This document shows, piece by piece, positions 1 to 64,000 of a DNA stretch of 64,000 nucleotides; the stretch's first letter is position 1; each line of letters opens with the position of its first letter. A program made the position numbers and the translations under genes. The DNA is from an uncultured Fidelibacterota bacterium. Lineage in GTDB: Bacteria > Fidelibacterota > Marinisomatia > Marinisomatales > Marinisomataceae. The stretch lies in NCBI GenBank assembly GCA_902538565.1, contig CACBFQ010000001.1, positions 195,451-259,450 on the forward strand, read 5' to 3'. The notes below the pieces were generated by a model, which saw only the letters and a list, made by a program, of their open reading frames with translations, was not told the origin of the DNA and made no database searches.

Positions 1-14987: not shown

Positions 14988-15016
14988 AAGATATAAAAAA
15001 CATTGATATATATCAA
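14988..15016 (-). promoter_or_regulatory. sigma70 promoter of the tetR-fad operon
   Basis: TTGATA-17nt-TATCTT on the minus strand. Confidence 0.6.
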
Positions 15017-15061
15017 CAATTCCTTTGCTATTAGAAAATTTTTTTATGTACCTTTAATGAA

Positions 15062-15745
15062 ATGTCTAATGCAAAAAATCCGATAATTGCTCCATCATTG
15101 CTGGGTGCAGATTTTTCAAATCTCCAAAAAGAAATTAAATTTTGTAATGATTCCAAAGCAGAGTGGCTTCATTTAGATATTATGGATCAACAGTTTGTTC
15201 CAAACCTTTCTTTTGGTCCAGGACTTGTAAAATCATTAAGGCAACATTCTAAACTATTTTTTGATGTACATTTGATGGTAAGCAATCCTTTTGATATGCT
15301 TCTACCGTTCATAGATGCAGGAGCAAATGGAATTTCCTTTCATATTGAAGCAACCGAATCACGCTTTACATTTCCGCCTAAAATTTTAATTAATACTATT
15401 AAAAAAAATGAATTGAAGTGCGGGATTGCTATAAAGCCTAACACACCATTTTCAATTTTAAAAAAGTATTTAGAATTTATTGATTATGTAGTTGTTATGT
15501 CTGTCGAGCCTGGTTTTGGTGGTCAAAGCTTCATCCCTTCAACAATTCAAAAAATTTCTGAAATCAATGAATATCTTAAAGAGCAAAAAATTAGAGATAA
15601 AATTATGATTCAGGTTGATGGAGGGATAAAACTAGAAAATTATAAAGATGTATTAGCTGCCGGAGGAGATATTCTTGTAGCAGGATCACAAGTTTTTCAA
15701 TCTGAAGATCCTATTGAAACAATTAAAATAATGCACTCAAAATGA
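15062..15745 (+). CDS. rpe: Ribulose-phosphate 3-epimerase
   Basis: HLDIMD, DVHLM, MSVEPGFGGQ and VDGG motifs. Confidence 0.96.
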   Translation: MSNAKNPIIAPSLLGADFSNLQKEIKFCNDSKAEWLHLDIMDQQFVPNLSFGPGLVKSLRQHSKLFFDVHLMVSNPFDMLLPFIDAGANGISFHIEATESRFTFPPKILINTIKKNELKCGIAIKPNTPFSILKKYLEFIDYVVVMSVEPGFGGQSFIPSTIQKISEINEYLKEQKIRDKIMIQVDGGIKLENYKDVLAAGGDILVAGSQVFQSEDPIETIKIMHSK

Positions 15746-17691
15746 CCAATCATCAAATTACAGATTTTAAAGATTTAAATGATAATCAAAAGGATTTAAT
15801 AACAGTAAATATTATTAAAGGGCTCGTAATAGATGGAGTCAGAAATGCTAACTCCGGACACCCAGGTGGTCCTATGTCTTTAGCAGACTTTACCTATATT
15901 TTGTATTCTGAATTTCTAACAATTGATCCAAAAAATCCTGATTGGGAAAATAGAGATCGAGTGGTATTATCAGTCGGTCATACATGCATGCTCATTTATT
16001 CTATATTGTATTTATGTGGCTATTTAAAAATGGATGATCTGAAAAATTTTAGAAAATTAGGGAGCTTAACTCCAGGTCATCCAGAAATAGAGACTCCAGG
16101 CGTTGATGCAAGTACTGGTCCGCTTGGACAAGGAGTAGGAATGGGAATTGGAATGGCACTAGCAGAAAAAGCTTCATCTAATTCACCATTGAAAAGATTT
16201 ACATACATATTAGCAGGTGATGGCGACTTACAAGAACCAATAGCTCTTGGAGCTAGCACTCTTGCAGGTCATTGGAAATTATCAAATCTAGTAATGTTTT
16301 ATGATAAAAATGATATTCAGATTGCAGGAAATACTTCAAGAGTTGATTCAACAGATTATGCCAAACTTTATGATGCCATGGGATGGCATGTTCAAGAAAT
16401 TGATGGTCATAATCACGATGAAATAAGATTATCTTTAAAGAATGCGCAGTCGAGTGATAAGCCAAGCATAATAATTGGAAAAACTATTATTGCAAAAGGA
16501 AGTTATAGCTTAGAACATAGCCCTAAATCTCATGGTTCTCCATTCAGTGAAGATGAAATTAAGCTCACAAAAGAGAAACTTGAAATTCCTCAGGATTCAT
16601 TTTTCTGCAATGAAGATATTATTGGTCATTTTCAAAGAAATTTTGATTCTTTGAATGACAAAATAGCTTTAATTGATAATGAATTTGAAAAAAATAATCA
16701 AAATTTAAGTCAAATGTTCGAATCATTGTCAGTTCCAGATTTTGGAGACAATCCAATGGCTACAAGGCAAGCATTTGGACTATCTTTAGATGAATTTGCT
16801 GAAAAATTTCAGCATATTATGGGGGGTTCAGCTGATTTAGACGGATCAAACTGTACAACTAACTTTGCTAGCTCATATGATGACTTTTCATCATCTAATC
16901 CAAAAGGAAGGAATATAGCATTTGGAGTTAGAGAATTTCCTATGGGAGCTATTATGAATGGAATTGCTCTTTATGGAAATCACTTTCCATTCGGTGGTAC
17001 ATTTTTGGTTTTTAGTGATTATGTAAGATCAGCAATTAGATTATCTGCAATTCAAAAACTTCATGTAATGTATGAATTTACTCATGATTCAATTTTTGTT
17101 GGTGAAGATGGTCCTACCCATCAGCCAGTTGAACATACAATGTCTCTAAGGAATATTCCTAACCTTCTTGTATTTAGACCTGCAGATGCGTTAGAAACTT
17201 TTTATTGTTTTAAAACAATTATGAAAAATCAAAAAAATCCTAGTGCAATTCTGCTTACTAGACAAAAATTACCAAAACTCAATATTAGTTTAGATAAAAT
17301 TGAAGAAGGTGTAAATAAAGGAGCATATATTTTACATGAAGAAGATAATCCAGATGCAATTCTATTTGCTACTGGATCTGAAGCCCATTTAGCAGTTGAA
17401 ATATGCAGCGGAATCAATAAAAAAATTCAAATAATTAATTTGCCATGCTGGGAACTATTTGAAAAACAAGATAAACAATACGTCTCTTCTATAATGAGTA
17501 GCAATTGCAGAAAAAGAATATCTTTAGAAGCAGGTATAACTACTGGATGGCAAAAATTTACGGGTATTGATGGTCTAAATATTGGTATCAATGAATTTGG
17601 TGCATCTGCTCCTGGAAAAGATGTAGCAAAACATTTAGGATTTGTTAAAGAAAAAATCGCCTCTCTAATTGAGAATTATATAAATGAATAA
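15742..17691 (+). CDS. tkt: Transketolase
   Basis: SGHPG, TGPLGQG, GDG TPP motif, FGVREF and GEDGPTHQP. Confidence 0.96.
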   Translation: MTNHQITDFKDLNDNQKDLITVNIIKGLVIDGVRNANSGHPGGPMSLADFTYILYSEFLTIDPKNPDWENRDRVVLSVGHTCMLIYSILYLCGYLKMDDLKNFRKLGSLTPGHPEIETPGVDASTGPLGQGVGMGIGMALAEKASSNSPLKRFTYILAGDGDLQEPIALGASTLAGHWKLSNLVMFYDKNDIQIAGNTSRVDSTDYAKLYDAMGWHVQEIDGHNHDEIRLSLKNAQSSDKPSIIIGKTIIAKGSYSLEHSPKSHGSPFSEDEIKLTKEKLEIPQDSFFCNEDIIGHFQRNFDSLNDKIALIDNEFEKNNQNLSQMFESLSVPDFGDNPMATRQAFGLSLDEFAEKFQHIMGGSADLDGSNCTTNFASSYDDFSSSNPKGRNIAFGVREFPMGAIMNGIALYGNHFPFGGTFLVFSDYVRSAIRLSAIQKLHVMYEFTHDSIFVGEDGPTHQPVEHTMSLRNIPNLLVFRPADALETFYCFKTIMKNQKNPSAILLTRQKLPKLNISLDKIEEGVNKGAYILHEEDNPDAILFATGSEAHLAVEICSGINKKIQIINLPCWELFEKQDKQYVSSIMSSNCRKRISLEAGITTGWQKFTGIDGLNIGINEFGASAPGKDVAKHLGFVKEKIASLIENYINE

Positions 17692-18124
17692 AACAATTGT
17701 ACTTGCTACAGATCATGCTGGATTTGAATTAAAAGAACATGTAAAAAAAATTCTCATAAAAAAAGGTTATGATATAAAAGATTTTGGAGCATTAGAATAT
17801 GATAAACTTGATGATTATCCTGACTTTATTTTGCCTGCTGCAAAATATATATCCGAACATAAATTGATAGGAATAATTTTTGGTGGATCTGGACAAGGAG
17901 AAGCCATGGCTGCAAACAGAATTAAAGGAATTAGAGCAGCAGTATTTTATAATGGCCCAAATGAAATTGTTGAATTATCTCGCTTACATAATAATGCAAA
18001 TATTTTATCTATTGGTGCAAGGTTTGTAAGCAATCAAGAAGTTGAAAAAGTAATTGAGCTTTGGTTATCAACTGATTTTGAAGAAGGTAGACACGAAAAA
18101 AGAATCAACAAATTAGACTCTTAA
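17684..18124 (+). CDS. rpiB: Ribose-5-phosphate isomerase B
   Basis: DHAG, DDYP, GGSGQGE (Glu-type active site), HNNAN and GRH. Confidence 0.93.
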   Translation: MNKTIVLATDHAGFELKEHVKKILIKKGYDIKDFGALEYDKLDDYPDFILPAAKYISEHKLIGIIFGGSGQGEAMAANRIKGIRAAVFYNGPNEIVELSRLHNNANILSIGARFVSNQEVEKVIELWLSTDFEEGRHEKRINKLDS

Positions 18125-18964
18125 ATCTGCAACAATAAGAAATAGAAGTAGTGGAAAATAGTAGATAGAGGTCTTAAAAATTAATCGAGCATTATCTTTA
18201 TTTTGCTCAAGAATAAATGGCAAACAAAAAAGCATATAAATGTTACTTAAAATATATGCACCAACAAAATATACTCTTCCTGAAACTCCCAAAAAAAATG
18301 GTAATGTGGAAATTGGAATTAAAATTAATGCATGCAAGAAAATATGAAGTACAGTCCTTTTAATTCCATTATCAATAACAGGCAACATTTGCAAACCGGC
18401 ATTTTTATAATCTTCTTTATACATATATGCGATGGAATAAAAATGTGGGTGTTGCCAGAAAAATAAAATTAAAAATACTGCAATTCCACCCCACTCAAGA
18501 GAATTTGTGGCAGCTGTCCAGCCTCCCAGTGGTGGAATAGCCCCAGGTATGGCACCAACTGATGTATTTAGCCAAGATTCTCTTTTTAAGGGAGTATATA
18601 AGAATAAATATAAAATAATTGTTAGAAAAGATAACATGCATGTCAAAAAATTTACTTTAAAGTAAAGAATTAAAAGACCTATTATAATAAAAGAAATGCC
18701 TAAAAATTTTGCAAAATTCAATGATATTTTTTTCGTTGGAAGTACTCTGTTCTTTGTTCTATCCATTAACTTGTCTAATTCAGACTCAATTACATTATTC
18801 ATCACAGAAGAACCTGTAGAAGAGAGTAATGTTCCAATTACTGTAAATAAAAGCAACATATTATCAATTTTACCTTGAGCACCAAGATAAAATCCGATTA
18901 TTGTTGTTGTGAGTACAAGAAAACCAATCCTAACCTTGGTAAGTTCGATAAGATTCTTGAACAT
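18113..18964 (-). CDS. ctaB: Heme O synthase (protoheme IX farnesyltransferase)
   Basis: DKLMDRTKNR, YTPLKR, GAIPPLGGW and WQHPHF. Confidence 0.95.
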   Translation of the reverse strand: MFKNLIELTKVRIGFLVLTTTIIGFYLGAQGKIDNMLLLFTVIGTLLSSTGSSVMNNVIESELDKLMDRTKNRVLPTKKISLNFAKFLGISFIIIGLLILYFKVNFLTCMLSFLTIILYLFLYTPLKRESWLNTSVGAIPGAIPPLGGWTAATNSLEWGGIAVFLILFFWQHPHFYSIAYMYKEDYKNAGLQMLPVIDNGIKRTVLHIFLHALILIPISTLPFFLGVSGRVYFVGAYILSNIYMLFCLPFILEQNKDNARLIFKTSIYYFPLLLFLIVADLRV

Positions 18965-18965
18965 A

Positions 18966-19559
18966 CTATCCTTGATTTAGCAAGGTTACAATATCGCTTT
19001 GTAATTCGAAAATATTAGATTCAACAGTACCTTCGTAATATTTTCTAATATTTAATTCTTTATCAACTAATACCAATCGCGTAGAGTGACCTGCAGGTAA
19101 TAGTGCTGCTGAAAGAAAAAATCCTTTTTCTGATAACTCGATTACATCAAGTATATCCCCTCTCAAGAAAAACCAATTATTTTTATTACTGTAGTTTGAA
19201 GAATATTCATTCAATATGTCTAATGTATCATAATCTGGATCTGTTGTAATAGACAAAAATTGGATATCGCCAGAAGAAGCAAATCTTTCTTGAAGAGTAG
19301 ACATGTTTTCAGACATTATTGGACATGCACCTTCGCATTGAGTGAAAATAAAACTTATGATAGATATCTTATCATTTAACTGTTTTTCAGTTACAACTGT
19401 TCCATCAAAATTTGTCAATGAAAATGACGGAACTTTTCCGATGATTCCAATATTATCGATTCTGGATTTAGTTGCTTTATCAATGATATAGAATCCAAAA
19501 GATCCTAGCATAAAAATAAATAAAAATGCTAAAATAAGTTTTTTATTAAGACTGCTCAT
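18966..19559 (-). CDS. SCO1/SenC copper chaperone
   Basis: FIFTQCEGACP, DPDYD and conserved His; N-terminal TM helix. Confidence 0.9.
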   Translation of the reverse strand: MSSLNKKLILAFLFIFMLGSFGFYIIDKATKSRIDNIGIIGKVPSFSLTNFDGTVVTEKQLNDKISIISFIFTQCEGACPIMSENMSTLQERFASSGDIQFLSITTDPDYDTLDILNEYSSNYSNKNNWFFLRGDILDVIELSEKGFFLSAALLPAGHSTRLVLVDKELNIRKYYEGTVESNIFELQSDIVTLLNQG

Positions 19560-20469
19560 ATTGCAGAGTATTATACAATATAATTATTATTCCTACAAGC
19601 CAAGATGAGCCCCATGTATGAAAAAGTCTTGTTAACTGTGGAAGCTCAAAAAAAATCATTAATTCTCCTAGAAAAATTTGAAACAATATCATTCCAAAAA
19701 TAAAATATATAAGCTGTTTCGATAGACCTAAGAAATCATCTCTAAATAAATAACATAAATATATACTTAAAAATAAAAGTGAAAATCCCAGTACTGAATG
19801 TAAATACTTATAAGAATTTAAAGCATCCAAAAGCTGTCCCTTTGAATACAGAGGGTTATCGATGGCAATTAATTCGATATTAGTCCTTATTCCTGTTCCA
19901 AGAAGAATTTCTATAACAATAAGTCCCCAAAGTGCAATCAAGGATATGGATATTTTTTTTGACAATAAAATATTTGAGAACTTGTTGAAATTAATAAGCT
20001 TATAAGACTCAATAGTTCCATAGCTTAATACAGAAACTAAAAATAGCGCTAATATCATATGTAAACTAACTATAAAGGGATTTAATACTGATGAGACTAC
20101 AATTGCTCCTAACCCTCCATTAGCTCCAACCAGAAATAATGACCATAAAGCAGAATATAAAATTTTAGAATTATTTCTAAAGTATAACACTGCAATAACT
20201 GTCATAATAATAATTGAAAAGCCAACAATTACGCCCAACATTCGATTACCATATTCAATCCATGCAAGTACAATATTAAAAGCGGTAGGGTCGATATGTG
20301 CAGGAATTTGCTCTATACTAGTTGGAGGAACCCATCTTCCAAAACACTTAGGCCAATCTGGACAGCCTAGGCCAGAACCAGATACACGAACAAGTCCTCC
20401 AACAAAAATTAAAAGGTAGGATAGAATGGTTGAAATAAGTGCAGATCTAAAAAAAATCTTATTTGCCAT
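19546..20469 (-). CDS. ctaA: Heme A synthase (COX15/CtaA)
   Basis: SGLGCPDWPKC, WIEYGNR and about 8 TM helices with His residues. Confidence 0.9.
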   Translation of the reverse strand: MANKIFFRSALISTILSYLLIFVGGLVRVSGSGLGCPDWPKCFGRWVPPTSIEQIPAHIDPTAFNIVLAWIEYGNRMLGVIVGFSIIIMTVIAVLYFRNNSKILYSALWSLFLVGANGGLGAIVVSSVLNPFIVSLHMILALFLVSVLSYGTIESYKLINFNKFSNILLSKKISISLIALWGLIVIEILLGTGIRTNIELIAIDNPLYSKGQLLDALNSYKYLHSVLGFSLLFLSIYLCYLFRDDFLGLSKQLIYFIFGMILFQIFLGELMIFFELPQLTRLFHTWGSSWLVGIIIILYNTLQYEQS

Positions 20470-20877
20470 TTAGTGATGATCCTTATCCTCGTGATGTTCA
20501 TCGACTGGGTGGCCGTGTGTATCTGTCAGAGGTAAAGTATCATAAAATGCTGCTCTTTTATTTATTGGGTCTTTTGTTTCTGGATTTAAGCCAAGGTCAC
20601 CTCTGAATCCAGTATCTAACATGGTGATAGTAACAAAGATTCCAAAAAACATTAAAGACATTAAAAACATGGTAAGATTTTTTTTATCATCCCACAATAA
20701 GTGCATAAAAAAGAAAGCTACTAAACTTGCTTTTACGGTTGCAACAAACATAGCAAGAACTATATTAAATGACCCTAAATCAATATAAGAAACCCAAACA
20801 GTTACTCCAGATAAAAATAGTAATGAAGCAGCTATAATTAAGTAGGTTTTTAGTGGTGTTATATGATGTTCTGACAT
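20470..20877 (-). CDS. Cytochrome c oxidase subunit IV
   Basis: KASLVAFFFMHL motif; 3 TM helices; position in the cluster. Confidence 0.88.
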   Translation of the reverse strand: MSEHHITPLKTYLIIAASLLFLSGVTVWVSYIDLGSFNIVLAMFVATVKASLVAFFFMHLLWDDKKNLTMFLMSLMFFGIFVTITMLDTGFRGDLGLNPETKDPINKRAAFYDTLPLTDTHGHPVDEHHEDKDHH

Positions 20878-20883
20878 GTCGTA

Positions 20884-21543
20884 TTATCCAATCAAATAAA
20901 AAAGTGGGAATAAGTAAATCCAAATTAAATCGACTAAATGCCAAAATATTCCTATCATTTCCATTGGCGTATAGTATTCTGAGGTCAAATTTCCTTTCTG
21001 AGTACTGTAGATTAACCATGCAATCAAACCCATTCCAATTGCAACGTGCAAACCATGCAAACCAGTCATAATGAAATAAATGCTGAAGAAAATGTGAGGG
21101 TTGTTCAAATGCGCCGCATCAGGACCCATATAAGAATAAAATTCTCCAGGCAACTGTCCTACTTCAAACTTATGAGTATATTCTAAGTATTTAATGCCCA
21201 AAAAAACCAGTGCAAAAATAAAAGTTGCCACTAACATTACTACCGAAAGCTTTTTATTATTTTTTTGAATAGCCCATATTGCTAAAGCCATAGTAAGAGA
21301 ACTTGTGATTAACACAATTGTATTCATAAGTCCCTTATTAACATCTAATAATTTATGTGCATCAACGAACATATCTGGGTACCAAGATCTATAAACTATA
21401 TATGCAACAAAAAGTCCTGCGAATGTCAAAACTTCTGTTAAAATAAATGCCCACATGGCAAATTTAGATGTCTCATACTGCTGATTTACATCATGAAAAT
21501 AATGCTTTAAATGGGTTGGTGAATCTGGATTATGATGTCCCAT
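20884..21543 (-). CDS. Cytochrome c oxidase subunit III
   Basis: ILTEVLTF, TGLHGLHV and WHLVDLIW. Confidence 0.94.
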   Translation of the reverse strand: MGHHNPDSPTHLKHYFHDVNQQYETSKFAMWAFILTEVLTFAGLFVAYIVYRSWYPDMFVDAHKLLDVNKGLMNTIVLITSSLTMALAIWAIQKNNKKLSVVMLVATFIFALVFLGIKYLEYTHKFEVGQLPGEFYSYMGPDAAHLNNPHIFFSIYFIMTGLHGLHVAIGMGLIAWLIYSTQKGNLTSEYYTPMEMIGIFWHLVDLIWIYLFPLFYLIG

Positions 21544-23165
21544 TATTTCTTATATGTTTTCTCAACAATTACCTGATCATAATCATATGGACCATGCTGC
21601 AATACCGGCTCTTCTTCAAAATTATGAGGATGAGGTGGTGATGAAGTATGTGTCCATTCTAGTGTCATACCTCCCCATGGATTTGAACCTGGATCAACTT
21701 TATTCTTTTTAATAAATGACCAAAATAAATTCATTACAGCTATAAAAATTGAAATACCAAGTATGCCTGACCAAAATGTTGAATAACTATGCAATTCAAC
21801 AAACTGTTCATCATAAGTTGCATATCTTCTAGGCATTCCTCTTAAACCAAGTAAAAATTGTGGAAAAAATGTTCCATTAAATCCTATAAACACACCTAAA
21901 GCAGCAATATTTGCTATAGTTTGATTGTACATTACTCCAAAAGATTTTGGCCACCAATGATGTAGTCCTCCTAGGAAAGCAACAATGGTTCCACCCTGCA
22001 TTACATAATGGAAGTGAGCAACAACAAAATAAGTGTCATGTAAATGAATATCTAATGCAACTGCTCCTAAAAATATTCCAGTTAATCCACCGATTGTAAA
22101 CAAGAATAAGAATGCTAATGCATAAAACATTGGAGGAGTAAAGGAAACCTGTCCTTTATACATTGTCAAAATCCAACTAAAGATTTTTACCCCAGTTGGT
22201 ATTCCGACAAAATATGTAATGAAAGAAAAAACAATCTGTGAAAAGACGGATTGTCCTGAAGTGAACATATGGTGACCCCAAACTAAAAATCCAATAAATG
22301 CAATTGATAGAGTTGAATAAGCAATGAATTTATATCCCCAAATTTTCTTTCTTGAATGCACTGGAATGATTTCACTTATAATACCAAAAGCAGGAAGAAT
22401 CATAATGTAAACTGCTGGATGAGAATAAAACCAAAAGAAATGTTGGTATAAAACTGGATCACCACCTAAAGCAGGATCAAAAATACCTATACCTAAAAAT
22501 CTTTCAAGCATTAACAAAACCATGGTAATTGCCAGAACAGGTGTGGCAGTAATTTGTACTAAGGATGTTCCATATAAAGCCCAAACAAACAGAGGCAACT
22601 TATACCAAGTAAGGCCAGGTATTCTCATTTTATGAACAGTGGCAATAAAATTTAAACCAGTCAAAATAGATGAGAATCCTATAATAAAGATTCCCAAAGT
22701 CATTGGAACTACATTTGATGTACTTTGCGTGGAATATGGTGTGTAAAAAGTCCAACCAGTATCAACACCGCCATTAATGATTGTATACATTGCAAACAAT
22801 GCCCCAAAAGAATAAATATAAAAACTGGCTAAATTTAATCTAGGAAAAGCAACGTCTTTTGCCCCAACCATAAGTGGAAGTAAAATATTTCCTAATGCTC
22901 CAGGAATTGCAGGAATAATAAATAGAAATATCATTATTGCTCCATGCAAAGTATAAGCATTGTTATAAACTTCATTTGAAATTATATCGTTTCCAGGAGC
23001 TGCAAGCTCAAATCTCATTACCAGAGCAAGCAATCCTCCTAAAAAGAAGAATAAAATTCCACTAAATAAGTACATTAAACCAATTCGCTTATGATCCAAT
23101 GTAAGCAACCAGGACATTATTCCTTTTGGATGGTTTAAATAATTCTGCTTTGTATTTTCACTCAT
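21543..23165 (-). CDS. ctaD: Cytochrome c oxidase subunit I, A2-type
   Basis: [15 protein letters not shown] (YS motif), WGHHM and [12 protein letters not shown]. Confidence 0.97.
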
Positions 23166-23185
23166 AAATTCCTCTTAATTTACAA

Positions 23186-24160
23186 TTAAATTTGAGAATC
23201 CTCATTCAATGTTTTCAAAAAGGCAATCAATGCATCAAGCTCTCTATCACTTAGTAATCCTTGATAGGTTGGCATAACTCCTTGATAGCCAGCTACAATT
23301 TGTGTCATTGGTTCTAGTATAGAACTTCTGATATAATTGTCATCTATAACTGTGGAAGTTCCATCATCAAAAACTCTTTCTTGTCCCCACATTTGACTGG
23401 TTTGCAGGTAAGAGGGTCCAACTAAAGCAGAGCCATCAAGAGTGTGACAAGTATTACATGCTTTCTTTGTATAAAGCTTTGCACCTAACTCGTCTAATGG
23501 AAGATCGTCATCTTCAGAACCAAGTTCACTTGCCCATTCTTCATATTGTGCTGGCTGCATAACTATAACTTTTGCTCCCATTTGAGAGTGACCAGTTCCA
23601 CAATATTCAGTACAAAATATATCGTAAACACCTTCCTTAGTAGCATCAAACCACATCACATTATATCTATTTGGCAAACAATCCATTTTACTTCTCATTA
23701 CAGGAATGAAGAAACTGTGTAAAACATCTTTGGATGATAAAACTAATTTAACTGGCTTATTTGATGGAACAACTAACTCATTAAGGGTTGTACCTCCATC
23801 TGGATAATCAAAAGTCCAAAACCAACTTTGTCCAGTAACTTTAATCTCAATAGCATCATCTGGAACAATCACCATTTTTAGATAAGAACGTATACCCCAA
23901 ACAAAGGTAATGGATACTAAAATTAAAGGTATAATAAAAAACATAGACTCAAGTAGAGTACTATGATCTTTGCTGCTCGTCAACTTCAGTTCTTCACCTT
24001 TACGATGACGGTATTTAATTGATAAATAAACCATACCAAAAACAACTATCACGAAGAGTGCTACTGATGAATAAAAAATGAAAAAATATAGGTTATCAAT
24101 ATCACTCGCAAAAGTTGATACTTGCTTGGGAAAGAAAAACTCTGTCAATCTATCTAACAT
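23186..24160 (-). CDS. ctaC: Cytochrome c oxidase subunit II with fused cytochrome c (caa3)
   Basis: DVLHS, CuA motif CTEYCGTGHSQM, C-terminal CNTCH...MP. Confidence 0.95.
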   Translation of the reverse strand: MLDRLTEFFFPKQVSTFASDIDNLYFFIFYSSVALFVIVVFGMVYLSIKYRHRKGEELKLTSSKDHSTLLESMFFIIPLILVSITFVWGIRSYLKMVIVPDDAIEIKVTGQSWFWTFDYPDGGTTLNELVVPSNKPVKLVLSSKDVLHSFFIPVMRSKMDCLPNRYNVMWFDATKEGVYDIFCTEYCGTGHSQMGAKVIVMQPAQYEEWASELGSEDDDLPLDELGAKLYTKKACNTCHTLDGSALVGPSYLQTSQMWGQERVFDDGTSTVIDDNYIRSSILEPMTQIVAGYQGVMPTYQGLLSDRELDALIAFLKTLNEDSQI

Positions 24161-24974
24161 TCAAACTGTCCTTATCAAATAAGTTTTTATCTTTTTTCCA
24201 ATAACTTACTAGCATAATGCATAGAAAAAGGATAGTAAATATACCTCCTAAACGCATAATATTGGTAGCAAAAATTGTATAAGTATTTTTGTATGGATCA
24301 TAATGATAACAATACAAAATAATCTTATCTAAAGTACTACCAATTTTCCCCTCTGATGCTTCTAAAATTCCCAATTTTAAATTCTTAACTGGATATTCAA
24401 TTCCATATAGATATCGGGAAATTTTTCCTTCAGAACTTAGTAATGTTATGGCAGCTGGATGCATATATTCATCTCTCTGTGCATCATAATAATATATATA
24501 ACCAATACTATCTGCAACTTTTTTTATATTTTCTTCTGTTCCAGTAAGAAAATGCCAGTCATCTTTAATATTTTCTAATCCAAATCCCTTGATGTAATTT
24601 TTCTTTTTTTGATTTGCAAATAAGGTTTTTTCATTTGGATTAATATCAATAGTTATAACCTGAAATTCATCTCCAGCATTCAAAGTTAAATTTTTTAATG
24701 ATTCAGCAAGACCATTAAGAACGAGAGTGCATAACATTGGACATTCAAAATAATTTAATGTTAAGACTGTTGGGATCTCCTTATTAAAAAAAGTTGATAG
24801 CTCTACCTCGCTACCGCTCTCATCGATAAACACTGTATCAAGCGGAATATAATCGCCTAAATTTTCAATAACATCTATTTGCTGTTCACTTGGAAATTCT
24901 TTTTTTAAAGTTTGGGCATGCGCAAGACTTGTTAGTAAAAGAAAAATAGAAAGAAAAATACTATTTCTTTTCAT
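24150..24974 (-). CDS. SCO-family protein of the ACIII-oxidase cluster
   Basis: CPMLC, MHPAA, YLYGI; signal peptide and C-terminal TM. Confidence 0.88.
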   Translation of the reverse strand: MKRNSIFLSIFLLLTSLAHAQTLKKEFPSEQQIDVIENLGDYIPLDTVFIDESGSEVELSTFFNKEIPTVLTLNYFECPMLCTLVLNGLAESLKNLTLNAGDEFQVITIDINPNEKTLFANQKKKNYIKGFGLENIKDDWHFLTGTEENIKKVADSIGYIYYYDAQRDEYMHPAAITLLSSEGKISRYLYGIEYPVKNLKLGILEASEGKIGSTLDKIILYCYHYDPYKNTYTIFATNIMRLGGIFTILFLCIMLVSYWKKDKNLFDKDSLNVR

Positions 24975-25260
24975 TCAGAAGGATTTCCTTTGATCTTTCA
25001 ATAGGAATTTGGTAACTGTTTTCTTCACCATCTTTAGCTTTATAGCTATTAAGATTTTCTTGCTCAAATTTATTCAGCTCTTCTAAGTTAGTTGAACGCT
25101 TACTTAATTTAAATTCATAAGTAGTGCTATCAAGAACTCGAATATAGTATTCATAAAGCATGTAAATGGTACCTAGAACAGTTAGAATAAATATAACTCC
25201 CCCTATTAGCACTGGTCTTACTGGAATATCTTTTTTTTCGTACCCTGAATTATAATCCAT
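24961..25260 (-). CDS. Small single-TM protein, probable ActG-like subunit
   Basis: One TM helix; located between actF and SCO. Confidence 0.5.
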   Translation of the reverse strand: MDYNSGYEKKDIPVRPVLIGGVIFILTVLGTIYMLYEYYIRVLDSTTYEFKLSKRSTNLEELNKFEQENLNSYKAKDGEENSYQIPIERSKEILLNEKK

Positions 25261-25262
25261 GA

Positions 25263-26468
25263 TTAATGATTCCTGTGATTAATTGAATGTACAAGCTCTG
25301 TGTCATTTAATGGTACAAGATTTGATCTTGAGGTTATGTATTTAAAACCCCCAATGAAAATTAATGCAAAACTTAACATTGTAATCAAATCGTAAATACC
25401 AAAATAAAAATCTTGTTTATGTACAGTAGGCATTATGATAAAATTAATATCTATATAATGCATAAATAAAACCCAAATGGTCATAACTTGTAATAACCTA
25501 ATATTTCTTTTCGAACCTCTAAAAATTAAAATGAAAAATGGAATGAAAAATTTCCCTACAATTAATAATACACTTATAACTTTCCAAGAGCCAACCCATC
25601 TGTGGAGATACCATATGGTTTCCTCTGGAATATTGCTGTACCAAATGAAATAAAATTGTGCGCCAGCTATGTAGCAATAGAATACAGTAAAAGCAAATAA
25701 GTACTTTCCTAAATCATGAAAGTGTTCAATAGATACTATATCTTTTAAATATCCCTGATCTTGTAATCTAATTATGGTAAATGTTAAGAAAGCTAAGAAT
25801 GCTAAGAAAGCTCCTGCAAATGTGTAAACACCATACATAGTTGAATACCAGTGCGGATCAAGACTCATTTGCCAATCCAATCCTGCAAATGTAAGACTAA
25901 TAAAGAAAAAGACGCCAATTGGACTCATACAAAAATATCTTAGTCTCTCCAAAATTTTTATGTCACCGCTTTTATCATGTTTCGTAGAATTAAAGTATAT
26001 AAATAGTGCTATAATATTCCATAAAGCAAAATATAGGAATGCTCTGAAAATAAATGAGTCTTCATTTAAATATGCTAATTTGTGTTGAATTAAATAATCA
26101 GCCTCAAAATCATGAGTTTTCCAATAGTAGTGATTAGGAAGCCATTTAAATAACTTTTCCATGCCAAAAATAATTGGAATAAATGGTAGAGTGAATAACG
26201 GTATTAACATAATTGTATTTTCCATGATTCTTCTTATAGACACACTCCAAGTTGCTGAAAAAGCATAATGCACCATAATAAAGAACATTCCACCTAAAAT
26301 GATACTCAACCAATAAAAATATGAAGTTAAGTATGAGAAGTAAAATACCTTATCTGATGAGCCAAAAAACCAAGTTAAAAGTATTGCAATGTAACCAACT
26401 GCAATTAGAATCAAATTATTTGATTTTTTTGAAACATAAGAATAGGTCTTTGGATCAAGATTCATCAT
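25263..26468 (-). CDS. actF: Alternative complex III subunit ActF
   Basis: About 10 TM helices; DWQMSLDPHWYSTMYG, HDLGK and IWYSNIPEE. Confidence 0.9.
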   Translation of the reverse strand: MMNLDPKTYSYVSKKSNNLILIAVGYIAILLTWFFGSSDKVFYFSYLTSYFYWLSIILGGMFFIMVHYAFSATWSVSIRRIMENTIMLIPLFTLPFIPIIFGMEKLFKWLPNHYYWKTHDFEADYLIQHKLAYLNEDSFIFRAFLYFALWNIIALFIYFNSTKHDKSGDIKILERLRYFCMSPIGVFFFISLTFAGLDWQMSLDPHWYSTMYGVYTFAGAFLAFLAFLTFTIIRLQDQGYLKDIVSIEHFHDLGKYLFAFTVFYCYIAGAQFYFIWYSNIPEETIWYLHRWVGSWKVISVLLIVGKFFIPFFILIFRGSKRNIRLLQVMTIWVLFMHYIDINFIIMPTVHKQDFYFGIYDLITMLSFALIFIGGFKYITSRSNLVPLNDTELVHSINHRNH

Positions 26469-27073
26469 GAATTGTCACCTAACTTATTTTGCTCTTCTTG
26501 TGGCAAATCTTCAAAAGTAGCATTTTGACTTCTTTGAAGTGCTCTTACATAATGGACGATCGACCAAACATCTTCAGTATCTATCTGATAACCGTAAGCA
26601 GGCATACTTCGCAGACCATAAACTATAGTATTATACATCTCTCCATCGGCTTGCTCTCTGATGCGTTGATCATGTAAATTTGCTGGAATTACTGGATAAT
26701 CATATTGAGTTACAATACCTTTTCCGTTACCAACCTGTGAGTGGCAAACACTACAATAAATGTTATACCTTTCCTGCCCTCTATCAAGAACTTCAGCAGA
26801 CAATTCAAGTGGGTTAGAAATTATAAATGTGCCGTCATCATTTTTACCACTAATAAATGAATGATTCTCAGCAATCATTCCTCTTGCTACAGTTCCTTCA
26901 ATAGGCTTTCTCATGGTTGATCCATCAGTAAAAAAATTACTTTCTTCCAAAGAACGATATTTCTGTTGATTATCCATATTTGGATTTAAATGTATTGGAG
27001 TACTTTCAAACTTTGAACCTCTGAAACATCCGGTCAGAAATAGTAAACAAAATAAAATAATATTAATTCTCAT
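26465..27073 (-). CDS. actE: ACIII monoheme cytochrome c lipoprotein ActE
   Basis: Lipobox LTGC, CSVCH, Met ligand in SMPAY. Confidence 0.9.
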   Translation of the reverse strand: MRINIILFCLLFLTGCFRGSKFESTPIHLNPNMDNQQKYRSLEESNFFTDGSTMRKPIEGTVARGMIAENHSFISGKNDDGTFIISNPLELSAEVLDRGQERYNIYCSVCHSQVGNGKGIVTQYDYPVIPANLHDQRIREQADGEMYNTIVYGLRSMPAYGYQIDTEDVWSIVHYVRALQRSQNATFEDLPQEEQNKLGDNS

Positions 27074-27596
27074 CTGTCAATACCTCTATTTCAGTTCCAC
27101 CAATATTTTTTAAAAAATCGATTACACCACTTTCATCATACTTAGGATCATCAATTTCAATGCTTACATAAAATGCATCACTACTGACATCAGAAAATTT
27201 TTCAGAATAAAAAACAGGGTGATGGAATCTTGGAATACGATTAAAGAACATCATTCCAAATACTGCACCAAAAGCACTAAATAAAACCATTAACTCAAAA
27301 GTAATAATAGCATACGCAGGATATGCAAAATATGGCTTACCGCTAATGTTCATTGGATATTCAATAGAGTGAATCCAAGTTTGTAGCCCAAAACCAAACA
27401 ATGCTCCAGTTAAACCCATTACTCCAATAACATAACCAAGCTTTGAACGTTTTAAACCCATGGCATCATCCATACCATGAATTGGAAATGGTGAATGACA
27501 ATCAAATTTAGTAAAACCTTCATCACTTACTTTTTCTGCAGCATGCACCAATGATTGAGGATTGTCAAACTTTGCTATTACACCATATTTACTCAT
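27063..27596 (-). CDS. actD: ACIII subunit ActD (DUF3341)
   Basis: SPFPIHG, GKP and ITFELMVL; start set at MSKYG. Confidence 0.9.
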
Positions 27597-28968
27597 GACT
27601 ATCTCCATGATGTGGATCCGACTCAGGTAAAACTAATTTTGCTTCTGCAATTGAAACCATTGGTAAAAATCTTAGGAATAATAAAAATCCTGTAAAAAAC
27701 AATCCGAACGTTCCCAAGTAAATAGCAACATCCCACATTGTTGGATTATACATTGCCCATGCTCCAGGCATAAAATCTCTATGGAGTGTGATAACAACAA
27801 TAACAAATCTTTCGAACCACATTCCAATATTCACAAGAATAGAGGTAATAAATAAAAATGGAATGTGTCTTCTGTATTTTTCAAACCAAAAGAATTGAGG
27901 TACTACAACATTACAAAATATCATTGCCCAATAACCCCACCAATATGGACCTAAAGCTCTATTAACAAATGCAAAGGATTCGTATGGATTTCCACTATAC
28001 CAAGCAACAAAGAACTCCATGGAATAGGCATACCCAACCATACAGCCTGTTAATAACATAATCTGAGCCATCTTGTCTAAGTGCTCAACAGTGATAATAT
28101 GTCCTAAGTTATAGACTTTTCTTGCAATGATTGAAAGGGTCATAACCATCCCAAAGCCAGAATAAATTGCTCCAGCTACAAAATAAGGTGGAAAAATTGT
28201 TGTGTGCCAACCAGGAATTACACTTGTTGCAAAGTCAGAGCTAACAACACTGTGCACAGATAAAACTAGAGGAGTTGAAATACCAGCAAGTACTAAATAG
28301 GCAAGCTCATAGTGTTGCCATTGACGATTTCCACCTCTCCATCCAAGAGCAAAAAATCCATAAACTTTCTTTTTTAAACCTTTTGCTCTGTCTCTTAATG
28401 TTGCTAAATCAGGTATTAAGCCTGTGTACCAAAAAAGTAAAGAAACAGTAAAATATGTAAAGACAGCAAAGAAGTCCCAAATCAATGGACTGCGCATGTT
28501 AGGCCACATTCCCATTTGGTTTGGAAGTGGTAAGAACCAATATGCAACCCATATTCTACCAACGTGAATTCCAGGAAAAACTAGTGCACAAATAACAGCA
28601 AACAAAGTCATGGTTTCTGCAAACCTGTTAATTGCATTTCTCCAGTTCTGTCTGAACAAATGTAAGATTGCGGATATCAATGTACCAGCATGACCTATAC
28701 CAACCCACCAAACAAAATTGATGATAGCCCAACCCCAAAAAACAGGATTATTAATACCCCATATTCCAGTACCTTCCCAAATTAGAAATCCAACGCTTCC
28801 AACAAAAATAGATAAAAGCGAAAGTGAAAATCCAAATAATAACCACCATTGAATTGGTGTTTTTTTCTGTTCAGGTACACCAGCAATATCCTCAGTAATA
28901 GATGTAAAATCCTGGTTTCCAGGAAGAAGTTTTTCTGCTCTAATCAAAGCTTTTGATTTGATTGACAT
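27589..28968 (-). CDS. actC: ACIII quinol-oxidising subunit ActC (NrfD/PsrC family)
   Basis: [22 protein letters not shown] and PPYFVAGAI. Confidence 0.93.
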
Positions 28969-31900
28969 CTATTGATAACTCCCATTTTGAGATTTTGAAA
29001 CAAGCATTGGGTTCTGATTTCTAATTTTTGCCAAATAAGTTGTTCGTGGAGCAGTACCTAAATGAGCTAGTAATGCATAATCGCGATTTCTTCTTTTTGC
29101 TTTGCTAACTTCACTGTTAGGATCATTTATATCTCCGAATTTAATTGCATCAGCGGGACATGATTGTTGACAAGCAACCTGGAAGTCTCCATCTTTAATT
29201 TCTCTTCCTTCATTTTCCGCAGTAATTCTAGCTGAGCTAATTCTTTGATAACAGTATGTACATTTTTCCATTACACCTCTAAACCTGATGGAAACATCCG
29301 GATTCATTGCCATCTGTACCACTTCAGGCAAATCTCTTGTGTAATTGTAAAAATTAAATTTTCTTACCTTGTAAGGACAATTATTTGCACAATATCTGGT
29401 TCCAAGGCATCTATTATAAGTCATTTGATTTACACCATCGGAAGAGTGTGTCGTAGCAGCTACTGGACAGACAGATTCACAAGGTGCAAGCTCACAATGA
29501 ACACAAGCTACAGATTGAGTCGACACTTCAGGATTATCAGGATCTCCAGCAAAATAATTATCTATTCTTATCCAATGCATTTCTCTACCATTCATAACCT
29601 GCTGCTTACCTACAACTGGAATATTATTTTCACTTTGGCAAGCAATGGAACAAGCATTACAAGAAGTACAACTCGTTAGATCGATTGACATTCCCCATTG
29701 TGGTCCTTTTGAATAATCCCAATCAGGATTATACATTGAATGATCAGCCCAACTTCTATTCTTATCTGGTTTATGTTGTTCAACCTTTTTTTGAACCCAA
29801 TCAGGATTATCTTTATAGTAATCTAGTGTTGACTGTTTAACTAATTCTGGTATTCTTGATTGTGTCTCTTTATTGGCAAGGTCATCAAAACCTGGTGCAG
29901 CATACTTATCATCCTCTAATCCGTGATGATCTTGAGTTGAAGCTAGTGGATATGTTTCGCTTAAAACTTTTATAGATCCATTTAATATAAATGATGGACT
30001 ATCAGAACTTCTTAATGGATAAACATTAAATCCAACTTCATTTCCAATTCTTCCATTGAATTTTCTTCCATAACCCAATTCAAGGGTTATTGATTTTTGA
30101 TTTTGTCCTGGTGTTATAAAAGCAGGAATATTTATAGATTTATCTCCAACTGAGATTTCTAACATTTGACCATTTTTGATATTTAGTTTCTTTGCAACCT
30201 TTATACTAATTAGTGCAGCATTATCCCAAGTTAGGCTTGTTATTGGCTTAGGAATTTCTTGCAACCAACCGTTGTTTGCATACCTCCCATCGTAAACAGA
30301 AGAGGAAGGACAAAAAACAATTTCAAATTTATCATTATTTAAACTATAATTATTTAATACAGCTGTAGATATTTTTGAAGCAGGCCTGACATTGACCTTT
30401 TTAAAAATTGGTTTTTTATATAACCCATCATGTAAAACTTTATCCCATTCTCTTTCAAAATTTCCACTTTTAATAATGTTTGATTTCCAAACATTTTTAA
30501 CAGTATCATACGCACTTTGCTCTTTTGAGTGAATGATTGGAGAAAGTACTTGGATGATACTTTTAGAATCAAATAATGGCATAATTTGAGGTTGAACAAT
30601 ACTTACATGTCCATCGTAAGTCATTGCATCTCCCCAACATTCAAAATAATGGTTCATAGCAATATTCCATGAACATAGCTTTGAGGTTTCATCAATTATA
30701 TTAGTTAGATGAACTGAATTTTTAACTTTTTTCAATGATTCTGCAAAATCAAAATCAACAGGAGAATCATAAACTGGATTGGCGCCAAGAATGATTAAAT
30801 TATTAATCTTGCCATTTTTCATGTCATTGCAAAGTGACTCAAAATTCTTTATCGATGAAACCTGAGACATATTTAAAGGATAATAATCAACAGGAGCTTT
30901 TAAATTATAATTAATTAGAGCAATCAATTGGTGGAACTCTTTAGATAAAGATGAACCTCCAATTATAATTGATTCACCTCTTCCATCAAATAAGTCTTTT
31001 GCGGCAGCTTTAACCCATAAATTATTTGAACTCTTAACTTTTTTGGCTTCAATTCTTAATCCAAGCTGTTTGAGTTCATAAGCTAATTCAGCTAATAAAT
31101 TTTCCATCTCATATTGAGGGACATTTAGCCTGTGATCAGCACTTGTTCCGGTAGATGATATAGAGCTTTCAGCAACATACAATCTATTCATGGTGCTATT
31201 TTCGTCAACAATGTTTCTATTCTGAGCAAACTTTCTTGTATGGTATATATTATTATCATCGACTCCCAAAAAGTCTGAACCCAATGAAACTATAATCTGA
31301 GCTTTTTCTAATCTATAAAGCGGTTGCAATCTTTTTGAAAACGCTAGTTCGATTCCGTCATATAAATTTTCGTTATTAACTGATTCATATACAACCCAAT
31401 CTGCATTTGGTAAATTCTTTTTAAAGTCTTCCTGAATAGACTTAATAGTTGGGGAAGATGACTCTTGCATGAGCACTGCCAAACCTTTACCATTTCCATC
31501 ATTGATACTTTTAGCAAACTTTAAATATTCATTCCAATCAACTTTATTACCTTTAAACTTTACACCTCTTGCTCTATCAGGATCATACATTTCTAATGTG
31601 CTAGCCTGTGCAAAGGAATTTGATTTACCTAAAGAAGTTGGATGTTTTTCATTACCCTCAACTTTCACAGGTCTTTCATCATGATTTTCAATAACAACAC
31701 CTAAAGCATTATTTTTAAAAGGTAAAGTACTTGCATAATATTTAGGAATACCAGGAATTGTACCAATTTCAGCTTCAACATAAGGGATGATTTTTTGAAC
31801 AGGCTTTTTACAACCCTCTAATCCAGCAAGCGCAACTGATGCAGCAATCAATGATAAAAAATTTCTTCTTGAAAGACCGTTATCAACATTATGCTCAGAC

Positions 31901-32043
31901 TGTTTTAAAAAACGATTATAATCATCTTCTGATGAAATATCTTTAAGACTTTTCCAGTACCCAAATTCTTGATTAGTAGTATCCTCAAGAACGTGAGAAT
32001 TAGTCTTAACAAATTCTTGATTCTTCTTTTCTATCTGTGACAT
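28969..32043 (-). CDS. actB: ACIII subunit ActB (molybdopterin-fold plus Fe-S domain, Tat-exported)
   Basis: SRRNFL Tat motif; Cys clusters CTSCNACSIAC, CVHCELAPCESVCP, CLGTRYCANNCP and CTYC..CQQSCP. Confidence 0.93.
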   Translation of the reverse strand: MSQIEKKNQEFVKTNSHVLEDTTNQEFGYWKSLKDISSEDDYNRFLKQSEHNVDNGLSRRNFLSLIAASVALAGLEGCKKPVQKIIPYVEAEIGTIPGIPKYYASTLPFKNNALGVVIENHDERPVKVEGNEKHPTSLGKSNSFAQASTLEMYDPDRARGVKFKGNKVDWNEYLKFAKSINDGNGKGLAVLMQESSSPTIKSIQEDFKKNLPNADWVVYESVNNENLYDGIELAFSKRLQPLYRLEKAQIIVSLGSDFLGVDDNNIYHTRKFAQNRNIVDENSTMNRLYVAESSISSTGTSADHRLNVPQYEMENLLAELAYELKQLGLRIEAKKVKSSNNLWVKAAAKDLFDGRGESIIIGGSSLSKEFHQLIALINYNLKAPVDYYPLNMSQVSSIKNFESLCNDMKNGKINNLIILGANPVYDSPVDFDFAESLKKVKNSVHLTNIIDETSKLCSWNIAMNHYFECWGDAMTYDGHVSIVQPQIMPLFDSKSIIQVLSPIIHSKEQSAYDTVKNVWKSNIIKSGNFEREWDKVLHDGLYKKPIFKKVNVRPASKISTAVLNNYSLNNDKFEIVFCPSSSVYDGRYANNGWLQEIPKPITSLTWDNAALISIKVAKKLNIKNGQMLEISVGDKSINIPAFITPGQNQKSITLELGYGRKFNGRIGNEVGFNVYPLRSSDSPSFILNGSIKVLSETYPLASTQDHHGLEDDKYAAPGFDDLANKETQSRIPELVKQSTLDYYKDNPDWVQKKVEQHKPDKNRSWADHSMYNPDWDYSKGPQWGMSIDLTSCTSCNACSIACQSENNIPVVGKQQVMNGREMHWIRIDNYFAGDPDNPEVSTQSVACVHCELAPCESVCPVAATTHSSDGVNQMTYNRCLGTRYCANNCPYKVRKFNFYNYTRDLPEVVQMAMNPDVSIRFRGVMEKCTYCYQRISSARITAENEGREIKDGDFQVACQQSCPADAIKFGDINDPNSEVSKAKRRNRDYALLAHLGTAPRTTYLAKIRNQNPMLVSKSQNGSYQ

Positions 32044-32678
32044 TTTTGACAATCCTCAACAGGTCTTTCTTCACCATGTTCTGCTACCCACGATGAAACA
32101 AATTGATCATAATCTGCAGGTGGAGTCCAATACATATTGGTTACTTCACTTACAGGTCTTACTTCAGGTGCATCAGATCTATGACAATCTAAACACCAAT
32201 CCATACTTAAAGGTTGGACTTGATAAACAACTTCCATTTCTGCAATATTTCCATGACAAGATATACAAGCTACTCCAGAATTAACATGAACGCTGTGATT
32301 AAAATAAGCGTATTCTGGAAGCATGTGAACTTTTATCCATTCAATTGGTTTTCCAGTTTCCCAACTTTCTCTTACTAATTTCAATTTTTCGCTGTCAGTT
32401 TTTACATAAGTATGACAGCCCATACATGTTTCAGTTGGAGGTATTACTGCTGAATAGCCTTGCTCAACACCAACATGACAATAGCGGCAATCTATACCCA
32501 TATCACCAGCGTGTAATTTATGACTATATGGAACTGGTTGAGTTGGCGCATAACCAACATCTGTATAGTAAGGAGAGCCATAATACCAAATAAAAGAAGA
32601 TAACGAAAAGATTAGCAGAAAAACTGCTATCAGGAAAATTCCTGGAAAATTATTTGTCCATCTTGGGAATATTTGCAT
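32031..32678 (-). CDS. actA: ACIII pentaheme cytochrome c ActA
   Basis: Five CxxCH motifs (CRYCH, CMGCH, CISCH, CLDCH, CQKCH); N-terminal TM. Confidence 0.93.
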   Translation of the reverse strand: MQIFPRWTNNFPGIFLIAVFLLIFSLSSFIWYYGSPYYTDVGYAPTQPVPYSHKLHAGDMGIDCRYCHVGVEQGYSAVIPPTETCMGCHTYVKTDSEKLKLVRESWETGKPIEWIKVHMLPEYAYFNHSVHVNSGVACISCHGNIAEMEVVYQVQPLSMDWCLDCHRSDAPEVRPVSEVTNMYWTPPADYDQFVSSWVAEHGEERPVEDCQKCHR

Positions 32679-32726
32679 TTTAACTCTTATAAAAAACCTT
32701 AATAATTTTCATAAAATTATGTGTAA

Positions 32727-32755
32727 ACATTACGTCTATAATGGTCTTCAGTCAA
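32727..32755 (-). promoter_or_regulatory. sigma70 promoter of the act-cta operon
   Basis: TTGACT-17nt-TAATGT on the minus strand. Confidence 0.6.
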
Positions 32756-32809
32756 GAGATAAAACTTAAGTATTAACTTTTTTTGATTAAATATGATAAA
32801 TTCAAATTC

Positions 32810-34219
32810 ATGAACGAATCATATAAAGTTATTTCTTCATCAATTCTATTCTGGTTTTCTCAAAAAAAATGGTTTGTTTACAGTGTACTCATTTCAATAT
32901 TTCTTTTAAATTTATCTACGCCAGTTGGACTTACAGTTCCAGCCTATCACAGCTTAATTATACTTCTGCTCGTTTTTATGCTTGTAACATTTGAACCTAT
33001 ACCATTTCCAGCTATCGCATTACTTACATTAGTTTTACAAGTTGTTCTTGGAGTTGCACCTCCAGATGTTGTAGCCTCTTCTTTTATGAATGATGCAGTA
33101 TTATTTGTGATGGGCTCATTAATGTTCGCTATTGCAATTGTACATCAAGGACTTGATATACGATTAGCAAAATTGATTATTAAAATTTTTGGGAAAAGTA
33201 AAAGAATGTTTTTAGCAGGACTTATGACTATCTCTGCTATTCTATCTTCTTTCCTGGGGGAGCATACAGTTATTGCAATTATGCTACCGATTGGCTTATC
33301 TGTAATAAAAAATATTGACACCCAACAAGCAGATGGAAAAAATGCTGTACTGCTCACTTTATTTTCTATCGCTTATGGTACAATTATTGGATCAATTGGA
33401 ACGCCATCTGGTGGAGCTAGAAATGTAATAATGATTAACTATCTTCAAGAATTTAGTAATGTCAGTATTGATTATTGGAAATGGATGAAGCACGCATATC
33501 CGATTTTAATGATACAGTTAGTTGTGGCTTATTTTGTGCTTCAATTTACTTTTCCATCTTCATTGAACAATATTAAAATGCGAGGATTCAAAAAAAATGT
33601 TGGTAAAACAGATGTGAAAAAAAATATAAACCATCTTTTTTCATGTTTAATCATCATTGGTATTGTTTCAAGCTGGTTTGCATTTAATGATATTTATGGG
33701 TTAGGAATAATTGCACTTGCCGGAGCGTTAACGTTTATGATTTTTGGAATGATTTCATGGGAAGAAATAAATAAAAATACAAACTGGGGAGTCATTCTTC
33801 TTTTTGCAGCAACAATTTCATTGGGGTTTCAAATTAATGAAACAGGCGCTTCCTCATGGCTTGTTTTAAAATTCAATGAATTGTTAGCAACTTTGCCTTC
33901 AAATTCAATGAATGTAAGTTGGTCAATAATGGCGGTTTTATCGGGACTTACTGCTAACTTTTTTACTAGCTCAGCTACTGTATCTTTAATTGGACCAATG
34001 GCGATTGAGCTTCATCCAACAGATATTTCCTTTGCTCTTTCTTCAGCAATAGCCTCAGGGTTTTCATTCTTAACTGTAATTTCATCTCCAACAGCAATGA
34101 TTATATACTCTACTGGGCTGGTTTCGACTAAAATGTTTTTTAGAGTTGGAACATTGATGTTTAGTATTTCGATTATTATTTTGTATTTAATGTCACAATT
34201 TTATTGGGTAAAGCTATGA
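32810..34219 (+). CDS. DASS/SLC13 Na+:anion (sulfate/carboxylate) symporter
   Basis: GSIGTPSGGARN, WGVILLF and SPTAMIIYSTG; many TM helices; ATG start chosen after TG-n-TAAATT. Confidence 0.88.
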   Translation: MNESYKVISSSILFWFSQKKWFVYSVLISIFLLNLSTPVGLTVPAYHSLIILLLVFMLVTFEPIPFPAIALLTLVLQVVLGVAPPDVVASSFMNDAVLFVMGSLMFAIAIVHQGLDIRLAKLIIKIFGKSKRMFLAGLMTISAILSSFLGEHTVIAIMLPIGLSVIKNIDTQQADGKNAVLLTLFSIAYGTIIGSIGTPSGGARNVIMINYLQEFSNVSIDYWKWMKHAYPILMIQLVVAYFVLQFTFPSSLNNIKMRGFKKNVGKTDVKKNINHLFSCLIIIGIVSSWFAFNDIYGLGIIALAGALTFMIFGMISWEEINKNTNWGVILLFAATISLGFQINETGASSWLVLKFNELLATLPSNSMNVSWSIMAVLSGLTANFFTSSATVSLIGPMAIELHPTDISFALSSAIASGFSFLTVISSPTAMIIYSTGLVSTKMFFRVGTLMFSISIIILYLMSQFYWVKL

Positions 34220-35097
34220 AAATTTTAATTGCTATTGGTGGAAGAGAATTCTCGAAACCTACTTTAGATCTTGGAATGAAAATTGCAAATTCATTTAAGT
34301 GTTCGACAACAATTGCATATGTTGGTAAAAAAATAAGTCAATTTTCAGAAAAAGATGTAAGTGTAGTGCATCAAAATTTGGATGATAGAGAACTTTATAG
34401 GCCTGGAATTAGAACGCTTGAGTGGGCATACGATTTCTTAATATCAAAAAAATATATTGAAGAAAAAGACTCCAATAAATTTGATGATTACTTATTAGTT
34501 GATGAAGAAAATTCGAGAATGAAAGTATTACTAAAAGGACAACAGTCAGATAAAATTGATTTAATCATGCGCACGGGTGAAATAATTGAACAACTAAAAG
34601 ATGAAGTAGAAACAAATAAGCATGATATAACCATAATTGGTGGTGGTGGAAATAAAGGGATTCATCAAAAACTGGTTCAATTTATTGATAGTTCAGTTTT
34701 TGTTGTCAAAAATTATTCAGTTAATAAAAAGTATAAAATACTCCTGCCGGTAAATGACTCCATGGGTTCAGATATGGCTATAGAAACTGCTATAAATTTT
34801 GCAAAATCTTATAAACTTAATGTTGAAATAGTTTCTGTTCCGGAAGGGAAAAAATCGATTGAAGAAGTAGAAAAAATACTGAAGAAAACAAAAGAAAAGT
34901 TTTCAAAAAATAGAATTAAAACTACAACAAAATTAATTGATGGCTCTGCAGTAGATTCAATTGTCAATTATGCAAAAGATGATAGCATTGTAATTCTTGG
35001 AGTGTCTCCAAAAAATCCAATCATGAAATACTTTTTTGGCAGTAAGCCTTTAAGTATTGCGCAAAAATGTAATTGTCCCGTTCTAATTACTAAGTAA
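34216..35097 (+). CDS. Tandem universal stress protein
   Basis: KILIAIGG and KILLPVND strands; C-terminal FFGS...CPVLI. Confidence 0.82.
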   Translation: MKILIAIGGREFSKPTLDLGMKIANSFKCSTTIAYVGKKISQFSEKDVSVVHQNLDDRELYRPGIRTLEWAYDFLISKKYIEEKDSNKFDDYLLVDEENSRMKVLLKGQQSDKIDLIMRTGEIIEQLKDEVETNKHDITIIGGGGNKGIHQKLVQFIDSSVFVVKNYSVNKKYKILLPVNDSMGSDMAIETAINFAKSYKLNVEIVSVPEGKKSIEEVEKILKKTKEKFSKNRIKTTTKLIDGSAVDSIVNYAKDDSIVILGVSPKNPIMKYFFGSKPLSIAQKCNCPVLITK

Positions 35098-35590
35098 GTA
35101 ATTCAACTACTTTATCATAGTCAGGCTCCTGCCCTGTCTGCTCAACAAGCTGCGTATGAATAATCTCATGATTAGAATCTGTAACAATTACCGATCTAGC
35201 AAGTAGCCCTTGAAATTTTCCGTTTGTATGAAGAATTCCAAAATTATTAGCAAAATCTTCATTTCTCATATCTGATAAAAAGACTATATCATTTAGATTA
35301 TGATTAATACAAAATTGTTTAAGTCCAAAAGCCAAATCTCTTGATATGCATAGAACTACTATATTATCAAAATTACTTGCTAAGTTATTGAATTGTACAA
35401 CTGATGCAGAACATACCGGAGTGTTCATGCTTGGGAAAATATTTAGTACTAATCTTTTTCCTTTAAATTGCTCTAAATCAACATTATTTAAATCACCATC
35501 TGCTAATAAAAAGTTTGGTAATGAACTACCTACCTCTGGCAATTCACCATTTAATGTTACTTCAAAGTCACCTAATTTTACTTTTGCCAT
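35090..35590 (-). CDS. tpx: Thiol peroxidase Tpx
   Basis: NIFPSMNTPVC, ISRDL..FC, LLARSV and EPDY. Confidence 0.92.
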   Translation of the reverse strand: MAKVKLGDFEVTLNGELPEVGSSLPNFLLADGDLNNVDLEQFKGKRLVLNIFPSMNTPVCSASVVQFNNLASNFDNIVVLCISRDLAFGLKQFCINHNLNDIVFLSDMRNEDFANNFGILHTNGKFQGLLARSVIVTDSNHEIIHTQLVEQTGQEPDYDKVVELLT

Positions 35591-35673
35591 ATTTTTCCCT
35601 ACTTATGTTTATTATATATAAACTAAATTAGAATTAAATTTATGAATTAAAAATTGATTAAAAGGAGTTTTTT

Positions 35674-36276
35674 ATGAATGACACAAGAAAATTTAATCTT
35701 CCTCCATTACCTTTTGGAGAAAATGACTTATCTCCAATCATATCATCTGACACCATTCAGTTACATTATGGTAAACATCATCAAGCATACTTCAATATGT
35801 TGAATACCTTAGCTGAAGGAACCAAATATAATGATATGAGCCTTGAAGATGTAGTGGTTGAAAGCTTTAAGGATAAAGAGCAGAAGATTTTTAATAATGC
35901 TGGACAAGCATGGAACCATATCCTTTACTGGGATCAAATGAAACCAGGAGGCGAAACTGCTCCTAGTGGTAAGCTTCATACAATGATTGAAAGTTCATTT
36001 GGAGATTTTGATTCTTTCAAAGATCAATTCGTTCAACAATCAGTTGGAGTTTTTGGAAGTGGTTGGTGCTGGTTAGTTCAAAATGATTCATCTTTGGAAA
36101 TCATGGGAACACCAAATGGTGAGAATCCTCTAGCCCATGGAAAACATGCTCTTATGGGAATTGATGTTTGGGAACATGCGTACTATTTAGATTATAAAAA
36201 TATTCGCCCAGATTATGTTAAAGCAATTCTAGACAATTCGATAAATTGGAGTTTTGTTTCAGATAAATTAAAGTAA
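35674..36276 (+). CDS. sodB: Superoxide dismutase, probably Fe-type
   Basis: HYGKHH, FNNAGQAWNH (Fe-type Gln) and DVWEHAYY; AGGAG RBS. Confidence 0.9.
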   Translation: MNDTRKFNLPPLPFGENDLSPIISSDTIQLHYGKHHQAYFNMLNTLAEGTKYNDMSLEDVVVESFKDKEQKIFNNAGQAWNHILYWDQMKPGGETAPSGKLHTMIESSFGDFDSFKDQFVQQSVGVFGSGWCWLVQNDSSLEIMGTPNGENPLAHGKHALMGIDVWEHAYYLDYKNIRPDYVKAILDNSINWSFVSDKLK

Positions 36277-36308
36277 AAAAAAGGCGAATTAAATATTCGC
36301 CTTTTTTT
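36276..36308. terminator. Bidirectional intrinsic terminator
   Basis: AAAAAAAGGCGAAT-TAAAT-ATTCGCCTTTTTTT between convergent genes. Confidence 0.9.
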
Positions 36309-36320
36309 AATTTCAATTCG

Positions 36321-36806
36321 TTATCCTGGAGGACAATCAGGTGTTACAGTATTAGCTACTGCACCTACTACTAGACTTAATGCAGAGTTTTCTGCACTAA
36401 AAGTAAAAGGTACTGCGTCGGCATAAAAAGCTTGAATGCTGCCACTGTGTGTTCCCCATACTGCTTGATTGCAAGCAGGATTAGGGTTATTCGGATCTAA
36501 CCATGATACAGATAATAATTTATAAGTATCAAAGTCTAAATCTTCAAACACTAAAGAAATTTGTCCATTTTGCACCTGTGCACTCTGTAAAACAACAGAT
36601 TTATATGGTGCTCCAGATGGAGGCCACGTCTTATCTAAAGAACAAAATACTGTTCCCTCAGCAGGCCATGAATCAGGATTTGTAACATTAATTGTAATAT
36701 TCAATGTTCCTGAGGTTGCTGGATCATTTGAATCATCCTCGCAAGAAACCAAAAACAACATTGAAAAAGCAAATGTAAATAATGATAGTTTTTTTATGAT
36801 ATTCAT
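36321..36806 (-). CDS. Hypothetical lipoprotein
   Basis: Lipobox LVSC followed by an acidic tether; directly downstream of the TonB receptor. Confidence 0.75.
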   Translation of the reverse strand: MNIIKKLSLFTFAFSMLFLVSCEDDSNDPATSGTLNITINVTNPDSWPAEGTVFCSLDKTWPPSGAPYKSVVLQSAQVQNGQISLVFEDLDFDTYKLLSVSWLDPNNPNPACNQAVWGTHSGSIQAFYADAVPFTFSAENSALSLVVGAVANTVTPDCPPG

Positions 36807-36890
36807 TTTTTCCCCTTTATAAGTTAGAAGGATTATAATAATGAAAAGAATTTAGGTCAAGCAAATTGATTGAGATTATATCTCAAAAGA

Positions 36891-39041
36891 CTAAAATGTT
36901 TTATCATACATCAAACTAATCGTTCTACCCGGCATCGGAAAATCTTGAATTAATTCATATTGCTTATCAAACAAGTTGGATATTTTTAAAGATATCTTAT
37001 CTCCATTATTCAACTCATAGCTACCTATGTAGTTAAATAAAATTAGCGAATCAAGTTGTTCAATTGGGAATTTTATTTCACTACCCTCATACTCCCTTTC
37101 ATCGCTTAAGAAATCTTGATAATCTTGATCAGACTGATATCTCATAGAAATGATATGTCTTATATTATTTGACTTATACTTTATACTTGATATAAGCTTG
37201 TGATTTGGTCTATAAAGAATAGGATCAATATCATTTATATCATTCACTCTAAGATATGTATAACCCAAATCTAGATTAAAATTTGTATTTAGTTTATACG
37301 ATATATTAGATTCCAAGCCGCATGAACTTATATCAGATCTATTAAGTGCTAATACAGGCAAACCATAGACAAAATCAATCATGTCTTCATATTTATAATA
37401 AAATGTACTTACGGAATAGGTAAGATTAGATTTATTTGAACGATCATAGGATATATCTAGTCCATAAAGTTGCTCAGGTTCAAGATTTGGATTTCCTTGT
37501 GTATTTAATCCATAATCAGATTCATATTGTAAAAATAGTTCAGATAAAGAAGGAGATCTAAAGCCCTTACTTAATGCAAAATTCCATGTTGAAAAATTAT
37601 CTCTTTTAAAGGTTAAATTAATTTTTGGTGAAACATCGCTAAAAGACTTGTAGCTAAATTCATTCCCCCTATCAACATTTCTATAATCAAATCTTAATCC
37701 TAATCCCAAAAGCAATCTTTCGTTTAATTGAATTCTATTTTGTGCAAAAAATCCACCTGTAACTTGTTTTAAGTCGTCATAAATATTTTTATAAATTGAG
37801 ATATCAGATTGTTCCAAAATAAGATCAGAGCCAAAGATCAAATACGATTTATTATTAATTAATTTTTGGTATTCTACTCTTAGATTTAAGCTTGTATCAT
37901 TGTAAAATGTTTGTTCTTGAATTTCTTCTATAGGTGTATCGTCTCTATCAAAATAATTTGTGTAGAAATGATTCATGCTAAGTGAATAAACAATATTATT
38001 GTTAACATCCAACGTTTGTTTTTTGAACAATTGTAAATAAACTGAATCCCTATTGGAAATCCTATAAGAAGTCAAACTAGGTCTGTTTTCAATGTAAAAA
38101 CCAGGTTGACCATTTACAGATTTATTTGCTATTAATGATAACGATAAATCCTGTTTCTTATTAAATATTTTTGTATAAAAATTGTTTTGTTCATACTGAG
38201 CATTAAATCTATGACCATTTCCTTTTTTATGTTGCAGCAGTGCTGTGTAAGAAATATTATCAGTTATATTGCTCATGGTAAGGTTTACATCTTTAGAATC
38301 AAAGCTTCCAACAGTAGCTTTGACATTGTAAAATTCATCAGAATAGTTTTTAGTAACTAAATTAATTATTCCACCCATTGAATTTTGACCATAAAGCGAA
38401 GAAACCGGACCTTTAACTACTTCAACACGTTCTAAAAAATCAAGCGGCATTGCATTCCAATCAATTGAACCAGAGTAAGGCATACTTATTTGAAATCCAT
38501 CAAGAAGAACTAAAACTCTATTATTATATCCTCCTGGCTTATAATCAGATGATCCACGAATGGAAAAATTTGCATTTCTTCCATTATCATGTGCAGTTTG
38601 AACATCCACTCCTCCAATATTTCTAAAGAGTTCAGACATAGTTTGATAATTATAGTCCGAAATTTTTTCATTAGATATATTTTGGGTAAAATAAGGAAGA
38701 TGTTTTGAGGGGAATCTTCCAACAACATTAAGGGCACTTGATAGTATTGGTTCAGGAATTAATTCAAAAACATAGCTATCCTGATTAATCAAATTTACTG
38801 AAGCTATGATGTCTTTGTATCCAATTGCAGATATTAAAATTTCAAATTCTTGCTTTTGAAGATTTGTAACAGAAAAATTTCCATTTAAATCAGATACAGA
38901 ACCAAAATCACTTTCTATGAAAACTATATTAGCATCAATAATAGGTTCGTTTGTTTCGGTATCTAAAATCGTTCCAAAAAATTTGATATCTTGAGAAAAA
39001 GAAATACTGAGTAATAAAATTAATAAATAAAATTTTTTCAT
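36891..39041 (-). CDS. TonB-dependent receptor with N-terminal CarboxypepD-like domain
   Basis: Plug motifs IRGS and ERVEVVKGPVSSLYG..GGIIN; NPNLEPE; NLFDKQY..PGR; terminal Phe. Confidence 0.92.
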   Translation of the reverse strand: MKKFYLLILLLSISFSQDIKFFGTILDTETNEPIIDANIVFIESDFGSVSDLNGNFSVTNLQKQEFEILISAIGYKDIIASVNLINQDSYVFELIPEPILSSALNVVGRFPSKHLPYFTQNISNEKISDYNYQTMSELFRNIGGVDVQTAHDNGRNANFSIRGSSDYKPGGYNNRVLVLLDGFQISMPYSGSIDWNAMPLDFLERVEVVKGPVSSLYGQNSMGGIINLVTKNYSDEFYNVKATVGSFDSKDVNLTMSNITDNISYTALLQHKKGNGHRFNAQYEQNNFYTKIFNKKQDLSLSLIANKSVNGQPGFYIENRPSLTSYRISNRDSVYLQLFKKQTLDVNNNIVYSLSMNHFYTNYFDRDDTPIEEIQEQTFYNDTSLNLRVEYQKLINNKSYLIFGSDLILEQSDISIYKNIYDDLKQVTGGFFAQNRIQLNERLLLGLGLRFDYRNVDRGNEFSYKSFSDVSPKINLTFKRDNFSTWNFALSKGFRSPSLSELFLQYESDYGLNTQGNPNLEPEQLYGLDISYDRSNKSNLTYSVSTFYYKYEDMIDFVYGLPVLALNRSDISSCGLESNISYKLNTNFNLDLGYTYLRVNDINDIDPILYRPNHKLISSIKYKSNNIRHIISMRYQSDQDYQDFLSDEREYEGSEIKFPIEQLDSLILFNYIGSYELNNGDKISLKISNLFDKQYELIQDFPMPGRTISLMYDKTF

Positions 39042-39102
39042 TTTTAGTTGTCAATAATATTAATCAAGGACAATATTTACAATTCTTTTCGTAAACTTTC
39101 AT

Positions 39103-39720
39103 ATGAATGTGAAAAAAAATATATCAGTGATTTTGAATGGTCAAATGCCCACTGATGATACTATAATTAATCAAATAACTAATTCTGATTTTATCATCGC
39201 TGTGGATGGTTCAGCAAATAAGCTTTTTGATTTAAAAATCATCCCAGATGTAATTATTGGAGACCTGGATTCGTTACAAAATATTGAAAATAAGGATATA
39301 GAGTTAATTGAAGCTCCAGATCAAAATAAAACTGATTTTCGCAAAACCTTAGAATGGTGTATTGAAAAAAATATTTTAAATATTTCTATTTTTGGAATAT
39401 CTGGTGAGAGCGAGGATCATTTTCTTGGAAACTATTATACATTAAGTGATTTTGGTGAAAAAATTTCTTGGAAAGCTTTTACAGATTTTTCAATGATTAG
39501 CCCTTGTGTTGGTAACAAAAAATTTGAATCATTTAAGGGTCAAAAAGTGAGCCTTTTCTGTATGAGGGGAAGCTCAACTGTAAATTCAGAAAATTTGGAA
39601 TATCCTTTACAGTCATATCATTTAAAACCTTCAGATGATGCAATTAGAAATTTATCACTTGAAGATCATTTTACAATTGAGTCAACAACTACTATTCTTG
39701 TCTTTCAAAGTAGAGTATAA
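39103..39720 (+). CDS. thiN: Thiamine pyrophosphokinase
   Basis: AVDGS, IGDLDS, DQNKTDF and DHFLGN. Confidence 0.9.
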   Translation: MNVKKNISVILNGQMPTDDTIINQITNSDFIIAVDGSANKLFDLKIIPDVIIGDLDSLQNIENKDIELIEAPDQNKTDFRKTLEWCIEKNILNISIFGISGESEDHFLGNYYTLSDFGEKISWKAFTDFSMISPCVGNKKFESFKGQKVSLFCMRGSSTVNSENLEYPLQSYHLKPSDDAIRNLSLEDHFTIESTTTILVFQSRV

Positions 39721-39721
39721 A

Positions 39722-40705
39722 TTACAATCCTGCAACTGTAGCTAGGCTGTTGGCTTTGACCTTTCCAATAAATACTTCTTGAGCATCTGTAACATTTTCT
39801 TCTTTACCTGACCAAGCTTTTAATGCTGACTGCTGGAGAGCTCTCCCATAAGAAAAGGTTAAATTCCAATCTGTTTCATACTTGTTCATTTCATTTAAAT
39901 GAAATGTTGCATGATCATCGGACTGACCACCTGATAGAAAAGCTATTCCAGGAACGTCTGGAGGCACATTTCTAAGTAAACAATTAACAGTTTTTTCAGC
40001 AACCTCTCTAATAGTTGCTTGATAAGAACAATTATAACCAGATAAAACCATATTTGGCTTTAGAACTATCCCTTCCAAACTAACATTATATTCATCAAGC
40101 TGATTAAAAACCATATTTAGTGTTCGTGAAGTAATATCAAAAGACTCATCTATAGTATGAGAACCATCCATGAGTACTTCGGGCTCAACAATAGGAACAA
40201 GATTTGCTTGTTGACATTTCCTAGCATACTTAGCAAGATTTTTTGCATTTGCTAATATACAATCATCCGTTGGTATACTATCTCCAGGAGTTATTACAGC
40301 CCTCCATTTAGCAAATCGCGCTCCTAGTGCATAGTATTTCTCGAGCCTTTCAGACAAACCGTCTAAGCCTTTTGTCAGCTTCTCATAAGGACTAAAATCT
40401 TCCAAGCCTTGATCTACTTTAATACCAGGTAATATATCTTTGGATGTTAAATATTCAGGGAATTTCATTCCTGATGATAATTCTGATTGATGAAAAGTTT
40501 CGTCAAACAAAATGACACCGCTGATGTATTTTTCAATATCTTCAGTTGTAAACAGCATATTTCTGTAAAAATTTCTGCTTTCTGCCGATGAATCTGTATT
40601 AATGCTTGCAAAGCGTTTAGTACAGGTTGGTGTGCTTTCATCAGCAGCTAAAATTCCTTTACCTTTTTTAACCATTTTATGTGCAACAGCGTGCAATTCT
40701 GACAT
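39722..40705 (-). CDS. Class I fructose-bisphosphate aldolase (eukaryote-like family)
   Basis: GILAADES, FAKWR, VPIVEPE, Schiff-base LKPNMV, FLSGGQ and FSYGRALQ. Confidence 0.95.
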   Translation of the reverse strand: MSELHAVAHKMVKKGKGILAADESTPTCTKRFASINTDSSAESRNFYRNMLFTTEDIEKYISGVILFDETFHQSELSSGMKFPEYLTSKDILPGIKVDQGLEDFSPYEKLTKGLDGLSERLEKYYALGARFAKWRAVITPGDSIPTDDCILANAKNLAKYARKCQQANLVPIVEPEVLMDGSHTIDESFDITSRTLNMVFNQLDEYNVSLEGIVLKPNMVLSGYNCSYQATIREVAEKTVNCLLRNVPPDVPGIAFLSGGQSDDHATFHLNEMNKYETDWNLTFSYGRALQQSALKAWSGKEENVTDAQEVFIGKVKANSLATVAGL

Positions 40706-40706
40706 T

Positions 40707-41651
40707 TTATTCTCCTAAAATATATTCGTTTGTTATTATTTGTGTTTTACTTGAATCGCCAAAAATAATTTTTGAGGTTACTTCAGCCTTATTGCCATCA
40801 AATTTAACACCAGGGATCCATCCTGAGCAAACTCCACTTGCAATAAAAAAAGAATCACTGGATCTACAAAGATCATCAGCTGACCATAAATTATTTATAT
40901 CGCTACCTAACATTTCCAAAGCCCTTTCTTTGAATGAGTTATCCATAAAATGAAGTCTTCCTTCGAAAAAACCACCCATAGCTTTTACCGCAGTAGCAGT
41001 AATTACTCCTTCCGGGGCTGCACCAATTCCATACAATAAATCAGCTGACCCTTCAGCTGCTTTTAATCCTCCTGAAACATCACCATCTCCAATCAGGATT
41101 GGTTGAACACCTAAGTCTTTTAAGGTAGATATTAAATCAATATGTCTATCTCTATCCATGACTATAATTTTTAATTCAGAAATATTTTTTTGTAATGCTT
41201 TTGCTGCTAGAGATAAATTGTCTTCAACTGAATTATCAAGAGCAATATGACCTATTAATTTTGATGAGCCACATAACTTATTCATATAAGTATCAGGGGC
41301 ATTTAAAAGAGCTCCTCTTGGTGCAGCAGCTAAGACAGATAATGCATCAGGTAAATCTTTAGCACAATGATTGGTACATTCTAGAGGATCAACTGCAATA
41401 TCAATTTTTAAATCACTTTCAGGATTACCCATCTCTTCACCAATATAAAGCATTGGCGCATCATCTCTTTCTCCTTCACCAATTACGACTCTTGTATGAA
41501 CTTCTGAGCTTTGAAGAACTTTTCTCATAGCTTCAGTTGCAACCTTATCTGCAGCTTTTCCATCACCATTCCCCCTGAGTTTTGCAGCAGCTATGGCAGC
41601 AGATTCTGTTGCCTTTAAGTAAAGCTCAAAATTTTTAGTTACCTTACTCAT
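40707..41651 (-). CDS. glpX: Class II fructose-1,6-bisphosphatase
   Basis: VIGEGERDDAPML, DIAVDPLE, DGDV and PEGV. Confidence 0.93.
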   Translation of the reverse strand: MSKVTKNFELYLKATESAAIAAAKLRGNGDGKAADKVATEAMRKVLQSSEVHTRVVIGEGERDDAPMLYIGEEMGNPESDLKIDIAVDPLECTNHCAKDLPDALSVLAAAPRGALLNAPDTYMNKLCGSSKLIGHIALDNSVEDNLSLAAKALQKNISELKIIVMDRDRHIDLISTLKDLGVQPILIGDGDVSGGLKAAEGSADLLYGIGAAPEGVITATAVKAMGGFFEGRLHFMDNSFKERALEMLGSDINNLWSADDLCRSSDSFFIASGVCSGWIPGVKFDGNKAEVTSKIIFGDSSKTQIITNEYILGE

Positions 41652-42168
41652 TAAGCGAGTCAATTAGTTTAAACATTTCTTCTAAACTCTCTTTAGTAGC
41701 AAAGCCATTAAAACGATTTTTTATGATTCCATCTTTATCAAGAACATACATGTAACAATCCCCTTTTGATGATATTTCCAATGATTTATAGTAAGATCGT
41801 AAAGGACCATAATAAGTTACGGTATAATCGTGCAAAGGTTTGGGAACTCCGCCGCGCATTCCACCATCAATCCAATTTCTTGCCATAGTCCATTGGCCTC
41901 CTAACATTGGAATTTCATAATAATGCACATCTTTATTAATACCAAATTTTGGAAAGAATTCATCTGCCCAAGAGTTAATACATAATTGAGCTTTTTGTTT
42001 AAAAGCAATTGCCAAAACAGATGGTTTACCAATCAAAACATCTGGAAACTTGACATCATTACCTGAAAGAGATATTCCTTCGATAGTTGGAAATTTTTTT
42101 TCTAAAAAATTATCGCTTGCATTCAAAACATTAAAACACAATGAAAAAACTAATATTGCTTTAATCAT
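41644..42168 (-). CDS. Exported thioredoxin-fold protein, ATP10-like
   Basis: Signal peptide from MIKAIL; FP..G.SL, AQ..INSW, YEIPM and IDGGMR; AGGAG RBS. Confidence 0.6.
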   Translation of the reverse strand: MIKAILVFSLCFNVLNASDNFLEKKFPTIEGISLSGNDVKFPDVLIGKPSVLAIAFKQKAQLCINSWADEFFPKFGINKDVHYYEIPMLGGQWTMARNWIDGGMRGGVPKPLHDYTVTYYGPLRSYYKSLEISSKGDCYMYVLDKDGIIKNRFNGFATKESLEEMFKLIDSLNE

Positions 42169-42880
42169 TATTCTTCTCCTTGAATTTGTATGGTAAATAC
42201 AAAAGGTAGAAAACAAACATTACGATTGGAAAAAGTGGTATAACATGTAATGGTGGACTTGGGAAAAAGCTCATTAAAGATTCCCCGGTAGGCGCTTTCA
42301 TCAAATACCATAAATTAGCTTCAAAGCCAGGTTCGCCTCCAACCAATACATTTATTATGTATACTACTGGAAGTATATAAAGAGAAAATTTTATAGCATT
42401 TTTATAAGATTCAAATGTGATATTCTGCTTAATTCCAATTGCAATGTATAGTAGTGCAAAAAATAATAAACCATGTCCAGAAAATAATGTAATAAAATCT
42501 AAGTCAGGAAAAGTGAACTCAATATCTGGAGTAAAAAGAGCCATTGTTCCTCCTCCTAGACCCCAGAAATATGCAAAATCGAAAAACTTTTGATTTCGCG
42601 TTAATAAAAAGAGTCCTGTAGCATAAGATGAAAAATGGCACGCATGTAAGGGAATAGTGTTTGTCCAATTATAATCTTCTGGACCAAAATAATTCAAATA
42701 AAATGGTTTCAACAATTCATTAAAAATTAAAAGGTAAGCCAAAATCTTTTCAAACATAGCATATCTAATTTCATCATAATCATTTTTAACATAAAAAGAG
42801 AAAGCAAATGAAGCTCCAAAAATTATTAATAGAGTTAACAAATGAGTTGAACCAAATAATATGAATTCGTTTGATGTCAT
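42161..42880 (-). CDS. YwaF/TIGR02206 (TMEM164-like) membrane protein
   Basis: F.LFG..H, PLHAC, ALFTPD, F..H and NLWYL..P. Confidence 0.8.
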   Translation of the reverse strand: MTSNEFILFGSTHLLTLLIIFGASFAFSFYVKNDYDEIRYAMFEKILAYLLIFNELLKPFYLNYFGPEDYNWTNTIPLHACHFSSYATGLFLLTRNQKFFDFAYFWGLGGGTMALFTPDIEFTFPDLDFITLFSGHGLLFFALLYIAIGIKQNITFESYKNAIKFSLYILPVVYIINVLVGGEPGFEANLWYLMKAPTGESLMSFFPSPPLHVIPLFPIVMFVFYLLYLPYKFKEKNND

Positions 42881-42918
42881 GAAGTAAATCTAAATAAAAT
42901 AATTAAATTTTCATGCAA

Positions 42919-43359
42919 TTAAATCAAATCCATTGCAAATGCTAGAAACAAAATCATCAAAATTGATCTTGATGTCCATAATATGGTTCTAATCCAGTTT
43001 GTACAAATTAACTTAGATAATTTTTCTGTATTTTTATCTTTAGATAATGCATTATGTAAAGGCACTTGAATTAAAAATGTAGACAACCAAATCAATACAA
43101 CTATAATTAAGTTTATAAGAAATACAGTTTGAATAGCGTTGTTGAAATTTTGATACCAAAGCATTATCGAAGTGACAAGCTCAGCAAACATTAATGGCAT
43201 TGCCAAAATAGAAATTCTCATAGAATGAAAATTATGATATACTGGAAACTTATCTTTGGAAATGTACCTCATTGATGGATAGTGCACCAACTGTATAGTC
43301 CAAATTAAACCTACAGCAACAAATGATAATGCAAGATTAAATAGAAAAATAAATGACAT
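42919..43359 (-). CDS. Conserved hypothetical membrane protein
   Basis: About 4 TM helices; IQLVHYP, QVPLH and NWIRT. Confidence 0.7.
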   Translation of the reverse strand: MSFIFLFNLALSFVAVGLIWTIQLVHYPSMRYISKDKFPVYHNFHSMRISILAMPLMFAELVTSIMLWYQNFNNAIQTVFLINLIIVVLIWLSTFLIQVPLHNALSKDKNTEKLSKLICTNWIRTILWTSRSILMILFLAFAMDLI

Positions 43360-44103
43360 CTAAACAAAAGTATAGTTAGTTAACATTGATATAGCCATTG
43401 CGATCATAATAATATTCTCAATGAATGTGGCTTCAGTCATAGGTAGTTTTAAAGCTGTACCTAAACACGCACATCTTATTGATTTCTTGTTTAATAATGT
43501 TTTTGTTACCCCAATCGTTGTGATTCCTAAAATAATTAGAGTAGTAATTAAAGCAATTTTAATCTCGAATCTCATCAACAACATTAACCCCAATCCTGTC
43601 TCAATAAATGGATAAATCCATCCATATATTGGCAATCTTTTTGCCAATGGATCATACATTCTGAAAGATTCAGGAAAGCCTTTAAGATCTAACATTTTAA
43701 AAAAACTAAAAACTATATAAAACAATCCCATGAAATCCAACATTGCTTCAGAAGAATTCCAATTTTTAAGATTCATTAATATGCTTGCAACAGATATATA
43801 AATAAGTATTATAAAGAGGGGTTTAAGTTGTTGTAACTTAGATTTTTCTATATCACTTTTGATGTTTGGCTCATTGATAAGTACATCGGAATCATCAACT
43901 ACCTTTTCTTCAATATGGAATTTTGATGGTAAAGCGTTTTGAAGTTTTGATATTTCAACATTGCTTTTCATAAAAATGATTGCTTCAGCTTTTTCGAGAT
44001 TTACTTCAACAGATTCAATTTCCGGTATTTCATTTAAATTTTGATGAATAGTTGATTTACAACTACTACATGTCATTCCAGATATTGTATAAGTTTTTTT
44101 CAT
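43360..44103 (-). CDS. HMA domain fused to a MauE/DoxX-like membrane domain
   Basis: GMTCSSC; YD.LA, YPFIE and CACLG. Confidence 0.85.
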   Translation of the reverse strand: MKKTYTISGMTCSSCKSTIHQNLNEIPEIESVEVNLEKAEAIIFMKSNVEISKLQNALPSKFHIEEKVVDDSDVLINEPNIKSDIEKSKLQQLKPLFIILIYISVASILMNLKNWNSSEAMLDFMGLFYIVFSFFKMLDLKGFPESFRMYDPLAKRLPIYGWIYPFIETGLGLMLLMRFEIKIALITTLIILGITTIGVTKTLLNKKSIRCACLGTALKLPMTEATFIENIIMIAMAISMLTNYTFV

Positions 44104-44137
44104 TTTGAATTATTATCCATTAATTTAAATACTATAA

Positions 44138-44770
44138 ATGAAAAACAAATTAATTCTATTTGTGCTAGCCGCTACTCTTTTTATTTGGTATCAATTAACC
44201 AAGGTTGAGGATGAATTTGAACTACCCGTTTTTACTCCTGCAGATTTGAGACCAACGCTCGTCCATCCTAGCCTTATTGGAAAAACAACTCATGAAATAC
44301 CAAATTTTTCATTTACAAACCAATTTGGCGATGAAGTCAGTAATAGAGATGTTGAAAATAAATTATATGTAGCAAACTTTTTTTTTACTTCCTGTCCATC
44401 AATATGTATCGATTTAACTAATAATTTAAAAATAGTTCAAAATGCTTTTGATGATGAAATCATAATATTATCACATTCTGTAGATCCTGAGATAGATACT
44501 GTTGAGCGATTAATGAAATACCAAGAAATCAATGAAATAGATGGAAATAATTGGTTTTTATTAAGGGGCGACATAGATGAAATCATTAAAATGGCACAAT
44601 TGGGTTATTTCGCCATAGCATCCGTTGATAACCATGTTGAAAATAGTTTAATTCATACTGAAAATATTGTCCTGGTTGATAATCAACAAAGAATAAGAGG
44701 AGTTTATAATGGTACCTCTGAACTCGAAATGAGTTATTTAATTGATGATATTAATAGGTTGCTTAATTAA
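44138..44770 (+). CDS. SCO1/SenC copper chaperone
   Basis: FFFTSCPSIC, VDPEID and IHTE. Confidence 0.9.
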   Translation: MKNKLILFVLAATLFIWYQLTKVEDEFELPVFTPADLRPTLVHPSLIGKTTHEIPNFSFTNQFGDEVSNRDVENKLYVANFFFTSCPSICIDLTNNLKIVQNAFDDEIIILSHSVDPEIDTVERLMKYQEINEIDGNNWFLLRGDIDEIIKMAQLGYFAIASVDNHVENSLIHTENIVLVDNQQRIRGVYNGTSELEMSYLIDDINRLLN

Positions 44771-45003
44771 ATCTTAAAACTATTTGATATCATATTCCCC
44801 ATGCTTAAAGCAAATACAAACATAGCAATGAGGTGATAAACTGCTATATTCATTTTGTCAATATGTAGAAAAAATAATGTGATGCTAGCAACAAAAAAAA
44901 TGAATTGAAGACAAAAGAGTATTTGATTTTTTCTCGATAACTCTGGAAAAAAAAATTTCAAAAAAATTAACCACTTAATAAACTTGTTTTTTAAAAACTT
45001 CAT
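44767..45003 (-). CDS. Small hypothetical membrane protein
   Basis: 2 TM helices; ATGA overlap with the SDR gene. Confidence 0.55.
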   Translation of the reverse strand: MKFLKNKFIKWLIFLKFFFPELSRKNQILFCLQFIFFVASITLFFLHIDKMNIAVYHLIAMFVFALSMGNMISNSFKI

Positions 45004-45761
45004 GGAACCAACTTTCTCACTGCTTCAATCCAAGCATCGTAATCAAATGCTTTACCCTGAATGTATTTTGCTACTTCTTTATGGGGCAAGATTAAGAACT
45101 TCTCTTTGTAAATGCCCTGAATAGCTTCTTCCGCGACTACATCAACTGATAATAACCCGTCTTTTAATAATGGATGACTTTCTGGTAGTTTTCCAAATGA
45201 TCTGACCATATCAGTATCAACTAACTGAGGACATAAAGCAGATACTTTAATACCATCGTCTCCATACATAATGGAAAGATTTTCAGCTAGACCCATTGCA
45301 GCATGCTTTGTTGTCGCATAAGCTATAGCACCAGGCATATTTAATAAACCAGCAGCGGATACAGTTAACATAATATATCCTGAACCTTGTTTTTGCATGT
45401 GAGGAATCAGTACCTTAGCCGCATAAATGTGAGACATAACATTAACATCCCAATTTTTCTGCCAGTCACTTGTTGAAGTTTCTAATGTTCCAAATTGCTG
45501 TATGCCAGCATTTGAACAGAATAAATCAATCGAATTATTTTTATCAATAATACTATTTAAAACAGATTGAAAATCATTTTCATTTGAAACATCAACGATA
45601 TAACTGTCTGCGTTAATGGAGCTGGCAACCTCATTCAATGAACTACTAATATCAATCAATGATATTGATTTTGGAGATTCTTGAATTATTCGCTTAGCAA
45701 GCGCATAACCGATTCCATTTGCTGCGCCAGTAATAACGATATTTTTATTATGAATGTTCAT
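45000..45761 (-). CDS. Short-chain dehydrogenase/reductase
   Basis: TGAANGIG, SNAG and YATTK. Confidence 0.93.
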   Translation of the reverse strand: MNIHNKNIVITGAANGIGYALAKRIIQESPKSISLIDISSSLNEVASSINADSYIVDVSNENDFQSVLNSIIDKNNSIDLFCSNAGIQQFGTLETSTSDWQKNWDVNVMSHIYAAKVLIPHMQKQGSGYIMLTVSAAGLLNMPGAIAYATTKHAAMGLAENLSIMYGDDGIKVSALCPQLVDTDMVRSFGKLPESHPLLKDGLLSVDVVAEEAIQGIYKEKFLILPHKEVAKYIQGKAFDYDAWIEAVRKLVP

Positions 45762-45771
45762 ATGATTTTTG

Positions 45772-45843
45772 TACCCCAGGAAGGACTCGAACCTACAACC
45801 AATGGCTTAAGAGGCCACTGCTCTACCATTGAGCTACTGAGGC
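45772..45843 (-). tRNA. tRNA-Lys(CTT), CCA not encoded
   Basis: GCCTCAGTAGCTCAATGGTAGAGCA-GTGGC-CTCTTAA-GCCAT-TGGTT-GTAGGTTCGAGTCCTTC-CTGGGGTA. Confidence 0.9.
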
Positions 45844-45892
45844 ATTATCTCTAAAGCTAAAATAATAAATATGATATGAAATTACTAACTAA

Positions 45893-46105
45893 CTATGCTG
45901 CTGATACATTGACTGCTTTGTCCCCTCTATCATCAGATTCAATCTCAAACTCAACCGCTTGGTCTTGTTTAAGAGTTTTGAAGTCATTTTCAGACACGAT
46001 GCTAGAGAAATGTACAAAAACGTCCGTTCCATCTTCTTTAGTGATGAATCCGTAACCTTTTTTGTCATTAAAGAACTTTACAGTACCTTTTTCTTTGTCA
46101 CTCAT
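45893..46105 (-). CDS. Cold-shock protein
   Basis: KGYGFI (RNP1) and VFVHF (RNP2); start set at MSDKEK. Confidence 0.95.
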
Positions 46106-46185
46106 TTTTTTCTCTTTGTTAGTTAATAAAAATTTATGGAGCAATATAATTAGTTATTTAAGTAATACCAATGAAATAAAATCTT

Positions 46186-46746
46186 TTAAGTTTTGCTTTG
46201 TGATGTTAAAAAATTTGGAGTTTTAGAAAATACAAGCTGATAAGCGCCAAATAGTAATGCAGAATAAACTAAGTCACCAATTATTGAGGTACTGTAAAAA
46301 GGTAGCGCCAAAGAGTAGCATTGAACTAGTCCTATCAAAGTCTTTGCATACATTGGACTAAATGCCCATACTCCAAAGTTTGAAATAAGATAAAAAATTG
46401 TAGATCCAGATAAGCTTGCAAGAACAATTTTTCCTGCAGAGATTTTATTTAAAAATGAACTACCCATGAGAGCAACCAATACAATTGCACCGTATGTCCA
46501 TATCATTCCAGAATTAAATATTGTGAAATCTGCAAAGTATCCTGCATATATATAGTTATTTATAAATAAATCACTTAGCCAAAATCCAACAAGAGGTATC
46601 ATAATAGCTAGAAACTTATTTGATAAAGAATAGCTAGAAAGTAATGTTACTGCAATTAATGGAGTAAAATTGTACGGATGAGGTAAAATTCTACCAAGAA
46701 GTATAATTGCTATAAATAAAACTATTAGTAATAAATTTTTCTTCAA
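46186..46746 (-). CDS. DUF6580-type putative transporter (S-component-like)
   Basis: RILPHPYNFTP, SD, FYLISNFGVW, CY..ALPF and GDL; about 6 TM helices. Confidence 0.72.
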   Translation of the reverse strand: MKKNLLLIVLFIAIILLGRILPHPYNFTPLIAVTLLSSYSLSNKFLAIMIPLVGFWLSDLFINNYIYAGYFADFTIFNSGMIWTYGAIVLVALMGSSFLNKISAGKIVLASLSGSTIFYLISNFGVWAFSPMYAKTLIGLVQCYSLALPFYSTSIIGDLVYSALLFGAYQLVFSKTPNFLTSQSKT

Positions 46747-47219
46747 TTGAGTTCTCTTAAATGTTTTTTACCATGATCATCAAAATATAAGTTAACAAAT
46801 TTGTTCAAATTATCTAACAGTGATGTGGTATTATTTGTATTTAAAGTTTGCTTACATTTCATTGCATCTAATAAAATATTGTGCAAAGCAGTTAATTGCG
46901 CATGATACAAGTCTTTACTTTCCTTTGAATCGTCTTTCAGCTTTATTCTTTGGGTTAAAAAATATTCACTAACTATATTTTGAATTTCTTGCGCATGCTC
47001 TTCTTTATTAATAATCCATCTAGTCACTTGATTTTGCTGTTCAAGATCGTTTTGATTCGATGCTATATAATTCATCGATTTCAAGATTGTTAAAGTATGC
47101 TCTTCAATCATCTTTACTCTCATTGTGTCATCGTAAACTCCACATGGAATTTGACAATGAGCATTAAGTTGTGTTAAAGACAACAATAAAGCTGTGAAAA
47201 TAAAACTTAAGAATTTCAT
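46743..47219 (-). CDS. sodN: Nickel superoxide dismutase with signal peptide
   Basis: Ni-hook HCQIPCGVYD directly after LNA; RWI..KE.HA and KCKQ. Confidence 0.88.
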   Translation of the reverse strand: MKFLSFIFTALLLSLTQLNAHCQIPCGVYDDTMRVKMIEEHTLTILKSMNYIASNQNDLEQQNQVTRWIINKEEHAQEIQNIVSEYFLTQRIKLKDDSKESKDLYHAQLTALHNILLDAMKCKQTLNTNNTTSLLDNLNKFVNLYFDDHGKKHLRELN

Positions 47220-47228
47220 GAAAGAAAA

Positions 47229-48332
47229 TTATACAAAGTATTCTTGATATACAAAATCAAAATCGTTTAAAATTTGTTTTTTGGTTAAACCATAATCTTC
47301 AATGGTCTTATTTTGATGTTTTTTAATGTATTTCTTTGATGCATAATCTGAAACTTGTTTTTGAAATTTCTGTGTCATTTTTTTACCAGTAAATTTGTAA
47401 AATGACTTAATGCTGTTTTCTAAATCGTTTGTAATTTGAGCGTAAGTCAATGTTATAAATTGTTTTTTATAAAGTTTTGATTTTACTTTTTCAGTTTCTT
47501 TATACCATTCAACTATTTCAGCATAAGTTTCTTTCCTTAATAACTTTATTTCTTTATCAGAAAGAAGATTTCCAAATTTTACATTTTCCTGAAGCGAAAA
47601 ATAGGAGGGTATAGTCTCTAATGGATCTCGAACTAAAAAAACAAATTTTGCATCTGGAAAAACTCTTAGAATTGAATCAATTTTAAATATAAAAGGATTA
47701 GATTTTGATAAGTGTGGTTTATTTTTATGTAAAAATGCCTGTCTTTGAAAAAAATCTTTACAAAACAACATGGATTTAATATTTCTATTTTCATTTTTAG
47801 AGCTATCTCTATAAACATGCTTCATAAAATCTTTCGTTTTTGAATCAAATTTTAACCATGGAATAAAATGATTAGACACCCACAATGAATCTAGCTTATG
47901 AATGAAAAGAAGCATTTCATCTTCTTCAATATTGTCAAGCTTAACCTGATGACCTTTATTTTTCTTCTCAATTTGATCAATTTTAAAATATGTTAACGCA
48001 TATGATAAGATTGAAAGAAATTTTCTTAAGGATATAGATGGTATAATCAAATCCCAAGTTTTAGAAGTTGAAAACTGCTTTGAACTTGCTAAAAGCTTAT
48101 GAAAAAATGTTGTACCGCTCCTGTTTACTCCCATAATAAACACAGGTTCTTTAACTTTAGCTTTTTCAAATTCTGGGACTAAAATATAGTCTAAGAATAG
48201 AAAAATTCTATTAATGATAAGTAATACTGGATAAAGAACAAGGAATAAGATGAAGAATAAATATTTTTTATGACGAAATAATACTGTTAGTGATGTACTA
48301 TAAATTCCAAAAGTAGAATTTGATTGAAACAT
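47229..48332 (-). CDS. PAPS-dependent sulfotransferase
   Basis: GVNRSGTT (5'-PSB) and VRDPLETIPS (3'-PB); N-terminal TM. Confidence 0.85.
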   Translation of the reverse strand: MFQSNSTFGIYSTSLTVLFRHKKYLFFILFLVLYPVLLIINRIFLFLDYILVPEFEKAKVKEPVFIMGVNRSGTTFFHKLLASSKQFSTSKTWDLIIPSISLRKFLSILSYALTYFKIDQIEKKNKGHQVKLDNIEEDEMLLFIHKLDSLWVSNHFIPWLKFDSKTKDFMKHVYRDSSKNENRNIKSMLFCKDFFQRQAFLHKNKPHLSKSNPFIFKIDSILRVFPDAKFVFLVRDPLETIPSYFSLQENVKFGNLLSDKEIKLLRKETYAEIVEWYKETEKVKSKLYKKQFITLTYAQITNDLENSIKSFYKFTGKKMTQKFQKQVSDYASKKYIKKHQNKTIEDYGLTKKQILNDFDFVYQEYFV

Positions 48333-48346
48333 TCAGGAATAACTTC

Positions 48347-48559
48347 TTATTCTTTATCTTTCTTTGTTGTAGCTTTTTTCTTTGGTGCTGCTTTTTTAGG
48401 TGCAGTTTTCTTTTTTGGATCCGCTTTCTTTTTCGGTGCAGCTTTTTTAGGCTTTGTTTCTACAACTTTTTTATTTTTAAGTAGTTCAGCTCTTTTTGCT
48501 TTTAAACTTAAACGTCTTTTCTTCTGTTTGCGCTTTGCAATTTTTTGTTTTTTATTCAC
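48347..48559 (-). CDS. Small Lys-rich protein resembling a histone H1 tail
   Basis: PKKAA/PKKK repeats; GTG start with upstream GGAG; overlaps the upstream stop. Confidence 0.65.
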   Translation of the reverse strand: MNKKQKIAKRKQKKRRLSLKAKRAELLKNKKVVETKPKKAAPKKKADPKKKTAPKKAAPKKKATTKKDKE

Positions 48560-48666
48560 TTTGATTTATCTCCCTTGAAAATCATAATATAGAGGGCAAT
48601 ATGTGCAGCTACAAATACTACAAAAAAGTATAATGGAAATAATAAATCATGCCAAAAGTTACTCAT
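48556..48666 (-). CDS. 36-aa single-TM protein (not in ORF track)
   Basis: MSNFWHDLLFPLYFFVVFVAAHIALYIMIFKGDKSK*; AAGGA RBS; GTGA coupling to the next gene. Confidence 0.65.
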   Translation of the reverse strand: MSNFWHDLLFPLYFFVVFVAAHIALYIMIFKGDKSK

Positions 48667-48678
48667 AAAAATCCTTTC

Positions 48679-49191
48679 TTATTTTAAGTCTCTTTTTAAA
48701 AATTGAACTTCTACAGAATAGTCATAACTCTCCAAAGTTCCGCCTTCTGTAAATTGCGAACCACATTCTTCAAAATCAAACCTTTTATGAAATCTAATTG
48801 AACCTGGGTTGGGTGGCATTATATTTACTTCACATAAAATAGAATCATATCCCTCCAACGCTGAAAAATAAATTAAATCAGTATAAAGAGCAGATCCAAT
48901 CTTCTCATTTTGAAATTTTGGAAGCACTGAAATACGATCAATATATACAAAATTTGAATATCTTTTAGATACCCATTGATAATTTGGGCTATCATATTCT
49001 TTATCTTCAGGAAGGCAAAGCAAAAATCCCGCAAATTCATTTTTGAATTTGGCAACTTTACAATAATTGGCTTGATTTAAGAGCAATTCAAGTCTTTCGT
49101 TTTTCAAAAAACCTACCTGTGGTCTATTAATATTATTTGACTCAAGAATGAAATCAAATATATCCTCAGAAAAATCAATCAATGTGATCAT
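48679..49191 (-). CDS. GNAT family acetyltransferase
   Basis: Y.SPNY.W, YIDRISV...GSALY and CEVN..PPN..S..FH. Confidence 0.88.
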   Translation of the reverse strand: MITLIDFSEDIFDFILESNNINRPQVGFLKNERLELLLNQANYCKVAKFKNEFAGFLLCLPEDKEYDSPNYQWVSKRYSNFVYIDRISVLPKFQNEKIGSALYTDLIYFSALEGYDSILCEVNIMPPNPGSIRFHKRFDFEECGSQFTEGGTLESYDYSVEVQFLKRDLK

Positions 49192-49681
49192 TATTTTCTG
49201 CTAAATCCTTTCCGCCATTACATACTACAGAGCCTTGAATACCATACTTCCTGCCCTTATTATATATATACTTATACATGAGATCGCCATTCACATCCCA
49301 AGCTTTTTGCTCACCATCTTCAAGACCATTTTCATACTGTTTATGAGTAAATAAACTACCATTTTGATGCCACTGAAAATGTTCTCCAACACTCATATCT
49401 TTTTGAAATTGAAAGCTATATTTTTTGTTACCATTTGGCCACCATCCTTCATGTCGACCATTTTTTAGTCCATTTTTATATTTTTTTTTGGATTTGATTG
49501 TTACATCGTCAATATACATTATTGTGATGGTTCCAGAAAATTCATTAATGCGTACGTAACGAGGTATTTCTAATCCATCTATAAGTTCATACTCTGTTAC
49601 TACAATCTTATTTTGACAGGAAAATAATAGTAAAGAAGAAATAAGTATTACAAACTTAGTTGGTATAGTATCCGCCACCAT
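49175..49681 (-). CDS. MORN-variant repeat (YwqK-like) lipoprotein
   Basis: Lipobox LFSC; repeats Y.NG...G....W..NG; start uncertain. Confidence 0.78.
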   Translation of the reverse strand: MVADTIPTKFVILISSLLLFSCQNKIVVTEYELIDGLEIPRYVRINEFSGTITIMYIDDVTIKSKKKYKNGLKNGRHEGWWPNGNKKYSFQFQKDMSVGEHFQWHQNGSLFTHKQYENGLEDGEQKAWDVNGDLMYKYIYNKGRKYGIQGSVVCNGGKDLAENNDHID

Positions 49682-50450
49682 TAAGCGATCCATATTTACC
49701 TCTAAACCCACCTAACAAGTATGGTGAAGTAGAGGTAGCATGATAATGATATATACCTTCCTGATACTCATCGGTTGCATGAAAATGCCCATTTAGTTCA
49801 TCAAGATTTGATGGATATTGGTCGTTTGATTGTTCTGTTGGGCCATAAATTGGAAAACCATCTAGAGAATATCCAATCAACATTGAAGAACTATTATTTG
49901 AAGTAAGATATTTTGGCTCCCAATGATAATGATATTGACCAGTTTGCTGAGGATGACCAAAATAAAAATCAAAGGAAGGTATTTCATTATCTAGCGGTTG
50001 ATTATTTGGCCCTGCATATTGATTAAAAAATGGTACTCCACTAATTGAAACGCCAATGGGTCCTAAAGGCGTACTTGAAACTGATCCTGAAATTGCAGGA
50101 TTTAATGGAATATAAAATTTAAAATTTTGCTCAGAAATTTTATTTGGATTTACAGTCATTCCAGAGTGAGGACTAGAATAGTTTACATGTCCAGCGCCCC
50201 AATAAGGAGAAGAATGATTTGGAACTCCAGTAGATTCAACAATCACATAATCTCCTGAAACATAAACATCGGTATACTCAGAAATAAATTTAGTAAATCC
50301 AGCTGGTAATTCTGTATTATCAGAACCACCGCCCATATTATTATCTCCATTATCTATATTATAAGATGATGTTGAAGAAGAATCGCAATTGTAAAGAAAC
50401 AGAGCAGTAAAGATATTCAATAAATAATTTTTGTAAAATTTTATTTTCAT
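49656..50450 (-). CDS. YHYH-domain lipoprotein
   Basis: Lipobox LYNC; GVPNH, GHP...QYHYH, DGFPIYG and NGH...YHYH. Confidence 0.88.
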   Translation of the reverse strand: MKIKFYKNYLLNIFTALFLYNCDSSSTSSYNIDNGDNNMGGGSDNTELPAGFTKFISEYTDVYVSGDYVIVESTGVPNHSSPYWGAGHVNYSSPHSGMTVNPNKISEQNFKFYIPLNPAISGSVSSTPLGPIGVSISGVPFFNQYAGPNNQPLDNEIPSFDFYFGHPQQTGQYHYHWEPKYLTSNNSSSMLIGYSLDGFPIYGPTEQSNDQYPSNLDELNGHFHATDEYQEGIYHYHATSTSPYLLGGFRGKYGSLNGGGYYTN

Positions 50451-50457
50451 AATATTG

Positions 50458-50486
50458 ATTATATAACGTTTATTTTAAAAGTGCAA
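50458..50486 (-). promoter_or_regulatory. Near-consensus sigma70 promoter, probably giving a leaderless transcript
   Basis: TTGCAC-17nt-TATAAT-7nt-ATG(50450). Confidence 0.75.
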
Positions 50487-50487
50487 T

Positions 50488-51054
50488 TTATGTTTCCATC
50501 AAGGGAGCAGTAGGTGCAACTGCATTTTCAGCAACTCCAACGAAAAATGCTGTAAACCCAATAAACAAGGTTAATGCAACAATCATTAAGATAAATGCCA
50601 CAATACATACTCCAACAGCTCTTACTGTACTATTAAAGTCAAGAGCTTGTCTTACAGCAATAGTCATTGCAGCAAGCTGTAAAATGGTTACAACAGGGTC
50701 AACAAAAGTACTTATGATTGGAACAATTTTTAAAACTACAAGCAACCCTGGAGCATAGGCAAATCCAAGAGTCCTTATTAATTCTCCAGTGTTAGATTCA
50801 GTTTCTGGTTCTGGTAAAATTCTTGTTCCAACAAAGGCAATAAAAAACGCCCATATGACAAACCTAATGAGACTACCTAAAATACCTTGGACTAAGGCAA
50901 TGGGAGCAAATCCAGCAATCATGAGACCTTGAACAATTGAAACTAACGCAACTGTCATCATCGCTTGATCGGTAAACTTTTTATCTTTTTCAACCTCTTC
51001 ATAAAAATTAACATCTAAAAATATAGCTTTTTGTAGTCTTTGAAAGTAATTCAT
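50488..51054 (-). CDS. YIP1-family membrane protein
   Basis: YEEVE.D, LIRTLGFAYAPG and AVRQALD. Confidence 0.75.
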   Translation of the reverse strand: MNYFQRLQKAIFLDVNFYEEVEKDKKFTDQAMMTVALVSIVQGLMIAGFAPIALVQGILGSLIRFVIWAFFIAFVGTRILPEPETESNTGELIRTLGFAYAPGLLVVLKIVPIISTFVDPVVTILQLAAMTIAVRQALDFNSTVRAVGVCIVAFILMIVALTLFIGFTAFFVGVAENAVAPTAPLMET

Positions 51055-51055
51055 A

Positions 51056-51442
51056 TCACAGCTCCCCTTCTATGCATGTAGTATCAAAACCGCCTCTAAT
51101 ATTATAAATAGTAGTTATTTTTAACCTAGATGTATTTAATAATGATTTTAAATCATCATAAATTCTTTTAGTTGCTGCTTCTTGATATATTCCAACATTT
51201 CTAAAGCTGACAAAATAATATTTTAATGATTTAAGCTCAACGCACTTTCCACCTTCAGGATAATATTCGATTATTACATCTGCTAAATCAGGAAGACCGC
51301 TAAACGGACATACGGCACTAAATTCTCTTGTAGTAGTTTCAATGTACTGATTCTTACTATTAAAATTAAAAGTTTCAAGGTATGATGAATCAATATGTTC
51401 TTCGCTTAAAAAGCTAAATTCTTTTCCATCTGCTTTAGGCAT
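51056..51442 (-). CDS. queF: preQ0 reductase QueF (single-domain)
   Basis: [21 protein letters not shown] and RGG; start MPKADG with GGAG RBS. Confidence 0.92.
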
Positions 51443-51806
51443 TTTTATCTCCATAGTATTTACATCCATAGCTATTGCCTTCACTCACTGATACTGATGA
51501 CAAACCTGAAAGATCATTCTCTAACTTATTCCAAATCCACATTGCTACATGTTCAGTTGTTGGGTTTGATAACCCTTCAATATCATTAAGATATTTATGA
51601 TCAAGAGTTTTATGAACTTTTTCCTTAAACAAGTTATCTATATCATAGAAATCTATAATCCACCCTTCATCAGTAAGTTGATTTCCCGAAACCTTAATAG
51701 TAACAGTGAATGTGTGACCGTGTAGCTCTCCGCACGGATGATTATCACGCAAAGCAGTTAATTTTCTTGCAGCATGGAATTCATATTTTCTTTTTAGTCT
51801 AAACAT
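51435..51806 (-). CDS. queD: 6-carboxytetrahydropterin synthase
   Basis: C..LHGH, DHKYLND and NPTTE. Confidence 0.9.
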
Positions 51807-51807
51807 A

Positions 51808-52440
51808 TCAATCTATACCCATTATTTTATGTGTTTGTAAGCTTAAACGCCATAGCGGATTTTCGATACAGTAAGATACACTTTGCAAGATATTTCTTTG
51901 TAAATTTTTTCCATCCATGGGTTGTAGAAAAAAATGATCAAAATCATAATTTTTAAACTGTTCAGGATTTAGGCCTTCTTGAGGATAAACCAATTTTAGT
52001 TCATTTCCATAATCAAGATTAAATTCAGCTCCTTTTTTTGGACTAACACATATCCAATCTATATTGTTAGGAGGAATTATTGTTCCGTTGGTTTCAACAG
52101 CAATTTTAAAATTTTTATTATGCAGAATATCAATCAATTCTTTATTTAACTGCAACAAAGGCTCCCCACCTGTAAATACAACAAATTTTTCCTGAGAATC
52201 TTTCTGCCATAATTCATCAATTTTACTAGCTAATTGTTCTGCGCTTGTATATTTCGCACCATTTATTCCATCTGTTCCAACAAAATCTGTGTCGCAAAAA
52301 TTACATTTAGCTTTTTCTCGATCTTTTTCAAGCCCTGTCCAAAGATTGCAACCAGAAAATCTACAGAATACAGCATGTTTTCCTGTATGAAAGCCCTCAC
52401 CCTGGAGTGTTAAATAAATTTCTTTTACAGAATAACTCAT
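51808..52440 (-). CDS. queE: 7-carboxy-7-deazaguanine synthase (radical SAM)
   Basis: TLQGEG, CX14CX2C, TGGEPL, ETNG and SLQTHK. Confidence 0.94.
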   Translation of the reverse strand: MSYSVKEIYLTLQGEGFHTGKHAVFCRFSGCNLWTGLEKDREKAKCNFCDTDFVGTDGINGAKYTSAEQLASKIDELWQKDSQEKFVVFTGGEPLLQLNKELIDILHNKNFKIAVETNGTIIPPNNIDWICVSPKKGAEFNLDYGNELKLVYPQEGLNPEQFKNYDFDHFFLQPMDGKNLQRNILQSVSYCIENPLWRLSLQTHKIMGID

Positions 52441-53117
52441 ATATAATTTGTTGGATCGTTTATACCTGCAGAAGCAAAACCCTCTTTTCTAAGAATGCAA
52501 GCATCACACTCTCCACAAGATAACCCATCTATTGAAGGATCATAACATGAGTGAGTCAGCTTGTAATCAACATTCAATTTGGTCCCTGCTAAAATTATTT
52601 CCGCTTTTGTTAAATTAATTAATGGAGTATGAATTTTTATTTTCTTATTTCCTTGTGCAAATTTAGTTCCCTCATTTGCCATCTTTTCAAAAGCTTCAAT
52701 AAACTCAGGCCTGCAATCTGGATAGCCACTGTAATCCAATGCATTTACACCAATAAATATATCAAAAATATTATTTACTTCGGCGTAAGCAAGCGCATAA
52801 GAAAGAAATATTGTATTCCTAACTGGAACATATGTTATTGGAATTGCTTTTCCAATGTCTTGATTCTTAGGCACTTCGATATTATCGGTAAGAGCAGAAT
52901 TTCCAAATTGCCCTAAATCTATTGAAATTAATTTAATTGAGATATCTGCTAATTCGGCAATTTTCTTTGCTGCTGAAATTTCAAACTTATGCCTTTGTCC
53001 ATAATCAAATATAAGCGCTGTCACATCATAATTTTCTAAAGCAATGTTTAAAACAGTAGCAGAATCAAGACCACCGCTAAGCAACACAATACATTGTTTT
53101 TTAATCTTTTCACTCAT
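52437..53117 (-). CDS. queC: 7-cyano-7-deazaguanine synthase
   Basis: SGGLDS, YGQRH, YVPVRN, YPDC and SCY..CGECDAC. Confidence 0.96.
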   Translation of the reverse strand: MSEKIKKQCIVLLSGGLDSATVLNIALENYDVTALIFDYGQRHKFEISAAKKIAELADISIKLISIDLGQFGNSALTDNIEVPKNQDIGKAIPITYVPVRNTIFLSYALAYAEVNNIFDIFIGVNALDYSGYPDCRPEFIEAFEKMANEGTKFAQGNKKIKIHTPLINLTKAEIILAGTKLNVDYKLTHSCYDPSIDGLSCGECDACILRKEGFASAGINDPTNYI

Positions 53118-53173
53118 GAGGATTTAATTTAAAAAAAAATGGCTTATAAGATTGCCTCTAAATAATTTATTTG

Positions 53174-53983
53174 ATGCCATCAATATCTGTTATCATATCA
53201 ACATATAATAAGCCTCATTTTTTAGAAAAAGTGCTTACTGGATACTGTTTTCAAACTTTTAAAGATTTTGAAATCATTATTGCAGATGATGGGTCTTCAA
53301 ATGAAACTAAAGAAATGATTGCAAAATTTGAGCAATTAATTCCCCAAAAAATTTATCATGTTTGGCATGAAGATAATGGGTTTAGAAAATGTAAAATATT
53401 AAATGCTGCAATAGTGAAATCATCAAATGATTATTTAGTTTTTTCAGATGGTGATTGTATTCCTGATTCTCACTTTTTAGAAACACACTCTAGATTGGCT
53501 CAAAAAGATTATTTTCTTTCTGGTGGTCATTTTCCTATTACAGAAACAGTATCTAATTTATTAACAATAGAAGATATCAAATCTCAAATCTGCTTTACCA
53601 AAAAGTATCTTTTAAAACAAGGTCAACCAATCGGAAAAAACTATTTTAAGCTAATTAAAAATCAATTTTTAGCAGATGTTTTAGATCGATTGACTCCAAC
53701 TAGAGCAACTTTTAATGGCAATAATTCATCTGCTTGGAAATCTGATATTATCAAAGCAAATGGATTTGATGAACGAATGGAATATGGAGGTCTTGATTGT
53801 GAGCTTGGGTATAGATTAAATAATAATGGCATCAAATCTCTTCAAGTAAGAAATAGAACTACTGTACTTCATCTTTATCATATAAGACCTTATAAAAATA
53901 AAGATGCAATTAAAAAAAATAGACTAATAAGAAAATCAACAATAGAAACTAAGATTACTAAAACTGATTTTGGAATTAATTAA
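53174..53983 (+). CDS. GT2 glycosyltransferase
   Basis: SVIISTYN, ADDGS, DGDC and NGFDE. Confidence 0.9.
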   Translation: MPSISVIISTYNKPHFLEKVLTGYCFQTFKDFEIIIADDGSSNETKEMIAKFEQLIPQKIYHVWHEDNGFRKCKILNAAIVKSSNDYLVFSDGDCIPDSHFLETHSRLAQKDYFLSGGHFPITETVSNLLTIEDIKSQICFTKKYLLKQGQPIGKNYFKLIKNQFLADVLDRLTPTRATFNGNNSSAWKSDIIKANGFDERMEYGGLDCELGYRLNNNGIKSLQVRNRTTVLHLYHIRPYKNKDAIKKNRLIRKSTIETKITKTDFGIN

Positions 53984-54975
53984 TGCAAAATCTTAAAAGT
54001 TCAAACGCTAAAAGACAAAAACTTTTATATTATCTCTACTATACTCCTTTGGTATATTTTTTTCCGAGCATTATTTCCAGACTTAGGCAAAAAAATATAT
54101 TAAATAATAGCTTTCAAGGAGAATATATTCAATCTAGAGTAAGATATTATTTTAAAAAAACCTCAAACTTTAGAGTTTCAAATAAAGGAAAAAAATTATC
54201 TGAACTATTTTGGAATCAATTTTTTAAAAATAAACAGCATTCACATTTTATAGATTTTTACTTGTTGTTACAGTTTTTTAATAAGAATAATAAAGTCGAC
54301 TTTATCTATTCAACAAAAGATTATATTGATAGTGCCATTGCTAAGAAACATCATCGATATCCAACATTTGTTAAATCAAGACCTATTGGTTCTGATAACC
54401 AAAATTCTATTTTACTAAAGTTAAATCAAGTAAAACTTTTTCATTTTATCAAAGATCCTAAAAAATTTGTAAATAAGAAAAATCTAGCTGTATGGAGAGG
54501 AGATATTAGAAATAATGCTATTCGGAAATATTTTGTTAAAAATTTTTATAAGTCTCCCTTATTAGATATAGGACAAACTAAACCTAATGAAAATGTACCA
54601 TGGATGAAAAGTTTTATGTCGATAAAAGATCAACTTGACTACAAATTTATTTTCTGTCTTGAAGGAAAATGTATTTCAACAAATCTTTTTTGGGCGATGA
54701 GCTCAAACTCAGTTTGTGTTATGCCTGAACCAAAATATGAGAGCTGGTTTATGGAGGGAAAGCTGAAAGATGGAGTACATTATATAAAAGTTAAAGATGA
54801 TTTTTCGGATGCAGAGGAAAAAATCAAATTTTATATAAATGAAAATGATAAGTGTCTTGAAATCATCGATAATGCACAAAAATTTGTTAGACAATTTAAA
54901 AACGCAAAACAAGAGAGATTAATTCAGCTTTTGATATTAAAGCAGTATTTTCAATCCACGGGACAATATGAATAA
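53983..54975 (+). CDS. GT90/CAP10 (LpsA-like) glycosyltransferase
   Basis: KSRPI, VWRG, YKFIFCLEG and WFMEG.L...HYI. Confidence 0.82.
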   Translation: MQNLKSSNAKRQKLLYYLYYTPLVYFFPSIISRLRQKNILNNSFQGEYIQSRVRYYFKKTSNFRVSNKGKKLSELFWNQFFKNKQHSHFIDFYLLLQFFNKNNKVDFIYSTKDYIDSAIAKKHHRYPTFVKSRPIGSDNQNSILLKLNQVKLFHFIKDPKKFVNKKNLAVWRGDIRNNAIRKYFVKNFYKSPLLDIGQTKPNENVPWMKSFMSIKDQLDYKFIFCLEGKCISTNLFWAMSSNSVCVMPEPKYESWFMEGKLKDGVHYIKVKDDFSDAEEKIKFYINENDKCLEIIDNAQKFVRQFKNAKQERLIQLLILKQYFQSTGQYE

Positions 54976-55978
54976 GAAGCTAAAGATATTGAAATATAAA
55001 AATATTAAATTTTTTTATTACCTAAGACATGTTATAGCAGCACTAGTACCTAAAATATTTTATCGTTTACGGTTGAAATCAGAGCTAAAAAAGATAAAAT
55101 ACTATGATAAAGAGTATATTTTTTCGCGATTGAATTACTATCATAAAAGAGACGATGAATTTAAAGTTTCAGAAAATTCCATGACAAATAAAAACTTGCT
55201 CCATCGACAGATAAGCAAAATTAATGAAAATATAATTAAAAAAAATAAGGAGGTTGTAAAGCATACTACTTATTTTTTTGATTTGTATAAACTGTTCTCT
55301 TACTTCGATAATAAAAAAAAGTTAGATTTTTTTTTTGGTGACATTACAAAAGCGCAAACAATCCCAACCATTGTAAAAAGTAGGCCAATTATAGATAGTG
55401 ACGATTCTATAATATTAAACTTAAATAAAATTCGACATTTTAATTTTATCAATGATGATAAAAAATTTATTGATAAAAAAAATAAGGCAGTATGGCGAGG
55501 CGACGGAGAAAACTCTAAAGCTAGACAATACTTTTTAAAAAATTATCACCACATATCAATATTTAACATCGGTCAAACAGTTCCAATATTAGATGCACCT
55601 TGGGTTAAAAAGTTTATGCCTATTTCCGAACAACTGCATTATAAATTTATATTTTGTATTGAGGGAATTGATACAGCAACAAGCATAAAATGGGTAATGT
55701 CTTCAAATTCTGTATGTGTCATGCCAAAACCAAAATATGAAACATGGTTTATGGAAGGCACTCTTAAGCCTGATGTGCATTACATTGAAATAAATGATGA
55801 CTTCTCTAACGCTGAACAAAAAATTAAATACTTTATCGAGCATCCAAATAAAGTATTAAAGATTATTGAAAATGCAAAGGCACATGTAGAGCAATTCAAA
55901 AATGTTAAAAGAGAAAAATTAATTTCATTGATGGTATTAGATAAATATTTCTTTTTATCCGGGCAAAAGAATGAATGA
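54968..55978 (+). CDS. GT90/CAP10 (LpsA-like) glycosyltransferase, paralog
   Basis: KSRPI, RHF, VWRG, YKFIFCIEG.D.A and WFMEG. Confidence 0.84.
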   Translation: MNKKLKILKYKNIKFFYYLRHVIAALVPKIFYRLRLKSELKKIKYYDKEYIFSRLNYYHKRDDEFKVSENSMTNKNLLHRQISKINENIIKKNKEVVKHTTYFFDLYKLFSYFDNKKKLDFFFGDITKAQTIPTIVKSRPIIDSDDSIILNLNKIRHFNFINDDKKFIDKKNKAVWRGDGENSKARQYFLKNYHHISIFNIGQTVPILDAPWVKKFMPISEQLHYKFIFCIEGIDTATSIKWVMSSNSVCVMPKPKYETWFMEGTLKPDVHYIEINDDFSNAEQKIKYFIEHPNKVLKIIENAKAHVEQFKNVKREKLISLMVLDKYFFLSGQKNE

Positions 55979-57053
55979 TAAAAATATATGTATTCTTTTT
56001 GACGTACAAGAACTTTACTATTTACCACAATATCTTCCTGTATATCATGAATTTTTAAATCGTAATAAAGGTAATGCTCTTTTTGTATTTTATTATGGCA
56101 AATTTGATACAATAATAAAGAGTATTATAAAATCAGAGAAATTGAATCATGTCTGGGTTGAAAATAAATCTGAGGCAAATAATTATTATAAAAAAGAAAA
56201 AGCTGATTGGATATTTTTTGGAAATAAATTTCCATATCTTGATGAAGTTCACAAAGTAAGTAAAACAATTCAGCTTGGGCATGGTGTTGGCCCAAAATCA
56301 AGTTATTATACGAAGTCTGATACTCCAACTACGGTGAGATTTGTTGAAGGAGAATATAGAACAAATCGCCTAAAAAGCATGTATCCTGATAATAATTTTG
56401 TTGATGTTGGATTTGCTAAACTTGACCCTATTTTTAATGGAAATGCACCTAAATTTGATTTAGAAAGCCTTGGGTTAGATTCGTTTAAGAAGACTCTACT
56501 CTATGCCCCCACTTTTTATCCCAGCAGCATTGAAAGATTTCCAAAAAAATTTCCTGAAGACTTTAAGGATTTCAATATAATGATTAAACCTCATTATTTT
56601 TCATTAAGCCAAGAGAAATACAAAAAACAACGTCAGCTTCTTGAATATTGGTCAGAATATGATAATGTTTATTTAGCAAAAGTTACAGACTATTCAATCG
56701 TTCCTTTTTTAGCAACAGCTGATCTACTTATGAGCGATGCTTCATCAGCAATTATTGAATTTGCTGCTTTAGATAAACCGGTTATATGGTGTAATTTTCT
56801 ACAACTACGCTGGAATTACAAAGGAATTTTTGCTTATCGTTTCAAGAATCGTATGGATAAAGATTATGATGAATATTCTAAAATAGCTGTTCAATCTGAT
56901 TCATATAAAGAATTAAAACATAATATCAAAGAACAGATATTAAATCCTACCTCTCTTTCTGAAATACGACTACAGTACGCAAATAAATTAGCTGGATTGT
57001 TGGATGGAAAATCAAGTCAAAGAATAATAGATTATTTATTAAAAAATTACTAG
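55971..57053 (+). CDS. CDP-glycerol glycerophosphotransferase (TagF-like) family protein
   Basis: QLGHG, GFAKLD, LYAPT, KPH, SDASS..EF and DGKSS.R. Confidence 0.82.
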   Translation: MNDKNICILFDVQELYYLPQYLPVYHEFLNRNKGNALFVFYYGKFDTIIKSIIKSEKLNHVWVENKSEANNYYKKEKADWIFFGNKFPYLDEVHKVSKTIQLGHGVGPKSSYYTKSDTPTTVRFVEGEYRTNRLKSMYPDNNFVDVGFAKLDPIFNGNAPKFDLESLGLDSFKKTLLYAPTFYPSSIERFPKKFPEDFKDFNIMIKPHYFSLSQEKYKKQRQLLEYWSEYDNVYLAKVTDYSIVPFLATADLLMSDASSAIIEFAALDKPVIWCNFLQLRWNYKGIFAYRFKNRMDKDYDEYSKIAVQSDSYKELKHNIKEQILNPTSLSEIRLQYANKLAGLLDGKSSQRIIDYLLKNY

Positions 57054-57094
57054 TATATCTTTGGTAAGTATTTTAAGTAGCACAATAGGAGAAA

Positions 57095-57508
57095 ATGAAA
57101 AAAATTGGGTATACTTCAGGAGTATATGACCTATTTCATATTGGTCATCTAAATATTCTTAAAAGGGCAAAATTAGAGTGTGATCATCTAATAGTAGGTG
57201 TAAGTACTGATGAACTATGTGAATCAGCTAAGAATCAAAAACCTTTCATACCATTTCAAGAACGAATGGATTTAGTTGGGTCGGTAAAATATGTTGATGA
57301 AGTAGTTCCTCAAACTAACTATGATAAAATGGAAGCTTGGAATAATTTAAAATTTGATAAAATGTTTGTTGGAGATGATTGGAAAGGCACTGATCAATGG
57401 AATCAAATTGAAAAAGAATTTTTTCAATATGGAGTTGAAATAATCTATTTTCCTTACACCACTCATACCTCAAGCACTGTTCTTAGAAAAATACTTTCGA
57501 AAAGCTAA
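57095..57508 (+). CDS. tagD: Glycerol-3-phosphate cytidylyltransferase
   Basis: YDLFHIGH, GVSTDE, VGDDW and SST; AGGAG RBS. Confidence 0.85.
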   Translation: MKKIGYTSGVYDLFHIGHLNILKRAKLECDHLIVGVSTDELCESAKNQKPFIPFQERMDLVGSVKYVDEVVPQTNYDKMEAWNNLKFDKMFVGDDWKGTDQWNQIEKEFFQYGVEIIYFPYTTHTSSTVLRKILSKS

Positions 57509-57547
57509 TTACTTTCAAACATTTTCATAACAATACTAAATTAAAAT
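57505..57547 (+). promoter_or_regulatory. 11-bp-period direct repeats (Pho-box-like) plus -10 box
   Basis: CTAATT-N5-CAAACA-N5-ATAACA, then 9 nt, TAAAAT, 5 nt, ATG. Confidence 0.4.
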
Positions 57548-57552
57548 GTTAA

Positions 57553-58587
57553 ATGAATATTTTATATGGTATCTCAGCTACTGGTAATGGTCATATTTCT
57601 AGATCAAGAATTCTCATATCTGCGTTAAAAAAAAGAGGACATAATATTACAGTACTTTTTAGTGGTAGAGATATAAAAGATCTATTTGATACAAAAGAAT
57701 TTGAACCTTTCATTGCCAGAGAAGGATTTACTTTCAAAATCAAAAATGGAAAGGTTCAATATTTTAGTACTTTATTAAATACAAATATATATAATTTTTT
57801 TTACGATATTTTTAAAATAAACAATGATTATGATGTTGTAGTAACTGATTTTGAACCTATATCAGCTTTTGCGGCTAAAAAATTCAATATTCCATGTATT
57901 GGCGTTGGTCACCAGTACTCTTTCAATACTAATATACCCATGACGATAAAAATGAAATTTTTTAGTTTATTTTTTCCAAAATTTTTTACCCCAGTTGATA
58001 AATCAATTGCATCACATTTCTATCATTTTAACCAACCAATCTTACCACCGTTTATTGATGAAAAATTGCAGAACAGCAATAATGCTAAACAGAAAAAGGA
58101 TGTTATTTTGGTTTACTTGCCTTGGGAAAGGCAAGATAAAATGCTAGATATTTGTTCAAAAATTAAAAGTAAAAAATTTATTTACTATACAAACATCGAT
58201 GAAGAACTTGAAGTCAATAATGTTTTACTAAAACCCTTTTCAAACGTCAATTTTAAAAAGGATTTAATTGAATCAGAAGGTGTCATAACCAATGCAGGAT
58301 TTCAGTTACCTTCAGAATGTATTTTTTTAGGGAAAAAATTATTATGTAAACCACTTCTAGGGCAACCAGAGCAGGAGCATAATGCTAAAATTCTGTCAGA
58401 TTTAAAATTAGCTACCACATGTAATAACTTAACTACTTCAACAATTAATGATTGGATTAAAAATAGTTCTAGTAGAAGAATTCAATATAAAAATCCTGTT
58501 GATTTAATGATTAAAATTATTGAAAACCCTGAGATTGATTTTTCAAATGAAATTATTGATATTTGGGGTACAAATGATAATTTATAA
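57553..58587 (+). CDS. MJ1255/VC2487-family GT-B glycosyltransferase
   Basis: TGNGHISRS, TDFEP, VGHQY, LPP, NAGF..SE and GQPEQ..NA. Confidence 0.85.
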   Translation: MNILYGISATGNGHISRSRILISALKKRGHNITVLFSGRDIKDLFDTKEFEPFIAREGFTFKIKNGKVQYFSTLLNTNIYNFFYDIFKINNDYDVVVTDFEPISAFAAKKFNIPCIGVGHQYSFNTNIPMTIKMKFFSLFFPKFFTPVDKSIASHFYHFNQPILPPFIDEKLQNSNNAKQKKDVILVYLPWERQDKMLDICSKIKSKKFIYYTNIDEELEVNNVLLKPFSNVNFKKDLIESEGVITNAGFQLPSECIFLGKKLLCKPLLGQPEQEHNAKILSDLKLATTCNNLTTSTINDWIKNSSSRRIQYKNPVDLMIKIIENPEIDFSNEIIDIWGTNDNL

Positions 58588-59407
58588 TACCTTTCCCCAC
58601 GCTGAACTAGATCATGAAAAATATGAAATAGAAAAAAGACGTCTTCAAGTTGAATTATTAAAACTTCAAGAATGGGTTATAAATAAAAATAAAAAAATAG
58701 CAATTATTTTTGAAGGTAGGGACGCTGCTGGTAAGGGCTCTACTATAAAACGATTCATTGAACATTTGATTCCTAAAAATGCCAAGGTAATTGAGCTTGG
58801 TATTCCAACAGAAAAACAAAATAAACGGTGGTTTAAGACTTATGAAAAACTTTTACCTAAAAAAGGAAAAATTCATTTCTTTGATAGATCATGGTATTCA
58901 AGAGCTTTAATACAACCAGCGATGGGTTATTGCAATGAAAAGCAATACAAATACTTTATGAAAAAAGTAAATGAATGGGAAGAAAAACAAGTCCAAAATG
59001 GATTAATTTTAATAAAATTTTATCTTTCAATTTCTAAAGACAGTCAAAGTTTAAGATTTAAAATAAGGCAATCTCATAAACTAAAATATTGGAAGTTTTC
59101 AAATAACGACCTCATTGCTATGAGTAAATGGGATATTTTTTCACAATTTAAAAATCAAATGTTTCATCATACTTCTACAGCAGCCAATCCATGGGTAGTA
59201 ATCAATGCTAACAATAAAATGATTGGCAGGCTTAATGCAATGAGATATGTTTTATCTTCAATTCATTATGATAATAAAAAGGAGCTTAAACCTAAAAAAT
59301 GGTCTAAGGATTCTTACAAAAATAGTATTACATTTCATGGTGTCACATTCAAAAATCTTACAAAAGAACAATATGACTTATTATACAGAATCCAATCCAA
59401 CACCTAA
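58574..59407 (+). CDS. ppk2: Polyphosphate kinase 2
   Basis: FEGRDAAGKG, FDRSWY, KF..S and WK.S..D; start set at MIIYN. Confidence 0.92.
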   Translation: MIIYNTFPHAELDHEKYEIEKRRLQVELLKLQEWVINKNKKIAIIFEGRDAAGKGSTIKRFIEHLIPKNAKVIELGIPTEKQNKRWFKTYEKLLPKKGKIHFFDRSWYSRALIQPAMGYCNEKQYKYFMKKVNEWEEKQVQNGLILIKFYLSISKDSQSLRFKIRQSHKLKYWKFSNNDLIAMSKWDIFSQFKNQMFHHTSTAANPWVVINANNKMIGRLNAMRYVLSSIHYDNKKELKPKKWSKDSYKNSITFHGVTFKNLTKEQYDLLYRIQSNT

Positions 59408-59855
59408 GTTTGATACTGCTGGAGGCATTGTTCTTTGCAATAAAAAATTGTTGTTTATCTATAAAAGAGGAATATGGGACTTACCAAAAGGCAAAATTGA
59501 ATTAAATCATACCACAGAATCAACAGCTGTTCGAGAAATTTCAGAAGAAACTGGTCTTAAAGAAACTGATTTAACTGTCATAAATAAACTTCCAAAAACA
59601 AAATACTATAAAAAGGTTAACGGTGAAGCTTTTTTAAAAAAAAATTATTGGTTTATCATCAATTATACTGGAGACCCTTTAACGACTTTAGTTCCTGACC
59701 AGAGCGAGGGTATAACAGAATGTAAGTGGGTAGAGCTTAATAATTTGGATTCTATCATTACAAATACTCATGCAAGAATAAGTTATTTAATTGACTATTT
59801 TTTAAATGATCCAGATTTTGAGAACTATTTGAACGGCTCAGTATTAAACAACTGA
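59373..59855 (+). CDS. Nudix hydrolase
   Basis: AGGIV, WDLPKGK and AVREISEETGL; start set at MTYY. Confidence 0.88.
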   Translation: MTYYTESNPTPKFDTAGGIVLCNKKLLFIYKRGIWDLPKGKIELNHTTESTAVREISEETGLKETDLTVINKLPKTKYYKKVNGEAFLKKNYWFIINYTGDPLTTLVPDQSEGITECKWVELNNLDSIITNTHARISYLIDYFLNDPDFENYLNGSVLNN

Positions 59856-60085
59856 ACAAGATCTTCAAATCCGCCAATAGGTAAATCATTAATTAAAATT
59901 TGAGGTACTGTTGGCCCCTTAGTAATCGAAGCCATCTGTTCGCGTGACATATCGTTCTCTTCAATGTCAATCTCAGTGAAACTATAACCTTTTTCAGATA
60001 ATAGTCTTTTTGCCATTTTACAAGGCCCACACCAGGACGTGGTATAAATTTTAATTGAAGTGTTTTTTGGAGTCCTTTTTTCCAT
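59825..60085 (-). CDS. Glutaredoxin 3-like protein
   Basis: WCGPC, TVPQI and IGGF. Confidence 0.88.
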   Translation of the reverse strand: MEKRTPKNTSIKIYTTSWCGPCKMAKRLLSEKGYSFTEIDIEENDMSREQMASITKGPTVPQILINDLPIGGFEDLVQLFNTEPFK

Positions 60086-60113
60086 GCGCAAATATAGTAT
60101 TTTTTTCTAAAAA

Positions 60114-60157
60114 CAAACAAGTTTCTAACATAATACTAATTTTTAAGTGCTTAATTT
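60114..60157 (+). promoter_or_regulatory. 11-bp-period direct repeats (Pho-box-like) plus -10 box
   Basis: CAAACA-N5-CTAACA-N5-CTAATT, then 10 nt, TAATTT, ATG. Confidence 0.4.
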
Positions 60158-60158
60158 T

Positions 60159-60929
60159 ATGATGTCAAAATATAAATCTATTTTTATTTCAGACATTCAT
60201 TTAGGTTCACGGGGTTCAAAAGCAAAACTATTATATAAATTTTTAGATTATATAGAAGATGATGTAGGTACTGATAATTTATTTATTGTTGGAGACTTAA
60301 TTGATATTTGGGCATTAAAAAGAAAATGGAAATTTCCGAAGTCTCATTCTAATATTGTTAGGAAGTTACTGGGAATGGCCAAACGAGGCATTCATGTCAC
60401 TTACTTACCTGGAAATCATGATGAAACATTTAAAGAGTTCTCTGGCAATAAATTTGGGAAAATAAAAATTAAAAACTTCTGCACCTATAAATCTGTAAAT
60501 AAAAAAAGATATTATGTATGTCATGGTGATGAATTTGATATCTTTATGACTCCAAAATTTAGCTGGATATCTCATTTAGGCGGAGGTGTATATGAAAGAA
60601 TTTTATGGATGAATCAAATCCTTAATTGGTGGAGGAAAAAAACTGGTGGTAAATATTGGTCGCTATCAAAATATGTCAAAAGAAAAGCTAAAATAGCATC
60701 AAATGTCATTTCAAAATATGAAAATGCTTTAATTAATTCTGGAGAAAAAAAAGGATATGATGGAGTAATTTGTGGACATATTCATCATGCTGAGGATAAA
60801 ATAATTAATGACTTTCATTACTTAAATTGTGGAGACTGGGTTGATAGCTGCACTGCATTAGGAGAGGATTTTGATGGAAACTGGCATATTATTGATTGGG
60901 GTCACAAAATTTTTAAAAATAAACTTTAA
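60159..60929 (+). CDS. Metallophosphoesterase of the PlcP/LpxH2 type (probable phospholipase C)
   Basis: SDIHLG, GDLID.W, GNHDE, HGDEFD, YWSLS, CGHIH and GDWV.S.TA. Confidence 0.8.
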   Translation: MMSKYKSIFISDIHLGSRGSKAKLLYKFLDYIEDDVGTDNLFIVGDLIDIWALKRKWKFPKSHSNIVRKLLGMAKRGIHVTYLPGNHDETFKEFSGNKFGKIKIKNFCTYKSVNKKRYYVCHGDEFDIFMTPKFSWISHLGGGVYERILWMNQILNWWRKKTGGKYWSLSKYVKRKAKIASNVISKYENALINSGEKKGYDGVICGHIHHAEDKIINDFHYLNCGDWVDSCTALGEDFDGNWHIIDWGHKIFKNKL

Positions 60930-60966
60930 TACTTTTCAACTCAGATAATAATATTTAATATTCAAC

Positions 60967-61050
60967 ATGGAATTTGGATTATACTATTGGGGAATTTTTG
61001 GCGGAGTGATATTATTTGTTTTTTTAGTCTCTCTTCTATTCAACCCGTGA
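60967..61050 (+). CDS. 27-aa single-TM peptide (not in ORF track)
   Basis: MEFGLYYWGIFGGVILFVFLVSLLFNP*; TAATAT 5 nt before the ATG. Confidence 0.5.
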   Translation: MEFGLYYWGIFGGVILFVFLVSLLFNP

Positions 61051-61060
61051 GGAAGGTATT

Positions 61061-61291
61061 ATGGAAATTATAACTAACTTTGCAGAAGCTCTTCAAGCAA
61101 ATCCAGCGTTGCTCGTTGGTATATCACTTTGGGAAGCTCTATTTACTTTATTGGCTTTGTGGTTTGCTGCAAGAAACGATCATAAGGGTTGGTTCCTATT
61201 ATGTGGTCTTGTCCAACTATTTGGATTAGTAGAAATATTCTATCTTGCGACAAAAACAAACTTTTTTAAAGACTTCAAATTAAATGGGTAA
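61061..61291 (+). CDS. Small membrane protein (DUF5652-like)
   Basis: ALW.AARN..K.WF...G..EI.Y pattern; purine-rich RBS. Confidence 0.7.
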   Translation: MEIITNFAEALQANPALLVGISLWEALFTLLALWFAARNDHKGWFLLCGLVQLFGLVEIFYLATKTNFFKDFKLNG

Positions 61292-61487
61292 ACATTTTCC
61301 AACAATCATTGCTTCAATAATGCTTATTGCCATGCTTGGATTAATGAGCAATTGTCAAGTAAATACAGATGTTCCACTTGAGTATCAAAGCCCAATGGAA
61401 ACAAGTGAACATCTTGATGAAAATGGCGAAGAAATGAAAAAAAGAATCGTCAATTGGGAATTCCAAAGAGATAAACAAGATCCTTGA
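61284..61487 (+). CDS. Small putative lipoprotein
   Basis: Hydrophobic N-terminus followed by SNC; overlaps both neighbours. Confidence 0.55.
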   Translation: MGKHFPTIIASIMLIAMLGLMSNCQVNTDVPLEYQSPMETSEHLDENGEEMKKRIVNWEFQRDKQDP

Positions 61488-62401
61488 AAAAAATTTTATC
61501 TTTCTGCATAGCTACGCTATGTCTCTACTTTGCATTTAATCAAGTAAATATAGAAGATATTTATCGTGCTTTATCTAATGCAAATTTGATTTATATCTTT
61601 GTTGCATTTATTACAACTTTTGTAACATTCATTCTCAGATCGTTAAGATGGAAGATTTTATTAGATTCACCAAAAGATCTTGAATTACAGAAATATATTT
61701 CAACAACTCATATTGGATATTTTTTAAATAACATACTTCCATTTAGAGCTGGGGATTTGGCTAGAGCAAAACTATTATCTAGCAACACAACTAATATAAG
61801 GTTTAGCTTTCTTGTTGGAAGCTTGGTAGCCGAAAAAATTATTGACTTATGGATTGTTGGATTATTTAGCATTTTCTTAATTCTTTTTGGATTTAATAAT
61901 GTCCTAGTATTAGAATTCTCCATTGGAATTTTACTATTATACATAATTACCTCATTCATCATTTTTGGTAATAACTCCCTCGCTAATAAAATGCAAAAAC
62001 AATTTTCGATTACTAAAAATTTTATTGATGGATATTTATTAGTGTCCAAAAATAAAATTAAACTTGGCGGTATTTCCATTCTGCTATGGTGCTCATTTGT
62101 GGCTTATATGTATACATTATTGAGGTCTGTTAATATTGATTTATCTTTTCAACAATATATTGGAATTACGGTTATTACTAGCATTGTAACCTCATTACCA
62201 ATAGCTCCTGCTGCAATTGGAACATATCATTTAGCTGTTATTTACTTTCTTAATCTATATGGAATAGAAATTGATCAGTCGCAGACAGCTGCAATCCTAT
62301 TACATTCTGTATTTCTATTGTATACTATTATTTTAGGATATATTTATTTATCTTTTGAAAAAATTGAATTGAAATCACTTATCAATGACGATAAAAACTA
62401 A
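61484..62401 (+). CDS. LPG_synthase_TM / flippase-like membrane protein
   Basis: RSLRW, NNILPFRAGD, EKIID and P.APAAIGTY. Confidence 0.82.
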   Translation: MKKILSFCIATLCLYFAFNQVNIEDIYRALSNANLIYIFVAFITTFVTFILRSLRWKILLDSPKDLELQKYISTTHIGYFLNNILPFRAGDLARAKLLSSNTTNIRFSFLVGSLVAEKIIDLWIVGLFSIFLILFGFNNVLVLEFSIGILLLYIITSFIIFGNNSLANKMQKQFSITKNFIDGYLLVSKNKIKLGGISILLWCSFVAYMYTLLRSVNIDLSFQQYIGITVITSIVTSLPIAPAAIGTYHLAVIYFLNLYGIEIDQSQTAAILLHSVFLLYTIILGYIYLSFEKIELKSLINDDKN

Positions 62402-63263
62402 AGGTCTTTTAACGGTTCTAACTGCATATGTTATTGCAGTAATTCTAGGTTTTATATCTTTAAAATTTTCTTCCAATTTGTCATCAATGATGCAAATTCT
62501 AATAGCTGATATTGTTGCAACATTTGTTATTTACTCATTTAGTGTATACCATAAAAATTCATCTTTTTATGATCCATACTGGTCTGTCATTCCTCCATTC
62601 ATTGCATTCTTTTGGTTTGCTAAAAATAATTATATGATTAATACTCCCTCTTTAATTCTTATGGTAGCTGTTCTCTTTTGGTCGCTGAGGCTGACTTACA
62701 ACTGGATGAAAACTTGGGATGGATTACACCATGAAGATTGGAGATATATTGACATGAGAAATAATCTCGGAAATTCATTTGAGATCATAGGCAATCTTGG
62801 CGGAATTCATTTCTTTCCTACTTTCATTGTTTTCTTCTGCTGCATGCCTATGGCCCAAAATTTTTCACAAAGCTATAATTGGACAATTTTTCTAGGTTTT
62901 GGATTATGTATAATTGGCGTACTACTAGAAATCATAAGTGATAAACAGCTGCATTCTTTTCGAAAAATTCATCCTAGTGGAACTGGTATTATTGAAACAG
63001 GGCTATGGAACTATTCTAGACATCCTAACTACTACGGTGAAATTATGTTTTGGTGGGGAATCTTTGTTTTTGGATATTCTTTTACAGGCCTGAACTATTT
63101 GTTGTTAGCCCCAATAGCTATGACAGCAATGTTTTGGTATGCTAGTATTCCATGGATTGAAATTAAAATATTAAGAACTAGACCTCAGTATAAAGATTAT
63201 CAAAAAAGAGTTCATATTTTATTCCCAGAAATCACTATATTTAAGCGCTTATTTAAAGGATAA
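62385..63263 (+). CDS. DUF1295 (steroid 5-alpha-reductase-like) membrane protein
   Basis: NSSFYDPYWS, EDWRY, SDKQL and GLW.YSRHPNYYGE. Confidence 0.88.
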   Translation: MTIKTKGLLTVLTAYVIAVILGFISLKFSSNLSSMMQILIADIVATFVIYSFSVYHKNSSFYDPYWSVIPPFIAFFWFAKNNYMINTPSLILMVAVLFWSLRLTYNWMKTWDGLHHEDWRYIDMRNNLGNSFEIIGNLGGIHFFPTFIVFFCCMPMAQNFSQSYNWTIFLGFGLCIIGVLLEIISDKQLHSFRKIHPSGTGIIETGLWNYSRHPNYYGEIMFWWGIFVFGYSFTGLNYLLLAPIAMTAMFWYASIPWIEIKILRTRPQYKDYQKRVHILFPEITIFKRLFKG

Positions 63264-63264
63264 T

Positions 63265-63378
63265 ATGGATAAAAACACAGTAAAACTGCTAGCAATATTC
63301 GGTATCATTATATCTCTTCATATGATTTTTTTCTTGCTTGTTATGGTACCAAATAAAACATTTTATCTTTTTGGCTAG
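63265..63378 (+). CDS. 37-aa single-TM peptide (not in ORF track)
   Basis: MDKNTVKLLAIFGIIISLHMIFFLLVMVPNKTFYLFG*; AAGGA RBS; begins 1 nt after the upstream stop. Confidence 0.55.
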   Translation: MDKNTVKLLAIFGIIISLHMIFFLLVMVPNKTFYLFG

Positions 63379-63391
63379 CTAACTAACAAAG

Positions 63392-63931
63392 TTATTTCTG
63401 ATTTTCTATAGATCCCACTAAGTAGACCTTTATATCCACTTGATTTCGAATTTTAATAGTTAATAATGCAGGTCTTTTAATTTTGAAATCAGTAAGCATA
63501 ATTGAAAAATCTGATGTAACTATAATATTTTCATTGTCTTCATTTAGCTCTACTGGAATAGTAAATTCTTTTGTTATTCCATGAAAACTAAGATTACCTA
63601 CTACATCAAATCCGCTTTCTGATTTGTTTATTTTGGAAGAAGTGAATCTGACAAATGGATAGTAGTACTCTTCAACAACATCCAGCATATTTGAGTCTCG
63701 ATTAGCATTTTTACTATCAAAGCTAAATACTGGAACAAATAAGTCTACTTTTGATTGTGTTAAATCTTGTTTATTTATCTCAAAAGTTCCTTGAATATCT
63801 TTCGATATACCAGTCCAATTATGAGCAGGATGTTTACCATCATAAGAGATAAAACTTTTGGTTAAGTCAAACTCAACAAATGATTGAGCAAACAGAAATT
63901 GGAAAAATAATATGGAAATAAATTTCTTCAC
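63392..63931 (-). CDS. YceI-family lipid/polyisoprenoid-binding protein
   Basis: Signal peptide; H.W.G, FDS.N..RD, G.LSFHGITK and DF.I..P. Confidence 0.85.
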   Translation of the reverse strand: MKKFISILFFQFLFAQSFVEFDLTKSFISYDGKHPAHNWTGISKDIQGTFEINKQDLTQSKVDLFVPVFSFDSKNANRDSNMLDVVEEYYYPFVRFTSSKINKSESGFDVVGNLSFHGITKEFTIPVELNEDNENIIVTSDFSIMLTDFKIKRPALLTIKIRNQVDIKVYLVGSIENQK

Positions 63932-64000
63932 TTAAAAAATGTAATTCCTAACGCATCCAAGCTTAGAGCAAAAAATGCTACTGTTCCTGCTTTCAAATGA
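63928..64000 (-). CDS. C-terminus of a membrane protein (partial)
   Basis: ...HLKAGTVAFFALSLDALGITFFK*; GTGA overlap with the YceI start. Confidence 0.5.
   Translation of the reverse strand, partial: HLKAGTVAFFALSLDALGITFFK

Follow-up and report, generated by a model that had tools for sequence, protein, structure and literature searches.

Five genes in the window (the whole 64,000-nucleotide stretch of DNA that was analyzed) probably form a phosphorus-sparing module for membrane-lipid renovation, in which a glycosyltransferase (GT) of the MJ1255/VC2487 family would take the place of the enzyme Agt. The genes lie in the order GT-PPK2-Nudix-glutaredoxin-PlcP (positions 57553-60929; open reading frame calls and profile searches) and appear to constitute a mobile block that most likely swaps lipid phosphate for sugar in the membrane of a tiny marine bacterium. 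Replacement of Agt by the GT had been proposed in a sequence-only reading of this DNA, and the comparison of genomes, i.e., the existence of plcP-GT operons, a fusion protein and pairing on viral contigs, favors that proposal. In the literature we found neither a described function for the MJ1255/VC2487 family nor a description of a GT-PlcP pairing.

Gene organization of the locus

Table 1. Predicted features of the locus and of the cluster upstream (positions in the window).
Feature	Position	Strand	Evidence
Upstream surface-glycan cluster: GT2, two GT90, TagF-like, TagD-like cytidylyltransferase	53171..57508	+	Pfam/NCBIfam
MJ1255/VC2487-family GT-B glycosyltransferase, 344 aa	57553..58587	+	TIGR00661, PF13528
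PPK2, single-domain polyphosphate-dependent nucleotide kinase	58520..59407 (ORF)	+	PF03976, E 4.7e-72
Nudix hydrolase	59373..59855 (ORF opens at 59247)	+	PF00293, E 3.8e-15
Glutaredoxin	59825..60091	-	PF00462, E 1.9e-18
A+T-rich divergent intergenic region between grx and plcP, about 67 bp	60092..60158		Sequence inspected
Putative PlcP-type metallophosphoesterase (LpxH superfamily)	60159..60929 (ORF opens with GTG at 60147)	+	PF00149, E 2.1e-13

Pfam and NCBIfam searches located the GT, PPK2, Nudix and phosphoesterase genes where the sequence-only reading had put them; the glutaredoxin gene between the latter two had been overlooked. Since this gene is on the minus strand and intervenes before the phosphoesterase gene, the four others do not form one operon, and GT and PlcP are 1.6 kb apart. 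The divergent intergenic region is the presumed plcP promoter. The likely ATG of plcP is at 60159 or 60162 and that of PPK2 at 58547 or 58574, either of which overlaps the GT stop codon; the likely Nudix start (59373) is located inside the 3' end of the PPK2 gene. Database relatives of the GT (P0208, P0219) and of the phosphoesterase (P0033) carry Marinimicrobia as their source name. The host genome comprises 969,495 bp and is 96% complete. RNA-library contigs covering the plcP gene were also seen.

Family and genomic partners of the glycosyltransferase

The GT scores barely above the TIGR00661 cut-off (196.2 versus 195.9 bits) and belongs to this family, with PF13528 (E 1.5e-39) as its sole Pfam match. 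The GT4 domains PF13439 and PF00534 are not present in it, nor is it PF06925/GT28 by sequence; it is not a member of Agt, and it may do Agt-like work. An AF2 model of the protein (pLDDT 94.7) matches GT-B folds with Z scores of 17-23. The best matches are MurG and inverting GT1 enzymes with lipophilic acceptors, while MGD1 (Z 17.2) is not the top match.

PlcP is encoded in 17 of 401 Marinimicrobia genomes, four of which have an Agt-like GT4 gene after plcP. All of the remaining 13 contain a TIGR00661-type match, which agrees with the sequence-only reading, where co-occurrence of the GT and plcP in genomes without agt and btaBA had been proposed as a test. In 11 of these 13 genomes the GT gene was seen beside plcP, at a distance of 0 to 1.6 kb; G007 is broken by contig ends, and the gene order of G045 was obtained via a DNA match. 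In g86, another Marinimicrobia genus, plcP and the GT gene overlap by 8-14 nt in all seven PlcP genomes; one such pair adjoins porin-pstSCAB-phoU (L123), and another is preceded by an alkaline phosphatase gene (L127). Within family f24 PlcP is encoded in 7 of 26 genomes and the GT in exactly these seven, and the gene order in G038 is plcP-PAP2-GT. A natural fusion protein of 758 amino acids (P0281) combines the GT with a PlcP-like domain, in which GNHDE and GDWVDSCT are both present (E 7e-21 versus the window enzyme). On IMG/VR contigs with the GT, which may contain cellular DNA, PlcP is found within 5 kb in 42 of 48 cases; in 36 of these the two genes are neighbors on one strand, with either gene coming first. 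Because the PlcP proteins of g86 and G038 share a common ancestry in the tree and close kin are not independent, the independent associations number about three lineages in addition to the viral contigs.

In the phylum, the GT family is older than the cassette and usually shares its operon with PAP2, which likewise produces diacylglycerol (DAG). Of 20 PlcP-less GT loci, nine have a PAP2 gene with 4 nt in common with the start of the GT gene, and others adjoin genes for PhoU, a Na/Pi cotransporter, PPK2, Ppx or two-component systems. In the genus of the window, 25 of 36 genomes encode the GT, four of 36 PlcP, and none of 38 a PAP2 protein above the cut-off. Most GT copies of this genus are thus without a recognized DAG supplier, and the pairing of GT and PlcP is not obligate.

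Mobility of the gene block

Genomes G000 and G013 belong to different species: the proteins that flank the block share 53-77% identity, and the LpxH-like protein 54%. By contrast, identity reaches 98.5% for the GT, 99.6% for PPK2, 97.5% for the Nudix hydrolase, 98.9% for glutaredoxin and 98.4% for PlcP, which argues that the five genes moved as one block. Within the genus, GT-PPK2-Nudix-Grx-PlcP has the character of an accessory cassette that is exchanged among species. Glutaredoxin is probably a passenger, i.e., a resident gene of the site that was carried within the cassette; it was matched at the same site in genus genomes without PlcP, PPK2 and Nudix, and G013 has two copies (98.9% and 64% identical).

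The surroundings of the cassette give rise to an alternative model. The GT might belong to the upstream surface-glycan cluster and decorate a glycan or a glycerol-phosphate polymer, with PlcP being a genuine phospholipase that landed in the same island and works without the GT. The GT gene follows the TagD-like gene in the same orientation at a distance of 45 nt, a position that suits a glycan-decorating enzyme equally well, and TagF-TagD-GT-Grx occurs without PlcP, PPK2 and Nudix in six genomes of the genus (G005, G006, G009, G014, G019, G021). The GT lies in a hypervariable, low-GC stretch: between G000 and G006 the flanking proteins are 95-100% identical, yet the TagF-like protein is only 58.5% and the GT 57% identical. 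The absence of PAP2 from the genus points in the same direction, as does the fact that this GT was found alongside none of the closest PlcP relatives (0 of 80 genome loci and 0 of 80 IMG/VR loci, 0/160 in all). However, the operon partners of the GT across the phylum are DAG producers (PAP2 at 9 of 20 loci, PlcP in eight genomes) and phosphate genes rather than glycan genes, and the fusion protein and the viral pairing likewise link it to PlcP. Moreover, G004 and G016 retain TagF-TagD without the GT, which is therefore not integral to that cluster, and the GT entered G013 along with PlcP at 98.5% identity, while identity in that genome is no more than 85-91% for TagF and TagD. We thus regard membership of the GT in the glycan cluster as unlikely, and favor its role in lipid renovation.

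Lipid and phosphate genes of the genome

As the sequence-only reading had noted for the window, Agt and BtaBA are absent, and this also holds genome-wide. BtaA gave no tblastn match at E <= 1e-2 in the whole genome, and its three GT4 genes all lie within polysaccharide clusters, their products being 23-30% identical to Agt-like proteins. MGDG_synth, PAP2, DgkA and BtaA were not found, leaving no other recognized source or sink of DAG in this genome. The genome encodes PhoU and a PhoB/PhoR-like pair of proteins. PstS, PstC, PstA, PhoA and PhoX were not found in it, so there is no evident Pho regulon of the classical kind.

This inventory bears on a second alternative, in which PlcP alone acts as a phosphate scavenger: Pi would be recovered from the head groups and DAG degraded or stored, PPK2 and Nudix being unrelated neighbors. 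At IMG/VR loci of the closest PlcP relatives (n=80), an Agt-like GT4 is present in 32, and neither a GT nor Agt, BtaA or PAP2 occurs within 4 kb in the other 48. In one relative from Arcobacteraceae the place of the downstream GT gene is taken by a gene for a patatin lipase, and a patatin homolog is also encoded in the present genome (C2:112019-112762). On the other hand, the DAG recycling enzyme DgkA was not found in the genome, and free DAG is said to perturb membranes (PMC13691135). Scavenging by PlcP alone also leaves aside that PlcP and the GT family go together in other genomes and contigs and that the five genes were transferred as one block. We consider it improbable, and a joint function of PlcP and the GT remains the preferred model.

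Identity of the phosphoesterase

Phylogeny, motifs and gene context identify the predicted product of 60159-60929 as a PlcP ortholog and not as LpxH. The motifs highlighted by the sequence-only reading, GNHDE (residues 89-93), YWSLS (170-174) and GDWVDSCTA (229-237), are real and invariant or nearly so in an alignment of 20 sequences. D16, H18, D50, N90, H91, H126, H211 and H213 occupy invariant columns, every family-invariant residue is retained, and the metal-binding motifs (DxH, GD, GNH[DE], H, GHxH) are intact, as in other members of the calcineurin-like superfamily. Full-length identity to relatives is 40-53%. The 80 named genome loci with relatives are chiefly from Alphaproteobacteria, including Pelagibacteraceae, Bradyrhizobium and Caulobacter, and among 48 scanned the downstream neighbor is an Agt-like GT4 in 31, DUF3419/BtaA in eight, PhoX in one and patatin in one. 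Direct adjacency of agt or btaA to plcP, seen neither at the locus nor elsewhere in the window, is the usual context and not a strict definition. An operational criterion for PlcP in the literature is a TBLASTN E value <= 1e-40 versus PlcP of Phaeobacter sp. (PMC6852614). A BtaA-linked homolog from Parasulfitobacter (Roseobacteraceae), taken as a proxy for the Phaeobacter protein, is 45% identical to the window enzyme with E 8e-72, a value relative to the candidate stretches only.

In a quick tree, the enzyme falls into a clade of 97 rows (SH-aLRT 97) shared with Agt- and BtaA-adjoining proteins, and is set off by long branches from both E. coli LpxH and the LpxH-like clade of Marinimicrobia. 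Together with the presence of another LpxH-type gene in the genome, this upholds the distinction from LpxH drawn in the sequence-only reading. LpxB and LpxC are encoded in the genome; LpxI was looked for and not found. A role in lipid A synthesis, as an additional UDP-2,3-diacylglucosamine diphosphatase (LpxH), is very improbable for the enzyme: NCBI and JGI label its relatives LpxH, and it weakly matches LpxH models and H. influenzae LpxH 5k8k (26.2 bits), but it scores far below both model cut-offs (NF003743, 46.2 versus 134 bits; TIGR01854, 37.5 versus 190.35), stands apart from LpxH in the tree, has relatives adjoined by Agt or BtaA, and is confined to 17 of the 401 Marinimicrobia genomes and to 5 of 41 relatives. 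A better LpxH candidate lies on contig 2 (G000:C2:344983-345711); it scores 77.9 bits with TIGR01854, matches nine different LpxH sequences of the PDB and is shared by 40 of the 41 relatives.

Proposed pathway

Based on orthology, PlcP would cut the phospho-head group off glycerophospholipids, leaving DAG. Gene neighborhood, the one fusion protein and the fold suggest that the GT would then move a sugar from a nucleotide sugar onto DAG, yielding a phosphorus-free glycolipid, and would thereby fill the role that the GT4 enzyme Agt has in the known pathway. Its fold most resembles those of inverting GT1/GT28 enzymes, from which we infer that the product might be a beta-glycosyl-DAG, as opposed to the alpha-linked Agt lipids.

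PPK2 and Nudix follow the GT gene with overlapping frames and are probably co-expressed phosphate-economy genes, although this part of the model is speculative. The Pfam PPK2 domain is clear, while the TIGR03707 score (281.1 bits) is below the equivalog cut-off of 301.8; the protein is 99.6% identical to its counterpart in G013 and 74% to that in G016. The Nudix hydrolase reached the cut-off of no NCBIfam model, and PPK1 and PPX were not found in the genome. GT-PPK2-Nudix recurs in G394, PPK2-GT in G371, and Nudix after PPK2 in G016 and G394. On the basis of this recurring neighborhood it is tempting to speculate that PPK2 and Nudix mobilize stored phosphate, as the sequence-only reading had it. 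PPK2 would use or make polyphosphate and might re-phosphorylate the NDP freed by the GT.

Comparison with known systems

With LpxH, the window enzyme shares the calcineurin-like superfamily, the metal-binding motifs and the annotation of its relatives; it differs in its separate clade, its scores below both model cut-offs, its accessory distribution and the occurrence of another LpxH-like gene in the genome. The PlcP-BtaAB route to betaine lipids likewise starts from DAG released by PlcP, and BtaA (DUF3419) is encoded downstream in 8 of 48 relatives, yet BtaA was not found in the genome of the window. In a further system, a PAP2-type lipid phosphate phosphatase supplies DAG to MGDG synthase (GT28; Arabidopsis MGD1, PDB 4x1t). 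The genus of the window lacks PAP2 and the GT is no GT28 enzyme by sequence, but the combination of a DAG-producing phosphatase with a GT-B lipid glycosyltransferase is the same, and in Marinimicrobia this GT family is most often encoded in PAP2-GT operons (9 of 20 loci).

Closest is PlcP-Agt renovation, to which S. meliloti SMc00171, Agrobacterium Agt and SAR11 HTCC7211 belong. The predicted PlcP is 40-45% identical to Agt- or BtaA-linked homologs of Pelagibacteraceae, Bradyrhizobium and the Roseobacter group. Further examples of PlcP-Agt(-DagK) are P. aeruginosa PA3219/PA3218/PA0842, B. cenocepacia BCAL2364-2366 and the pair of Phaeobacter sp. MED193 (PMC4796936, PMC8528852, PMC13691135). 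Under Pi stress, plcP-agt(-dagK) operons give rise to MGDG and GADG (PMC13691135, PMC8528852); plcP abundance declines as Pi in the ocean increases (PMC6852614). The window differs in that its GT is a TIGR00661/PF13528 GT-B enzyme and not a GT4, so that the other anomer is expected, and in that the GT gene and plcP are non-adjacent, with PPK2 and Nudix in between and no dagK. The logic proposed here from the genes would nevertheless be the same, namely conversion of phospholipid via DAG to glycosyl-DAG under phosphate stress.

Results

The sequence-only reading had placed a glycosyltransferase (GT), a PPK2, a Nudix hydrolase and a phosphoesterase at this locus; all four were recovered, and together with a glutaredoxin (Grx) gene they make five genes in all within window positions 57553-60929 (see table). 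The reading frames of the GT, PPK2 and Nudix genes overlap. The phosphoesterase gene has a 67-bp upstream region of its own, which is divergent and common to grx, and the motifs GNHDE, YWSLS and GDWVDSCTA singled out beforehand were located in its product and are kept among relatives. The surface-glycan cluster immediately upstream is hypervariable: its TagF-like protein is 58.5% identical between the window's genome (G000) and the close relative G006 (L102), with flanks of 95-100% identity, and the G006 cluster holds one GT90 gene versus two in the window. Downstream, at 61061-63263, are genes for DUF5652, a stand-alone MprF-like flippase domain (PF03706/TIGR00374) and DUF1295; these lipid-flavoured genes are retained in G006, G013 and G016 despite differing cassette content. 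The rise in GC to 41-45% at the window's start is due to the rRNA operon located there.

Features of the window and native remnants in the distant species G013 (window positions unless stated otherwise)
Feature	Position	Remarks
rRNA operon, complete (5S, 23S, 16S)	566-5727 (minus strand)	
Two tRNAs in rRNA spacer	3914-4070 (minus strand)	
One further tRNA	45772-45843 (minus strand)	
Surface-glycan cluster (GT2, two GT90, TagF-like, TagD-like)	53171-57508	immediately upstream of GT
MJ1255/VC2487-family GT	57553-58587	TIGR00661 196.2 bits vs cut-off 195.9; PF13528 E 1.5e-39
PPK2, single-domain	ORF 58520-59407	
Nudix hydrolase	ORF 59247-59855	likely start 59373
Glutaredoxin	59825-60091	minus strand
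Calcineurin-like phosphoesterase	ORF 60147-60929	
G013 native remnants	L101 (G013:C1:685001-703000) 11962-12360 and 13451-13693	truncated GT; second glutaredoxin

Sequence comparison gives good support for the phosphoesterase being a PlcP-type enzyme and not LpxH. It scored 37.5 and 46.2 bits on two LpxH models with cut-offs of 190.35 and 134, respectively, and matched one solved LpxH, weakly (5k8k, 26.2 bits). A second paralogue on contig 2 (G000:C2:344983-345711) reached 77.9 bits, gave full-length matches to nine distinct solved LpxH sequences and is present in 40 of 41 relatives, its identity declining smoothly from 100% to 33%. The window enzyme is present in five of the same 41 (G000; G007, G011 and G013, all at 98%; G038 at 40%). 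LpxB and LpxC were found in G000; a search of this genome for LpxI found none. In a quick IQ-TREE tree of 106 rows, for which SH-aLRT is the only support measure, the window enzyme lies within a 97-row clade (support 97) with E. coli LpxH outside it, and the Marinimicrobia LpxH-like clade that includes the contig 2 paralogue (support 97) is also separate. Thus, sub-cut-off scores, a separate clade and a better-suited paralogue make an assignment as LpxH very unlikely, and the sequence-only reading, under which the enzyme should stand apart from LpxH and not be the genome's only such gene, holds on both points.

The best database relatives of the window phosphoesterase are 42-53% identical, those with a source name belonging to Alphaproteobacteria, Malaciobacter and a single Marinimicrobia MAG; its 90% cluster has 183 members. 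When species-representative genomes were scanned, 80 loci were returned, mostly from Alphaproteobacteria (Pelagibacteraceae, Bradyrhizobium, Methylobacterium and Caulobacter among them). The downstream neighbour in the 48 placeable loci was a GT4 resembling Agt, the diacylglycerol (DAG) glycosyltransferase, in 31, DUF3419 (BtaA) in eight, PhoX in one, patatin in one and another family in two, the remaining five being without family. None of the 80 loci has the MJ1255-type GT beside PlcP. In an Arcobacteraceae MAG (L034 6734-7492) a patatin-like phospholipase follows PlcP, and a patatin homologue, 31% identical, is encoded elsewhere in the window's genome (G000:C2:112019-112762).

Surveyed at the DNA level, 31 genomes of the genus show the GT, PPK2-Nudix and PlcP to be three modules varying independently at the site. 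The GT occurs alone (e.g. G005, G006, G009, G014, G019 and G021), its form in PlcP-less members of the genus having 339 aa, as does PPK2-Nudix (G004 and G016), and all three occur together in G000, G011, G045 and G013, with G007 being fragmentary. G013 is a distant species whose flanking proteins are 53-77% and whose LpxH-like protein is 54% identical to those of G000, whereas its cassette proteins are nearly the same (GT 98.5%, PPK2 99.6%, Nudix 97.5%, Grx 98.9%, PlcP 98.4%). Behind this block G013 retains part of its native GT (residues 206-338, 54% identical) and its native Grx (64% identical). High identity of the block against low identity of the flanks, together with these leftovers, shows that the five genes entered G013 together; since the truncated GT and the second Grx were kept after the cassette, the right-hand junction looks illegitimate. 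In the closely related G006 the GT is only 57% identical, and a per-gene comparison with G000 found no PPK2, Nudix or PlcP at the site.

Among 401 Marinimicrobia genomes, PlcP-type genes were found in 17 (profile of the 20-sequence alignment A1 of PlcP relatives, E <= 1e-30) and TIGR00661-type GTs in 74 (E <= 1e-25). The partnership of GT and plcP suggested earlier recurs in this survey. In another genus, g86, plcP is followed, with an overlap of 8-14 nt, by a 375-381-aa GT of the TIGR00661 family in all seven PlcP genomes; these GTs are 41-44% identical to the window GT, and the two scored with TIGR00661 reached 195.4 and 209.6 bits. In a family of the phylum (f24) the genomes with the GT are exactly those with PlcP (7/26). 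The gene order in G038 is plcP-PAP2-GT, its GT spanning two contig ends that share an exact 99-nt overlap. The other four PlcP genomes (G364, G391, G243 and G375) have an Agt-like GT4 in place of the GT. Of the g86 plcP-GT pairs, the one at L123 adjoins a porin-pstS-pstC-pstA-pstB-phoU cluster, and the one at L127 is preceded by an alkaline phosphatase gene. At L134 (G375:C15), a row of plcP, Agt-like GT4, OlsB-like (PF13444) and acyltransferase genes (1330-4753) is a combined glycolipid and ornithine-lipid operon of another Marinimicrobia lineage.

Twenty PlcP-less GT loci were chosen across the phylum's families from the 74 GT genomes. Nine of these loci have a PAP2 gene that shares 4 nt with the start of the GT. 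PhoU lies at most two genes from the GT in three, a Na/Pi cotransporter in two and two-component genes in two. Gene order is PAP2-GT-PPK2-Nudix in G394 and PPK2-GT-GT4, with Ppx divergent, in G371.

A scan of IMG/VR with the GT alignment returned 48 loci (L158-L205), many GT-bearing contigs being 100-476 kb long. A PlcP-type gene lies within 5 kb of the GT in 42 loci, and in 36 of these it is on the same strand and within 60 nt (23 GT to PlcP, 13 PlcP to GT); of the six loci lacking it, two stop at the GT and three hold distant GTs only. The closest PlcP relatives in IMG/VR are accompanied by an Agt-like GT4 in 32 cases and by no partner in 48, and by the MJ1255-type GT in none of the 80. GenBank phages yielded no such GT at E <= 1e-10 and PlcP-like genes in four records. 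The cultured Pelagibacter phage Mosig (MT647606.1, 94129-94851) encodes a PlcP-type protein that is 41.7% identical to the window enzyme and annotated as putative UDP-2,3-diacylglucosamine hydrolase.

Among the 150 best GT-family representatives, P0281 (758 aa) joins, in one natural protein, an MJ1255-type GT and a PlcP-like domain that contains GNHDE and GDWVDSCT and aligns over its full length with the window enzyme (25% identity, E 7e-21). Two longer GT fusions consist of a P-loop domain and PF13528 without a phosphoesterase and were discarded as GT-phosphoesterase fusions.

The AF2 model of the window GT (pLDDT 94.7) has a GT-B fold, and Foldseek and VIA matches place it with the GT1/GT28 type. 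Top fold matches are inverting GT1 enzymes with lipophilic acceptors (YojK, Z 23.4; YjiC, 22.1; sterol glucosyltransferase, 22.0); MurG (20.8), the retaining GT4 enzyme PimA (17.9) and MGD1 (17.2) also match. The model is consistent with a lipid acceptor and with inversion as the mechanism; it proves neither, and a shared fold as such leaves the acceptor unfixed.

The G000 assembly totals 969,495 bp over 5 contigs at 96% completeness; relatives of its GT and of its phosphoesterase carry the name Marinimicrobia in their sources. Searches of this genome found a PhoB/PhoR-like pair and PhoU, no BtaA, MGDG_synth, PAP2, DgkA, PPK1 or PPX, and, by tblastn with one Marinimicrobia or alphaproteobacterial query each, no match to PstS, PstC, PstA, PhoA, PhoX or OlsB. 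On this evidence no polyphosphate enzyme other than PPK2 is recognised in G000, and among the searched families PlcP alone can be recognised as a DAG source and the GT alone is a candidate sink. Each of 14 DNA-type sequencing runs contains at least half of the stretch's words. All five genes are partly covered, at >= 95% identity, by contigs of four RNA libraries made from seawater in as many studies; with carry-over of DNA possible, these contigs hint at transcription of the cassette genes and cannot rank expression.

Discussion

Several independent comparative lines support the GT as a replacement of Agt, as far as sequences can tell. PlcP is unrelated to the PAP2 enzymes, some of which are phosphatidate phosphatases, and DAG is the sole product that both can give. 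We propose that the MJ1255/VC2487 family (TIGR00661/PF13528) may be a second, inverting class of DAG glycosyltransferases that takes the place of Agt where PlcP or PAP2 drives a phosphorus-sparing renovation of lipids, in Marinimicrobia (SAR406) as well as in other bacteria and many large phages, and that in the window's genus it may pass from species to species as a GT-PPK2-Nudix-Grx-PlcP cassette. A role for PPK2 and Nudix in this cassette is plausible: PPK2 may spend polyphosphate on recharging the nucleotide that the GT releases. Taken jointly, we consider these statements evenly poised between right and wrong.

The GT might instead be a mere part of the upstream glycan cluster, directly behind which it lies, and in the window's genus it is common (25/36) while PlcP is rare (4/36) and PAP2 absent (0/38 over cut-off). 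However, elsewhere in the phylum the GT stands beside plcP, as in g86, or beside PAP2, as in nearly half of the 20 chosen PlcP-less loci, and this explanation is downgraded accordingly. Because its closest relatives never lie beside the GT, either in genomes or in IMG/VR, the window PlcP was probably acquired separately and then joined a resident GT. For G000 we infer the coupling of GT and PlcP from the family's record and the block transfer.

Replacing phospholipids with phosphorus-free lipids is one of the main ways in which ocean bacteria meet phosphate scarcity, and the known lipid-renovation route requires Agt or BtaAB. plcP serves as a marker gene for phosphate stress (PMC6852614, PMC4796936). 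Our search, which largely excluded subscription journals, found no functional paper on TIGR00661, PF13528, MJ1255 or VC2487, incidental mentions only, one of which names VC2487 a putative glycosyltransferase. Likewise, no PlcP-GT pairing was found in literature on Marinimicrobia lipid remodelling, SAR406 glycolipids and phosphorus, or phage PlcP and auxiliary metabolic genes; the sole paper found with both "PlcP" and "Marinimicrobia" ties the phylum to C-P lyase and not to PlcP. The glycolipid synthase of D. alaskensis G20 had been considered as a GT-phosphoesterase fusion, wrongly: according to PMC5193443, Dde_3613 is an Agt homologue and Dde_3661 is OlsF, and that paper therefore lends no experimental support to the MJ1255 family.

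If the proposal is true, a widespread family without described function gains one, and surveys based on agt or btaA would have overlooked lipid renovation in the Marinimicrobia, a phylum abundant in the ocean, and likewise in numerous phages. Marine glycolipids of a new class, probably beta-linked, would then be expected. Apart from this, the cassette is an example of phosphate-economy genes swapped as one block among species of a streamlined lineage with genomes of about 1 Mb. As proposed, the cassette route is a variation on the PlcP-Agt pathway in which an MJ1255/VC2487-type GT takes the place of Agt.
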